This document shows positions 1 through 64,000 of a stretch of 64,000 bases of DNA, in pieces. Numbering within the stretch: position 1 is the first letter of the stretch; every line of letters begins with the position of its first letter. The notes below the pieces were generated by a model. It was not told the origin of the DNA, made no database searches, and saw only the letters and a program-made list of their open reading frames with translations. The stretch is from positions 32,001-96,000 of IMG/VR virus record IMGVR_UViG_3300028837_001424. The stretch is one strand, 5' to 3'. Position numbers and translations under genes: made by a program. Origin of the DNA: a virus.

Positions 1-7
1 TAAGGCA

Positions 8-1702
8 ATGAGATACTTTGTCAGGATCAGGGATAATCCAAAGGCAAATAACTATATGCAGCTACTCTCGTTGCATCGTTTAGGTAAGCGCGGGAATATT
101 CTCATTACCGAGCGTTGGGATCGAAACAAGAAAAACTGGGTTGATAATCTAAGTATGCTTTATCGTTTCAGCGGCATGGGTGGCGCAAATGATTTTAGAG
201 AGATCGTAGAGCCTGAGGCTACTGCTTTGATCAAACAATGGTCCAAACCACCTACGATTAAAAGGCCCAAAGACAAAAGACGATGGGAAGATCGGCGTGC
301 TAAGGAGTTTGAAAATGCAAAAGAAGAACAGCACAAATTAGCGCATCACGTTACTGGTCCTGCTAGTGTAGGACCAACATCATCCTATATTCAAAGTAGT
401 GTTGTTGGCGCGCTTAGGAGAGTTGTTGAATTACAACCTCTTTATATCAATCTTCCAATAGACGAATCGCAGATTGAATTAAACAAACAACAAGCATTAG
501 GCAAGCTTGATCCTACGGTGAAGTTGGAACCTGTTGACTTTGATAAACTACACATCACTTTAATATGGTCAGAAAACTGCTCTGACCAAGCTGTTATTCA
601 AAGCATAAAAGAAGTTTCATGGCCAATGTCATTCAGTGTGCGGGTTAGTCGGTTGGAGGTACTGCAGTCTGATGATGGCTTGACATTAGTTTGGGCTGTT
701 GATCCAGATCCCGCCCTTGTTAGGCTACAGACCGAGCTTTATAATGCCTTCAAAAATAACAACATAGGCCTTAGCGAGTACTCTGATCAACAGGTTTACA
801 AACCGCATATTTCAATAGCATATAACTTAAGCCACATGCCATACGAATTACCATCGATAGAGCCATTTAAAATATCAATAGATAGAGTCAGGGTGACCCG
901 CAAAGATTATCGCGAAACCATGTCAATTGATCTTGTTGGGAGAGACTATCCAGACCCTCATTGCGGATTAGCGGGCGAGCACGGAGGCTCTCGCCCGCGG
1001 GATGAGTGCGCACCCAAGGACGATGAGGGAAAACCAATATCGCGTATTGAGGCTACAAGTGATGCTCAACTTGACTCGGCAATAGAATCTGTTATGGATA
1101 CGTGGCACGATTATGAAGGAGCAAGGATTGCGCTAAGTTGCTTACACGAAGAAATTGCCGAAGAGGGCATAGGGGAAACCCATATATGGAAACGCGACGA
1201 TGATTTAATGGGCGTTATGAGTATTTCACAAGACGCAGCACCATTTACAATTGAGCAATTATCTTCGCTGGATGCCCCTGGACTTGAGGGCGATAAACTT
1301 ACTCAGGTTTTGTATATTGCAAGCAAAGAGCGAGGCATAGGGACAAGGATGATGCAATATGCGGTTGATATTGCAGCCGATAGAGGACATGGTTTATGGG
1401 TTTATTCTGAGCCGGAAGCCATGGGCTTCTACGAAAAGATTGGAATGAAAAGCGCTGTTGATTCTAATACAGGAGCGCCAACCAGATTTTATTACTTCAC
1501 AGACGAGGATGTTAAATCATTATCTTTGCCAACCGTCAAGAAAGCCTTACCCGAAGTCAAGCCTGAAGACGAGCCAGAAAGCGGTGCCTTCGCGTCGCCG
1601 CCTCCTAAAATTGATTCATCAAAAAAGGCCGAATCTAAGGTAGCCAAAAAAGAACGACGTAAGAAAAGCAAAAAGAAACGTAAACGAAAGGCGCGTAAGT
1701 GA
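8..1702 (+). CDS. Multidomain head-associated protein: 2H phosphoesterase (Acb1/LigT-like) + GNAT acetyltransferase + basic tail
   Basis: Two HxT/S motifs (LHITL, PHISI) typical of 2H phosphoesterases; ERGIGTRMM...AMGFYEKIGM is a GNAT acetyl-CoA motif; internal YPDPHCG..GEHGGSRPRDEC motif shared with neighbouring genes. Confidence 0.75.
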   Translation: MRYFVRIRDNPKANNYMQLLSLHRLGKRGNILITERWDRNKKNWVDNLSMLYRFSGMGGANDFREIVEPEATALIKQWSKPPTIKRPKDKRRWEDRRAKEFENAKEEQHKLAHHVTGPASVGPTSSYIQSSVVGALRRVVELQPLYINLPIDESQIELNKQQALGKLDPTVKLEPVDFDKLHITLIWSENCSDQAVIQSIKEVSWPMSFSVRVSRLEVLQSDDGLTLVWAVDPDPALVRLQTELYNAFKNNNIGLSEYSDQQVYKPHISIAYNLSHMPYELPSIEPFKISIDRVRVTRKDYRETMSIDLVGRDYPDPHCGLAGEHGGSRPRDECAPKDDEGKPISRIEATSDAQLDSAIESVMDTWHDYEGARIALSCLHEEIAEEGIGETHIWKRDDDLMGVMSISQDAAPFTIEQLSSLDAPGLEGDKLTQVLYIASKERGIGTRMMQYAVDIAADRGHGLWVYSEPEAMGFYEKIGMKSAVDSNTGAPTRFYYFTDEDVKSLSLPTVKKALPEVKPEDEPESGAFASPPPKIDSSKKAESKVAKKERRKKSKKKRKRKARK

Positions 1703-1721
1703 CAACCACAGGAGTTGAGGC

Positions 1722-2669
1722 ATGACCAAAATAGATGTTATGTTGAGCGTGTGGAAGCCTTGGAGCTTAGCACTGCCACCAAACAATATATCAATAAAAG
1801 ATCAGGTGAACACCGCCAAAGCTCTTGATGTGCGCGCCATAGCAATAAAGGGGACCAACCGCAATGTTATTTATGGTGCGAAGGAAAAAATGGCATGGCC
1901 ATACAACAAATACAGCAATGATCACATCGAGATCGAGGCCAAGGCACAAGGGCTTGAAGTGGATCTGTGGTGTTGGGTCGACTGCCGGCATCCTGCTATT
2001 CAAGCCGAAGCAGTAAAACAGGCGGTCGCCAGATGGAACCCACGCAACGTATTTATTGATTGTGAAGGCGGGATAGCCAAAACCTATGCTTACAACACAG
2101 GGGCCTTCCTGAGAAGCCTAGGGCGGCTTTATAGGCACAATGGCGAGGAGATAAAGGTTTGGCTACAGTCATATCGTCGGCCAATGTTGCACCCAGAAAT
2201 AGCTTGGCATAAATGGCTTACTTATGTTGGCCAAGATGGGCAATATCTGCTCGAAGGCATATCGCCACAAGCTTACTATGTGGGGACACAGGATAGCGTA
2301 AGTGACTACGCGGGCATGTTATCGGAATACGAAAAGATGGAAGCTAGGATTGGTCGAGTCTTGAATTGGCATGTAACCCTACCTGCGTATTACGAACACG
2401 GTTGGCAGCCTACCGCTGACAGTCTTGAGGCTGGTATTGATTTCCTTAGAGACGAATTAGAAGATCGATTGGTCGGTGTTAATTTCTTCCGACTAGGATG
2501 GTTGATGAACGATAAACTACTCGATGTTTGGTCAATGCTTCTTGGCTATGATTGGGGAGAGGAAGAGGAGCCAGAACCCGAACCGACGCCATTTGAACAG
2601 CGCCCCGAACCTGAACGATGGGTCATTGTGGGTGACGATTTTAGATCACGAGGCGTAATAAGTGACTAA
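1722..2669 (+). CDS. Glycoside hydrolase-like TIM-barrel protein (GH25-like, possible endolysin)
   Basis: AIAIKG, W-x-W, FIDCE (DxE) and ISPQAY motifs recall GH25-like muramidases; GGAG RBS. Confidence 0.5.
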   Translation: MTKIDVMLSVWKPWSLALPPNNISIKDQVNTAKALDVRAIAIKGTNRNVIYGAKEKMAWPYNKYSNDHIEIEAKAQGLEVDLWCWVDCRHPAIQAEAVKQAVARWNPRNVFIDCEGGIAKTYAYNTGAFLRSLGRLYRHNGEEIKVWLQSYRRPMLHPEIAWHKWLTYVGQDGQYLLEGISPQAYYVGTQDSVSDYAGMLSEYEKMEARIGRVLNWHVTLPAYYEHGWQPTADSLEAGIDFLRDELEDRLVGVNFFRLGWLMNDKLLDVWSMLLGYDWGEEEEPEPEPTPFEQRPEPERWVIVGDDFRSRGVISD

Positions 2670-2723
2670 GAGTGTCATTTGATTAGAAGAATGCAATTTC
2701 ACTAAAAGCACCATATTCAACGA

Positions 2724-3695
2724 GTGTTGAAAATACCTTATTTAGTGAAAATGGTTGTATCTGTGGAAATAAAGAAAGTTGTAATGGGGCCAATGAGAAG
2801 AGTGATTAAACAGAATGAGACTATGCCTATTGTTGTAGGTCTTCTTAGACGCGTTTTTACAAAAACCAAGCAGCTAAACTCCTTAGATTTGCCAGAATTT
2901 ATGGAGCGCGTTGGTAAAGGACCAGGATATCACGACCCTCATTGTGGGCCTCCTCCAGGCGTACATGGTGGCTCAAGACCGCGCGATGAATGTGCTGGGG
3001 AGGTGTCTGTTGAGACTGGCGAACAAATGGTTCAACCATCAATACAAGGGCCACGCGATTTCGGCGAGAATGTTCCAATAGGGGCAAAGTGGATGCCCAG
3101 AAGAGAATATCGGGCAATACAGGAACAGATAGAACATAACGCCATGGATTGGGGTGAGGAAAACTTTGATGAGTTTGTAGAATCGCTATCCGATGAAGAA
3201 ATTTTGGCAATGAGTTCTTATAGAGTACAAGCCTATGATCCCATCAATGATTATTTACGGAAAGGCAAACTCGATCCATACGCAATATATACAGAGGAAG
3301 AGGTTAGGGAATTAATACCCATGATCGAAGGCGTTTTGGATAAAACACAAATTCCTGAGGAAGTATATGCCTATAGAGCGATGCGGATGCCCGAATTTAA
3401 AGATCCAAAAGAGATGATAGGTGAGACATTTACTGATTTCGGCTTTGCCTCGACCACAATGGTGCCGCACATGACTCACGTTTGGATGGAACAACCATCC
3501 GAAACGCCCAGATTCGTTGCTAAGATTAGGATACCTCAAGGTACAAATGCGGCATATATCAGCCATATAACCCATAAAGATCAAAATTATTATCCCGAAG
3601 AGACCGAAATACTATTGCAACGCAATACTAGGTTTAGAATTTTGGGATTAAATAATGACGGGTCAATAGATATGGAGGTTATTGGTGAGGAATGA
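2724..3695 (+). CDS. ADP-ribosyltransferase (VIP2/C2/Alt-like, R-S-E class)
   Basis: INDYLR, YR, DFGFASTT and EETEILLQRN give the R / STT / ExE signature; start codon uncertain. Confidence 0.85.
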   Translation: MLKIPYLVKMVVSVEIKKVVMGPMRRVIKQNETMPIVVGLLRRVFTKTKQLNSLDLPEFMERVGKGPGYHDPHCGPPPGVHGGSRPRDECAGEVSVETGEQMVQPSIQGPRDFGENVPIGAKWMPRREYRAIQEQIEHNAMDWGEENFDEFVESLSDEEILAMSSYRVQAYDPINDYLRKGKLDPYAIYTEEEVRELIPMIEGVLDKTQIPEEVYAYRAMRMPEFKDPKEMIGETFTDFGFASTTMVPHMTHVWMEQPSETPRFVAKIRIPQGTNAAYISHITHKDQNYYPEETEILLQRNTRFRILGLNNDGSIDMEVIGEE

Positions 3696-3873
3696 AATAG
3701 GCAAATTCACCTGGGACTTCGGCCTAGACCAAGACCAAGGCATAATGTTTGATAGTCAAAAGGCTAGTTTGAAGGAAGATAAACTAGCTCCTTGGGATGC
3801 CCAAGTAATATCACGCGCGGTTCAAGAAGTTGTTGATTCATTAGCGAACTTGCTTGGTATCGAAAAGAAATAA
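3682..3873 (+). CDS. Small hypothetical protein
   Basis: Overlaps the ART stop; GGAGG upstream. Confidence 0.35.
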   Translation: MVRNEIGKFTWDFGLDQDQGIMFDSQKASLKEDKLAPWDAQVISRAVQEVVDSLANLLGIEKK

Positions 3874-3912
3874 ACCAGCCATTCTATACAAGAAACCCAT
3901 TTGCACTAAGCG

Positions 3913-3950
3913 ATGAGGCGACCCTTTTAGTGGGTCGCCTCATATTTGTT
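3913..3950 (+). terminator. Hairpin, probable intrinsic terminator
   Basis: ATGAGGCGACCC / GGGTCGCCTCAT 12-bp stem followed by ATTTGTT. Confidence 0.65.
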
Positions 3951-3952
3951 AT

Positions 3953-3997
3953 ACGGTGCAAATGCTCTACCAAAGACTTATCTAATTGATTTATCAT
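3953..3997 (+). promoter_or_regulatory. Putative late-promoter motif ACGGTGCAAATGCTCTAC plus -10-like TATCAT
   Basis: Exact 18-bp copy at 40887-40904; both precede structural gene blocks. Confidence 0.55.
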
Positions 3998-4026
3998 GTA
4001 AACAGCCTAATACATGGGAGGTTACA

Positions 4027-5004
4027 ATGCCTATAGGGATTGGCGATGCCCCAGGCACTTTGCCTAGCCATGCGAAGGATATATACGTCTCGGCCTTCAA
4101 TAATTCTTACGAAACGACTTGTAAGAAAAGGAAAGATCGAGACGCGTGCGCGGCAAAGATAGCCTGGTCGGCTGTCAAAAACAAATATAAGAAGGGTGGA
4201 GAAGGCAAGAAATGGGTTGCCAAGAGCTTTAATGAACTCGAAGTTGATGTTGGCAATATTCCTTTGCCCGGTTCTTTATACGAGTCACCCTACCATGCTG
4301 CCCAAAATTGGATTGATGCTTATGGCTCATGCATTATCGCGGAAAAATCTATTGGAGAATCCGCCAGTGACGCGTGGGCTGTTTTGAAGACGCATTACGA
4401 GTGTGATAGTCAGGGACTATGGCAGATCAAGGACGGACAAATGATTGAGCGAGCTTCACTAAACCCCGAAGAGGAAATTGTGGAAGCCCCAGAGGATGCG
4501 AAAGCCGAGCTTGTCATCGTTCGTTCTGAAATCGGCGGCGGATCTTGGCGTACAGAAGGCGGTCCCATTATCGTTGATGGTTTGACACCTGAACAGGAAC
4601 AAGCCCTTGTAGATAAATATTGCAATGAAATAGCTGCAAGGCCCGAAGGTTTTCCTGGAATGGCTTGGGCATCATTAGCTCTCAAGCATAAAACGGTTTG
4701 CAAAGCGATTCATCTTAAGCGCAGATCGAGAGCTTATATGTGCGCAGTCGAGCGCGAACAAAAGCGAGGATGGACTACTTATCTTAACCCATTGAATCCG
4801 AGCGAATATATCTTTAGCGGATGGAAAGTTGAGCCGGACAAAGCGCAAACCCTACAACGAACAGTGCTTGTTCGATCCATTACGGATGACGGCACTAAAT
4901 GTGAACATTGGCTGCTTGGTGATCCGCTCAACTTTGCATCGGCTACCATACAACGCGACGTTGGCCCTGATTATGCTCGATTCAGAGGTCCACTTTTGAA
5001 ATGA
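4027..5004 (+). CDS. ChaB-family protein (one clear and one degenerate ChaB repeat)
   Basis: LPSHAKDIYVSAFNNSY...AAKIAWSAVKNKYKK is the ChaB signature; start moved to ATG 4027 after GGAGG. Confidence 0.8.
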   Translation: MPIGIGDAPGTLPSHAKDIYVSAFNNSYETTCKKRKDRDACAAKIAWSAVKNKYKKGGEGKKWVAKSFNELEVDVGNIPLPGSLYESPYHAAQNWIDAYGSCIIAEKSIGESASDAWAVLKTHYECDSQGLWQIKDGQMIERASLNPEEEIVEAPEDAKAELVIVRSEIGGGSWRTEGGPIIVDGLTPEQEQALVDKYCNEIAARPEGFPGMAWASLALKHKTVCKAIHLKRRSRAYMCAVEREQKRGWTTYLNPLNPSEYIFSGWKVEPDKAQTLQRTVLVRSITDDGTKCEHWLLGDPLNFASATIQRDVGPDYARFRGPLLK

Positions 5005-5828
5005 CGCCAATTGATGCTGGTGGAAGCGGCAACACTGGCCATACCACGGCGAGAGGCAAGAAAAGGATTAAGCTTACGCCTGGTGAGGCTGGTTACCGCG
5101 AAGGAATGGGTATACCAGAACTGCGATGCGGAGATTGTGTTTTTTATGTGAATGGTTTGTGTGAGAAAGTTGCAATTAAACCAGACGCCGATGATGTTTG
5201 TAATGAATTTGAGCCTGCCTTACAGAGGGGAAACCTAAGTTCAAATTCTCCAGGAGTGGGTTCGGATTTTGCTACACTAAGAGGTTTGTTAGTGCCAGAC
5301 TTATTGAAATCTAAAGCTAAATGGGAAACGATGGGCCGCAAGGGAGGGCCCAAAGCCGCTGGGCCAGATGGCGAGTGTGTTTGTCCAGAATGCGGATATA
5401 AAACCAAACATGTGGCTGGCGAACCGTGTGAAGATAAAGAATGCCCTAAGTGCAAAACCCCTATGGTAAGAAAAGGTCTTATTGTAAAAGGTGGTTCACG
5501 ATCAGGATATCATGATCCGCACTATGGCAGAGTTGGGCAGATTGGAGGATCAAGAACAAGGAAAAGTCAGATAAATAAACTTCGGGAAGTTGCTATTGGT
5601 TGGCGAAGCATTGTATTGGGATCAATGCATCATAAGATTACTCGCACCGTTGGCCAAGGCAGGCACGAGGCGATTATCAGGAAGACTAGTGAAGGATGGG
5701 ATCTGTCAAGACAAACATACGATTATTGGGGAACACCAATGGGGCGGTCAGGCGTTAGTCATCATGATGAATTAATAGCGGCAATGGCTTCTGGCAATGA
5801 TTGGATTGAGAGAAAAGCAAATGACTGA
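5001..5828 (+). CDS. Cys-rich head accessory protein (HiPIP-like and Zn-ribbon motifs)
   Basis: CGDCVFY...CEKV...C and CVCPECG...H...PC...CPKC; carries the KGGSRSGYHDPHYGRVGQIGGS motif. Confidence 0.55.
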   Translation: MTPIDAGGSGNTGHTTARGKKRIKLTPGEAGYREGMGIPELRCGDCVFYVNGLCEKVAIKPDADDVCNEFEPALQRGNLSSNSPGVGSDFATLRGLLVPDLLKSKAKWETMGRKGGPKAAGPDGECVCPECGYKTKHVAGEPCEDKECPKCKTPMVRKGLIVKGGSRSGYHDPHYGRVGQIGGSRTRKSQINKLREVAIGWRSIVLGSMHHKITRTVGQGRHEAIIRKTSEGWDLSRQTYDYWGTPMGRSGVSHHDELIAAMASGNDWIERKAND

Positions 5829-7425
5829 AAAACAATTGCTTCAAGAACAAGCAGTCGGCATGGAATTAATTATCACGAAAGTTGCCAAAGATAAGCAGAC
5901 TGGCGAAAAGCGCTGGTTTGCACGAGCAAGTGGCGTTGAGCGAGACTTATTTGATGAGAGGATGTCGAAAGAATTGTTTGATGACTTCATCCGACGTGCA
6001 GAAGCCAAAGAATCTGTACCAGAACCATTCTCAAGCAAAGCCTGGAACGGCGGATTGCCATATCTAGGAGTTGCCCATTATCTTGATCTGGAAGGTGAAG
6101 GTATAGCAGGACCTACGACTCAAATCTATACAGATGGCGATTATTTCAAGTCAAAGGGCACATTTGAGAATAGCGAATTAGGAGACCTTTGTTATGACGC
6201 CATCAAGAAAGACATAGAAGATGATATTCCGCACGACCAACGAATACGAATTTCGATTGCGTTTATTGACTGGGGACACGATCACGAAGGACATGGTGTA
6301 TTTAGGCGCGAATCTCTTATGGATCGATGTGAACTATGTGGAAAAGGCATAGGAGAGAAGATTTATAAGGCCGGCCACCTTGTTCATCTGGCACTAACAA
6401 GAAGGCCAGCTTACCCCCAAGCTACTATAGAACTGGAGGAACGATCCATGAATAAGAGACGTGATGATGCCGCTTCCATTGTGGGGGATGATAAAGCTGA
6501 CGAGCTTGAAGCAAAATCCCTAGAAATGCTTCTAGTTGGCAAGACTGAAGGAATTGACCCAAATGCAGTAATCATCAAGGCTGACGAGGAAACGGGTGAA
6601 GAGAGCGCCGAGGAAGCCCCCTATGGTGGGGCTGAAACACTTGACGAAGCCGAAGCGTATCTTGTCCAAAAAGCAACCGAGCCAATCTTGATGAATTCCT
6701 GGGGCGTCTTACAAGGCGTTCTAACTAACATAGCGGGTCGGGATCATGGGCCAGCAATAGCTGAGCAGTTAAAGGCGTTTCAAACAACGCTTGATGTGCA
6801 AGCTCTTGAGGCTCTAAAATCCATGACCCACAGGGAGGTAGTTATGCCCGAAGTAGCAAAAGAAGTTATCGTTGAGAGGCAGCCGCCCTTTGTTGGTGAG
6901 GAAGAGTTAGCTGAGGAAGAAGGGTTAACGACTGGAACCGTTGAAGAGGTAGAAGAGGAAGAGGAAGTTGCCTTCCGATCCACCTCTGAAATGGCCGAGC
7001 CACACCCCTTGGATGAATCTTTCTTGGCACTACGTACCGCCTATGATGAGGCGCTGGAGACCCCTGTAGACCGCTCCTCGCGGCTTCAGATGATTCAGCC
7101 CGCTATAAATGCCGTAGGCGACGCCATCCTAGCCAATATTGAGGCAGTACCCGCGGAAGGCGCTGTTTCAAAGGACATTATTAAGCGAGCCATTGAAGAG
7201 GCTGTCGCACCCCTTCGGGCTGAACTTGAGGCGCTAAGAGTAAAGTCCTTATCAGATTCAACACCTCCGCCCCAAGTGCCAGTACCACGGCACATCGTCG
7301 CTCCAGCACGCGTTGTTAACCAGACGCCTGAAAAACTCATTGTTCGTGACATTGAAGAGGCTAAGGTAGACAACCCAACACCAAAACTGCGTGCAATAGT
7401 GCGCAAATCAGTAGGAATACGGTAA
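5821..7425 (+). CDS. Prohead protease / scaffold fusion
   Basis: Directly upstream of capsid gene; ASGVERDLFDERM, ISIAF, HLALTRRPAYP resemble HK97-type protease elements; acidic low-complexity C-terminal half. Confidence 0.7.
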   Translation: MTEKQLLQEQAVGMELIITKVAKDKQTGEKRWFARASGVERDLFDERMSKELFDDFIRRAEAKESVPEPFSSKAWNGGLPYLGVAHYLDLEGEGIAGPTTQIYTDGDYFKSKGTFENSELGDLCYDAIKKDIEDDIPHDQRIRISIAFIDWGHDHEGHGVFRRESLMDRCELCGKGIGEKIYKAGHLVHLALTRRPAYPQATIELEERSMNKRRDDAASIVGDDKADELEAKSLEMLLVGKTEGIDPNAVIIKADEETGEESAEEAPYGGAETLDEAEAYLVQKATEPILMNSWGVLQGVLTNIAGRDHGPAIAEQLKAFQTTLDVQALEALKSMTHREVVMPEVAKEVIVERQPPFVGEEELAEEEGLTTGTVEEVEEEEEVAFRSTSEMAEPHPLDESFLALRTAYDEALETPVDRSSRLQMIQPAINAVGDAILANIEAVPAEGAVSKDIIKRAIEEAVAPLRAELEALRVKSLSDSTPPPQVPVPRHIVAPARVVNQTPEKLIVRDIEEAKVDNPTPKLRAIVRKSVGIR

Positions 7426-7524
7426 TAACCCTGCTTGCTATGTGTGCTACTGAGTAAGGCGATCTATCAGTAGCGTTAAGCACGGCGAGAGTAAGAAAAA
7501 GAAAAAGTTTCTGGAGGAAACGTC

Positions 7525-8730
7525 ATGACAGAACAAATAGTTCCCGATATCACTGGCGAGCGGGTTATCAATCCTTCGACTGGCGAAGTCTTTGTTTCAA
7601 AAGCCACCGATCCTGTTATCCTGCCTCAGCCATACGCAACACCTGGCACGTTCTCGGCTCAGTACCCTACTCCACTTGACCCAACCGAGATCATTGCATT
7701 GTGCGAGGAAGTCTCACTTTGGCAAGCATTACCTGAGGAGTTTACATCTTTGAAGGCGTATACTTGGCGCGAAATGGATGCCATCCAGATGATCTCTGGT
7801 TCCACCGCCGCATCAACGTATTTGTTCTTCGCTGATGGTGAGTGTCCTGAGGAGTACGAGCACGAAGGGGACAATTTTACAGTGAATTTAAAAAATATAG
7901 GCGCGAAGAAAAGCCTCAGCATTTCGGACATAATGCACTCGGCGGCTGTGGCTGGAGCTAACTGGCATGGAATTAACCGCCTTGTTGGCGGGTTCCCTGC
8001 AAGTGAAGGCGCGCCAGGCGGAACCGATGCTGCAACGTTTAGCCAAGAACGTGTTTCCGATCTAAAAGAGAAGGAAATTCGAATCGGAATGACATCAGTG
8101 CTGAACGGATGGGACAAATATCTTGTGATTGGCAATAGCGCTGCGCCAGGCGGATTGCAGTTTGATGGACTTGACAATTACGACGCAAACATGGGTGGAA
8201 CTTGCACCTTCCATACAAACGCTGCCGGTGCCCACACTGGAATCTTCACCGCCATTGGCTTTGACCGCTGGTTATCCGAAAGTTGTGCAAAACCAACGCA
8301 CCTTTTTGGGCATCCACAAAGTATGCAAGAGTTGATGTCTGCTTACTTCCAGCTTGGTTACCAGGGAAGTCAGGTGGTCAATTTTTCAAGCGGTGATCGG
8401 ATTGTCCCAGGATTTAACTTTGCCGGTTACGTCAATACTGGTGTTGGCCGATTAGCAGTAACTTCGGACAACAACTTCACTAACGCGACCTATAATGATG
8501 ATATTCAAGGGGAGATTTATGCCCTACGAATGAATCAGAACGGCGAACCGTTGGTGTATAAGCTAACCCAGATTCCGCTTGCTCTTAAAGATCTTACCCC
8601 TGGTTGTACTGCAATCAGTTTTGAGATTTGGTGCAAAACCGCGCTTGTTGTAAAAGCGTGCTGCGCCCAGGGTCGTTATACAGCCCTATTCTCAGGCCGA
8701 GTTCAAGCAACTTGTTCAACCATCGGATAA
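7525..8730 (+). CDS. Major capsid protein
   Basis: 401 aa after protease, strong GGAGG RBS, GN...LQFDGL motif, followed by a hairpin. Confidence 0.8.
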   Translation: MTEQIVPDITGERVINPSTGEVFVSKATDPVILPQPYATPGTFSAQYPTPLDPTEIIALCEEVSLWQALPEEFTSLKAYTWREMDAIQMISGSTAASTYLFFADGECPEEYEHEGDNFTVNLKNIGAKKSLSISDIMHSAAVAGANWHGINRLVGGFPASEGAPGGTDAATFSQERVSDLKEKEIRIGMTSVLNGWDKYLVIGNSAAPGGLQFDGLDNYDANMGGTCTFHTNAAGAHTGIFTAIGFDRWLSESCAKPTHLFGHPQSMQELMSAYFQLGYQGSQVVNFSSGDRIVPGFNFAGYVNTGVGRLAVTSDNNFTNATYNDDIQGEIYALRMNQNGEPLVYKLTQIPLALKDLTPGCTAISFEIWCKTALVVKACCAQGRYTALFSGRVQATCSTIG

Positions 8731-8754
8731 TCTGAGTAGTCGGGAAAATCAAAA

Positions 8755-8791
8755 AGGAGCCGGCGCGGGCCTAACGGACCTGTCGGCTCCT
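8755..8791 (+). terminator. Hairpin after capsid gene
   Basis: AGGAGCCGGC...GTCGGCTCCT stem. Confidence 0.5.
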
Positions 8792-8843
8792 CATACGAAA
8801 TTATAGATTTAATCTTTGAATTTAATAATTCAGGGAGGTTCTA

Positions 8844-11800
8844 ATGCCAGGTATGTCAGATACACCAGTTGATGGTCAACAATATTCAGGTTTATTCAAT
8901 GGTGTTCCAGTAGTACTCGAATACGATGGTTCTGCTGGTGGCTATAAACTTGTTGTTGCTCAAGAGTATGCTGTTAACTTTATGATATCCGGCGTTGTTG
9001 CATTGGAGCCTGGCGATATCGAGATAGGTGCGGTTGAGTTAAAAGATTATGTCACTGATGACCGCGCTCATGTTGATACAAGTCACCTACTTCATGTCTG
9101 CCTAGCGTCAGGTACTATTTGGACCATAGCAGTTGTGCAGTCTGATAAACGTGAGGACACCGCGCATATAACTGGCGATTGGGGTAACTTTAACTTGAGT
9201 GTTCGGCAAGATGCACATGGTCCTTCTGGGGGCGATGGCGATTATGTAGCATTTCTAAGTGATGCCAATGGCTATCTTAAAGTCTGGACGACTGGATCTC
9301 ATTCGTTTGTTGATGTTCTAAGTGATCCGGCTCTAGAAAAAGATGTTGATGAAGTAACAGCCTACGTTACTGGTTCGGTCGGTTTAGTAGATGCCGATGG
9401 TGATCTGGCTAAGATTAATGCCGATGGTTGCTTGCAAGTCGCAGTATGCACGGGTTCGGTAGTTGCCGACACTGAGCTTCCGGCTGCGGCTGTTCTAACC
9501 GATGATTTTGCGAATCCAACTGCGCCTGCGGTGGGTTCATTTGGTATGGGTTATTATCCTGCCAGCGGTTCGTGGTCTCGTCTGACGGTAGATGAGAATG
9601 ATCAATTAAAAGTATCTCTCAGTAGCGAAAATGAGGGTGCCAGTGGCTCTTATGCATTGAGAACTTCTCAATGGGGTATGGCACCTAGCGGATATAGACC
9701 CATTCTGATTGATGATGATGGTCATTTACAGGTCGATATTTTAAGTGATCCAGTACTAGCTAAAGATACTGATGAAGTAACAGCTTACGTAACCGGTTCG
9801 GTAAGAATCGTTGATAGCGAAGGCCATGAGGCTGGTGTTTCTGAGGCCGGTTGTCTACAAGTTCAAGTCTGCACAGGTACCGTTATAGCTCATGTGGAGG
9901 GCGACATACAGATCGGTGCCGTTGAAATAAAAGACGGCGACTCTGATCAACGCGCAGAGGTTGATGCTGATGGATGTTTGCACGTATCCGTCTGTACAGG
10001 ATCAGTAGTTGTTGGTGACGGTGGGGATTCACTTACTGTTGATGATGGAGGTTCTTCGCTAACCGTTGACGGTGCGGTGACGATTCCAAAGCTTGATAAA
10101 GATACGGATGAAGTCAGCGCTTACGTAACTGGCTCGGTTCGAATTGTTGATAGTGATGGTCATGAGGTCGATGTTTCTGAGGATGGTTGTTTAAAGGTTC
10201 AGGTTTGCACTGGGACCGTTGTTGCCACTCTAGAAACTGGTGATATTGAAATAGGTGCAGTAGAAATCAAAGACAGCGACACATGATGACGGCTGTTTGA
10301 AAGTTGCAGTTTGCACAGGTAGTGTTGTTGCTGACACCGAATTACCGGCTGCGGCTGCATTAGCAGATGCAACAGCAAGTCCAACGGCACCTGCTGTTGG
10401 TTCCTTCCCTCACGGTTGGGATGAAGTTGATTCTACTTGGGATAGGTTACGCAATGAGGGGGCAAGCGGATCTTACGCCTTACGGGCATCATCCTGGGGT
10501 ATGGCCCCTAGTGGCTATCGGCCCATGCTTCTTGATGATGATGGCCACTTACAGGTTGACGTTCTCAGCGATCCCGTACTCGACAAAGATACTGATGAAG
10601 TCACGGCTTATGTGACGGGAACTATTCGAATTGTTGACAGCGAAGGTCATGAAGCTGGCGTCTCTGAGGCTGGCTGTTTGCAAGTTCAAGTTTGCACTGG
10701 TACGGTCATAGCACATCTCGAAGGTGATGTAGAAATAGGTGCTGTTGAAATCAAGGACGGTGACACAGATCAACGCGCCGAGGTTACGGCAGATGGTTGC
10801 TTGCAAGTTGCAGTTTGTACAGGATCGGTAGTTGTAGGAGACGGCGGTGGATCAATTACGGTTGACGGTACGGTAACCGCCGACACCGAATTACCAGTCG
10901 CGGCAGTCCTAAGTGACGACTTCGCGAATCCGACTGCACCAGCAGTGGGCGCATTTGGCATGGGCTACTACCCTGCAAGTGGTTCTTGGTCTCGTTTAAC
11001 AGTAGACGAAAACGATGCACTAAAAGTTTCACTAAGTAGCGACATTGAAATTGGCGCGGTAGAAATCAAAGACGGCGACTCTGATCAACGCGCGAGCGTG
11101 AGCGCTGATGGATGCTTACAAGTCGCAGTTTGTACTGGCTCTGTTGTTGTAGGAGATGGTGGTGACTCATTAACTATCGATGGATCTGTTACTGCCGACA
11201 CCGAATTGCCAGCCGCCGCGGCACTTGCTGATGGAATGGCTAACCCAACTGCACCAGCTGTAGCCTCTAGTTTAATGGGTTACAACGGTTTGACATGGGA
11301 TCGAATCTATATGGGTTTGTCGGGTAGCGTGAAAGTAGACCTATCTACCAGACTCGACAAAACAAATGATGAGGTCACGGCCTATGTAACTGGCTCTGTG
11401 GGCCTAGTTGATGCTGACGGTGATCTTGCCAATATTAATGCTGACGGTTGCTTGCACGTTGCAGTTTGCACAGGTAGTGTTGTTGCTGACACGGAGTTAC
11501 CGGCTGCCGCTGCTCTTGCAGATGCAACAGCCACACCTACTGCGCCTGCCGTTGGCTCATTCCCGCACGGGTGGGATGAGGTAGATTCTACGTGGGATCG
11601 TTTGCGAAATGAGGGAGCGAGTGGCTCCTACGCTCTAAGATCTTCAATATGGGGTATGGCACCATCTGGTTATAGGCCTGTTCTGATCGACGCCGAAGGA
11701 CATCTTCAAATCGATGTTTTGAGTGATCCTGCTCTTGCCAAAACAACCGACGAAGTTACTGCGTATGTTACTGGATCGGTTGGTTTGGTTGACGCTGATG

Positions 11801-13314
11801 GTGATCTTGCCAAAATAGACGCTAATGGATGTCTCCAAGTTGCTGTTTGTACGGGTAGCGTGGTTGTGGGTGATGGTGGAGGCACAATCTCTGTCGATGA
11901 TGGCGGAGGTGCATTAACGGTTGATGGTACTGTTACTGCCGACACCGAATTACCAGTCGCGGCAGTCCTAAGTGACGACTTCGCGAATCCGACCGCACCA
12001 GCAGTTGGTGCCTTTGGCATGGGTTACTATCCCGCGAGCGGTTCTTGGTCGCGTCTAACTGTAGACGAGAATGATGCACTAAAAGTCTCCCTCAGTAGTG
12101 ATATCCAAATAGGCGCGGTAGAAATCAAAGACGGCGACTCTGATCAACGCGCGAGCGTGAATGCGGATGGATGCTTACAGGTAGCTGTCTGCACTGGATC
12201 AGTGGTCGTAGGCGATGGTGGAGGCACAATCTCGGTAGATGATGGAGGCGGTGCCATCACGGTTGATGGATCTGTAACTGTTCAGAATCTTGATAAGGAT
12301 TCGGATGAAGTCACGGCCTACGTTACTGGCTCGGTTCGCTTAGTGGACAGTGACGGTGATGAAGCAGCTATAACAGCCGATGGATGTCTACAAGTTTCTG
12401 TATGTACAGGAACCGTAGTTGCTGACACCGAGCTACCTGCCGCGGCCGCGCTAGCAGATGCAACGGCATCGCCTACGGCACCAGCAGTCGGGTCCTTCCC
12501 TCACGGATGGGACGAAGTAGACAGCACATGGGATAGGCTACGAAACGAGGGTGCAAGCGGTTCTTATGCGCTAAGAACTTCAAGTTGGGGAATGGCCCCA
12601 AGCGGCTATCGGCCCGTACTACTTGACAACGATGGGCATCTCCAGGTTGATGTATTAAGTGATCCCGTACTTGCTAAAGATACGGATGAAGTTACGGCTT
12701 ATGTGACTGGAAGCGTGGTTATAGAAGACGGTGGCGGATCGATCACCGTTGACGGTACGGTAGCAATAGGAGATCTTGATAAAGGCAGCGATGAGGTAAC
12801 CGCATACGTCACGGGTAGCGTTCGCTTAGTAGATAGCGATGGTGACATTGCGGGAATCTCGGCAGACGGTTGCTTGCAAGTAGCAATATGCACAGGAACA
12901 GTCGTAGCCGATGTCTCGCTCGATCAATCAACCGATTCGGTCAAGGCACATCTACCCACTGGCTCTATTATAGGGCTATCAGGTCAGACAAAGGTAATCG
13001 AACGCACGCCAATTAATATCACTGGCACAGCAGGTGAGTACATGCTAATCACAGGTACATCCAGTGAGCGCGTGAAGGTGATGGAGTTTATGCTGATAGC
13101 AAGTGCAGATACGGAAGTCATCTTCAAATCTGGTTGGACTGGAACTGCGCTAACCGGACCTATGAGCTTACCGGCTGATGGTGATGGTTTCTTCTGTGGC
13201 GCACCCGCAACACCTGACTTGTTCCACTTCCAGACTAATTTTAACGAGATGCTTGTTATCCAACTTGTAGGTGGCGCACGAATAGGTGGCTGGATTAACT
13301 GGTACGACGAATAA
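8844..13314 (+). pseudogene. Large repetitive virion (decoration/fibre-like) protein, split by a frameshift at ~10284 into ORFs 8844-10286 and 10297-13314
   Basis: Shuffled repeats (IGAVEIKDGD.DQRA, DGCLQVAVCTGSVV, DTELPAAA, NEGASGSYALR, DEVTAYVTGSV) continue across the break; ~20 nt of one repeat are missing. Confidence 0.7.
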
Positions 13315-13334
13315 GAGCGAGGTTCATGAACTAG

Positions 13335-13370
13335 AGGTAGCGCCGCGCCGTTGGGTCGGCGCTACCTTTT
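13335..13370 (+). terminator. Intrinsic terminator
   Basis: AGGTAGCGCCG / CGGCGCTACCT stem then TTT. Confidence 0.75.
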
Positions 13371-13388
13371 GATTAATGGGAGATTGAA

Positions 13389-14720
13389 ATGCCATCAAGA
13401 ATATATGCTGAGAATAGATTAGTAGTTCAAGATTATTTAATACAAGATTCATTTACTGATAGTGGCGAACTTGAAGATCATGCTCCTGATAGAGATTCAT
13501 TGCATGGCGGTTGGAATGAGGTTGTTGGTGATTGGGAGATAGTATTTAATAAGGCTAGCGTAACATCTGCAGTATTTCAAAATGAGTTTGCAATGATTGA
13601 TTCTGGTAAACGGAATGTTTGTATTCAGGCTGATTTAACATACGGTGCGGGCTGTAATGTTACGGGCATTTTTGGCATTTGTGGTGCCGGAGACCTGGAT
13701 CATAATTGCCTGGGTCTTTATTATATTAAAGATTATGGGTATTTGGGAATCGGCATAATAGACGGTGCGGGAACTTTTGCAGAATATAGCTGGAATGTTG
13801 GAGAAACAAAAAAAATGATGTTGGTTATTGAGGATAATCTTGTAGCGGGATATATTAATGGCGAGAAAAAGGTAGCGAGGGCGATGGCTGATTATCCGAC
13901 AAACACTTTGGTAGGCTTGGTACAAAAAAATTGCGATTCCAATCTTTGGGATAATTTTAGGGTTAGCCAGGGCAAATTACCAACACCATCAAGGTCAATA
14001 AGAGTTGGTGCAAGCTATGCGGTTGGTAGATTAGCGGTTCAGTCGGCAGTTTGGTCGCCCCTCGACATAGCTGATTGTGAATTATGGCTAGATGTCTCAC
14101 AAATTGTTGGATTGAATGATGGCGATGATGTTTCAGCTTGGGATGATTTAAGCGGTAATTCTAGACATGCTACACAAGCGATTGCTCTCGATAAACCACA
14201 TTTTCGGGAAGCCTATAGGAATGGGTTGGCTGCCGTTGAATTTGATGGAGCTAATCATTGGATGGATTTGGATCTATCATCTGCCATTGCCTTGGCGGAC
14301 CATACCATTATTGTTGCCTGTGAGACTAGAGACACTGCAACAACTGCCGATCAGCGTTTCCTATATGTGAATGTAGCTGGTGATGAGTTTTCGCTCAATT
14401 CCGTTACTGCAACTGCGGGTAAACTTGGGTGGTTTGATGGTGCATGGGAAAATGCGGCAAATGCCACGGATGCAGCACAGGTATTGTCGTTCCAATTAGC
14501 CGCCGCTGGTGCGGAGGTTTTTCGTGATGGAGTATCCATTGGTGATAGTTTAGGACTTGTAGCTCACCAACTAGCAGATGATGCTGCTCTATGCGCTAAT
14601 ACTGCTGGAAATTACCTGTTTGACGGATATTTATTTGAGTTTCTTATTTACAGTCCCATACTTAATGCCACAGATCGAGCGAAAGTAGAAGCCTATCTTA
14701 TAGCTAAATGGGGAATTTAG
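13389..14720 (+). CDS. Concanavalin/LamG-like beta-sandwich virion protein
   Basis: LWLD...WDDLSGNSRHATQ...FDG...EFLIY...VEAYLIAKWGI is a common phage LamG-like pattern. Confidence 0.65.
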   Translation: MPSRIYAENRLVVQDYLIQDSFTDSGELEDHAPDRDSLHGGWNEVVGDWEIVFNKASVTSAVFQNEFAMIDSGKRNVCIQADLTYGAGCNVTGIFGICGAGDLDHNCLGLYYIKDYGYLGIGIIDGAGTFAEYSWNVGETKKMMLVIEDNLVAGYINGEKKVARAMADYPTNTLVGLVQKNCDSNLWDNFRVSQGKLPTPSRSIRVGASYAVGRLAVQSAVWSPLDIADCELWLDVSQIVGLNDGDDVSAWDDLSGNSRHATQAIALDKPHFREAYRNGLAAVEFDGANHWMDLDLSSAIALADHTIIVACETRDTATTADQRFLYVNVAGDEFSLNSVTATAGKLGWFDGAWENAANATDAAQVLSFQLAAAGAEVFRDGVSIGDSLGLVAHQLADDAALCANTAGNYLFDGYLFEFLIYSPILNATDRAKVEAYLIAKWGI

Positions 14721-14735
14721 TAAAAGGAGCTAATC

Positions 14736-14951
14736 ATGGCGTTTTATGGATATACTCACGAAACAATAGAGGCAATGGAGAAGTTTTTCTCGGAACGCGA
14801 CATTCAAGCAATGGTCATAGATCAATGTGCCGTATTGCATGAAAGAATCTGCGCTTCTAACGAGCATGTGATCATCAAAACAGGCATTAATAAAGGTAGA
14901 TGCAAGTATTGTATGAAGATGATTGCCGAACCAATGCCATTACCTAAATAG
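14736..14951 (+). CDS. Small hypothetical protein
   Basis: AAGGAG RBS; C..H..CxxC. Confidence 0.5.
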   Translation: MAFYGYTHETIEAMEKFFSERDIQAMVIDQCAVLHERICASNEHVIIKTGINKGRCKYCMKMIAEPMPLPK

Positions 14952-15414
14952 CAACGCGCTTCTAATGACCAGTGGATTGAATTATTACACCGAAATGCTT
15001 AAGGCGGCCCGCGAAGGCCGTACCTTTACTTGCTGGGTTAATGACTATAAACCAGGCGACGGGCTTAATGTCGTAAATATGACTGGTTCTTTTCATAATC
15101 TAAATCCAGGAGAACAGGCAGTTATTACACAAATTGCATTTGGAATTGTTTCTATAAATGACAGTGCCCATTTTGAGGTTGGATACACTAGTGAGGGATA
15201 CTGTTCTGGAACATTTACTCCAATTCATTATCATGAAGAATTAACATCTGGAGCAGCAAAAGAATACAGCGCGATAAAAGATGAGACATTTTTACCACCA
15301 AAAGTTGTGAAATATTCTGATGTTGTAAAGTGCGTTTGCCTAAGAGCCGACTGTAGCGATTCAGACGTTGAGGTTACGGTAGGGTTTAGTGGCTGGGTCG
15401 AACCAGAGGATTAG
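14923..15414 (+). CDS. Hypothetical virion protein
   Basis: Within the structural operon; start uncertain. Confidence 0.5.
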   Translation: MPNQCHYLNSNALLMTSGLNYYTEMLKAAREGRTFTCWVNDYKPGDGLNVVNMTGSFHNLNPGEQAVITQIAFGIVSINDSAHFEVGYTSEGYCSGTFTPIHYHEELTSGAAKEYSAIKDETFLPPKVVKYSDVVKCVCLRADCSDSDVEVTVGFSGWVEPED

Positions 15415-15428
15415 TAAGGAATAAAAAT

Positions 15429-16844
15429 ATGGCAACTTATATTGGCTGCGATGGCGCAGAACAACAGAACACAGCCCTAGCTTACAGTACAGCCGGCACT
15501 ATAACTATTGATACGACTACAACCTGGAAATCGGGTGCGTCGTTTCGTATGAATTTAGATAACGAACAAGCTGATCTATACTACGGTTCGCAAGTCAACG
15601 CAGCAGATTATTTCGATAACGTAGACACCCGACCTTGGGGCTATTCCTTCCACCTATACATTGCAACTCTTCCGGGCGCTGAGAAGTATCTTCATTTCAC
15701 AGCAGTAAACAAACTTGTTGGCGGCGTAAATATGAAGGCTCGTGTCGACGAGAATGGTCAAGTCAGCATGTGGTCTGATTTCGCTGGGGCATATGTCAAC
15801 AGTGACGCTAATATCTCAACGGGCATCTGGTACGCTGTCCACGTTAGGGTTTATATTCCGGCTGGCTCTTTTGAGCTTGATATGTACAGAGCAGATAATA
15901 GTGTACAAGCATTCAGCACGCTTGCACGAGCCTCTGGCAACCGTAGCTTTAACGGTTGCTATTTGGGAGCCGTGGAAAACAGCACTGGCGATATGTATTT
16001 CGACAACTTTATTATTTCGGGCAATTCAGACGGCGAGAACTGTCGCGATACCGTTGGAGACGATTGGGTTGTTGGTATCTTGATACCTGATGGCACGGGT
16101 GCCCATGATGATGCTTGCTGGGATAATGACTGGACATTTGTGGATGAAATTCCACCCGACGACTTGGTGACTACTAGATCATGTGCTACTTTGGCTAATG
16201 CATTTACCGAAACTATGGAGGCGATGTCTGCTCTAGATCCGCCAGGTGTTGCAACGATACTAGGCGTCCAGCCAGTCTATCATGCTGGCGGTGATGGCGG
16301 GGTGGGGGGACGCTGTGAGTTGAGATTCAGGAGTGGCGGAACAGACTTTGATGGGAACGATCACATACCTGGGGCTGGCTGGAATGAGTTTTTTAGATAT
16401 TGCATGACTGATCCCGACAATGGTGCATGGACCGAAGCTGCCATTAACGCCTGTGAAGTTGGCTGCGAAAAGACGGATAATAATAAGTTGGTTAGAATAT
16501 CGACTTGTTACTTGATGGTGGCCTATCTTCCACACCCTGCACCGACCGTTACCGACTGCGATCCTGATACTGGCCCTACTGCTGGCGGGACTAGCGTGAC
16601 TCTGGCTGGCACCGGATTTAGAGATGGCGCGACGGTAACTTTCGACGGAGACGCTGCCGACAATATAGTGGTTGTCGATCCAACAGAAATTACCTGTGAC
16701 ACTCCTGCGCACGCGAAGGGTCTAGTTGATATAATAGTGACTAATGACGATACGCAGTCTGGAACTTTAGAAAACGGATTTGAATATCTTGCCGGTAATG
16801 GCGGCAAGAGCCATGCTAAAAGACAACTACTAGGATTAATTTAA
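15429..16844 (+). CDS. Virion protein with C-terminal IPT/TIG Ig-like domain
   Basis: PTVTDCDPDTGPTAGGTSVTLAGTGF...ITCDTPAH is an IPT/TIG pattern. Confidence 0.75.
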   Translation: MATYIGCDGAEQQNTALAYSTAGTITIDTTTTWKSGASFRMNLDNEQADLYYGSQVNAADYFDNVDTRPWGYSFHLYIATLPGAEKYLHFTAVNKLVGGVNMKARVDENGQVSMWSDFAGAYVNSDANISTGIWYAVHVRVYIPAGSFELDMYRADNSVQAFSTLARASGNRSFNGCYLGAVENSTGDMYFDNFIISGNSDGENCRDTVGDDWVVGILIPDGTGAHDDACWDNDWTFVDEIPPDDLVTTRSCATLANAFTETMEAMSALDPPGVATILGVQPVYHAGGDGGVGGRCELRFRSGGTDFDGNDHIPGAGWNEFFRYCMTDPDNGAWTEAAINACEVGCEKTDNNKLVRISTCYLMVAYLPHPAPTVTDCDPDTGPTAGGTSVTLAGTGFRDGATVTFDGDAADNIVVVDPTEITCDTPAHAKGLVDIIVTNDDTQSGTLENGFEYLAGNGGKSHAKRQLLGLI

Positions 16845-17110
16845 TGGAAATTCCTCCTGAGGCAATCGTCAATGAAGCAGGTCAAGTTGCAATGTGCCAC
16901 AGGAGACCTAGGCAAGTTTGCGTCAAGTGTGCTAACCGAAGCCATGTTTTTGTTCTTCGAGGCAATTGGGCACTTACATGGGTTGAAAGAGAAGATGTGC
17001 CATGTATACTTGCCAAACGCTCAAAGCGTGGTTGTTGTGGCGGTAATAGCAGAAAGGCGTTTATGTTCGCCACAGCAGCGGCGATTAATTTATGGAATAT
17101 GACGAAATAA
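16844..17110 (+). CDS. Small protein ending in an RGCCG motif
   Basis: TAATG coupling; similar to the C-terminus of 43449-43949. Confidence 0.55.
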   Translation: MEIPPEAIVNEAGQVAMCHRRPRQVCVKCANRSHVFVLRGNWALTWVEREDVPCILAKRSKRGCCGGNSRKAFMFATAAAINLWNMTK

Positions 17111-17123
17111 TTTATTCATTAAC

Positions 17124-17152
17124 TTGCACAATGTCAATTTGTTTTGTAAAAT
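17124..17152 (+). promoter_or_regulatory. Sigma70-like promoter for the glycosylation operon
   Basis: TTGCAC-17 nt-TAAAAT. Confidence 0.55.
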
Positions 17153-17176
17153 AGGTAAACACTTTAGGAGACGATC

Positions 17177-17677
17177 ATGACTGAATCAAATGTTGAAGAG
17201 GCCAAAGGATATACCAAAGAAGCGCTGATGCGAATGAGTAAGCAAGAAATCATCGCAGTGGCAGACGAGATCGGCGTTGATCTTTCTGTTTTGCCTAAGC
17301 TTACCGAAGACTCGATTTCTGACGCCATCTTGGTTTTTCTTGAGCCTTATCTGGAAAAAGATGGTTCATTAGACGAGCTTCCAGTTGAGTATATTGAGGA
17401 AGAATTGGCAGAACCGACTGAGCCAGTCGAGTTAGAGGGACTGGTGGAACCAGAAGAGCCGACCGAGACTCCTGAGCCATGCGAAACGGAAGAGGTGGCG
17501 GAATCAGAGGAGCCGGCTGAAGCAGAAGAACAAATCGAATCGGAAGAGCCTGTCGAGCCTGAAGAGCCATCAGGTCCAGATCCCACCGTAATGTCTGGTT
17601 CTCATCAAGAGATTCTAAGGCCTGTCAAGATTGAACAATCTGTTAGGGTGCGGCGCATAGCGGAAAGCAATAAGTGA
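17177..17677 (+). CDS. Acidic protein with N-terminal Rho-N/HEH-like helical domain
   Basis: LMRMSKQEIIAVADEIGV; E/P-rich tail; paralog of 43449. Confidence 0.55.
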   Translation: MTESNVEEAKGYTKEALMRMSKQEIIAVADEIGVDLSVLPKLTEDSISDAILVFLEPYLEKDGSLDELPVEYIEEELAEPTEPVELEGLVEPEEPTETPEPCETEEVAESEEPAEAEEQIESEEPVEPEEPSGPDPTVMSGSHQEILRPVKIEQSVRVRRIAESNK

Positions 17678-18495
17678 AAATTGCTGTTACAGGACCTAAA
17701 GGGCGGCTAGGCTCTTGCCTAGTAGATAAAGGTTGTATCCCGCTTGACTTTGATATAAACAATCCAAGTCTTGTCGAGAGCGAACTGGATAGCATTAAGC
17801 CAGATGTACTTATAAACTGTGCAGCCTGGACCGATGTAGACGGTGCGGAGGTGGGCGAAAATCTTTATGAGGTGCTTCTTACCAATCTACGCTCACCTGG
17901 CATCCTAAGGGTAAATCACGAAGGCTTGTTTGTTCAGATATCCACTGGATATGTATTTGGAAATGATGAAGGCCCTTTTACTGAGGCAGATGAACCAGAT
18001 CCATTGAGTTGGTACGGTTGGTCGAAATTCGGAGGCGAGAAGGCCGCCGAAATACGCTCTCCAACTTTGATTATTCGAACGCTTGATTTATTTGGAATTA
18101 ACACTAGAACTGATTTTGTGAAACAAGTACGAGAAATGATTGAATCAAATTCCCAAATAGAATTGCCCGATAATCTTTTTGGTACACCTACTTATATTCC
18201 ACATTTAGCCGAGGCTTTGCTGATAGCAATCGAACGCGGTTTAACTGGCATTATAAACATCGCGGGCGATCTCACTCTGAGCCGCTACGATTGGGGAAGA
18301 ACGATAGCTAGACATTTTGGGGCTGACCCTGACATTATAGTACCTACCCAAACGATAAAGGGTAAGGCGCAGAGGCCACTGCGGGGTGGCTTGAATGTCA
18401 ACAACGCCCAAAAACTAGGTCTTCCTATTTATTCTCCCATCGATGGATTACGCGGCATATCGGAGTGGGAGAATGCCAGGGGTAAAGCCTTCTGA
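17674..18495 (+). CDS. rfbD: dTDP-4-dehydrorhamnose reductase-like SDR
   Basis: VTGPKGRLG, INCAAWTDVDGAE, ISTGYVF, YGWSK, GTPTY. Confidence 0.85.
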   Translation: MKIAVTGPKGRLGSCLVDKGCIPLDFDINNPSLVESELDSIKPDVLINCAAWTDVDGAEVGENLYEVLLTNLRSPGILRVNHEGLFVQISTGYVFGNDEGPFTEADEPDPLSWYGWSKFGGEKAAEIRSPTLIIRTLDLFGINTRTDFVKQVREMIESNSQIELPDNLFGTPTYIPHLAEALLIAIERGLTGIINIAGDLTLSRYDWGRTIARHFGADPDIIVPTQTIKGKAQRPLRGGLNVNNAQKLGLPIYSPIDGLRGISEWENARGKAF

Positions 18496-18937
18496 GCGTC
18501 CTCTAAACTCAGTTCTTTTCTTAACCTATAAAAGAGCCGATCTTATAGACGAGCGTATTAGAGAGATTGAGCGCTTGTACTCTTCGCGTTCCGACGTTGA
18601 GCTTATTGTATTTGATAACGGTTCTGAGGGTTCGAACATCGCATTATGCCTTTTGGCACAGTCCGAGGTGGCCAGACTCAATAATTGGAAACTACAATTT
18701 CATACACATAAGATTGAAAAGAATGTCGGCTTTTCGGCTGGCTGGAATGAGGCTTTGCAATTCGCGAATGGCGAATATATATTCTTGCTCAGTGACGACG
18801 TACAGGCATTTGGCGATTTTATTACACCGGTTATTGCCGCATTAAAAGTAGCACCTAACGCAATTGTTGGGGAAGCGTATATTAATTGGCCCGCTGGCTG
18901 GAATGAGTTTGGGCACCTTCCACCAAAGGAGCCATGA
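18473..18937 (+). CDS. Glycosyltransferase family 2, apparently C-terminally truncated
   Basis: FDNGS, NVGFSAGWN, LLSDD; only ~154 aa. Confidence 0.7.
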   Translation: MPGVKPSERPLNSVLFLTYKRADLIDERIREIERLYSSRSDVELIVFDNGSEGSNIALCLLAQSEVARLNNWKLQFHTHKIEKNVGFSAGWNEALQFANGEYIFLLSDDVQAFGDFITPVIAALKVAPNAIVGEAYINWPAGWNEFGHLPPKEP

Positions 18938-19194
18938 TGACTGATCCAATCAAACCCAGTATTGATGAGATTGATGTTGAACATTTGGAGATTAAGCGAA
19001 TAATCCCGATTCATCCCGAAGCCAAATATATGATCTTATGTGGCCCTGATGTTTTACAAGCAGAGGCCGATCAATTGGCGGTTAGGATAAAAGAATGGTA
19101 CTCAGATCCCGAAACGCCAATTGCGATTGTAATGGGAGATATTTCGCTTGTCAGGGTTGACAAGATAACCGATGAGGCGTTGGACATTGGCTAA
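18934..19194 (+). CDS. Hypothetical protein
   Basis: ATGA overlap, AGGAG RBS. Confidence 0.5.
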   Translation: MMTDPIKPSIDEIDVEHLEIKRIIPIHPEAKYMILCGPDVLQAEADQLAVRIKEWYSDPETPIAIVMGDISLVRVDKITDEALDIG

Positions 19195-20155
19195 GAAAAA
19201 GAAACTCAAGGTCATAATAACAGGTATTTGGTATCCAGTAGCAATCTGTCGATACCTGTGGGAAGCCTTACTCAGCTATCCCAATATTGAAACATGGTGT
19301 GCTGGTCCTTATGCAGGGCGCGAAATCCCTTGGGCTAATAAAGAAAATCCAAGAGGAATGAATCTGCCACAAAAATATGTACTCAAGCCAGATCACCCGA
19401 CGCCAATGACCCAACCTCCGATGGTTTCTTATGCAATGCTTGAGAAACACAAGCCCTGGGAACCCGACCTGTGGTTGGAAGTAAACGCCGGATTGCAGGC
19501 TATAGGTAAGCCGATTAGTGCGCCATTGGCTGTTGTAGCAACAGATCCTCATGTGCTCAACTACACAGGTGCGCGCGAGCGCGCAGATTACTTTTTCAAT
19601 ATGCAAACGCCCTATATGAAGTCAGGTGACATCTGGCTACCATATGCATATTCCCCTAAGTGGCACGCGCAAACGGATAAACCAATCAGAGAGCGCGAGT
19701 GGGACGCCGCCTTGATCGGCCTTCAATACCCCAACCGAATAAATCTTGTGAATAGGTTGCGCCAGCCAAACAATCATCTACACAGGGAAGGCGCTGGTTT
19801 CAAAGTCTTCTCGAAGCTAGGACCGTCCTATGATGATGCCCGTGAGATTTATCACAACACGAAGATAGGACTCAATTGGTCAAGTCTTCAAGACACAACG
19901 GCTAGATGCTACGAACTGATGGCCTTTGGTATACCAGCGGTTATGAACAGAGTTCCCGATCTCATGAAGCTTTTTAAGGATCGTCGAGATTTCCTTGGCT
20001 TTGACAGTGAGGACGAGGCCGTAGCCATCATTCACGAGCTTCTAAACGATATGGACTGGGCGGAGGAAGTTGGAAAGCAAGGACGCAAGGCCGTTGAGGA
20101 ACATACTTGGGAAGCAAGAATAAAAACCATTATACAAGAGACAGGAGTGATTTAA
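19172..20155 (+). CDS. Glycosyltransferase (GT-B, CgeB-like)
   Basis: WLPYAY, KIGLN, RCYELMAFG, EHTWEARI. Confidence 0.8.
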   Translation: MRRWTLAKKKKLKVIITGIWYPVAICRYLWEALLSYPNIETWCAGPYAGREIPWANKENPRGMNLPQKYVLKPDHPTPMTQPPMVSYAMLEKHKPWEPDLWLEVNAGLQAIGKPISAPLAVVATDPHVLNYTGARERADYFFNMQTPYMKSGDIWLPYAYSPKWHAQTDKPIREREWDAALIGLQYPNRINLVNRLRQPNNHLHREGAGFKVFSKLGPSYDDAREIYHNTKIGLNWSSLQDTTARCYELMAFGIPAVMNRVPDLMKLFKDRRDFLGFDSEDEAVAIIHELLNDMDWAEEVGKQGRKAVEEHTWEARIKTIIQETGVI

Positions 20156-20157
20156 TT

Positions 20158-21069
20158 ATGAAATGTGTCGTGATTGGAGGTTCGGGATTTCTTGGCGGCG
20201 CAATAGTTGACGAGCTAGTGGCAAGAGGCGATCAAGTTATTAGTGCCGATAGGAATATTCGCGAATTGAAAGATGGTGTCGAGAGCCGCTTCTGTGACTT
20301 GACGGAACCATCAACCATAAAAGATGTGGTTGATGGCGCAGACGAGGTTTATCTGATAGCTGGCGTTCTTGGAACGTCTGAATTGGATGATCAGATTATT
20401 AGTGCGATTAGAGTAAATGTGATGGGAGCAGTGAATACCCTAAATGCCTGCGTCGAAGCTGGCGTAAAACGATTGTTCTACCCAAGCAAGCCCAATCCTT
20501 GGTTGAATACTTATACAATCACCAAGATCGCGGCAGAGCAATTCATGAAGATATACCACGAAAGATATGATCTGAACGTCATTGTAATGAGATGGTTTAA
20601 TGCTTATGGGCCAGGACAACATGCTTATCCTGTGAGGAAAATTGTTCCGACATTTTGCTTACAAGCAAGATACGGAGAGCTTTTGACCATATTTGGGACG
20701 GGCGAGAACGTATGCGATCTTGTGTCCTCCAGGGATATTGCCCGGTGGTCCGTTGAGGCAACGAGGCTGGAATTGTGTAAGCAAGTTTGGGATTTTGGCC
20801 GTGGAATAGGAATGACGGTCAACCAAGTAGCGGCAGATATTCTTACCGTTGCTGATAAAGATGTGCGAAATGTTCAACATATACCAATGCGTAGGGGCGA
20901 AGTTGAGGGAACGAAATTGGTGGCAGACATCGATGATTTGAGGGATGCGTTTGCCCAAAAAGGGAAAAAGATATATTTCGAATCATGGATGGAAACGCTC
21001 AGGGAAACCTATCGATATTACGAGCATTTGCCAATGGAGAAATTATTAAAAGCAATGGAGATCTGGTAA
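20158..21069 (+). CDS. NAD-dependent epimerase/dehydratase (extended SDR)
   Basis: GGSGFLG, YTITK, RWFNAYGPGQ. Confidence 0.9.
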   Translation: MKCVVIGGSGFLGGAIVDELVARGDQVISADRNIRELKDGVESRFCDLTEPSTIKDVVDGADEVYLIAGVLGTSELDDQIISAIRVNVMGAVNTLNACVEAGVKRLFYPSKPNPWLNTYTITKIAAEQFMKIYHERYDLNVIVMRWFNAYGPGQHAYPVRKIVPTFCLQARYGELLTIFGTGENVCDLVSSRDIARWSVEATRLELCKQVWDFGRGIGMTVNQVAADILTVADKDVRNVQHIPMRRGEVEGTKLVADIDDLRDAFAQKGKKIYFESWMETLRETYRYYEHLPMEKLLKAMEIW

Positions 21070-21075
21070 GTATTT

Positions 21076-21372
21076 ATGACGGAAAAAGATTGTATCTATG
21101 AGGCAATTGCCGCGCACTACGAGCGCATGATAACCTATAACGTGCGCGAGGCACTTGTGATGAACAAATGCCTTCATTCAGTAAGCGGGCTTTACGACGT
21201 GCTTTGGCAGCATAAGCGAGAGCTTATTATGTGCGGTGCATTTGATCAACTATGGGAAAGTGCTAACGCCTTGATGCAAGTAATTGAAGTGCGCGCAGAA
21301 ATTACGGGATTAAGGGCTATTTCATCAGAGAGTATGACCAAGGATATTACAAATAAACTGAAGGATCTTTAG
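21076..21372 (+). CDS. Hypothetical protein
   Basis: Fills operon gap. Confidence 0.45.
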   Translation: MTEKDCIYEAIAAHYERMITYNVREALVMNKCLHSVSGLYDVLWQHKRELIMCGAFDQLWESANALMQVIEVRAEITGLRAISSESMTKDITNKLKDL

Positions 21373-21376
21373 GTAA

Positions 21377-22051
21377 ATGGGCAAAAAACTTGTTCCCACA
21401 TCGGCAATATTTGAATTGAAAGATGCTCATAAATTTGGCATAGGAAAGGGACTAGAAATTCATGAGCGAATGAAGGGGCGCTATGCAGGCCAACCTTATG
21501 ATTGGGGCGTTTTAGCAGAAATGATTAAGTGGGCAGGAGACGGGGATCATTTAGAAATCGGAACATTGTTTGGAGGAAGTGCCATATTATCGGCGTTGAC
21601 GAAAATTAAATATGGGCTAAGTGGCAATATTATTTGCGTCGATCCACTAGATAGTTATTACGGCATTAAAGTCGATCCTGGAAGCAACGTTCCAGTCACA
21701 CCCGAAATTGTGAGAAAGAATCTTGAGCTTTTCAATGTTCAGGATCGAATTGAGCTAGTGACTAAGAAATCTCAACCCTGGCCCTTGCCTCCAAACCGCA
21801 AGTTTAATAGTGCATATATAGATGGTCAGCATGATTATAAGGCCTGTTTATCAGATTGGGTAAATTGCGAAGCTTGTGTTGATAAGGTAATACAATTTGA
21901 TAATCATGACATGGCACACGCTGCTATTTGCAACGTCGTTTCTCAAGTGTCTAAAGACGAATGGTTAACTGTACATATTAGTGGAATAAGCGCCGTGTTG
22001 GCGAGGCGTACTTGGCTTAGGCCCGATTGGAAAAAGAGGGAATTATGGTAA
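21377..22051 (+). CDS. Class I SAM methyltransferase (Methyltransf_24-like)
   Basis: LEIGTLFGGSA, CVDP, YIDGQHDY. Confidence 0.85.
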   Translation: MGKKLVPTSAIFELKDAHKFGIGKGLEIHERMKGRYAGQPYDWGVLAEMIKWAGDGDHLEIGTLFGGSAILSALTKIKYGLSGNIICVDPLDSYYGIKVDPGSNVPVTPEIVRKNLELFNVQDRIELVTKKSQPWPLPPNRKFNSAYIDGQHDYKACLSDWVNCEACVDKVIQFDNHDMAHAAICNVVSQVSKDEWLTVHISGISAVLARRTWLRPDWKKRELW

Positions 22052-22773
22052 ACAAAGATTTAAATATCGAGAATTACAAAAATCGCCATCTTGGAGAGCG
22101 GGCATTTATTGTAGGCAATGGTCTAGGCACAACTCCCGAAATACTGGATCGACTTGAGCATTCTGGATGGATCACATTTGGAATGAACCGTATTGGAATG
22201 ATCTTCCCCAAAACTTCCTGGCGTCCAAGATTTTATATAGGCACTACCTCGGCTATAAATGATCCTATCCATAGACCCGATAATCTGGCTGGTATTCGCT
22301 CGTCTGAGATTGCTTTTTGCTGTGATGGCTACAAGAATTATCTGGATGAAAGTATTAACGATAACGTGATTTATCTTAGTTGCTCCCAGCTTGAGGATTG
22401 GCTAGGAAAACACAATGAAGCAACCAATGATTTTTGGTCAGACGATATATCTAATCGCCTTTCTAAATTTGCTTGCACCGCTTTTCCGGCAATGCAGGTG
22501 GCGGCTTATTTAGGACTTAATCCGATTTATCTTATTGGTTGCGACGCGGACTACAGACCTCCTGTTGATGGCGTCGATCCATCTCACTTTGATCCTAAAT
22601 ATAGACCGTGGCACGCGTATCCAAGTTACGAGAACTTGAATCTAGGTATACAACGGGCACACGAAATAGCGCAAGTGGCTGCAGACAGATTGGGAATAGA
22701 AATAATTAATATTTCCCCAATCAGCGAAATTACTGCCCATACGTTTGGAAGCTTGGACGAGGCATTGGCATGA
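22045..22773 (+). CDS. DUF115/Maf-like glycosyltransferase-fold protein
   Basis: AFIVGNG, FGMNRI, AYLGLNPIYLIGCD. Confidence 0.75.
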   Translation: MVNKDLNIENYKNRHLGERAFIVGNGLGTTPEILDRLEHSGWITFGMNRIGMIFPKTSWRPRFYIGTTSAINDPIHRPDNLAGIRSSEIAFCCDGYKNYLDESINDNVIYLSCSQLEDWLGKHNEATNDFWSDDISNRLSKFACTAFPAMQVAAYLGLNPIYLIGCDADYRPPVDGVDPSHFDPKYRPWHAYPSYENLNLGIQRAHEIAQVAADRLGIEIINISPISEITAHTFGSLDEALA

Positions 22774-23168
22774 CTAAACCCAAAAGTGCATTCAGTGGAC
22801 ACAAATTTAATATAGTTAGATGGCGCGGAAACCCAACGGAAGCAACGCTAAAAAGCGGACATGTTGTACGCAAAGAAAAATATATTTATTATCGTGACAC
22901 GAATGACAGGTGGATTGCTGTACGTGCCTCCGACTATCATGGCGAACACTTTGTCTATGTTGATCCACTTTTCAACGATGGTGTATTAGGGCATTTCTCG
23001 TTTATGTGTACTTGTGGTAGCCCCGCGGTTATTGTAGGCCCGGCAGACGCCGCACTAGAAGACACTAATTGCCCAGAACGATTATTGGTGTGCTACATAT
23101 ACCATCTTACGCTTACAAAGTATGGTCACGGCTGGCATCAAACCAGCGATGGTAGGAGATGGGTATGA
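22770..23168 (+). CDS. Hypothetical protein
   Basis: ATGA-coupled ORF; CxCG motif. Confidence 0.5.
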   Translation: MTKPKSAFSGHKFNIVRWRGNPTEATLKSGHVVRKEKYIYYRDTNDRWIAVRASDYHGEHFVYVDPLFNDGVLGHFSFMCTCGSPAVIVGPADAALEDTNCPERLLVCYIYHLTLTKYGHGWHQTSDGRRWV

Positions 23169-23809
23169 AACTTAGTCATGAGGCCTGGTTTTTGGGGCTT
23201 AAACTGGAAGGGGAAATCAAAAAGAAACTGGTTGGCGAGTATCAAATGTGGGATAACCAGTTGGGTTTGCTCGCGCAAGTCGTTGAATGTGCCGGCAATG
23301 GATATCATCTTGACATAGGTACAATGTGGGGAGGATCAGCGATATTAGCCGCACTGGTAAAAAAGAGGATGGGCTTAGGCGGACTGGTTTATACAGTTGA
23401 TCCTCTTGATCAACAATTTTTTGATGATAATAAGGGTTATTTGAGCAGTCATAAAGACCCAGTTATACCTACAGTTGAACAAATACTGGAAAACTTCAAG
23501 ACTTTTGGTGTCGAAGATCGAATTATTTTCAAGCAAGTTAAATCATCAGATTTGCCATATCAGTTTAGACGTTTACCAGTATCGGCATTTATTGATGGGG
23601 CACACGACTTTGACAGCGTATTAATTGACTGGGCAACTTGTAGCAAATATTGCAATTTTATAATGTTCCATGATTATTCTGAGATCTCGGCTTGGAAGGG
23701 CGTGAATGAAGTGGTTGATAGATATGTGCTCAAGGACGATAAATTTGAAGTGCTAGGCGAGGCAATACACTGTATCGCTTTTGTAAGAAAAGAACAAGAG
23801 AATATATAA
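23165..23809 (+). CDS. Class I SAM methyltransferase (Methyltransf_24-like), paralog of 21377
   Basis: LDIGTMWGGSA, FIDGAHD, FHDY. Confidence 0.85.
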   Translation: MKLSHEAWFLGLKLEGEIKKKLVGEYQMWDNQLGLLAQVVECAGNGYHLDIGTMWGGSAILAALVKKRMGLGGLVYTVDPLDQQFFDDNKGYLSSHKDPVIPTVEQILENFKTFGVEDRIIFKQVKSSDLPYQFRRLPVSAFIDGAHDFDSVLIDWATCSKYCNFIMFHDYSEISAWKGVNEVVDRYVLKDDKFEVLGEAIHCIAFVRKEQENI

Positions 23810-24496
23810 ATGAAAGTTGTCATGATAGCCAGGAGTAAAAACGAGGCATTGAATATAGGAAGGTTTTGCAACGCCTATCGGGATTGTGTTGACATGATAC
23901 TTCTGGCAGATGGAGGGAGCGAAGACAATACCGTTGACATTGCAAAAGGCTTCAAGAATGTGCAGGTACGCCATTTCAAGGAACGAATGGAATTTCCAGG
24001 AGGAGTTTGGAGGAATCCTCACGGCAAACACATGAACTTTCTTATTGATTGGGCATTAGAGGAAGATCCCGACTGGATTATCTTTGATGATATTGATTGT
24101 ATACCGACCGAGGCACTTCGATTAAATCTTCGAGAAATAATGGCGAACGCCGATCATCCCTCAATTTGGCTTTATCGGTTATATGTTTGGGGGAAGGATC
24201 AATATTTTCCCAAACTTAATGAGCCAGGTAAAAGTATATATGCCTGGAAGCCCGAATTGGGTATAGTGGCACAAAACGAGCCGCCCTTAGCGTGTGTTCT
24301 TTTAAATGTTCCAAGCGATACTAAGGGAGTGATTCTTGAGCCTCCGTTTTGTATTATGCATTATTTTTGTCAGACCGAAGAGTTGGCCCAGGCCAAGTTG
24401 GAATTCTACAGGGCTACTGGAGAACAGACGGGCATACAACATCCGAGCAAATTTGGCGGGCCATTGGAATATTTGCCCGATTGGGCGCATGAGTGA
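23810..24496 (+). CDS. Glycosyltransferase family 2 (tandem copy 1)
   Basis: KNE, ADGGSEDNT, FDDID. Confidence 0.85.
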   Translation: MKVVMIARSKNEALNIGRFCNAYRDCVDMILLADGGSEDNTVDIAKGFKNVQVRHFKERMEFPGGVWRNPHGKHMNFLIDWALEEDPDWIIFDDIDCIPTEALRLNLREIMANADHPSIWLYRLYVWGKDQYFPKLNEPGKSIYAWKPELGIVAQNEPPLACVLLNVPSDTKGVILEPPFCIMHYFCQTEELAQAKLEFYRATGEQTGIQHPSKFGGPLEYLPDWAHE

Positions 24497-24501
24497 AATA
24501 G

Positions 24502-25188
24502 ATGAAGATTGTGGTAGTGGTCAGAACCAAGAATGAGGTTCGTAACATAGCTCGATTTTGCGCTGCATATAAAGAATGCGCTGATCTTATTCTCGTGGCG
24601 GATGGCGGAAGTGAGGATTATACAGTACCCATTGCCAAATGCTTCAATAATGTAAAGGTTCGCCACTTTGAAGAACGCATTGAATTTCCAGGAGGCTTGT
24701 GGCGCAATCCGCATGGCAAACACATGAACTTTATGTTTGATTGGGCGGTTGACGAGGGTGCGGACTGGATTATTTTTGACGATTGCGATTCTGTTCCTAC
24801 CGCTACGCTGAAAGAGAACATTCGGGAAATAATGACGAGTGCCGTCCATCCAACAATTTTCGCAGACAGATTGTATATTTGGGGTAGGAATAAATATTTC
24901 CCCAAACTTAATGAATCGTGGACGCCTTTATATGCCTGGAGACCAGAAGCGGGTATAGTGGCAGAAGAGAGAAATCCAATAGCGTGCCAGATATTGAATA
25001 TACCGCCAGTGGAAGAACGCGTAATTCTTAAGCCGCCGCTGTGTTGTTTGCATTATTTTTGTCCAGACAAGGAGACTGCACAAGCTAAACTAGATTTCTA
25101 TATAACTATCGGCGAGCAAAAAGACGCAACGCATCCGCTTGAATTCGGAGGGCCATTAGAAGATTTACCGGAGTGGGCACATGAATAA
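24502..25188 (+). CDS. Glycosyltransferase family 2 (tandem copy 2)
   Basis: Same length (228 aa) and colinear with copy 1. Confidence 0.85.
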   Translation: MKIVVVVRTKNEVRNIARFCAAYKECADLILVADGGSEDYTVPIAKCFNNVKVRHFEERIEFPGGLWRNPHGKHMNFMFDWAVDEGADWIIFDDCDSVPTATLKENIREIMTSAVHPTIFADRLYIWGRNKYFPKLNESWTPLYAWRPEAGIVAEERNPIACQILNIPPVEERVILKPPLCCLHYFCPDKETAQAKLDFYITIGEQKDATHPLEFGGPLEDLPEWAHE

Positions 25189-25789
25189 AGTTGTAGCGTT
25201 GGCCATGAATTATAAATGCCTTTTGGGTTATCAAGAGCCTTATGAAGAGCCGATTGTTTTTCTAAAGTCTAGAGAAGCCATCATCGGACCTGGAGAGACA
25301 ATCTTTATACCTCATGATGCTATTGTTTGGCCAGAGGTTGAATTGGCTATTATTATTGGCAAGCAGGCTAGGAATGTTTTGCCCAAGGATGCTTATAAAT
25401 ATATTATTGCGTATGCGATCGCAAATGATGTTACGGCATATTATGGGGATGAACGAGATGTGCATTATGCTAAATCCAAATGCCCAGACACATTTCTGCC
25501 AATGAGCCATATTGTATATGCGCCCGAAGCACCTATCTGGAAATCTCAAGAACTAACCACATTCATTAATAGCCATAGGGTGCAAGCTGGCAATGTTGGA
25601 GACATGATTTTTGGAGTTGAAAAAGCGGTAGAATTTATTTCTAGTTGGATGACGCTCAATAAAGGCGATGTTATTATAACTGGTACGCCCTGGCACAATC
25701 GACCAGAATTACACGACGGCGATATCGTGACTGTTGCGATTGAGGGATTGGGCGAAGTGATTAATCCGGTAAAACTAAGGAAAAACTAA
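25181..25789 (+). CDS. Fumarylacetoacetate hydrolase family protein
   Basis: EVELA, NDVTA, KCPDTF, GDVIITGTP. Confidence 0.9.
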   Translation: MNKVVALAMNYKCLLGYQEPYEEPIVFLKSREAIIGPGETIFIPHDAIVWPEVELAIIIGKQARNVLPKDAYKYIIAYAIANDVTAYYGDERDVHYAKSKCPDTFLPMSHIVYAPEAPIWKSQELTTFINSHRVQAGNVGDMIFGVEKAVEFISSWMTLNKGDVIITGTPWHNRPELHDGDIVTVAIEGLGEVINPVKLRKN

Positions 25790-27282
25790 TGGCTCATTCT
25801 ATAACGCAGTTCAAAGATAAATATAAGGGCGAGCGCTGCTTCATTATAGGGAACGGTCCAAGCCTTGCTCGAACACCACTTAGTTTAATTAAGGGAGAAT
25901 ACTCTATTGGCATAAACAGGATAGGGATGCGATATGATAAAACCGATTGGCGTCCCAGTCACTTCTTGTGTGTTACTCAATGGGTAAAGAAGGACGATTA
26001 TCGGGCAGATGTACTAAAATCAATCGATCTTGGCATACCTTGTTTTATAGGCGAACGTATTAGACACTTTATTAATCGGGAAGATGAAAACATCACTTGG
26101 GTTGATTGTACTTTTCCACACGCGGATGAATCGTATGACATAAACAAAACAAGTCTAAAGTGGTGGCTTAGAGATATATCAGATGGGATATTGAATTATT
26201 ATTCGAATGCAACATTTGCAGCAACGAAGCTGGCGGTTTATATGGGTTTTAATCCGTTAATTTTTGTCGGTTGTGATTTGGGCTGGAAAGGTTTAAATTA
26301 TTTGGAATACGGCCTAGACCATGATCATTTTGATAATCGTTATGAAGACGCAACTTTTGAAAAACCCGCTGACCATTGGGACAAATTCAATCCTGATGCA
26401 ATTCGAGCGCACGAGATTATAAGAGTTTGTACAAAGAGTATAGGGGTAGATGTTTACAATGCCACTTTGGGCGGCGAGCTTGAAGTATATCCAAGAGTTA
26501 ATTTTTTGAAGACGGCCATGAAGATTTCTGAACCGCAACCCAAGGGGCTTGATGTGAAAGAACTACTGGGCCAATATAAGGGAGAAAGGATTTTCATAGT
26601 CGGCTGCTCAAAGAGTCTTACGGTAGAACAACTTGATCTTATTAAGGGCGAGTATTCGTTTGGATTAAATCGTATTGCGATGTTATACGACGAAACCGAA
26701 TGGAGGCCGACCTTTTATAAAGCGGCACCACCAGAATATTTGAGCTATAAGCCCTTTAGAGATGATGTAATCAGATCCATAGAGCTTGGAATTCCCTCGT
26801 TCTTGTGTGTTCGCTTACGCTCACACGTAGAAAACGGCATTGAGTATGGTATTGGTGATGCATACGATAATGTTCATTATATTTCATGCACGGCTAGGAC
26901 TCATGGCGAGGATCTTGAGTGGTGGGCAACAAACTATAAAGAAGGGGGAAACGTCGGACGATATTCAAGCTCCACTTTTAGATCGGCCATGATTGCGATC
27001 AAAATGGGTTTTGAGGAGATCGTATTTATCGGCGTAGATATGGATTATCAGATACACGAAGAGGATGGTCCTGACCCCAACCATTTTGCCCCTGACTATG
27101 TTCCAAGACTTGGGCGCTCCGATGTTCATTTAGAGGCGATTAATAAATCGTTTTTAGAGCAATATGAAAGGTTAGAGGAACAAGCCAAATTCTTGGGCAT
27201 TAAGGTGATAAACGCAACAGAAGGTGGGCTACTTGAAGTTTTCCCGCGAGCCAATTTAAAAGAATTAATTAAAAGGGAATAA
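25789..27282 (+). CDS. Tandem double DUF115/Maf-like protein
   Basis: Two repeats of KGER.FI.G..SL...NRI...MGF..I.F.G.D...NAT.GG.LEV.PR. Confidence 0.8.
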   Translation: MAHSITQFKDKYKGERCFIIGNGPSLARTPLSLIKGEYSIGINRIGMRYDKTDWRPSHFLCVTQWVKKDDYRADVLKSIDLGIPCFIGERIRHFINREDENITWVDCTFPHADESYDINKTSLKWWLRDISDGILNYYSNATFAATKLAVYMGFNPLIFVGCDLGWKGLNYLEYGLDHDHFDNRYEDATFEKPADHWDKFNPDAIRAHEIIRVCTKSIGVDVYNATLGGELEVYPRVNFLKTAMKISEPQPKGLDVKELLGQYKGERIFIVGCSKSLTVEQLDLIKGEYSFGLNRIAMLYDETEWRPTFYKAAPPEYLSYKPFRDDVIRSIELGIPSFLCVRLRSHVENGIEYGIGDAYDNVHYISCTARTHGEDLEWWATNYKEGGNVGRYSSSTFRSAMIAIKMGFEEIVFIGVDMDYQIHEEDGPDPNHFAPDYVPRLGRSDVHLEAINKSFLEQYERLEEQAKFLGIKVINATEGGLLEVFPRANLKELIKRE

Positions 27283-27283
27283 A

Positions 27284-28117
27284 ATGAACAAAATTATGGG
27301 TTTCATTGAGCATTTATTGGGCTGGGAAATTGAAAAAAAGCCCAACAAAACAGAAAATCGCTTGACAAACAGGCGAATACCTATGAATAAGATTGCGGTT
27401 ATTATACCCGCCAGACTTGCATCAACGAGATTTCCTCGCAAGGCCTTGGCCGATATATATGGAAAGCCCGTGATACAAAGAGTTTACGAGGCGGCTAGCC
27501 AAGCCAAAGGTATAGCTGACGCATTTGTTGCGACGCCCGATGTTGAATTGGCAGAGGTCGTCGAATCCTTTGGTGGCAAGTATATTATGACTGGTCCACA
27601 AGACACTTGTCTAGGAAGATGCTCGGAGGCAATGAGAGACGACGCACTTTTTGATTATTATGGGGCAGTTATTGCACAGGGCGACGAGCCTATGTTGAAG
27701 CCCGAAATGCTTGATGTAGCAGTTGAGGCACTTGGCAAGTATGGTGTTTGTTGGTTAGTAAAAAAGATTCTGCCCCATGAAGATCCAACCGACATCAATA
27801 TGATAAAGTGTGCTTTGAATAGTAACGGCAATATTATTTATGTTTCGCGCGGGGCAATTCCTATCCCTACGCCTGAAGGAGACCATGACTTTATACCAAC
27901 TTATTATAAACAAGTAGGCGTAGTCGCATTTGGCAGAAGAATGCTAATCGAATTCAATAATCTTGAAAGAGGACCACTGGAGAAATGCGAGGGTATAGAT
28001 TTGCTCAGATTTCTTGAGCATGGCGTAATAGTAAGTTCGGCTCTTTCGCCCTATGATACACAATCGCTTGACACCCCAGAAGATTTGGAACGAATACTGG
28101 ACATGTGGCCTAAATGA
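27284..28117 (+). CDS. kdsB: CMP-Kdo synthetase-like cytidylyltransferase
   Basis: IIPARLASTRFPRKAL, QGDEP, LE..E..D.LRFLEHG, DTPEDL; core starts ~27383. Confidence 0.85.
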   Translation: MNKIMGFIEHLLGWEIEKKPNKTENRLTNRRIPMNKIAVIIPARLASTRFPRKALADIYGKPVIQRVYEAASQAKGIADAFVATPDVELAEVVESFGGKYIMTGPQDTCLGRCSEAMRDDALFDYYGAVIAQGDEPMLKPEMLDVAVEALGKYGVCWLVKKILPHEDPTDINMIKCALNSNGNIIYVSRGAIPIPTPEGDHDFIPTYYKQVGVVAFGRRMLIEFNNLERGPLEKCEGIDLLRFLEHGVIVSSALSPYDTQSLDTPEDLERILDMWPK

Positions 28118-28926
28118 ATAATAGAGTTGCAGCCATCATTGTTAATTATAATATGCCCGAAAGAACAGATGCCTTATGTTCTTATATAAAGGTACATGTT
28201 AAATGGCCCTACGATCTTATTGTTGTAGATAATGGTAGTGATCCAAAATATCCGTCCGAATGGACTACCGTTAAGCTTCAACAAAATGTACAAACAACAA
28301 ATGGCTGGTTGTGTGGTGTTGCCTATGCAAAAGGATTAGCTAGTATGCGCAAGGAGCCTTATTTGGGCTACTGGTTCATGATAACAAGTGCCGAGTTTGT
28401 AAAAGAAAGCAAAGACCCGCTTACGCCAATAGCGAATATATTGCTGGATATACCCGACGCGGTTGTGGCCTCGCCGGCGCTTACCAAGGATAGCACAACT
28501 GCACATGTACAAATGATAACAAGAGGAGGCAACGACCCAAGACGCACATGGCTACTTGATAACATTGCTGCGTTATGGAGGGCAGATTGGCTCGATTCCA
28601 TTGGCGGTTTCCCGCCAGAACTTACCATGGCCTGGGGTTGTGATTTTGAAACCTGTTATCTTGCAAGAAAGGCTGGCAAAAGTATCTGGATACACGAGGG
28701 CACGCGTGTCAAAAAAATAAGTGACATAGGTTACACAATGGATCGCATGGGAATGACCGCTGAGGAGAGAGGCCCTATGGCCGGTCTTGAAATGAGGAAT
28801 TATCTTGTGCCTAAATACGGCGAAGATTATGACGCAAGACTTCATAAGGAATACACAGACCCAAAATGGTGTAGTCGTGTTACAAGGATAAATGAATGGC
28901 AGCCTTCTGCCGATAAGGAGAATTAA
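28114..28926 (+). CDS. Glycosyltransferase family 2
   Basis: IIVNYN, VVDNGS, GGF...WGCD. Confidence 0.8.
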   Translation: MNNRVAAIIVNYNMPERTDALCSYIKVHVKWPYDLIVVDNGSDPKYPSEWTTVKLQQNVQTTNGWLCGVAYAKGLASMRKEPYLGYWFMITSAEFVKESKDPLTPIANILLDIPDAVVASPALTKDSTTAHVQMITRGGNDPRRTWLLDNIAALWRADWLDSIGGFPPELTMAWGCDFETCYLARKAGKSIWIHEGTRVKKISDIGYTMDRMGMTAEERGPMAGLEMRNYLVPKYGEDYDARLHKEYTDPKWCSRVTRINEWQPSADKEN

Positions 28927-28927
28927 A

Positions 28928-29794
28928 ATGGCCAAAGACCCTGCAGTGGGACCTATTACTAGATATGACAAATTCGGGAACGCAAGAGTTGATCGAGGAG
29001 AGGCACTACCCGTTGTTCCAGTAGAGGAAGTAATTGAGTATGCTCCCGAAAAGAAGGACATGAAGACGATCATTTTGGCTGGCGGTCATGGTACTAGATT
29101 GCAGGATGAAACCGAGGGGAAGATCCCTAAGCCATTGGTAAAGATTGGCCTAATGACAATGCTTCAACACATCATTTACCTTTATGAAGGCCAAGGCAAT
29201 AGCCAGTTCATAGTGGCGGGTGGCTATAAGGCAGACGCGTTGTTGAAATGGCGAGAAGAATTGCATGATGTGTTTGGGCATCGTGAATTAAATGTTCTTA
29301 TAACCGATACTGGCGTAGAGACGCAGACTGGTGGCCGGCTTCTACGTTTAAAATATTACTTGTCTAAACCGTTCATGATGACCTATGGCGATGGCTTGTC
29401 TGATATAAATTTATCGGCGCTTGCGGAGTTTCATGATCGAATGGTTATTGATCACAACATTCTTGTTACTTTGACTGCGGTAAGACCGCCAGCGCGCTTT
29501 GGAAATCTTGTAATCGAAAACGGTCTTGCAAAGCTATTTGTAGAAAAATCGCAGGCTACAGGTGGTTGGATCAATGGCGGTTTCTATATTATCCAGCCAG
29601 ATGCTTTGAATTTGATCAGCGGTGATTCCTGTAGATGGGAATATGATGTTTTGCCTACATTGGCAATTCAGGGAAGGCTTGCCGCATACCAGCATACTGG
29701 TTATTTTCAAATGTGCGACACATCGCGAGATCTGGAATCACTGAGAAGTATATGGGAGCTTGGAAATGCCCCATGGGCGAGGTTATTTAAATGA
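28928..29794 (+). CDS. rfbF: Glucose-1-phosphate cytidylyltransferase
   Basis: ILAGGHGTRL, PKPLV, DTG.ETQTGGRL, TYGDG, WINGGF, QMCDT. Confidence 0.85.
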   Translation: MAKDPAVGPITRYDKFGNARVDRGEALPVVPVEEVIEYAPEKKDMKTIILAGGHGTRLQDETEGKIPKPLVKIGLMTMLQHIIYLYEGQGNSQFIVAGGYKADALLKWREELHDVFGHRELNVLITDTGVETQTGGRLLRLKYYLSKPFMMTYGDGLSDINLSALAEFHDRMVIDHNILVTLTAVRPPARFGNLVIENGLAKLFVEKSQATGGWINGGFYIIQPDALNLISGDSCRWEYDVLPTLAIQGRLAAYQHTGYFQMCDTSRDLESLRSIWELGNAPWARLFK

Positions 29795-30840
29795 CAGACG
29801 ATTTGATTAAGCAATTGAAAAACCAACGAGTTTTGGTAACCGGTGCCACTGGTTTTATGGGCCAAAGGCTTGTCGATATTTTATTGAGCGCGGGAGCGTA
29901 TGTAAGCGCGCTAGTACTTGACATTGATTTTGCCAGTCGGTTTTATAGAGAAACCTACATGAGTTGTCTGGCCAATCGAATAGAGAAAACCATCACCGGT
30001 GATCTGCGCAATTACTTTGACTGTGAACGGGCAGTTGCCGAATCGAGACCTACTATCATATTTCATTTGGCGGCCATAACCCAGGTATGCGATGCAAGCA
30101 GGATGCCTCTACAAGCGTTTGATTCGAACATTATGGGTACGGCCAATCTGCTTGAGGCGGCGCGCAAGATAGCTCCTGGAGAGATTGCAATAGTAGTTGC
30201 TTCAAGCGATAAAGCGTTTGGTGAACCAATTGACGAGATGCCATTTAATGAAAACTCAGTACTAAACCCTATTCATCCTTACGATGTATCTAAGGCATCG
30301 GCGGATCTGGTTGCGAGATGTTACGCTTTACATTATGGAGAAAAAGTTGCCATTACTCGTTGCGGAAATGTATACGGGCCGGGCGATATCAATTGGCAGC
30401 GCCTCATACCCGAAGCGATTAGGTGTGGCCTAACTGGTAAAACGCTGATCATTCGTAGCGATGGGTCACTGGTGAGAGAATACAATTATGTCGATGACAT
30501 AATTGATGCTTACATTCGGATTGCGCTTTCACTCATGCCTTGGGGCGGTCAACCTGAGCCATGGGCGCTGGGTACATCTTGGACGGTTTCAGATAATCGA
30601 GGACGTATGAGCGTTTTAGAAATAGTAGATAAGATAAGCGCCGTCATAAATCAAGATATCAAAATTGATATATTAGGAAAAGCTCAAGACGAGACGGGAG
30701 AATTGATACTTGAATCTGGTTTAATTAGACGCAAATTGGATTGGCGACCAAAAACGGAACTGCCAGAAGGCCTACGAAAAACTACCAGATGGCTTGTCAA
30801 GCACCTAAGAAGTAGAGGTGAGGTTGTAAAAACGGTATGA
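29791..30840 (+). CDS. rfbG: CDP-glucose 4,6-dehydratase-like
   Basis: VTGATGFMG, SSDK, YDVSK, RCGNVYGPGD; follows rfbF. Confidence 0.75.
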   Translation: MTDDLIKQLKNQRVLVTGATGFMGQRLVDILLSAGAYVSALVLDIDFASRFYRETYMSCLANRIEKTITGDLRNYFDCERAVAESRPTIIFHLAAITQVCDASRMPLQAFDSNIMGTANLLEAARKIAPGEIAIVVASSDKAFGEPIDEMPFNENSVLNPIHPYDVSKASADLVARCYALHYGEKVAITRCGNVYGPGDINWQRLIPEAIRCGLTGKTLIIRSDGSLVREYNYVDDIIDAYIRIALSLMPWGGQPEPWALGTSWTVSDNRGRMSVLEIVDKISAVINQDIKIDILGKAQDETGELILESGLIRRKLDWRPKTELPEGLRKTTRWLVKHLRSRGEVVKTV

Positions 30841-31319
30841 ATGGTTTGATTGATGGCGTAAGTGTGACGGATCTAAAAGTTATTAAGGATGAGCGCGGGG
30901 CCGTATGGCATATGCTGCGCGCGGGCAATATGCCATTTTTTGAGCCAATGGGAGAAGTATATTTTTCAATGGTGCGTCCAAATGTTGTAAAGGCCTGGCA
31001 CTGTCATAAAGCCATGAGGCTAAATTATTGCTGTGTTGTTGGAGAAATTCAATTAGGATTAGTGGATCTGAGGCTATCCAGTCCAACTTTTGGCATAGAG
31101 AATACAATATATTTAAGTGACGGAATGTTACCGAATTACAAATTAGTTAGCATACCGCCGCTTGTATGGAACGGGTTTAGAAGTCTTGCTATAAACAACA
31201 ATAGCGCGCTTATGGCCAATATGGCCACGCTTCCGCATGATCCAGAAGAAATAGTTAGAGTCCACCCTAGAGAATTTCCAGTAGATTATTATTGGGGAGA
31301 TTACGAAATAGCGGGCTAA
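30837..31319 (+). CDS. NDP-4-keto-6-deoxysugar 3,5-epimerase (RmlC-like cupin)
   Basis: DERG, VKAWH, DLR..SPTFG, IPP.VWNGF. Confidence 0.85.
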   Translation: MNGLIDGVSVTDLKVIKDERGAVWHMLRAGNMPFFEPMGEVYFSMVRPNVVKAWHCHKAMRLNYCCVVGEIQLGLVDLRLSSPTFGIENTIYLSDGMLPNYKLVSIPPLVWNGFRSLAINNNSALMANMATLPHDPEEIVRVHPREFPVDYYWGDYEIAG

Positions 31320-31392
31320 TTGCGCCCAGGCACGCAGGAGCGTGTAGGAGACGATTTTTGATGGAAAACATGATACAGGACACCTTAATCCG

Positions 31393-31758
31393 ATGATGAT
31401 CATTGTAAACTGTCGGGCGCTATATTCTTGCCCATGGATTTCATATTTACTCAGTGAGCTACAACCAGCCGAAAATCAGGTTGTAGTATGCGGGATGCTC
31501 TCCGACTATGACAGCGGCAAGATTGAAGCCGCCAAAGCAGCGTTCCGAGCGATAGATTACGAGATCTGCCAGGATAATAACTTGCGTAGTCATGTTGCAA
31601 TGCTCAATCTATTGACAAATCGGCACCAGGAAAAGACGGGCGACTTCCTGCTTGTAAGCAGTATACCTGCCGATCAGGAAGCCGCCGTATCGATCGGCAT
31701 GGAATATATTCAACCGGAGTTGTTCGATGTAGTTTATAAAGGATTGATTAATGGCTAA
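31393..31758 (+). CDS. Hypothetical protein (possibly degenerate HAD-like)
   Basis: C-terminal D.EAA..IGMEY. Confidence 0.35.
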   Translation: MMIIVNCRALYSCPWISYLLSELQPAENQVVVCGMLSDYDSGKIEAAKAAFRAIDYEICQDNNLRSHVAMLNLLTNRHQEKTGDFLLVSSIPADQEAAVSIGMEYIQPELFDVVYKGLING

Positions 31759-33067
31759 TAAGCAATCAAGGCTTAAGCTCCAAATAGCCGGTCTGGCTGA
31801 TATCTACGCCGAGAGAGAGTATCGAGGCCAGGAAGAATTCAAGGCTGGAAAAACCTATATACCTCCAAGCGGAAAAGTTGTTCGAGGCCTAGAGGCGGCG
31901 TATGGCGTAGAGGCCGTTCTTGACGGTTGGCTTACGGAGGGCCGTTGGGTTGATCAATTCGAAAAGAAACTAGCGTCTTACATCAGCGTCAGATATGCAT
32001 CAATGTGTAACTCAGGATCATCGGCAAATCTATTAGCTATTAGTGCGTTGATGTCCCCCAAGTTCAAGAAGCGCCTTAAGCCTGGCGACGAGGTGATTGT
32101 TGCCGCGGCCGGCTTCCCAACAACGCTCAACCCCATCATTCAAAAAGGATTAATTCCGGTATTTGTCGATGTAGAGCTAGGGACTTATGTGCCAACCATA
32201 AAGATGATCAAGAACGCTATGACAGATAAAACGCGCGCCATCTTCTTAGCCCATACGCTCGGCAACCCAGTTTCCATTGCAAAATATTGCCAAAAATGGC
32301 AAGATACTGGCATATATTTGATTGAGGATAATTGTGACGCACTTGGCTCTACACTAAGGGGTAAGCGCACTGGCTCCTTTGGCATTATGGCGACTCACAG
32401 CTTCTATCCTGCACATCACATTACTACAGGTGAGGGCGGTGCGGTGGTTACGAATAAACCTAGCGTGAAGAAGATTGTTGAAAGCTACCGTGACTGGGGG
32501 CGAGCTTGTTGGTGTAAACCGGGCAAAGAAAATACGTGTGGCAAGCGCTTCGAGGGCAAGTTTGGAAAATTACCAGAGGGCTATGATCATAAATACGTAT
32601 ATTCACATATCGGCTACAATCTAAAAAGCACTGACATCCAGGCGGCCATAGGTTTAGCCCAGCTTACAAGATTAGATCAATTTAAAATGATAAGATGCAG
32701 AAACTTCGCTTTTTTGCTAGAAATCTTAAAGGATTATAGCGATCTTATCATCTTGCCCGAAGCAACCAAAAACTCTGAGCCATCGTGGTTTGGTTTTCCC
32801 ATCACGATACGACCAAAAGCGCCGTTTGCTCGCAAAGAAATGATTGAGTATCTCAACAGGCGCAAGATTGGAACGCGTCTTTTATTCGGAGGCAATTTAT
32901 TAAAGCAGCCAGCTTATGAGGGTATAAAGTATCGCCATTTTTCAAGACTAAAAAACTCAAACCTAATCGCTAGCAATACTTTTTGGATAGGATGTTGGCC
33001 GGGCATTGACGATGCAAGATTAACTTTCATGGCCGAAGTTCTCCGGGCATTCTTGGAGCAATTTTAA
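31751..33067 (+). CDS. rfbH: CDP-4-keto-6-deoxyglucose 3-dehydrase (E1, DdhC)
   Basis: NSGSSANL, EDNCDALG, SFYPAHHITTGEGG (His in place of Lys), CWC...NTC Fe-S motif, YDHKY. Confidence 0.92.
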   Translation: MANKQSRLKLQIAGLADIYAEREYRGQEEFKAGKTYIPPSGKVVRGLEAAYGVEAVLDGWLTEGRWVDQFEKKLASYISVRYASMCNSGSSANLLAISALMSPKFKKRLKPGDEVIVAAAGFPTTLNPIIQKGLIPVFVDVELGTYVPTIKMIKNAMTDKTRAIFLAHTLGNPVSIAKYCQKWQDTGIYLIEDNCDALGSTLRGKRTGSFGIMATHSFYPAHHITTGEGGAVVTNKPSVKKIVESYRDWGRACWCKPGKENTCGKRFEGKFGKLPEGYDHKYVYSHIGYNLKSTDIQAAIGLAQLTRLDQFKMIRCRNFAFLLEILKDYSDLIILPEATKNSEPSWFGFPITIRPKAPFARKEMIEYLNRRKIGTRLLFGGNLLKQPAYEGIKYRHFSRLKNSNLIASNTFWIGCWPGIDDARLTFMAEVLRAFLEQF

Positions 33068-34122
33068 TGACTTCATACAAAATAGATCTCTTAGCAACTC
33101 ATGGAAGTCCATTGGGTGTGACACCGCCAGACATTTATGGACACGGTGTTGGGGGTGCCGAATTAGCCATGATGACTCTAATGCAAACATTTGCCGAGAG
33201 GGGCCATCAGGTGCGCGTTTTCAATGACCCAAAGAAACCTGGGGAATATGATGGTGTGCAATATCTATTCCGTAATCAATTTAAGCCAAAAGATAAAAGG
33301 GATGTTCTTATTCCATTTAGACAACCCAACGCATTAGTTAAGGCTTCCCGTGCCGCAAAGGGAAAATTTTGGTGGTCCACTGATCAATACACAATTGGAG
33401 ATTACGCGAAGTTTTCAAAGGTAGTTGATTTTTGCGTAACGATTAGCCCACATCATACTGAGTACCATAAAAACCGTTATGGTATACCGGATGAAAAAAT
33501 AGGCCATATCGACTTAGGAGTTCGCCTTGCAGACTACGACATTAAAGTAGATAAAGTTCCAGGCAGAATGATATTTTGTAGCGTACCGGCCAGAGGTCTT
33601 ATGATCCTTCACTCGGCATGGCCACTTATACGGCGAAAAGCGCCGAAGGCGACTCTGGTTATAACAAGCGATTATGCTCTTTGGGGAGCAGGCGGCGGAG
33701 GGACTGCTAAATGGCGGATTCATTGGGTTGGGATGGAGGGCGTAAATTATGTCGGAAATGTTCCTCGTCGCGAGCTTATCAAATACCAACTAGAGGCCGA
33801 GGTTTTACCATATACTTGTACATATGACGAGCTATTTTGTCTCTCAGTCGCGGAGTGTCAAGTTGCCGGCGCAATGCCTGTTACTACAGATGCGTCGGCA
33901 CTTAAAACCACAAATCAATTCGGAATAAAGGTTTCTGGAGATCCTACAACGCCTCAGTTTGTAGAGGAGTTTTCTGATCGAGTAGCCGCGCTCGTTACTA
34001 CAGAGAGACAATTTCTAGAAGCCAGACGCGCAAGCATGATTGCGGCTGCCAAGTCTCGATTTGATTGGCATGTAATTGCCGAAAAGTGGGAAAAACTGTT
34101 TGAGGATGGGAGGATTAAGTGA
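33067..34122 (+). CDS. Glycosyltransferase family 4
   Basis: GGAE, S.P.RGL, ELFCLSVAECQVAG. Confidence 0.85.
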   Translation: MTSYKIDLLATHGSPLGVTPPDIYGHGVGGAELAMMTLMQTFAERGHQVRVFNDPKKPGEYDGVQYLFRNQFKPKDKRDVLIPFRQPNALVKASRAAKGKFWWSTDQYTIGDYAKFSKVVDFCVTISPHHTEYHKNRYGIPDEKIGHIDLGVRLADYDIKVDKVPGRMIFCSVPARGLMILHSAWPLIRRKAPKATLVITSDYALWGAGGGGTAKWRIHWVGMEGVNYVGNVPRRELIKYQLEAEVLPYTCTYDELFCLSVAECQVAGAMPVTTDASALKTTNQFGIKVSGDPTTPQFVEEFSDRVAALVTTERQFLEARRASMIAAAKSRFDWHVIAEKWEKLFEDGRIK

Positions 34123-35405
34123 TTTTATTTATTAGCGACTTCGATTTTAGGGGTTCGGGATATCTGCACATAGCAACAAGCTTGTGCAACGAGTTGGCGA
34201 CTAGACATGGTAGAAAAGTTACTGCGTTGGGCATCGGCTACGACCGATCACAACACAATTGGCCCTTTTCGATTATTCCAGTTCGTCAGCGCGAATGGGG
34301 AAGACATATTCCAGCCATGGTCCATAACTTTATCCAGATGGGGAAATCTGGCCAATGGGATGAAGTAGAGGCGATTGTTGTTGCCTTAGATATTCCTATG
34401 CACGCAAATATGATGAAGATCAAAAGGGAAAACACGCCCTATATAGGCATCTTTCCAATTGAGAGCGGCCCTTTATGCAATACATGGGACTTTGCTATTG
34501 GTCACATGAGCGAACGATTAGTGATTAGCGAGTTCGGAAAGCATATGATTGACGAGTCTGGCACCAATACCTCCGTTTATATACCTATAGGAATCGATTC
34601 AACATCTTGGCGTATGCCATCGGATGTAGAAAGGAAGGCAATTAGGAAAGGGATGGGTTATGATGAAGATCAGTTTGTGGTTCTGACGGTTGCCGATAAT
34701 CAAGAGCGCAAAAACTTGAGCATAGCGGCAGATGTTATAGAGCGCCTCAAAAAACATTTAAACGTGAGGTGGTCGTTGGTGACTCGAATCAACTGTCCAG
34801 TAGGCTGGAAGCTCGACGATCTCATGCATCAATTCGACATAATTGATCAAGTAGATAAATATGATAAGGGACTGGCGTTTGATCGGCTATGGATGCTATA
34901 TGCTTCAGCAGACGCATTCCTGTTGACGAGCAAGGCCGAGGGGCTTTGTTTACCAATCCTAGAAGCAATGGCAACTGGGTTGCCAGTTGTGGCAACCTCT
35001 TGTACCGCAATTCCCGAACACATTTGGGAAGATCCTGATTGGAGTCGCTGTAGTGATGGTATCTGGCACAAAGGAAAGCCACGAGGCCGAAGAGGCTATG
35101 GTTTGAACGTGGAATACACAACTATTGATCCTTGGGGTAACTCCGTTAGAAGCTTTCCAGATCCCAAGCACGCCGTAAAATTGCTAAGGAAGATCGCCAA
35201 GATGAAGCCGTCTCAAAAGCAGGATTTCATTCAACCAGGTAGGGACTATGCCGTTGGTCGAACTTGGCAACGAGCAGGAAATGTACTGGAAGAGACGCTC
35301 AAACGGGTGATCAAAAAGGCGCAACCAAAAGATGAGCCTGGAACTGTGATACCATCATCACAGCCAAGGGTGATACCCGAAATAACAGAGGAGAATTCGG
35401 TATGA
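34119..35405 (+). CDS. Glycosyltransferase family 4
   Basis: SGY, RKN, SKAEGLCLPILEAMATGLPVV. Confidence 0.9.
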   Translation: MILFISDFDFRGSGYLHIATSLCNELATRHGRKVTALGIGYDRSQHNWPFSIIPVRQREWGRHIPAMVHNFIQMGKSGQWDEVEAIVVALDIPMHANMMKIKRENTPYIGIFPIESGPLCNTWDFAIGHMSERLVISEFGKHMIDESGTNTSVYIPIGIDSTSWRMPSDVERKAIRKGMGYDEDQFVVLTVADNQERKNLSIAADVIERLKKHLNVRWSLVTRINCPVGWKLDDLMHQFDIIDQVDKYDKGLAFDRLWMLYASADAFLLTSKAEGLCLPILEAMATGLPVVATSCTAIPEHIWEDPDWSRCSDGIWHKGKPRGRRGYGLNVEYTTIDPWGNSVRSFPDPKHAVKLLRKIAKMKPSQKQDFIQPGRDYAVGRTWQRAGNVLEETLKRVIKKAQPKDEPGTVIPSSQPRVIPEITEENSV

Positions 35406-36301
35406 GCAAGCGCACAAGGGCAAGAAAGCCAAAACAGGGAAGAGCAAGAAAGAAACAAGGACCAGCGCCGAAAACATTGGTTGATATCTGTATGCTGGTC
35501 TTTGGTGAGTGGGGGTTACTCTCAAAAGCTATCAGGGCGATTCCGGCTGCAGCCGAGGGGCTGAATGCCAGCTATCGAGTCATAGTCGTCGATAATGGCA
35601 CACCTGATTGGGAGACTGAGGAAAAGGAAATTGTAACGGCCAAGGAACAATCAGCACCAATTAAGGAACTGCTTAGGCCACAGGACATCTTTTTTAGGCT
35701 CGATGAAAACAAGGGCTTCCCCGGTGGTTACAACGTCGCGGTCGGCAAGGGGCGCTCGCCGCTTATTCTCATCTTGACTTCAGACGTTTTCCTGTTTCCT
35801 GGCGCGATTACAAAACTTGTTAGCGTTCTGGACGATCCTGAAGTTGGTATCGCAAGCCCGATGTTGCTCTATCCAGCGGACGAATCTCCCCACGGGCCTC
35901 CTGGTAGCGTGCAGCATGCCGGCATTGGATTCGATATTCGAGGCGATCCCTATCATATTTTCATGGGTTGGCAGCCAGATCATGAGAAGGTAAATCAGCG
36001 TAGAGAGTTACAAGCGGTTACGGGAGCATGTATTCTAACTCGGCGTGCTTTATGGCAAAGAATAGGCGGCTTCTCTGAGCTTTATAATCAGGGAACATTT
36101 GAGGATATGGAGCTTGCATTTGCCATCCGCCAAATGGGCTACAAAATAATTTTCGAGCCAAGCGCGCGAGGTGAACACTATGTTGGAGGTTCCATAAAAC
36201 ATGGTGCTATGAGGCCGGGTTTTAATCTCGCATTAAATTCAACAATTTTCCGTGGCCGTTGGGCACCATCTCTGAAATGGGATACTTATCGATTTTATTG
36301 A
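35402..36301 (+). CDS. Glycosyltransferase family 2
   Basis: VVDNG, NKGFPGGYN, AVTGAC, GGF, FEDME. Confidence 0.9.
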   Translation: MSKRTRARKPKQGRARKKQGPAPKTLVDICMLVFGEWGLLSKAIRAIPAAAEGLNASYRVIVVDNGTPDWETEEKEIVTAKEQSAPIKELLRPQDIFFRLDENKGFPGGYNVAVGKGRSPLILILTSDVFLFPGAITKLVSVLDDPEVGIASPMLLYPADESPHGPPGSVQHAGIGFDIRGDPYHIFMGWQPDHEKVNQRRELQAVTGACILTRRALWQRIGGFSELYNQGTFEDMELAFAIRQMGYKIIFEPSARGEHYVGGSIKHGAMRPGFNLALNSTIFRGRWAPSLKWDTYRFY

Positions 36302-36463
36302 CCCTGCCGTGCCAAGCCCAACCTAACATCGCCAGACCTCGCATCGCCAAGCCGTACTCCGCCGCGAACCGCCTAGCCATGCCTCGTTTATAATTCATTC
36401 CTAGCCTCGCCACACCGCACCAAACACTGCGCCACCTAGCCGGACACCGCCCCACCTTGCCCT
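36301..36463 (-). ncRNA. Pentamer array (NN-GGY), two units of 13 and 17 pentamers, downstream of RAMP-like gene 1; putative guide RNAs
   Basis: Minus strand AGGGC AAGGT GGGGC...GAGGC TAGGA, AT-rich linker, then C GAGGC ATGGC TAGGC...ACGGC AGGGT; strict 5-nt phase. Confidence 0.75.
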
Positions 36464-36466
36464 AAC

Positions 36467-36494
36467 TGGGGAGAGTTCTCACATACTCTCCCCA
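36467..36494 (-). other. 10-bp hairpin between RAMP-like stop codon and first pentamer unit
   Basis: TGGGGAGAGT / ACTCTCCCCA with 8-nt loop. Confidence 0.7.
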
Positions 36495-36501
36495 ATTCGA
36501 A

Positions 36502-37098
36502 TCAAAGTATCGAAACTTCGAATCGTCCATATGGCCCGCCCTTTGCAGGACGCCAATCGCCAAGACCTACAGCGTTGCCAGCCAGTTCGAGCCAGTGGAT
36601 GAGTCTGTCTTTATCCACAAACTCTTCGTTGTACTGTAGCTCGCCTTCAATACTCCAATCTTCTGGAATAATTGGGCGAGTGCGCATGACGGTAGCCTGC
36701 CCGACACGAACGCCAATGCGGAAGCGGAAGCGTTCATCTTTCCACAGTTCCTTGGGATCTTTAGGACCGTCGTATTGAAGGACATAGTGGTGGTCACAAA
36801 ATATACCAACACCTGCTGCCTTTCCTTCCTTCTCCATACGAGCGGCGCTACCCCTGCCAGCCAAGGCCGCCTTTAGTAATCGACCTGGAATGACAGGCAC
36901 TCCGTCATTGATGTATAGCGCACCCATAAACTCAAGGCGCGCCATTTCCTCGAAATCCTTCTCAGTCTTCTTGCGCTGAGAACTCACCTTCTTGAGCTTT
37001 TTTGCCCAAGTATTCAATGGATCTGCTAGCTGTCCATTGTGGAGGATCAGGGGGCTGATCCCCGTCAAACGAAATTTCAGAGTCTTCAGGACGTTCAT
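36502..37098 (-). CDS. Stand-alone RAMP/Cas7-like protein 1 (Vipr-like)
   Basis: N-terminal LTGISPLILHN, IPGRLLKAAL, RTRP...W, C-terminal G-rich loop GLGDWRPAKGGPYGRFEV; start ATG 37098 after GGAG. Confidence 0.75.
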   Translation of the reverse strand: MNVLKTLKFRLTGISPLILHNGQLADPLNTWAKKLKKVSSQRKKTEKDFEEMARLEFMGALYINDGVPVIPGRLLKAALAGRGSAARMEKEGKAAGVGIFCDHHYVLQYDGPKDPKELWKDERFRFRIGVRVGQATVMRTRPIIPEDWSIEGELQYNEEFVDKDRLIHWLELAGNAVGLGDWRPAKGGPYGRFEVSIL

Positions 37099-37396
37099 CG
37101 AACTTCTCCAATATCTTAACCGGCAAGCCCGCTTCCACATTGTCCTCTATTATCGTTTCGGCTCGACGTGAGTATCGAAGCCCTCTGATATATGAGGTGA
37201 GAAAGTCGTGGCATCGACGGCAGACGGTTATGAGATCCTCACCGATCTCTTCTCCGTATCTTTCGTATGTCTTATGATGCACCTCCAATTCTTCTACACA
37301 AGGAACTCCTGTTAATTCGGCAATGCCGAATATTTTTGAAAGTTGACATTCGTAGTTATCTCTTTCTAGGATTGCTTTTCTTACTAGGTTATCCAT
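36962..37396 (-). CDS. HNH endonuclease
   Basis: ILERDNYECQ...LEVHHKTY...DLITVCRRCHD; start reassigned to ATG 37396 (GGAG RBS); 3' end overlaps RAMP gene by 137 nt. Confidence 0.8.
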   Translation of the reverse strand: MDNLVRKAILERDNYECQLSKIFGIAELTGVPCVEELEVHHKTYERYGEEIGEDLITVCRRCHDFLTSYIRGLRYSRRAETIIEDNVEAGLPVKILEKFDERPEDSEISFDGDQPPDPPQWTASRSIEYLGKKAQEGEFSAQED

Positions 37397-37417
37397 AATG
37401 GACTCCGAATAAAGTAA

Positions 37418-37690
37418 TCCTTGCCTCGCCCTGTCGTGCCGGACCTTGCCAAACCGTACCAGACCGCGCCCAAACATACACTGCCAGATCCAGCCACGCC
37501 TGGCCGCGCCTCGAATATAATTCCTTCCCTGCCATGCCCCGCCGTATCCCACCGCGCCAGATCGTGCCTAGCCGGACTTCGCCACGCCAAACCACGCCTT
37601 GAACATAATTGCTGTCCTTGCCGCGCCCCACCAAACCTCTCCATGCAGCACCAAGCCTGGTCGCGCCAAACCTTAACTTACCGTGCCTCG
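37418..37690 (-). ncRNA. Pentamer array (NN-GGY), three units of 15, 15 and 19 pentamers, upstream of HNH-RAMP genes; putative guide RNAs
   Basis: Units 37689-37615, 37600-37526, 37512-37418; each begins C(G/A)AGGC and ends AAGGA or AGGGAAGGA, separated by AATTAT(A/G)TT linkers. Confidence 0.8.
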
Positions 37691-37818
37691 AAACCAAAAT
37701 CCCGCCACCCATTATTCGAGGTTGCCCTACCATGAACAAGCCAAGCTGTAATGGGAAGCGGGAGTCTGATCTCGATAAAAACAAAAGGCTTGGTAGATGT
37801 CCATGGCAGGTTAGTAGA

Positions 37819-37847
37819 AGTGTACCATAGCGGGCACAGTATGTCAA
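37819..37847 (-). promoter_or_regulatory. Sigma70 promoter driving array-HNH-RAMP-array operon
   Basis: TTGACA-17 nt-TACACT with extended TG. Confidence 0.75.
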
Positions 37848-37884
37848 GACCAATGTATTAATCGTTTAAAACAACCAAATTCCA

Positions 37885-37893
37885 TGATATAAT
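37885..37893 (+). promoter_or_regulatory. Extended -10 promoter of the divergent structured RNA
   Basis: TGA-TATAAT ~10 nt upstream of the RNA closing stem. Confidence 0.5.
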
Positions 37894-37902
37894 TATCTTT
37901 GC

Positions 37903-38234
37903 ACTTTACCAAACCAATCGCTTGGTGGCTCGAAGAATACCGTTCTACGGGTTAAAAAAGGCACACACGACAGGTGGCGGTGTGGTTCCAGGCGATGGGA
38001 AGCATAAGGGTCGTGGAGATCGGGCGAATGCGCCGCCTTACCGATCGAGCGCGACATCGTTGGTAGCTCAAAACTACATATCCAGTAGACGACGATGTGC
38101 GGGCAAGATTCCCGCCAGTGACGTTGATGCTAGCTAGGCCAGTTAGCGGAGTCCTGTGGCCCGAATAATGCGACTGATTGCCGAGAGGTTGGGAGGATTG
38201 GCATCCTCCCCTGAGCGATTGTGTTTGGTGAAGT
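37903..38234 (+). ncRNA. Unidentified ~330-nt structured RNA
   Basis: Ends pair (ACTTTACCAAAC-CAATCGCTTGG with CTGAGCGATTG-T-GTTTGGTGAAGT); several internal stems. Confidence 0.6.
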
Positions 38235-38459
38235 CATCAGAAAGGAAATTGGTAAATTTCATGGTAAAATAGATTTGCGAGCGCGCCTCTTCATTGGGCT
38301 ATATTTCCCCTAATGATGAGAACTACTCCTGAGTAGCGCTTAGCTCAGGAGGCTAAGCTGGTAACAGCGGACGCGGTAGCCGGTGCCGCTATACACAGAG
38401 ACCGGCAATCACTTTGTAACAAAGGAGGCCAACATGACGAACCTTTAGTGAGGTGAATC

Positions 38460-38663
38460 ATGTCCAAAATTCAGAAAGGCGGTAAGAAAAACCGCAAACA
38501 TGGCCGTGCAGCGCGCAAGCCCAAAACTGCACGGTATCGTATTTCCAATCGTCGAGCAAAAAATAAAACCAAAAGAGTTCTGCGTAGCAGCGGCAAAAAG
38601 GCTGCAAAACAATACGCGCGGGAACAAAACACAACTGGCTATCTACTCAAATTGCTAAGTTGA
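38460..38663 (+). CDS. Small very basic (K/R-rich) protein
   Basis: GAGGTG RBS; KGGKKNRKHGRAARKPK. Confidence 0.65.
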   Translation: MSKIQKGGKKNRKHGRAARKPKTARYRISNRRAKNKTKRVLRSSGKKAAKQYAREQNTTGYLLKLLS

Positions 38664-38730
38664 ACACTGATATGTAACAACTTATTGCACGATAACATAT
38701 TTTATGTTATTGCGAATTTTAATGTTAATG

Positions 38731-38766
38731 AAAAAGCCCCTAAGCTGGAAGCCAGGGACTTTTTCG
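38731..38766. terminator. Possible bidirectional terminator
   Basis: GAAAAAGCCCCT...AGGGACTTTTTC between convergent genes. Confidence 0.5.
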
Positions 38767-38817
38767 TATCGCGCCATTGTGCCACTCCGGCACGGTTACA
38801 TTATATCACAACTGGGC

Positions 38818-39255
38818 TTACTCAGCGACGATTGGCTCAGGGAGCATTTCTCCCATAATGTCGGTTTCTATTTCGGCCAATCTATAAGTATCCGTATCAG
38901 TAAGATGCTCAAAACCGACTCGGTAATACGTCCGCACGTTTTGATTAAAGCTAACGTAGTCAATCCAGCCGCGAATAACGTAATAATCAAGAGCGTTAGG
39001 CTCATTCTTGTATTCCTTCATGTCACATTCGGACCACTCTTGAAATACTGCTCCCGTCTTATCCCATAGAATATCTTCGATGGTCTTTTGAGAGCGGCTG
39101 CATAGCTGACCCTTAATTGACGGGCCTTGATCACTGGTAGTTGCTTTACCATTTAGTAAATAATGTGCGGAAGTGGCAACGGCATATGCCAGCAGAATGA
39201 GAGTAAAAACGGCAACATATCTTAGACATCCTTTACCGGTCGTATTTTTCTTCAT
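38818..39255 (-). CDS. Membrane-anchored/secreted hypothetical protein
   Basis: N-terminal hydrophobic helix; own promoter. Confidence 0.6.
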   Translation of the reverse strand: MKKNTTGKGCLRYVAVFTLILLAYAVATSAHYLLNGKATTSDQGPSIKGQLCSRSQKTIEDILWDKTGAVFQEWSECDMKEYKNEPNALDYYVIRGWIDYVSFNQNVRTYYRVGFEHLTDTDTYRLAEIETDIMGEMLPEPIVAE

Positions 39256-39278
39256 GGTATTTATCCTTTACTGTGATT

Positions 39279-39323
39279 ATGCTACCCGATACGGTACAGT
39301 ATGTCAAGTTACCTTGGTACTAT
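39279..39323 (-). promoter_or_regulatory. Sigma70 promoter with upstream operator-like box
   Basis: ATAGTACCAAGGTAAC-TTGACA-17 nt-TAGCAT. Confidence 0.7.
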
Positions 39324-39472
39324 CAATAAATAAAGAGGCGGGTATATATACCTGCCTCTTGTGCTGTCTGGCAACCAGACGATCACCCACCACTGATTGT
39401 CAACTTATAAGTTGTCAAATGATGATGGAATGACAACAAATATGTTATCAACAACTAAAGCTCAATGCGATT

Positions 39473-48799: not shown

Positions 48800-51700
48800 A
48801 TGTACTTAACTCCCAATCAACTTACGAGCGTGCGGAACAGGCCTCACCGAACGACTCTCTGGTTGGGCATCTATCAACCTGTCACCGTATTCTCTGCTCA
48901 GATTAATATGCCAGCCATTGCCAAGGGGGAGCGGGCCATTACTGTTACGTCACTAAGCGGCGCGCCAGCAAGCGTTGTGGATGGTATGACTGCGTATTTT
49001 GGCGTTAGTGCGGGCAATAAAAATCTAGGCAGAATCAGAGTTCGGGCGGCAACCGCGACTACAATTACCCTCGCAGAAAACTCTATCAATTGGTCAAATG
49101 GATGGTATCTAACCATTGTTCGGTACTTTGAACCCTGGACGGTTATGCCGCGAATCGTACTTGACGATGACAACGTGCCAATCTTTTATAAGGACTATGA
49201 TATTCTTTACACGGATCAAAACCAACTATACGATCCTGTAGTTTGCCTGGGACCGCACCATGCAGGATTTATCGAGTCAGGTATTACTGGCACTCATCAG
49301 GTATGGTACACGTCTAGTGGGAGCTATGATCCTACACCGGGCGGGGGAATAGATAGTTATGACTGGGCCTTTGAGGGCGGCAATCCTTCTGGATCTACAT
49401 CGGCTGATCCTGGCTGGGTAACTTATACTGGTTGCGGGCATTTCACAACTTCGCTTGAAATCACCACGGATGATTCTAAGAGCTTTACAGGATATAGGCA
49501 CGTTCAGATACTAACAAAGCCAGAGAACGCCGTGCCAGGCTGCCTACCGATAGCTGGCTGGGGTTTAAAGAGCCTTGAGGGCGACCGTGATGGTGGCGGC
49601 TACACGGCAGGGATTTGGGTGCGCCAACCGATCGATCTTGATAATATTGTTGATGGCTCTCTGTGTGTTATTTTCTCAGAGGATTGGGAAGGTACACAGG
49701 AAACCAAAGTCGGCGCAAATGCCGAGAATCGAGATCATACCCTGTTTGTCGGCTACATTGTAAAAGATAGCATAAGATATGATGCGGTTACCAGTGTTGT
49801 TGAATTTGACGTAGAAAATGCTTTGCTTGTTATGGAAAATTCGTCTACCATTTTCACCGCTATTTTGGATGATAAAAGAACAGCAAGTACTTGGAACGAA
49901 TTAAGAGACATGACAATGGATCGTGCCTTGGTTCATTTTTTACGCTGGCATTCAACCCTATTGAAAGTGTCTGATTTCTCTCCCACGGGCAATACCAAGA
50001 ACGTCAAGAGTCAAGTGTTTAGTGGTCAGAACATTTACGAAATATGCAACACGATGATGGAGAGTAGCTTATTGGCTCACATGGTGTCCGATAGGCAGGG
50101 TAAAGTATGGACCGAGATTGATGCAAGTGTGATGCCTACGGGAAGTGCCCGCATGGCCACTGGTAGCTCGCGCCATGGCATCGGTCATATGCAAGACGTG
50201 ATCAGTATGACTCGTCAAGATTGGCGCAACGAGATCTCCATTGAAAGAGAACCCGCTTGTGAATTAGCTTATTTAGAACTAGGCGGCATAGCCTATTCAG
50301 GAAATGTGACTGGTACGATTGATCCATTCCTTTCGGGAGCTCCGGGAGTAGCGCCAGATTATCATGGTGGCATTGAAAGATATAGTGGCCTTGTTATTGA
50401 TGGACAAGCTGGACTAAATGAAATCACAGGATATTCTTGGGCAAGAAAAAATGCAGTTTATCCGATTGTAAGTATTCCACTCGCCGGCGATTACCGATTC
50501 CTTGACATAGCGCCTCAACAAAGAGTTTTGCTTAATGTTGAAGAATCGGATACTTGGCGACGGATAAACTTTGTCGAAAAGTCGTTTATTCCTCAAGCAA
50601 TAAGTTACGATTGGAGTGCGGATCATCAAGTATTGCTTATGGACATGGACTTGAGGGAGGAAACATATGGATACCTTGCCGATTCGGTGATTATTCCAAC
50701 AGATCCGCCTTGGGATGATCCAAGATTACCTATTTGGACGATTGATTTTCCTCCAATTATTCCGCCTGAACCTTGGGAACCTCCAATTACGCCACCAGAA
50801 GGTTCTGGCGGGCTAGTTTATGTAATGACTTCCAATAAATTGACTCGAACGCGAAACGGAAATGCACCTACAGGCATCATGGTCAATTGGGAGGACATTA
50901 CCCCAAACTATGGAGATGACGGCATTACTGGAAGTATGTGGGGCTTCTGGCTTGATACTGCAGATCCAGAAAATTTTGGTTATCTACACACAAGAGTAGG
51001 TGCCAGTGACGGTTATATTTATAGAATCAGTCAACTGAATAGCGCAACACCAGTTTATACTGAGATTCTAAATCCTGCTCAATGGGACGCTATAATAGGT
51101 GCCCCTGACTATGGTGGCCAATTACGTGATTTTAGCCAATCGCCCGTAATGCCGAATGTTTGTTGGTTACTTGGCGACGACGATAGTGGCTCATGGAGAT
51201 TGAGAATTGCATGGTCACCAGATTATGGTGTTAACTGGAATCTAGTAGCAACTGGCGAGCGCGACATAAGAGACGAGCGCAATTTGTGTATTGATGCATC
51301 TGAGTGGTCATCCCCATCCGCATATCAAGGCTGGAATGCATATCGTTGGGGTCAAGATGGCCTTATGCGTACTCAGACGATGGGCGGAGTTTGGGTACAA
51401 ACTAACGCGCCGAACTTTAATGAACTACATGATTTTGTTATACCATACGAAGATAATGCGGGAGATAACAAGCTCTATGTATCTAGCGAGTCAGGAGCAA
51501 ATAAGGTTCTTTATTACGGTCTAACAATGTATCTTGGCGACTTGACTGTGATAACACCATCATATGATGGTTATAATTGGGGGCGAAAACGCAGTGGCCA
51601 GAGGAGCGGGAATTATAGAGGCCTTGGTGTCTGTCGACATGATTCTAATAAACTTGGATTCTGGCTACAAAGAGCAGTTGCCGAACCAGGAGATCATGCC

Positions 51701-51985
51701 GTCTCGGTATTTTTCCGTAGTACTACAGGCCCGTTTGGCCTTGTACCTCTATATTCAATAAATACTTTTATGTGCATCCAAGATTGGCACAAGAACAATG
51801 ACAGTATTCTTTGGGCACTAGGCATGTTGTATAGCTCACAGCCTGGGAAGATTATACGAACACTTAATTTTGGCGATAAGTGGGACGATTTGACGCCAGC
51901 ATGGGAGCGGGATATAGGAACAATAGGTGCGCCCGATAATCTAGGTTTTAATCCGATGTCGCTACAGATTTGTTGGACGGTATAA
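48800..51985 (+). CDS. Tail hub/adsorption protein with PKD-like and BNR/propeller-like regions
   Basis: SYDP...SYDWAF.GG.P (PKD-like); SPDYGVNW and TLNFGDKW Asp-boxes; Pro-rich linker. Confidence 0.65.
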   Translation: MYLTPNQLTSVRNRPHRTTLWLGIYQPVTVFSAQINMPAIAKGERAITVTSLSGAPASVVDGMTAYFGVSAGNKNLGRIRVRAATATTITLAENSINWSNGWYLTIVRYFEPWTVMPRIVLDDDNVPIFYKDYDILYTDQNQLYDPVVCLGPHHAGFIESGITGTHQVWYTSSGSYDPTPGGGIDSYDWAFEGGNPSGSTSADPGWVTYTGCGHFTTSLEITTDDSKSFTGYRHVQILTKPENAVPGCLPIAGWGLKSLEGDRDGGGYTAGIWVRQPIDLDNIVDGSLCVIFSEDWEGTQETKVGANAENRDHTLFVGYIVKDSIRYDAVTSVVEFDVENALLVMENSSTIFTAILDDKRTASTWNELRDMTMDRALVHFLRWHSTLLKVSDFSPTGNTKNVKSQVFSGQNIYEICNTMMESSLLAHMVSDRQGKVWTEIDASVMPTGSARMATGSSRHGIGHMQDVISMTRQDWRNEISIEREPACELAYLELGGIAYSGNVTGTIDPFLSGAPGVAPDYHGGIERYSGLVIDGQAGLNEITGYSWARKNAVYPIVSIPLAGDYRFLDIAPQQRVLLNVEESDTWRRINFVEKSFIPQAISYDWSADHQVLLMDMDLREETYGYLADSVIIPTDPPWDDPRLPIWTIDFPPIIPPEPWEPPITPPEGSGGLVYVMTSNKLTRTRNGNAPTGIMVNWEDITPNYGDDGITGSMWGFWLDTADPENFGYLHTRVGASDGYIYRISQLNSATPVYTEILNPAQWDAIIGAPDYGGQLRDFSQSPVMPNVCWLLGDDDSGSWRLRIAWSPDYGVNWNLVATGERDIRDERNLCIDASEWSSPSAYQGWNAYRWGQDGLMRTQTMGGVWVQTNAPNFNELHDFVIPYEDNAGDNKLYVSSESGANKVLYYGLTMYLGDLTVITPSYDGYNWGRKRSGQRSGNYRGLGVCRHDSNKLGFWLQRAVAEPGDHAVSVFFRSTTGPFGLVPLYSINTFMCIQDWHKNNDSILWALGMLYSSQPGKIIRTLNFGDKWDDLTPAWERDIGTIGAPDNLGFNPMSLQICWTV

Positions 51986-53439
51986 TGGGAAAAGGCAAAA
52001 AAAGACTAGAGGGCGCATTATCTAAGCTTATTGGAGATAAGGCCGACAAGCTTGAGTTGGTGCCGGCTAGCGTCGGTGCGTACATAAATGGTCGCAAGAC
52101 GGTCCAGGTTGTCGATAAGCCCGATTATATTTGGGTTCGTGTTCGAGGTACTACAGAGCAGAGGACACAGGCATTTAATTCGCATCCATCAGGCGTTGGT
52201 CACCATTGGGATTTGCCAGTTCTAATCTATAAAGATCCTGCCTTTCCTCAAATCTGGAAGGTGTATGGCAGAGACATTGAGAGATACACTGATTGGGAAG
52301 GTGTAGCATATCAAGTACCTCATGGAAGGAGTCATTCTTTTTTAGGCGGCTCTCAGAAGTGTGGTGATGATCCAGTGTGGGTTGCCCGCGAGCAAATCAC
52401 GCCATTACAACCTCACCCGAAACCTACTGGCACATGTGCTATTGATATAAGTTCTGACTTCTATTATTTCGGTGGTCGTTATCATTGGTTTACTGCAACT
52501 GGCACTATTGATCTTTGTGCTAGTTTTCTACCCACTGGTGGTCATCATGGCAAGTTTGTCACGGTTTATCTTGATGGTGATACAGGGAATCCTGCTTATC
52601 TTGAAGGACCTGAATTTGATCTTATTCTTGCTCCCACCGATCCTGGTATTTATATTTCTGTGCCAACTGACGAGCAGGGTGTACCAGTTGCAGCCTGTTT
52701 AATGACAACTGGAACCACATGGGTCGGATGGGGTGAACTATACGACTTAAGATTTATTCAATCACCAGTTGTTGCTACTGGTTCATATGTGTGGATTTAC
52801 GACGAAGGTGCTATCCAGGGACGGGTGCATTCATTAAATTTCGAGGGTGACGGAATCGCAGCTATTGTTTCGGGTAGTTTTGTGCATATCGTTTATACGC
52901 CACCAGCAGCGTCTTTGGGCGCAACCATGCACTGGGACGATGGTTCGCCTCTTTGTACTGGTACAATTATTGATTGGGGTAATAATCTTGATGTCTCTTG
53001 TAGTGGCACAGTGGTCCGTGTTGATGCATCGGGACTAGGAACCGAGGTTTTACTAAAAACGGCCCACAGTGATGCCGCTGATGCACATACGACAGATAAT
53101 ACGTGGGAAGACATTGACAGTATGGTTGTATTGATTTCTCCAACACAATCCTGTGATATTAAATCTGATATTACGTTTGAATGTAGCCCCGCGTCTGTCA
53201 ACTGGGAGCATTGGGCCATAAGGTTTGTACTTAATACTGGTACGTTTAGCGAAAATTGGGAGCGCGGCAAAGATGCTAATGCTGATCAAGATTGGCTAAA
53301 GCTTTTCCATTGCCATACTGTATTTGAAAACGTGTCTGCAGGCACACATCAAGTAAAGGCGCAATGGTGGGACAGAGGCTCTAACATGGACCTAACGTTT
53401 CAATCAAGACGATTAACGGTCACGACAATAGAAAGGTAA
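51985..53439 (+). CDS. Tail fibre/baseplate-related protein
   Basis: TAATG coupling; DEG...LNFEGDG motif. Confidence 0.55.
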   Translation: MGKGKKRLEGALSKLIGDKADKLELVPASVGAYINGRKTVQVVDKPDYIWVRVRGTTEQRTQAFNSHPSGVGHHWDLPVLIYKDPAFPQIWKVYGRDIERYTDWEGVAYQVPHGRSHSFLGGSQKCGDDPVWVAREQITPLQPHPKPTGTCAIDISSDFYYFGGRYHWFTATGTIDLCASFLPTGGHHGKFVTVYLDGDTGNPAYLEGPEFDLILAPTDPGIYISVPTDEQGVPVAACLMTTGTTWVGWGELYDLRFIQSPVVATGSYVWIYDEGAIQGRVHSLNFEGDGIAAIVSGSFVHIVYTPPAASLGATMHWDDGSPLCTGTIIDWGNNLDVSCSGTVVRVDASGLGTEVLLKTAHSDAADAHTTDNTWEDIDSMVVLISPTQSCDIKSDITFECSPASVNWEHWAIRFVLNTGTFSENWERGKDANADQDWLKLFHCHTVFENVSAGTHQVKAQWWDRGSNMDLTFQSRRLTVTTIER

Positions 53440-53537
53440 TAGAATCAATTTATCCAAATTCTACGGTGCAAATTATCTTGCTAATTGTCGATTGAAGGAT
53501 TATTGTTTATAAGCACTTCGCTTTTGTGAGGTTCTAA

Positions 53538-53879
53538 ATGGCTGGGAACAAAAACAGTAAAAACAGCGGGCGTGTATCGACTCAGCAATTTCATGACGAG
53601 CAAATAAAAGCAACCGAGGCAATTGGTGACATTAGATTAGAGATGTCCGCGATGGAGCTACGCATTGTAGAGAAAATCAATAAGACAATAACCGATGGAA
53701 TCACGGCACAACTCGAATACCAGAAAGGGGCAGACGCCAAGTTCGCCGCCGACAAGGTTCGCATTGGCACACTAGAAGGTAATGTTGAAAAACTAGAGAA
53801 GTGGGATAAACGAATAGGAGTCGTATCTGCAATTAGCACAATTATAGGTGGAATTCTTGGAATAGATAGACTTAGTTAA
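53538..53879 (+). CDS. Coiled-coil protein with C-terminal TM helix (lysis-associated?)
   Basis: Heptad region plus hydrophobic tail. Confidence 0.45.
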   Translation: MAGNKNSKNSGRVSTQQFHDEQIKATEAIGDIRLEMSAMELRIVEKINKTITDGITAQLEYQKGADAKFAADKVRIGTLEGNVEKLEKWDKRIGVVSAISTIIGGILGIDRLS

Positions 53880-53907
53880 TTGGGGAAGTGAGTAACAGGA
53901 GGATAAT

Positions 53908-54219
53908 ATGGATGCACCACTCTTTATAACCGCAACCGCTCTTGCCGCCTTTGTTGTGGAACTGGTGAAATACCTGATCCGCAACTTCATACTGAAAGAC
54001 CCTGAGTTTGACTTTGCACCGATTTTCTACGAGATCGGCGTCCCGCTTGTGGTTTTTCTTTCTGAGCTACTGCTAGGATTAGCAGAGCTTGGACCAATGC
54101 CCGAATTTAGCCTTGTGTTCTTTGCTCGTTGGTTCATCGGTGTAGTGATTGCGCTGGGAACTTACATGCTTACAATCAAGCCGCACAAGGTCTACCGCGC
54201 AAGTCTGCGAGATCAATAA
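53908..54219 (+). CDS. Holin-like membrane protein
   Basis: Three hydrophobic segments, basic C-terminus, AGGAGG RBS. Confidence 0.55.
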   Translation: MDAPLFITATALAAFVVELVKYLIRNFILKDPEFDFAPIFYEIGVPLVVFLSELLLGLAELGPMPEFSLVFFARWFIGVVIALGTYMLTIKPHKVYRASLRDQ

Positions 54220-54250
54220 TCTCGCTTTCTCACTTCCCACCCCCCGCGAC

Positions 54251-54275
54251 AGCCGCCCTCATCGTGAGGGCGGCT
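54251..54275 (+). terminator. Hairpin
   Basis: AGCCGCCCTCA / TGAGGGCGGCT. Confidence 0.5.
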
Positions 54276-54321
54276 TGGATTAAACAAATCTTCGCAAAAT
54301 TGATGTATAATATTATATAAA

Positions 54322-54687
54322 ATGAAAAAGCTTATAAGTAGTGGATTAATTAGGTCTGGCAGTATACTACCATGGGTTTTTATGTACGAGGAAAATTTTG
54401 AGGATTGGTTTGTTAATAATCAATATAACAGAAGCTTTTTTGAGGACTTTGAGGACGATTGGTCTACCGACAACGCATTCGTGTCCTCCGTCTTTACTGA
54501 AGAGTTCGAGAGTTGGCCGTTGCCTGGCACATGGGTTGTGACATTCACTGATGTTTTCGAGAGTAATTGGTTCGTCGATAATGCGTATGGAGTATTGCTA
54601 GAAGAAGATTTTGAGTCAACTTGGTCCCTCGACAATGCGTTTGATACTCCAGTCATGACAGAGGATTTTGAAAATGGAGTTTGGTGA
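54322..54687 (+). CDS. Acidic repeat protein (EDFExxW repeats)
   Basis: Six E/D-x-F-E-x-x-(x)-W units. Confidence 0.55.
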   Translation: MKKLISSGLIRSGSILPWVFMYEENFEDWFVNNQYNRSFFEDFEDDWSTDNAFVSSVFTEEFESWPLPGTWVVTFTDVFESNWFVDNAYGVLLEEDFESTWSLDNAFDTPVMTEDFENGVW

Positions 54688-55232
54688 TGGCAAGGTCAGA
54701 CTGGGATATTGGAGGTGATGGGGGTCAAGGCATTACTGATGTTGATGGGTCGAAGCGGTGCGAATTATCAGGCATAAAGTGGATGGCCTGGAATGGCGAT
54801 TCGGAATTAACCGATGTAGAAATCATCGCAGATATTAGATTATATGGAACGAATGGCTATAATCAAGGCGGTCTATTTCTTAGGGCAGGCGAGGGAGTAG
54901 CACCTGGATCAGACCCGACGTGGAACTGCTATCGGTTTAGGCGTCAATATCAAAGCCACTGTTATCTAGATGTAATCGCAAACGGCGTTAAAACACAATT
55001 AGCATATGCAACGACTAGCTTTAACTATAACCAATGGGTGCGTACTAGGTTTAGAATTGATGGATGGCAAATTTCCGTAGATGAATATTTCGGAAGTGAC
55101 TGGCAACAATTGATGTTGGTCGAGGACACGAGCCATCATCACCTTGACGGTTATGTGGGGCTTATTGGGACCAATACTAATTCTGTAGGCTCGATCTTAT
55201 ATGATGATATTGAGATATCGGAGAAAGCATAA
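54687..55232 (+). CDS. Concanavalin-like beta-sandwich protein
   Basis: GGLFLR, GYVGL, YDDIEI. Confidence 0.55.
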   Translation: MARSDWDIGGDGGQGITDVDGSKRCELSGIKWMAWNGDSELTDVEIIADIRLYGTNGYNQGGLFLRAGEGVAPGSDPTWNCYRFRRQYQSHCYLDVIANGVKTQLAYATTSFNYNQWVRTRFRIDGWQISVDEYFGSDWQQLMLVEDTSHHHLDGYVGLIGTNTNSVGSILYDDIEISEKA

Positions 55233-55258
55233 TAAGAAATTAGTTAGAACTCGCCTCT

Positions 55259-56722
55259 CTAATATCGCCAACCAACGTCATCCCCATATTTATCTTGTGC
55301 GTCAGCATTAATTTGTTCAAGATGATTCCTGGCTTCATAGCTCTTGCCATTGTAAATTGCCGTACCGTTATTGATGAGAATAGGTGTAACGGTGTGATAA
55401 TCTTGATCATCAAAGTATTCAACAACGCCAACACATTGCTGCCAATTCTGTCTGGCCTTTTTACCAGGCACAACGCCATCTATTCTACAAAGACAACCCA
55501 TTGACCATACGCCAACCGTCCTCGCCCCATTGCGCTCGTGTATGGTTTTTAATGCACATTCCACTCTATGGCTATGGCCAATGATGTGAGTTTCGTTGAC
55601 ATCGTTTATCATTGCCGAAACAGTGCCACCAGACTTTGCGCGCACGACTTGTCCGTGTTCACAAACAATATAATCGTTCAACCATACCTGCCCGTTAGGA
55701 TAATCCTCTATCCATTCAACGTCGATGTCGTGTAGGGCCATAATACGAGGGATGCTCATAAGAGGCGGTAAATCAATCCCATCAACTGAACGAAGCCCAA
55801 AAGCCTCCTTGAAATGCTTATTCAAAATATTTGGGATTCTTATTTCGTGATTACCCTGAATTAAGGCCGCACGGGCTTTAGGATCAGCTAGACGGAATTG
55901 CACCATCCACCACTTGCCTTCAATAACGGCGGGTTGTGTCGTCCAGTAATAGTTTGGTGATCGAATAAATTTATCTGTCCAATCAGCTAGATCCAACCAG
56001 TCGCCTAAGTAGATGTGTGCGTCAAAGTGATATGTCTGTGCAATCTGTAAAGCTATATCGAGCGCGCCTCTATCATGGAAAGGCGTGAGCTTTGCCGTGC
56101 GGAGCGATTTCGTAAAACCGAACTGTGCATCAGGGATTATGAGCGCACGCTTCATAAAAGCCGCCTCCTGGGGCTGAGGCTGCTCTAGCTGAGTGACCGT
56201 GATCTCGACTGGCGAAACAACTGGAAATAAAGGAATTGGCTTTTTTCGAACTAGCCACACCTTCACCTGGAACAATGGCTCAACAACAATTTCCTCACAA
56301 CCTTTTGGACCAAACTTAGCACCAACCTCCCACTTATTAATTATGTGTCTTTGTACTTCCCAAATATCCAGGTCGATCTCGCAATATTCTATGAGTTGTT
56401 CGAGCGATGTAATTCTATCGCTCTTTATAGATTCGACAATCATCATATTGTCTTTTTCTTCAAATTCGACCACGGCCATTTCCGGTACTTCTCTACGGCG
56501 CTCCCCCTCTGTTTCTGCTTGGCCATTTAAAACAGCAGACCACTTGCGCTCAATGGACCTGAGCGAGCGCCCTAATGCCTCTGCTATTTCTTTATTCATT
56601 AAGTTGGTGTGGAGCTTACAGTGCTCCAAGAATTTCCGCTCGTCTGGATGCCAGGGACCAGTAATGAAGCCGTCATCATCAATTCTGATGCGGCCCTCAT
56701 ATCTCATTCCTTTATATTCCAT
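55259..56722 (-). CDS. HTH + calcineurin-like metallophosphoesterase
   Basis: EIAEALGRS; IPDAQ, LGDWLD, GNHE, HG, GHSHR, NWQQ. Confidence 0.85.
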   Translation of the reverse strand: MEYKGMRYEGRIRIDDDGFITGPWHPDERKFLEHCKLHTNLMNKEIAEALGRSLRSIERKWSAVLNGQAETEGERRREVPEMAVVEFEEKDNMMIVESIKSDRITSLEQLIEYCEIDLDIWEVQRHIINKWEVGAKFGPKGCEEIVVEPLFQVKVWLVRKKPIPLFPVVSPVEITVTQLEQPQPQEAAFMKRALIIPDAQFGFTKSLRTAKLTPFHDRGALDIALQIAQTYHFDAHIYLGDWLDLADWTDKFIRSPNYYWTTQPAVIEGKWWMVQFRLADPKARAALIQGNHEIRIPNILNKHFKEAFGLRSVDGIDLPPLMSIPRIMALHDIDVEWIEDYPNGQVWLNDYIVCEHGQVVRAKSGGTVSAMINDVNETHIIGHSHRVECALKTIHERNGARTVGVWSMGCLCRIDGVVPGKKARQNWQQCVGVVEYFDDQDYHTVTPILINNGTAIYNGKSYEARNHLEQINADAQDKYGDDVGWRY

Positions 56723-56810
56723 ATGGGGACTCCAAGTTATCGATTTCCCTTCTCACGATAAGCATTATAGACTATTAGTATCTTTTTAGCAAAACAGTTT
56801 GCACCTAAAG

Positions 56811-56838
56811 AAAACACCCCTTTTTCGGGGTTTTTTTC
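56811..56838. terminator. Intrinsic terminator
   Basis: AAAACACCCC...GGGGTTTTTTT. Confidence 0.55.
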
Positions 56839-56859
56839 ATGCCCTAGAACAAAATACCG

Positions 56860-57507
56860 TCAATCATGTTTTACTAGAACGGGCTTCCAGCCACGCTTCA
56901 AGTATCCATCAACCTGCTTGTCAGTTACGTTCTCGTCAACCACTACTTCAATGGCATCTGGTTTCCAAATCCTAAAAATACCAGGACTGAACTCTGGTTC
57001 TCTTGTTGAGCCATCGTCTTGCTGAGGATATTCAGCGATCACTTTCCTATGGGCCAATAAGACAAACGTTTCTCCGATCTTGAAGTCGCGAGGTATCGAG
57101 TTGAGCCGGCGACTTATCCCCATTTCCTCGGCTTCAATTATGAAGTGACCAATTGTGGGATAAAACCTCTTGCCAATCCAGATCAAACCAGCCTTTAGAT
57201 CTTGGCTATTATCGGTTGCCAAGAGGCCTCTACTGACAATTTGATTAATGACACAATGAGCACATTCGGCCAATGGGGCATAACAAGGAACATCTTTAAG
57301 GCAAGCCAAAATCAATCTTTCGGCATCGACCCATGTCCATCCTCTCGCGGGCTTGAAGCCAGTGCCACAACAAGGACAAACCTTGAGAGGAATTGGCAGA
57401 CGGCCACAACGAATTGGAGGCCCTCTACCCACCAGATATTTACCACCTATCTTTCGGTAGCCACAGCCTCGCTTTGATTCAACTGAGATTTTGACAGATG
57501 GATGCAT
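56860..57507 (-). CDS. Cys-rich hypothetical phage protein
   Basis: E.KRGCGYRK.GG.YL, CPCC, G.SRR. Confidence 0.6.
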   Translation of the reverse strand: MHPSVKISVESKRGCGYRKIGGKYLVGRGPPIRCGRLPIPLKVCPCCGTGFKPARGWTWVDAERLILACLKDVPCYAPLAECAHCVINQIVSRGLLATDNSQDLKAGLIWIGKRFYPTIGHFIIEAEEMGISRRLNSIPRDFKIGETFVLLAHRKVIAEYPQQDDGSTREPEFSPGIFRIWKPDAIEVVVDENVTDKQVDGYLKRGWKPVLVKHD

Positions 57508-57571
57508 TTACATCTCCTTATCCAATAGACCTGGCATGGCGGCATGTGGGGGAATTAGTTTGATTCATGTG

Positions 57572-58210
57572 TCACACTGCGAAGTCCTTATGTTTTATTT
57601 TTGTAATTATCCTGCCCCCGCTTCTGTTGCGCAATTCCACCTGCGGGCGCATTACCAATCCTTCAGCAAGAAAATCTCCGAATGTCGATTTTAGACCATC
57701 GCTAACTAAGTCAATGCCAGTGCCTAATTCACCCGTACCCACGATAGGCACGACATCAATCCCTAAAACGCCCGCTATATCCTCTACGTTTTCTCTTTCA
57801 AGCCACACTTCGCCAATGCGAACATCGAACGCAATAAACGACACGCCATCAGGGATATAATTGACGCCGACCTTTTGTATTTTTGCGCCATATCCTTCCC
57901 CATAAATCGTCATGCTCGTTTCGGGATAAGCCGCCAGGAATTTTTCTTTAGGAAATATAGTTTGTAATTTAGAGAATAGGAATGTGGGCATTTGCGCTCT
58001 CTCTGTTCTGCCCCCCAGTCTCACTTCCCCATCCTCGCAATCCCACATAACACGGATATTTGTGCCATCTATCTTCTCTGTGAATACCCAAGTATTACTC
58101 TTTAGATAATCGAACTCTTGCAGGGCGTATAGTCCCCATAGAAGAGTCTTATAGTTGTTCTCTGGATCACGCAGAAACACAGTCTTGATTTTCGGGTATT
58201 TGTCACTCAT
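57572..58210 (-). CDS. ATP-dependent RNA ligase (Rnl2-like nucleotidyltransferase)
   Basis: TEKIDGTN (motif I), YGEG, FDV, EGLV, KIK. Confidence 0.85.
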   Translation of the reverse strand: MSDKYPKIKTVFLRDPENNYKTLLWGLYALQEFDYLKSNTWVFTEKIDGTNIRVMWDCEDGEVRLGGRTERAQMPTFLFSKLQTIFPKEKFLAAYPETSMTIYGEGYGAKIQKVGVNYIPDGVSFIAFDVRIGEVWLERENVEDIAGVLGIDVVPIVGTGELGTGIDLVSDGLKSTFGDFLAEGLVMRPQVELRNRSGGRIITKIKHKDFAV

Positions 58211-58246
58211 CTCTCTCGCCTCAAAACGCAATATACTCGTGGCTCG

Positions 58247-58477
58247 TCACTCAAACTTTTCATGCCATTTATCATAAACGTCTCGACTAACTTTCATAGT
58301 AGAAACGATGCGAATTTCGTCATCAAATTGATCTTGAAGTTCTATCATCCATTCCCACGGTTCCTGATCTATAAAACAGTTATCTAGTTTCCAGTCCGAG
58401 TTCGGTTTATTGTTCCGCCAAATATATGAGATGAAGTAGCAGTTATTATTCATTTCAATCTCCTTCTGATTGAACAT
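58247..58477 (-). CDS. Small hypothetical protein
   Basis: In minus-strand operon. Confidence 0.45.
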   Translation of the reverse strand: MFNQKEIEMNNNCYFISYIWRNNKPNSDWKLDNCFIDQEPWEWMIELQDQFDDEIRIVSTMKVSRDVYDKWHEKFE

Positions 58478-59801
58478 CCCTTAGTGCCGGAATGCGTTTG
58501 CCCTCAATTAATTCAGGAACGCATATGATCACGCATTTTTCTTCATCCTGTTCGCCAATGCCAGCCATCGATGCCGTCTTAATCATGTCCTTTGTTGGCT
58601 TGTATAGGCAGGCCAACACTCCTCGTTGCGCCCTCTCTTTGGTGACAGTGCCGATCAGATCTCTTACATGTGCGAGGTGATTGCGCCCGCCTTTGACCGA
58701 GATAATTGTTTTGTAAACCTCACCGTCTTTAAGAACGTCCACCAACACACCATCAATACCGCTATCCTTGCCTTTCTTAGCAGTCTTTTGTTTGACCTTA
58801 TTTACCTCAAGAACATTCAATACCCATGCTTGGAACTGGAATTTATCTCGCATAGCCAATGCTTCTGCTTGCTTGAAGGTGTGAGGTTCGCCACTAATTT
58901 CTACTTCAAACCCAGCCTCTTGTAATCGTCGCTCAGCTATGTCGATCGCCATGAAGGTAAGATCACATCCTATGCCGACACGCCCTAGTTTGGCAGCTAC
59001 CACCACTGTAGTACCAGATCCGCAGAATGGATCGAATACTACATCGCCTGGATTGCTTGAAGCTTTGATAATGCGCTCTAGAAGTCGCTGAGGCTTCTGG
59101 GTTTGGTAACCTGTGTATTCGATTGATGAGCGTGGGGCAATCCCAATACCTGTCCACCAATCCTCGGGAATCTTACCTTTGACAATGTACTTTGGGTCAT
59201 CTATATTAGATTTGCCGCCCTTGAACCCGCCGGCGTGTGGTCCACCATCAGCATGAGGTATCCTAACTTCGTCTTTATTAAACGTCCAGGCTTTACCAAT
59301 TGAATACCAGAGAATATTGTCATGTTTACGATTAAACTGGCGCATACCTGGAGAACCTGGACCTGTGTACGCCCATATTACCTCATTGCGGAAGTTGTCA
59401 GCACCAAATATTGCATCCATTAACGATCGCAAGTGATGTACTGCAAACTTGTCACAATGTAAGTAGATGCTCCCAGTCTCTTTCAATAGCCTTCGACATT
59501 CAATTAACCTCTCGGCCATAAAGTAAAGATAGGAGAGCATCCCACAACTACCAATGATCTTGAGCATACCTTCGGTCCATTTGGAGATAGAGTTTCCGCG
59601 CTTCACTAAGCGCTCGTAAAGCCTCATATCACTAGAGTCCCACGACCAGGTATCATCAAAGGCTTTTGCTTGTCCATTGGCCACTATAACGTTGTATACC
59701 TTTTTTGAGTTGAATGGGGGGTCTAGGTAGATGAGATCAACGCTTTCATCTGCCATGTCTTGCATAAAGGTTAGGTTATCTCCAAAGTGCAAGCGATGCA
59801 T
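58455..59801 (-). CDS. Beta-class N6-adenine/N4-cytosine DNA methyltransferase fused to Mrr-like domain
   Basis: GDNL, YLDPPF, Y.TQKP, DPFCGSGTT; C-terminal FQ.W...DSGIDG...ISVKGG. Confidence 0.88.
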   Translation of the reverse strand: MHRLHFGDNLTFMQDMADESVDLIYLDPPFNSKKVYNVIVANGQAKAFDDTWSWDSSDMRLYERLVKRGNSISKWTEGMLKIIGSCGMLSYLYFMAERLIECRRLLKETGSIYLHCDKFAVHHLRSLMDAIFGADNFRNEVIWAYTGPGSPGMRQFNRKHDNILWYSIGKAWTFNKDEVRIPHADGGPHAGGFKGGKSNIDDPKYIVKGKIPEDWWTGIGIAPRSSIEYTGYQTQKPQRLLERIIKASSNPGDVVFDPFCGSGTTVVVAAKLGRVGIGCDLTFMAIDIAERRLQEAGFEVEISGEPHTFKQAEALAMRDKFQFQAWVLNVLEVNKVKQKTAKKGKDSGIDGVLVDVLKDGEVYKTIISVKGGRNHLAHVRDLIGTVTKERAQRGVLACLYKPTKDMIKTASMAGIGEQDEEKCVIICVPELIEGKRIPALRDVQSEGD

Positions 59802-59820
59802 ATTGATCCCCAAAGTTATT

Positions 59821-60168
59821 TTAATTCCAAGTGAGATAGATTGATCTAATACCAAGAACAAAATTTATTATTCCTAATAGGTTAAAGATAAGCCCTATAA
59901 GGCTGGGTTCCCAAACGTGCCAAGTTAGAAGCATTGCCGGTCCAGTATATGCATTTGGTGGCTTAAACTTACTTTTGGTTGTTTGATCTTTCCACACACC
60001 AATACTAAACAGAATCGCACCCGCAGAAAGTGTCTGTAACTGAGAATTTGAAACACCCTTAGTTTCAATACAGAGCGAGGTGATAAACACAACAACTCCT
60101 GTATAAAAAATCGCTTTATACCATTTGTCAATAGCCATTGCCTTAAAAAAGTCAGTCATTATATTCAT
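59821..60168 (-). CDS. Small membrane protein
   Basis: Three hydrophobic segments. Confidence 0.55.
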   Translation of the reverse strand: MNIMTDFFKAMAIDKWYKAIFYTGVVVFITSLCIETKGVSNSQLQTLSAGAILFSIGVWKDQTTKSKFKPPNAYTGPAMLLTWHVWEPSLIGLIFNLLGIINFVLGIRSIYLTWN

Positions 60169-60191
60169 TGACCCTCATTTTTGTTCCAATA

Positions 60192-60221
60192 GGCCTAGCG
60201 GGGTTCGACGCCCGCTAGGCC
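60192..60221 (-). terminator. Hairpin downstream of lipoprotein gene
   Basis: GGCCTAGCGGG / CCCGCTAGGCC. Confidence 0.55.
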
Positions 60222-60245
60222 CAAGTCATTCATTCGTAGATTTTT

Positions 60246-61586
60246 CTACTGACCACCGACTGGTTGAGGTGGATCAGGTCTCTCAACCCCGTGGCACTTA
60301 TCAAACGATTCTTGGTCACGCTGGCCTCGTAGGTGTCTTGCCCACAAGCACTTGAGGACGCAAATAGGCTGTCGGTAATAACCGTACCGATCGCAAGCCC
60401 AGTAACCATATTCGGTTCCATCGTCATAGACCATGCCACCGCAAGGCTGATTGTCTGCGACCCACTCCACAACTCCCGCACCACAAATGGCTGGTTGCCG
60501 TTCGACAGATACTCCGCTTTCGGTCAAGACCATACAGTAGGGGAGCCATCCTTCGGGCGGGCTGTAGCTAATGAGAAGTTGCAACGGACACACTGGCTTA
60601 GGATAGGTACACGATCCGTCATCAAGCTCTGCAGCCGGATTGTAATTCATGGCTTCGGGATCTGTACAGCCATAAATGGCGGCTCTCTCTTCGGTTTCGA
60701 TTTGTTGATCGCATTCGTGTTCTGGATCACGACTGTCGAAGTATTCAATGAGGCGGTGTCTGAACCATATGCCGTCTTCCAGATACCAGTCAGCCCACTC
60801 TCCAATGATCTTGTTGGTAACGGAACAAACTTGATAATATTCACAGCTACCATCGTCATATTCGGCGTCAGGGTTGTAATTCTCGGCATCTTCGTCCGTG
60901 CAGCCACCAATGGCATCCTTATACTCTGTTTCAGTGCGAGTAGAGCATATGTGTTCAGTATTTTGGGCGTCATAGATGGTTACTGTTCTTGAACGCACCC
61001 ACTCATCTCCTACTAGCGCCCACTCTGACCAATTGCCATAGACAGGATCGGTTTGCTCATCGCACACCTGATAGTATTCACAGGAGCCATCATCATATTC
61101 GGCTTCGGGATTGTAGTTTTCAGCCACGGGATCAGTACACCCCTGGGTGGCATCCCGATATTCGTATTCCATATCGCTTGAGCACGCATGCTGCTGATTG
61201 CGCACGTCGTAGAATGTGACAGAACGCGAGCGCTCCCATGTATCGCTTACCAGAACCCAATCAGACCATGCACCAAAGACAGGGCCGATCTGCTCGCTAC
61301 ATACTTCGTAATAGATGCACGAGCCGTCATCCACGGTGGCATCTGGATTGAAGTTTTCGGCGGCGGGGTCGGTGCAACCGGGAACGGATGGACACCATGA
61401 ATGACCATAGAAACGAGATTCAAACATTCCAGGATCATCGGTGCTTTGAACGACGCCGTCTTTGGTATAGTAGTAAAGCCCATCCTGCTCACAATAACCG
61501 AGCACTTCGTAATTGTGTCCGCCGTACTCACAACCAGTTAATAGTAGACCGATTATGAGCATGAAAAAAATCAGCCATCTTTTCAT
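60246..61586 (-). CDS. Cys-rich repeat lipoprotein
   Basis: Lipobox LLTGC; four GCTD..A.N.NP.A..DDGSC repeats alternating with WxxW/RxR modules. Confidence 0.8.
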   Translation of the reverse strand: MKRWLIFFMLIIGLLLTGCEYGGHNYEVLGYCEQDGLYYYTKDGVVQSTDDPGMFESRFYGHSWCPSVPGCTDPAAENFNPDATVDDGSCIYYEVCSEQIGPVFGAWSDWVLVSDTWERSRSVTFYDVRNQQHACSSDMEYEYRDATQGCTDPVAENYNPEAEYDDGSCEYYQVCDEQTDPVYGNWSEWALVGDEWVRSRTVTIYDAQNTEHICSTRTETEYKDAIGGCTDEDAENYNPDAEYDDGSCEYYQVCSVTNKIIGEWADWYLEDGIWFRHRLIEYFDSRDPEHECDQQIETEERAAIYGCTDPEAMNYNPAAELDDGSCTYPKPVCPLQLLISYSPPEGWLPYCMVLTESGVSVERQPAICGAGVVEWVADNQPCGGMVYDDGTEYGYWACDRYGYYRQPICVLKCLWARHLRGQRDQESFDKCHGVERPDPPQPVGGQ

Positions 61587-61615
61587 CGTTATGACCCTCC
61601 TTTTAGGTCAACCAA

Positions 61616-61660
61616 ATTATACCCGCACGGGCATATATGGTCAAGTTACTTTGGTACTAT
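61616..61660 (-). promoter_or_regulatory. Sigma70 promoter with upstream operator-like box
   Basis: ATAGTACCAAAGTAAC-TTGACC-17 nt-TATAAT. Confidence 0.7.
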
Positions 61661-61729
61661 TTTTTGCTCGTTGAACCAAGCCAACGAACCAGGTTTACAA
61701 AGACTAGTGCAATCACGATCACTAATATG

Positions 61730-62515
61730 TTAGAGTAATTCAGGGGCATCGTTTTCCTTCTTTTCGCTATCATCGGGTGGTTTTGATGCCTTCTTTTTAT
61801 TTAAGAGCAACTGATACATTGCTCGATAGCACTCGACGGTTTTCTCTTCGCATTCTGATTCCTGTAGATTGATCCACGCGTTGGCCTCTTTTTGGATCAT
61901 GCCGATCTCGTCAATTGCATAATCGTATACGGATCGTCTCGCCTGAGGCGGAGTAACTTCAGCAGACTTTATATGATCCTCGCCGTTTTCTGTGGCCTCT
62001 GACGACTCTGGTGCTGCGTCTTCTTCAACAGCGCGTTGATCAGCTTTAGGATTTTTTAACCAACCATAGAACTGGCCTTTTGCATTAAGCTTGCAAGATA
62101 ATCTTCGAATTGGGTAATCGTATGAATCTCGGCCTATTCCCCATTGGAAACCAGCGCGCTTGAAGCCCTGAGAGACTAGACCCTTCTTGCCTCCGAAGCC
62201 GCTTTCATCTCTTTCCAGTTTCTCTTGACCAGTATCCCACTTCCAGATCCAGTCTTCCGTTTCGGGATTATGAATACCTATCCCTACCATCAAAATGCCA
62301 GCTATTTCCCTCACCCCGCTTTGCCAACTGAGAGGGCCACAAGCAGCGTCTAATCGAGATTGAGTAAACCGGGCGTCGATATGTGGCAGTGCTATCGCAC
62401 TGGCTGAACCGTTTGGCAATTTTTGGATCGAACCCTTACGAGCTACAAAGGAAATGTTTCCTGGTGGGGTTGGTGATTGAAGAATTTCAACTATTTCTTT
62501 AATTGTCCTAGTCAT
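61730..62515 (-). CDS. Rad52/Sak-family single-strand annealing protein
   Basis: IDARF...RLD..CG...WQ, WIWKWD.G, K...S..FKRA...WGIGR. Confidence 0.85.
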   Translation of the reverse strand: MTRTIKEIVEILQSPTPPGNISFVARKGSIQKLPNGSASAIALPHIDARFTQSRLDAACGPLSWQSGVREIAGILMVGIGIHNPETEDWIWKWDTGQEKLERDESGFGGKKGLVSQGFKRAGFQWGIGRDSYDYPIRRLSCKLNAKGQFYGWLKNPKADQRAVEEDAAPESSEATENGEDHIKSAEVTPPQARRSVYDYAIDEIGMIQKEANAWINLQESECEEKTVECYRAMYQLLLNKKKASKPPDDSEKKENDAPELL

Positions 62516-62738
62516 TGTTTGGCTCCTTCGCCTCGTCATTATAACCTATAACTAGCAATCCTTGCTTGAATTGAAGCTCACGAATAATTGGCAAACAATT
62601 GATACATGAGTAGGTGCCCTCGTTAGGCGCACCACCACTGGGGAAGGCCTTACATATTGGGATTGGATAAATGTATGGGCGCATATCACCCCTTTTCATT
62701 GGCGTACCACAGAACGGGCATTCAAGAGTGCTTTTCAT
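62508..62738 (-). CDS. Small Zn-finger protein
   Basis: CPFC...CINC. Confidence 0.5.
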   Translation of the reverse strand: MKSTLECPFCGTPMKRGDMRPYIYPIPICKAFPSGGAPNEGTYSCINCLPIIRELQFKQGLLVIGYNDEAKEPNND

Positions 62739-62956
62739 ATTAGCGTGTCCGCTGCTTTGCGAATTGCCTCCAAATTGTCTGGTACTGGCTTGCCCCAGCT
62801 TGGCGGTATGTTAGGCGGATAGATTGTAATGCCCCAAACTACATATCTTTTACATTCAGGACATTGATGGTATTGTCCTGCTTCTATGTCGAGCCTTGTT
62901 GCTTCAGACCAGTGGAATTTATGGGAACAGTAAGGGCAACTAGGTTTATATTTCAT
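62735..62956 (-). CDS. Small Zn-ribbon protein
   Basis: CPYC...CPEC; AGGAG RBS. Confidence 0.55.
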   Translation of the reverse strand: MKYKPSCPYCSHKFHWSEATRLDIEAGQYHQCPECKRYVVWGITIYPPNIPPSWGKPVPDNLEAIRKAADTLI

Positions 62957-63180
62957 ATTTGATCACTCCTTTCTGCTAACCTGCGCTGTTCGTTCAGTTC
63001 TTGAAGTGTCACAATCTCGCCTTCGTAGCAATCTGCACATTGCTGCTTACCAGGAAAGCCGATGAACCAGTCGTAATATTCGGGGTAATCAGGATGGCGT
63101 TCTTGTTGTAATCTGCCACAATTAATGCAGCGTACCCCAAGCGTGCCATCACTAACAGTTTGTGAAGATTGTTTAGTCAT
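62953..63180 (-). CDS. Small Zn-finger protein
   Basis: CINC...CADC; start moved to ATG 63180 after AGGAGG. Confidence 0.55.
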   Translation of the reverse strand: MTKQSSQTVSDGTLGVRCINCGRLQQERHPDYPEYYDWFIGFPGKQQCADCYEGEIVTLQELNEQRRLAERSDQI

Positions 63181-63214
63181 ATTACCTCCTTCACAAGATG
63201 GTCGTGTTAGACGT

Positions 63215-63259
63215 ATTATACCATAATAGGAATAGTTAGTCAAGGTACGTTGGTACTAT
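63215..63259 (-). promoter_or_regulatory. Sigma70 promoter with palindromic GTAC-N4-GTAC box
   Basis: ATAGTACCAACGTACC-TTGACT-17 nt-TATAAT. Confidence 0.75.
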
Positions 63260-63317
63260 ATGAAATGTTAAATCGTCAAAAAACTTGCGCGATGTAAAAG
63301 CTTGTGCTAATATATTC

Positions 63318-63501
63318 TTCTAGGGAGAAGTGAGGCGCGGGTGTCCAACGTCAAATCCAAAAATCCAAATCAAAACGGCGGATCAACAATAGAACGCCTG
63401 CGTCGTTTTGAACAAGCGTTTCCTCCAGAAACAAATATGGAATACAATCAATCGGCGACACGTAAAGTGTTTCTCACTTCTCCTATAGAAACGGTTTTTT
63501 T
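63318..63501 (+). ncRNA. Structured leader/small RNA upstream of the replication gene
   Basis: GGAGAAGTGAG (63324-63334) pairs with CTCACTTCTCC (63473-63483); internal CAAAACGGCG / CGTCGTTTTG stem; T7 run after. Confidence 0.45.
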
Positions 63502-63747
63502 ATGCCAATGATCTTATAATGCCATCAACTGAAAGCAACCCAACGCGGCCAAGCGAAAGATCATTGGTAAGATAGACCTCCTCAGGCAGCCATAATGTGA
63601 TGAAACAATCCAACCCCGCATCGAAGCAAGCAAATAGCTCAGCCTCTCGCATTATGGCTATCCTTCATCCGGTAGATCAGTGATTGCCGCTCGCTGAAAA
63701 ACCGGATGCCTGAGGGGGCCTATCTTTTACTTTGCGATGGAGTAAGC

Positions 63748-64000
63748 ATGTCAGACGCATTATCACAACCTGAAAGTTATCGTGATTTTATCCGTAGCAT
63801 TCTGGGTGATCGAGTTGTAGCTTATTATCCTAGTCTTGCCAGACGGTTCGGTGTAAAGAGCGCCATCCTGCTATCGCAGTTATTCCATTATGCTAGCCTA
63901 CAGGAAGATCCCGATGACTGGTTCCATGCAAAGATTACGACTATCCATGATCATACGGGTATGACAAAGAAAGAACAGGTTGGTGCGCGCAAGGTACTAT
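63748..64000 (+). CDS. Replication initiator-like wHTH protein (5' partial, runs off the window)
   Basis: Read by hand: VAYYPSLARRFGVKSAILLSQL...WF...TGMTKKEQ..ARK.L; GGAG RBS. Confidence 0.7.
   Translation, partial: MSDALSQPESYRDFIRSILGDRVVAYYPSLARRFGVKSAILLSQLFHYASLQEDPDDWFHAKITTIHDHTGMTKKEQVGARKVL

What the first reader, a model, noticed from the sequence alone, without database searches (positions are those of the whole stretch)
36301..37847. Non-CRISPR RNA-guided candidate: RAMP/Cas7-like gene flanked by NN-GGY pentamer guide arrays
SEEN: one minus-strand unit runs promoter (TTGACA-17-TACACT), leader hairpin (37701-37762), three pentamer units, HNH, RAMP-like gene, 10-bp hairpin, two more units. 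The 79 pentamers (15+15+19+13+17) keep a strict 5-nt phase: a variable dinucleotide followed by a near-constant triplet, mostly GGC/GGT, with deviants nearly always keeping the 3' pyrimidine. Four of five units start C(G/A)AGGC and four end in (A/T)AGGA; AT-rich AATTAT linkers separate them, which suggests processing into separate RNAs. NN strings 5'->3': GA AC AA AA TT GC CA TT GC AT GA TT GG GC AA | AA GT TT GT GA CC TA AC CT GC GG AC GG AT AG | GA GC CA GT TG CT AG AT TG GC CT AC TT AA CC AC AG GA AA | AG AA GG GG CC TA GG AG TT GC GT GA TA | GA AT TA GG GC GG AC TT GA GA CT GA TA TG TT AC AG. No CRISPR repeats or other cas genes are in the window. KNOWN: Cas7-type RAMPs polymerise on RNA with a fixed nucleotide period. 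INFERENCE: each subunit grips the constant triplet and displays NN, so the dinucleotides spell a gapped target, perhaps in rival phages or host promoters. This matches my recollection of recently reported phage VIPR (GGY/NN) systems, which I cannot verify here.
Basis: partly seen in the sequence, partly recalled or inferred. Interest (0 to 1): 0.97.

Follow-up and report, generated by a model that had tools for sequence, protein, structure and literature searches.

The report
Phage VIPR guide-RNA system, HNH-linked
This marine-sediment phage carries a genuine VIPR system, the CRISPR-related RNA-guided DNA-binding machinery first described in 2026: a small Cas7-like protein, five guide RNAs built of GGY-NN five-base repeats and a conserved HNH nuclease, so it is a well-supported new example of a known kind and not a new kind of system.

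Summary
On the minus strand of 36301-37847 lie a sigma-70-type promoter, a leader hairpin, three NN-GGY pentamer units, an HNH gene, a 198-aa gene, a second hairpin and two more units. These are the only NNGGY-phased tracts in the 112.6-kb viral record.

The 198-aa protein matches the solved SUSP1 Vipr protein end to end (PDB 36pp, E 1.8e-29). It keeps every residue reported to read GGY and folds like Csm3/Cas7.

Among 160 homologous loci, 132 carry phased arrays on the vipr strand and 1 on the other strand. An HNH homolog lies directly upstream in 130. Its reading frame overlaps vipr by about 45 codons, more than synonymous shuffles allow.

This clade differs from the characterised type II systems. 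The accessory gene is a different protein and sits upstream, and the guide tails are short and AT-rich instead of a pseudoknot.

One guide (unit 4), read by the published 1-nt-skip rule, spells the C-terminal codons of rival vipr alleles better than those of its own gene. No target was found for the other four guides.

Expression and binding could not be tested. This scan has already found VIPR loci, several HNH-linked, in at least five other genomes. Verdict: new member of a known kind.

The parts
37819..37847 (-). Sigma-70-type promoter TTGACA-17-TACACT with an extended -10 TG; presumed start of the operon
   Evidence: Consensus scan, 10 of 12 matches. Function is inferred, not shown.
37700..37763 (-). 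Leader hairpin upstream of the first guide unit
   Evidence: RNA fold -30.5 kcal/mol, z -4.57, 0 of 200 shuffles as good. No Rfam family. Relatives' arrays often start directly at the gene end, so it is not conserved.
37615..37690 (-). vrRNA unit 1: 15 YNNGG/NNGGY repeats, starting after a C and ending in AAGGA; short AT-rich tail/linker at 37614-37601
   Evidence: Phase view and counts
37526..37601 (-). vrRNA unit 2: 15 repeats; tail/linker at 37525-37513
37418..37513 (-). vrRNA unit 3: 19 repeats; the tail at 37417-37397 holds the GGAG ribosome-binding site of the HNH gene
36962..37396 (-). HNH accessory gene (144 aa). Its last ~45 codons overlap vipr, with vipr in the +1 frame relative to HNH
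   Evidence: - Family matches: Pfam HNH and PHROG HNH endonuclease.
- Conserved residues: D13, C17, H40, H41, C59, C62, H63, R71 and R74 are invariant in 28 aligned clade members, and D54 is conserved in at least 90%.
- Linkage: a homolog lies directly upstream of vipr in 130 of 160 loci.
- Overlap: longer than in synonymous shuffles.
- Closest solved relative: the HNH domain of Cas5-HNH Cascade.
36502..37098 (-). vipr gene: 198-aa minimal RAMP (Cas7-like) protein
   Evidence: - PDB 36pp 'SUSP1 Vipr protein', E 1.8e-29 over residues 5-197.
- phrog_4652, E 2.7e-50.
- H20, R141, D181, W182 and R183 correspond to the GGY-reading residues of SUSP1.
- AlphaFold2 pLDDT 91.5; top Foldseek PDB hits are all Csm3/Cas7.
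36465..36496 (-). 12-bp hairpin just after the vipr stop codon. It has no U-run, so it is not an intrinsic terminator
   Evidence: -20 kcal/mol, z -4.99; the terminator scan finds none on this strand
36399..36463 (-). vrRNA unit 4: 13 repeats; tail/linker at 36398-36386. Under the 1-nt-skip rule it spells the C-terminal codons of vipr
   Evidence: for the repeats; for the decoding
36301..36386 (-). vrRNA unit 5: 17 repeats. It lacks the AGGA-AATTAT tail and abuts the stop codon of the convergent glycosyltransferase gene (35402-36301, + strand)
36509..36546 (-). Near-self site of unit 4 inside this phage's own vipr (codons AKGGPYGRFEVSI). NN match is 18 of 26, and the two 3'-most NN are fully mismatched
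   Evidence: (alignment printed)

Best explanation
This is a VIPR (Viral Interference Programmable Repeat) locus in a complete 112.6-kb phage genome assembled from marine sediment.

Transcription and processing (inferred). One promoter probably drives a transcript of about 1.5 kb: leader hairpin, three guide units, HNH, vipr, a hairpin and two more guide units. It would be cut in the short AT-rich linkers into five vrRNAs of about 75-115 nt.

Guide loading and DNA binding (by homology to SUSP1 Vipr; residues shown to be conserved, activity not shown). Vipr protomers line up on each vrRNA, one per pentamer. H20, R141 and D181-W182-R183 hold the flipped-out GGY. The NN dinucleotides are displayed and pair with double-stranded DNA that carries the same dinucleotides separated by one skipped base. 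This gives an R-loop triplex that blocks transcription.

Role of HNH (inferred). The small HNH protein is conserved next to vipr across this clade, overlaps it and keeps its catalytic and zinc-binding residues. It is the clade's accessory (vap-type) protein and most likely nicks or cuts the DNA that the filament has bound.

Targets. At least one guide (unit 4) appears aimed at the 3' end of rival vipr alleles and spares its own copy. This points to phage-versus-phage competition. Targets of the other four guides are unknown.
For: Protein:
- Full-length match to the solved SUSP1 Vipr (E 1.8e-29; 38% identity to the gene in phage SUSP1).
- The GGY-reading and DNA-clamping residues named in the cryo-EM paper are conserved. 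H20, R141, D181 and R183 are invariant, and R42 and W182 at least 90% conserved, in 31 homologs.
- High-confidence model with a Csm3/Cas7 fold.

Arrays:
- They are unique in the genome and strand-specific.
- 132 of 160 homolog loci have phased arrays on the vipr strand against 1 of 160 on the other strand, 347 segments against 1.
- The clade-wide logo is the same as the window's: N,N about 0 bits, GGY conserved.

HNH:
- Adjacent and co-oriented in 130 of 160 loci, with a conserved catalytic core.
- The overlap is under selection: 135 nt against 51 nt in synonymous shuffles, 114 of 129 loci above their null median, window p 0.03.
- The nearest solved relatives are HNH domains of RNA-guided effectors: Cas5-HNH Cascade at E 3.7e-4 and IscB.

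Context and targets:
- The record is viral with CheckV completeness 100%.
- No self-target at 80% NN match or more, as in the published controls.
- Unit 4 matches rival alleles P0001 and P0007 at 20-23 of 26 NN positions, against 18 of 26 on its own gene. None of 3000 order-shuffled and none of 3000 random guides reach this.
Against: - No expression, processing, RNP or binding data exist for this locus.
- The guide tails are short and unstructured, unlike the roughly 40-nt pseudoknot tail of the characterised SUSP1 clade, so processing and 3' capping may differ.
- Four of five guides have no identified target in the phage's own genome, in 160 rival loci or at IMG/VR seed hits.
- The unit 4 target rests on protein sequences of relatives. 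Their DNA could not be fetched, so the NN match is a range of 77-88% that straddles the published 80% cut-off.
- HNH nuclease activity and any contact with Vipr are inferred only.
- The canonical Asn of HNH is Asp (D54) in this clade.
Confidence: 0.9

Rival explanations
1. It is a VIPR system that only silences transcription, as in SUSP1. The HNH protein does not cut the guided target. It would instead be a DNA-binding accessory, a vrRNA-processing factor, or a phage HNH with another job such as helping the terminase.
For: - The only tested VIPRs (type II) act by repression, and Vap1 is not a nuclease.
- The canonical Asn of HNH is Asp here.
- Only three Cys are invariant, so the zinc site is atypical.
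Against: - The catalytic His pair and the CxxCH motif are invariant in 28 aligned clade members.
- The preprint itself reads nuclease-type vap genes as target destruction.
- The nearest solved HNH domains belong to RNA-guided DNA cutters and nicking enzymes.
- Terminase-helper HNH genes sit beside the terminase, not overlapping a RAMP gene in 127 of 128 loci.
Confidence: 0.25
2. The HNH gene is a selfish homing endonuclease that happens to sit in this locus and has no part in the system.
For: Small free-standing HNH genes are common mobile insertions in phage genomes (general knowledge). The Pfam score is only just above the cut-off.
Against: - Same position, orientation and +1-frame overlap with vipr in about 130 of 160 loci, whose Vipr proteins share only 40-60% identity.
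- The overlap is kept open beyond what synonymous shuffles allow.
- The presence of HNH clusters on the Vipr tree: 17 changes against 32.6 in shuffles, 0 of 500 shuffles as low.
Confidence: 0.02
3. The pentamer tracts act as DNA or coding sequence and not as guide RNAs, for example as G-rich recombination or G-quadruplex sites, protein-binding iterons, or Gly-rich ORFs.
For: Open reading frames of 86-196 aa cross the tracts. G-runs could form structures.
Against: - A 5-nt period cannot encode a repeating peptide, and those frames are open only because the sequence lacks stop codons.
- The tracts are strictly on the vipr strand in 132 of 160 loci against 1 of 160.
- The protein beside them has the solved GGY-RNA-reading pocket.
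- The same repeats are experimentally shown to be RNAs in SUSP1 and P. fulva.
Confidence: 0.01

Closest known systems
Type II VIPR of Escherichia phage SUSP1 and of the Pseudomonas fulva prophage (bioRxiv 10.64898/2026.04.26.720920 and .720927; PDB 36pp, 36PK)
   Same: - Homologous Vipr protein (38% identity, full length) with the same GGY-reading residues.
- GGY/NN pentamer guides flank the gene on both sides, on the same strand.
- Phage-borne, with no self-targeting.
- One guide aimed at rival vipr genes, as reported for the SUSP1 family.
   Different: - The accessory gene is a 144-aa HNH placed upstream and overlapping vipr. SUSP1, LESphi2 and LittleE have a downstream 146-190-aa non-nuclease vap1-like gene.
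- Tails are 13-21 nt, AT-rich and unstructured instead of a roughly 40-nt pseudoknot.
- Units hold up to 19 repeats, against the 9-16 reported.
- The quick tree puts SUSP1, LESphi2 and LittleE in a separate, 98%-supported clade without HNH.
Nuclease-bearing VIPR types (III-V) and the HNH-domain Vap shown in Fig. S21 of the discovery preprint
   Same: A predicted HNH nuclease serves as the accessory protein. The preprint proposes target destruction rather than repression for such types.
   Different: - The preprint describes types III and V as enriched in bacterial defence islands. This locus sits in a complete phage genome, and 80 relatives come from viral contigs.
- The type to which this clade belongs could not be determined, because the figures, tables and reference sequences are not held.
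Csm3/Cas7 backbone subunits of type III (and type VII) CRISPR effectors
   Same: RRM-based RAMP fold with G-loop and thumb. Foldseek top hits have E about 1e-4, probability 1.00 and TM 0.45-0.53. Both polymerise on RNA with a fixed period.
   Different: - Sequence identity is only 10-16%.
- The period is 5 nt instead of 6.
- Three bases are flipped out per repeat, leaving a gapped 2-nt code.
- There is no CRISPR array, no Cas10, Cas5 or Cas6, and no adaptation genes.
Cas5-HNH (type I-E HNH) Cascade
   Same: An HNH nuclease works with a RAMP-based, RNA-guided DNA-binding complex. Its HNH domain is the closest solved relative of this clade's HNH (profile E 3.7e-4; 32-35% identity, rmsd 1.9-2.8 Å).
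   Different: There the HNH is fused to Cas5 within a multi-subunit Cascade that uses a contiguous spacer. Here it is a separate small protein with a disordered tail, next to a single-protein filament that uses a noncontiguous code. Whether it contacts Vipr is unknown.

Membership tests
VIPR system | Vipr protein: homolog of the minimal single-RRM RAMP defined by SUSP1 Vipr | tested here: met
   PDB 36pp_D E 1.8e-29, residues 5-197 of 198; SUSP1 genome hit E 1.1e-32; model pLDDT 91.5 with Csm3/Cas7 as top fold matches
VIPR system | Residues that recognise GGY (SUSP1 H17, R138, D177, W178, R179) and that contact DNA (K33, R39, K82, K88) | tested here: met
   H20, R141, D181, W182 and R183; K36, R42, R87 (K to R) and K93. 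H20, R141, D181 and R183 are invariant and R42 and W182 at least 90% conserved in 31 homologs.
VIPR system | vrRNA genes: tandem YNNGG (GGY/NN) repeats, at least 4 units, next to vipr on the same strand | tested here: met
   Five units of 13-19 repeats, found nowhere else in the genome. Same linkage in 132 of 160 homolog loci.
VIPR system | GGY conserved while NN is hypervariable among related systems | tested here: met
   Across 337 units in 160 loci, N,N carry 0.01-0.05 bits and G,G,Y carry 1.6, 1.3 and 0.85 bits; NN entropy is 3.93 of 4 bits.
VIPR system | Invariant structured 3' tail after the repeat tract (a pseudoknot in the SUSP1 clade) | tested here: inconclusive
   Tails here are 13-21 nt with a shared AGGA...AATTAT motif but no stable fold (z -0.6 and +0.1). 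Clade-wide, only A(A/G)GGA is conserved. This may match the 'staggered' arrays mentioned in the preprint.
VIPR system | Accessory vap gene in the operon | tested here: met
   HNH gene directly upstream in 130 of 160 loci, overlapping vipr. An HNH-type Vap is mentioned in the preprint.
VIPR system | Mostly viral or proviral context | tested here: met
   The window is part of a 112,591-bp IMG/VR virus record with CheckV completeness 100%. Tail and other phage genes are in the window.
VIPR system | Targets follow the 1-nt-skip rule (NNx), often wobble-aligned in coding sequence, with no self-target at 80% or more | tested here: inconclusive
   - No self-target: the best own-genome matches are 61-69%.
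- Unit 4 is wobble-aligned on the vipr C-terminal codons, at 77-88% on rival alleles against 69% on its own gene, with 0 of 6000 null guides as good.
- The other four guides gave no target.
VIPR system | vrRNAs are expressed, processed and co-purify with Vipr; the RNP binds dsDNA | not testable with these tools
   Needs small-RNA sequencing, pull-down and binding assays.
CRISPR-Cas | Array of direct repeats of about 24-40 nt separated by unique spacers, together with cas genes | tested here: not met
   The direct-repeat search finds only the pentamer tract at 39691-39833. There is no Rfam CRISPR-DR or any other family hit. A systematic cas-gene scan of all ORFs was not run.

The most novel reading that the evidence does not exclude
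The HNH-linked clade, to which this locus and about 130 fetched relatives belong, is a phage-borne RNA-guided DNA-cutting VIPR and not a silencer. The nuclease would be recruited through the disordered C-terminal tail that is encoded inside vipr. This phage would also run two orthogonal noncontiguous-code systems side by side: GGY/NN with HNH, and AGC/NN with a T5orf172/GIY-YIG-type gene. Their constant triplets would be told apart by two G-loop residues, DW against AY.
Probability: 0.3. Interest if true: 0.6.

Novelty: new member of a known kind. Interest (0 to 1): 0.4.

Why it matters
This adds a clean, complete environmental example to a system class that is only months old. It also sharpens four points that the held text of the preprints does not spell out:
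- A very large HNH-linked radiation of Vipr proteins lives on viral contigs, not only in bacterial defence islands.
- In that radiation the nuclease gene overlaps vipr by about 45 codons, and the overlap is under selection.
- The clade's HNH is closest to the HNH of Cas5-HNH Cascade, which parallels the proposed VIPR-to-CRISPR link.
- Guide tails can be short and unstructured.

The unit 4 result extends the idea of guides that hit rival vipr genes and spare self from enterobacterial phages to an unrelated marine-sediment phage. None of this changes the category. It is useful for annotation, and as a compact candidate (a 198-aa protein plus a 144-aa nuclease) for anyone testing whether VIPR can cut DNA as well as silence it.

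Tried and rejected
The DNA of the closest relatives (P0001, P0002, P0004, P0005, P0007; 77-88% identity) could not be fetched. Orthologous-array comparison and the exact NN match of unit 4 remain open.
- **The search for related loci with the single protein** found nothing in IMG/VR. The alignment-based scans worked.
- **megablast of the locus against GenBank phages**: no match.
- **Target searches by the 1-nt-skip rule:**
  - Own genome: best 61-69%, within shuffled controls.
  - 160 rival loci: best 62-70%, within controls.
  - IMG/VR with exact seeds of eight NN pairs for all five guides, plus a second seed for unit 3: 86 seed hits in all, with extensions at chance. The best is 24 of 30 for unit 1, where 0.33 such hits are expected by chance.
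- **Near-self sites of the other guides** in the phage's own ORFs, by total score and by longest run, are not above shuffles.
- **Complex prediction of Vipr with HNH**: no verdict, score 0.00. This is no evidence either way.
- **The look-up of sequencing runs**: no RNA holder listed. The only holders are two DNA runs of one marine-sediment sample, which may be the source of this DNA.
- **Read laying on three runs**: no variants. The only other matches are 36-42-nt pieces over the HNH catalytic motif from other contigs.
- **Rfam**: no family, in particular no hammerhead between units.
- **tRNA scan**: none.
- **Host**: not identified. Cellular relatives are scattered over several phyla at 35-48% identity.
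- **VIPR type number (I-VII)**: not assignable, because the preprint's figures and tables are not held.
- **Control replaced**: my first control for the gene overlap (the third reading frame) was unfair, so I replaced it with synonymous-codon shuffles.
Full report
**Observation.**

Read on the minus strand, 37847-36301 holds the elements below.

| Element | Coordinates | Note |
|---|---|---|
| Promoter | 37847-37819 | TTGACA-17-TACACT with a TG extension |
| Leader hairpin | 37763-37700 | -30.5 kcal/mol, z -4.6 |
| Pentamer units 1-3 | 37690-37615, 37601-37526, 37513-37418 | 15, 15 and 19 repeats |
| HNH gene | 37396-36962 | 144 aa |
| 198-aa gene | 37098-36502 | the RAMP-like gene |
| Hairpin | 36496-36465 | 12 bp, z -5.0 |
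| Pentamer units 4-5 | 36463-36399, 36386-36301 | 13 and 17 repeats |

- Of the 79 pentamers, 57 are perfect NNGGY. Of the 22 deviants, 17 keep the pyrimidine and 5 are GGA.
- Each unit starts after a C. Four units end in (A/T)AGGA followed by an AT-rich AATTAT-type linker of 13-21 nt.
- In the whole 112,591-bp record, only these two stretches reach 7 or more of 12 in-phase NNGGY pentamers. The maximum is 9, and shuffles reach at most 6.

The HNH frame continues 137 nt into the next gene.

**The protein.**

- The 198-aa product has no Pfam family.
- It matches PHROG 4652, of unknown function, at E 2.7e-50.
- It matches the solved "SUSP1 Vipr protein" (PDB 36pp) at E 1.8e-29 over residues 5-197.
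- A global alignment with the SUSP1 gene product gives 38% identity.
- The residues that the cryo-EM paper names as reading G1, G2 and Y3 are SUSP1 H17, R138, D177, W178 and R179. They map onto H20, R141, D181, W182 and R183. The DNA contacts K33, R39, K82 and K88 map onto K36, R42, R87 and K93.
- In 31 aligned homologs, H20, R141, D181 and R183 are invariant, and R42 and W182 are at least 90% conserved.
- An AlphaFold2 model has pLDDT 91.5 and pTM 0.85. Its best Foldseek matches in the PDB are all Csm3/Cas7 subunits, with E about 1e-4, probability 1.00 and TM 0.45-0.53.

**Linkage to arrays.**

I fetched 160 loci that encode homologs (40-58% identity) from IMG/VR and from metagenome contigs.

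- Phased NNGGY arrays lie on the vipr strand in 132 of them and on the opposite strand in 1. That is 347 segments against 1.
- The pooled logo of 337 units is the same as the window's. N,N carry about 0 bits, G,G carry 1.6 and 1.3 bits, and Y carries 0.85 bits. NN entropy is 3.93 of 4 bits.
- The nearest relatives also have arrays both upstream and downstream, with short linkers that begin A(A/G)GGA.

**What is known.**

Three 2026 preprints describe VIPR systems.

- A Vipr RAMP protein binds vrRNAs made of 9-16 YNNGG repeats plus a 3' tail.
- The filament binds dsDNA by a 1-nt-skip code and silences transcription.
- Natural targets are satellites, prophages and rival VIPR loci.
- Seven types differ in their arrays and accessory (vap) genes. 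Some vap genes are predicted nucleases.

The window meets the sequence-level criteria for membership. Expression, RNP formation and binding cannot be tested here.

**How this locus differs from the characterised type II systems.**

- In SUSP1 the order is vrRNA1, vipr, a 146-aa vap1, then vrRNA2-4.
- LESphi2 and LittleE likewise have a downstream gene and no upstream HNH.
- Here, and in 130 of 160 relatives, a small HNH gene lies directly upstream and co-oriented.
- A quick maximum-likelihood tree puts SUSP1, LESphi2 and LittleE in a 98%-supported clade without HNH. The window sits in a large HNH-linked radiation. The HNH label needs 17 changes on the tree against 32.6 in shuffles, and 0 of 500 shuffles are as low.
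- The tails are short and unstructured, and no ribozyme lies between units.
- I could not assign the type number, because the preprint's figures and tables are not held.

**The HNH partner.**

- It matches Pfam HNH and PHROG HNH endonuclease families.
- D13, C17, H40, H41, C59, C62, H63, R71 and R74 are invariant in 28 aligned clade members. D54 sits at the position of the canonical Asn and is conserved in at least 90% of them (one search gives similar figures for 111 sequences).
- The reading frame runs past the vipr start, with vipr in the +1 frame, in 127 of 128 loci. The median overlap is 143 nt.
- Against synonymous-codon shuffles of vipr, the observed open length is 135 nt against 51 nt. 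It exceeds the null median in 114 of 129 loci, and 48 loci have p of 0.05 or less. For the window p is 0.03. The overlap is therefore maintained by selection.
- The model is confident for residues 1-90 and disordered for 95-144.
- The nearest solved relatives are the HNH domain of Cas5-HNH Cascade, nicking endonucleases and IscB. The profile E-value for Cas5-HNH is 3.7e-4; Foldseek gives 32-35% identity and rmsd 1.9-2.8 Å.

I infer, but have not shown, that this HNH nicks or cuts DNA bound by the Vipr filament.

**Targets.**

- Under the 1-nt-skip rule none of the five guides hits the phage's own genome above shuffled controls. The best matches are 61-69%. A skip of 3 trivially finds the arrays themselves. 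This agrees with the published no-self-targeting control.
- There is no hit in the 160 rival loci.
- Six seed-and-extend scans of IMG/VR used exact seeds of eight NN pairs. Five seeds were taken from the 3' end of each guide, where the R-loop nucleates. They gave 86 seed hits whose extensions are at chance.
  - Unit 4 reads [S/R][K/N]GGPYG[S/R][F/L]AV[D/E]Y.
  - The phage's own Vipr ends in ...AKGGPYGRFEVSIL.
  - The closest rival alleles (P0001 and P0007, 85-88% identity) read SKGGPYGRFEVEI.
- The NN match is 18 of 26 on the phage's own gene (36546-36509). There the two 3'-most pairs are fully mismatched.
- On the rival alleles the match is 20-23 of 26. It is a range because Ser and Arg codons are ambiguous and I hold only the proteins.
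- None of 3000 order-shuffled guides and none of 3000 random guides reach either bound.

This matches the published class of guides that hit the end of rival vipr genes with a lower self-match. The other four guides show nothing comparable.

**Context.**

- The record is a CheckV-complete virus found in marine-sediment runs.
- No host could be inferred.
- About 2 kb away lies a second system of the same design. A T5orf172/GIY-YIG-type gene (40827-40297) overlaps a 212-aa RAMP-like paralog (40469-39831) by 173 nt. The paralog matches the C-terminal part of Vipr at BLASTP E 5e-6.
- It is followed at once by 27 perfect NN-AGC pentamers.
- Its G-loop reads GLCAYRP where Vipr has GLGDWRP. The two residues that read G1 and G2 have changed along with the constant triplet.
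- That locus is a separate first-stage finding, and I only checked that it is real.

**Verdict.**

The locus is a new member of the published VIPR kind. It belongs to an HNH-linked, mostly viral clade with an overlapping nuclease gene and short tails, and one of its guides is probably aimed at rival vipr alleles. This scan has already reported VIPR loci, several of them HNH-linked, in at least five other genomes. Interest is moderate.

Noticed in passing
window 39691-40827, minus strand: A second VIPR-like module in the same phage. A T5orf172/GIY-YIG-type gene (40827-40297; Pfam PF10544, E 1.6e-5) overlaps a 212-aa RAMP-like paralog (40469-39831) by 173 nt. The paralog is followed at once by 27 perfect NN-AGC pentamers. 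Its G-loop is GLCAYRP against GLGDWRP in Vipr, so the two residues that read G1 and G2 differ along with the constant triplet. This suggests two orthogonal guide codes in one genome.
   Followed up: partly
window 37900-38240, plus strand: Region transcribed divergently from a TTTAAA-17-TATAAT promoter (37865-37893), next to the VIPR promoter. The 341 nt fold at -139 kcal/mol (z -4.1, 0 of 100 shuffles as good) with a long closing helix. There is no convincing ORF, no Rfam family and no tRNA or tmRNA.
   Followed up: partly
window 38460-38663, plus strand: A 67-aa ORF that is extremely rich in Lys and Arg lies just downstream of the structured region. Its function is unknown.
   Followed up: no
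window 36301 / 35402-36301: The last repeat of guide unit 5 abuts the stop codon of the convergent GT2-type glycosyltransferase gene. Any 3' tail of unit 5 would therefore be antisense to that gene's end. Unit 5 also has its best, but not significant, near-self match (22 of 34) inside the same gene, at 36077-36126.
   Followed up: partly
related loci L013, L083, L032, L086: Relatives show very different array sizes: single tracts of 27-34 repeats (L083, L013) and arrays of seven to nine units (L086, L032). This is well beyond the 9-16 repeats and four guides of the characterised systems.
   Followed up: no
window 16578-16621 (+) and 52051-52094 (-): The 3' half of guide unit 2 spells TLAGTG. 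Two of the phage's own structural-region ORFs contain TLAGT(G/N) in the wobble-aligned register, as runs of 6 and 5 perfect NN pairs. Shuffled guides reach a run of 6 in 3 of 60 trials, so this is only a weak hint of a target in rival phages' structural genes.
   Followed up: partly
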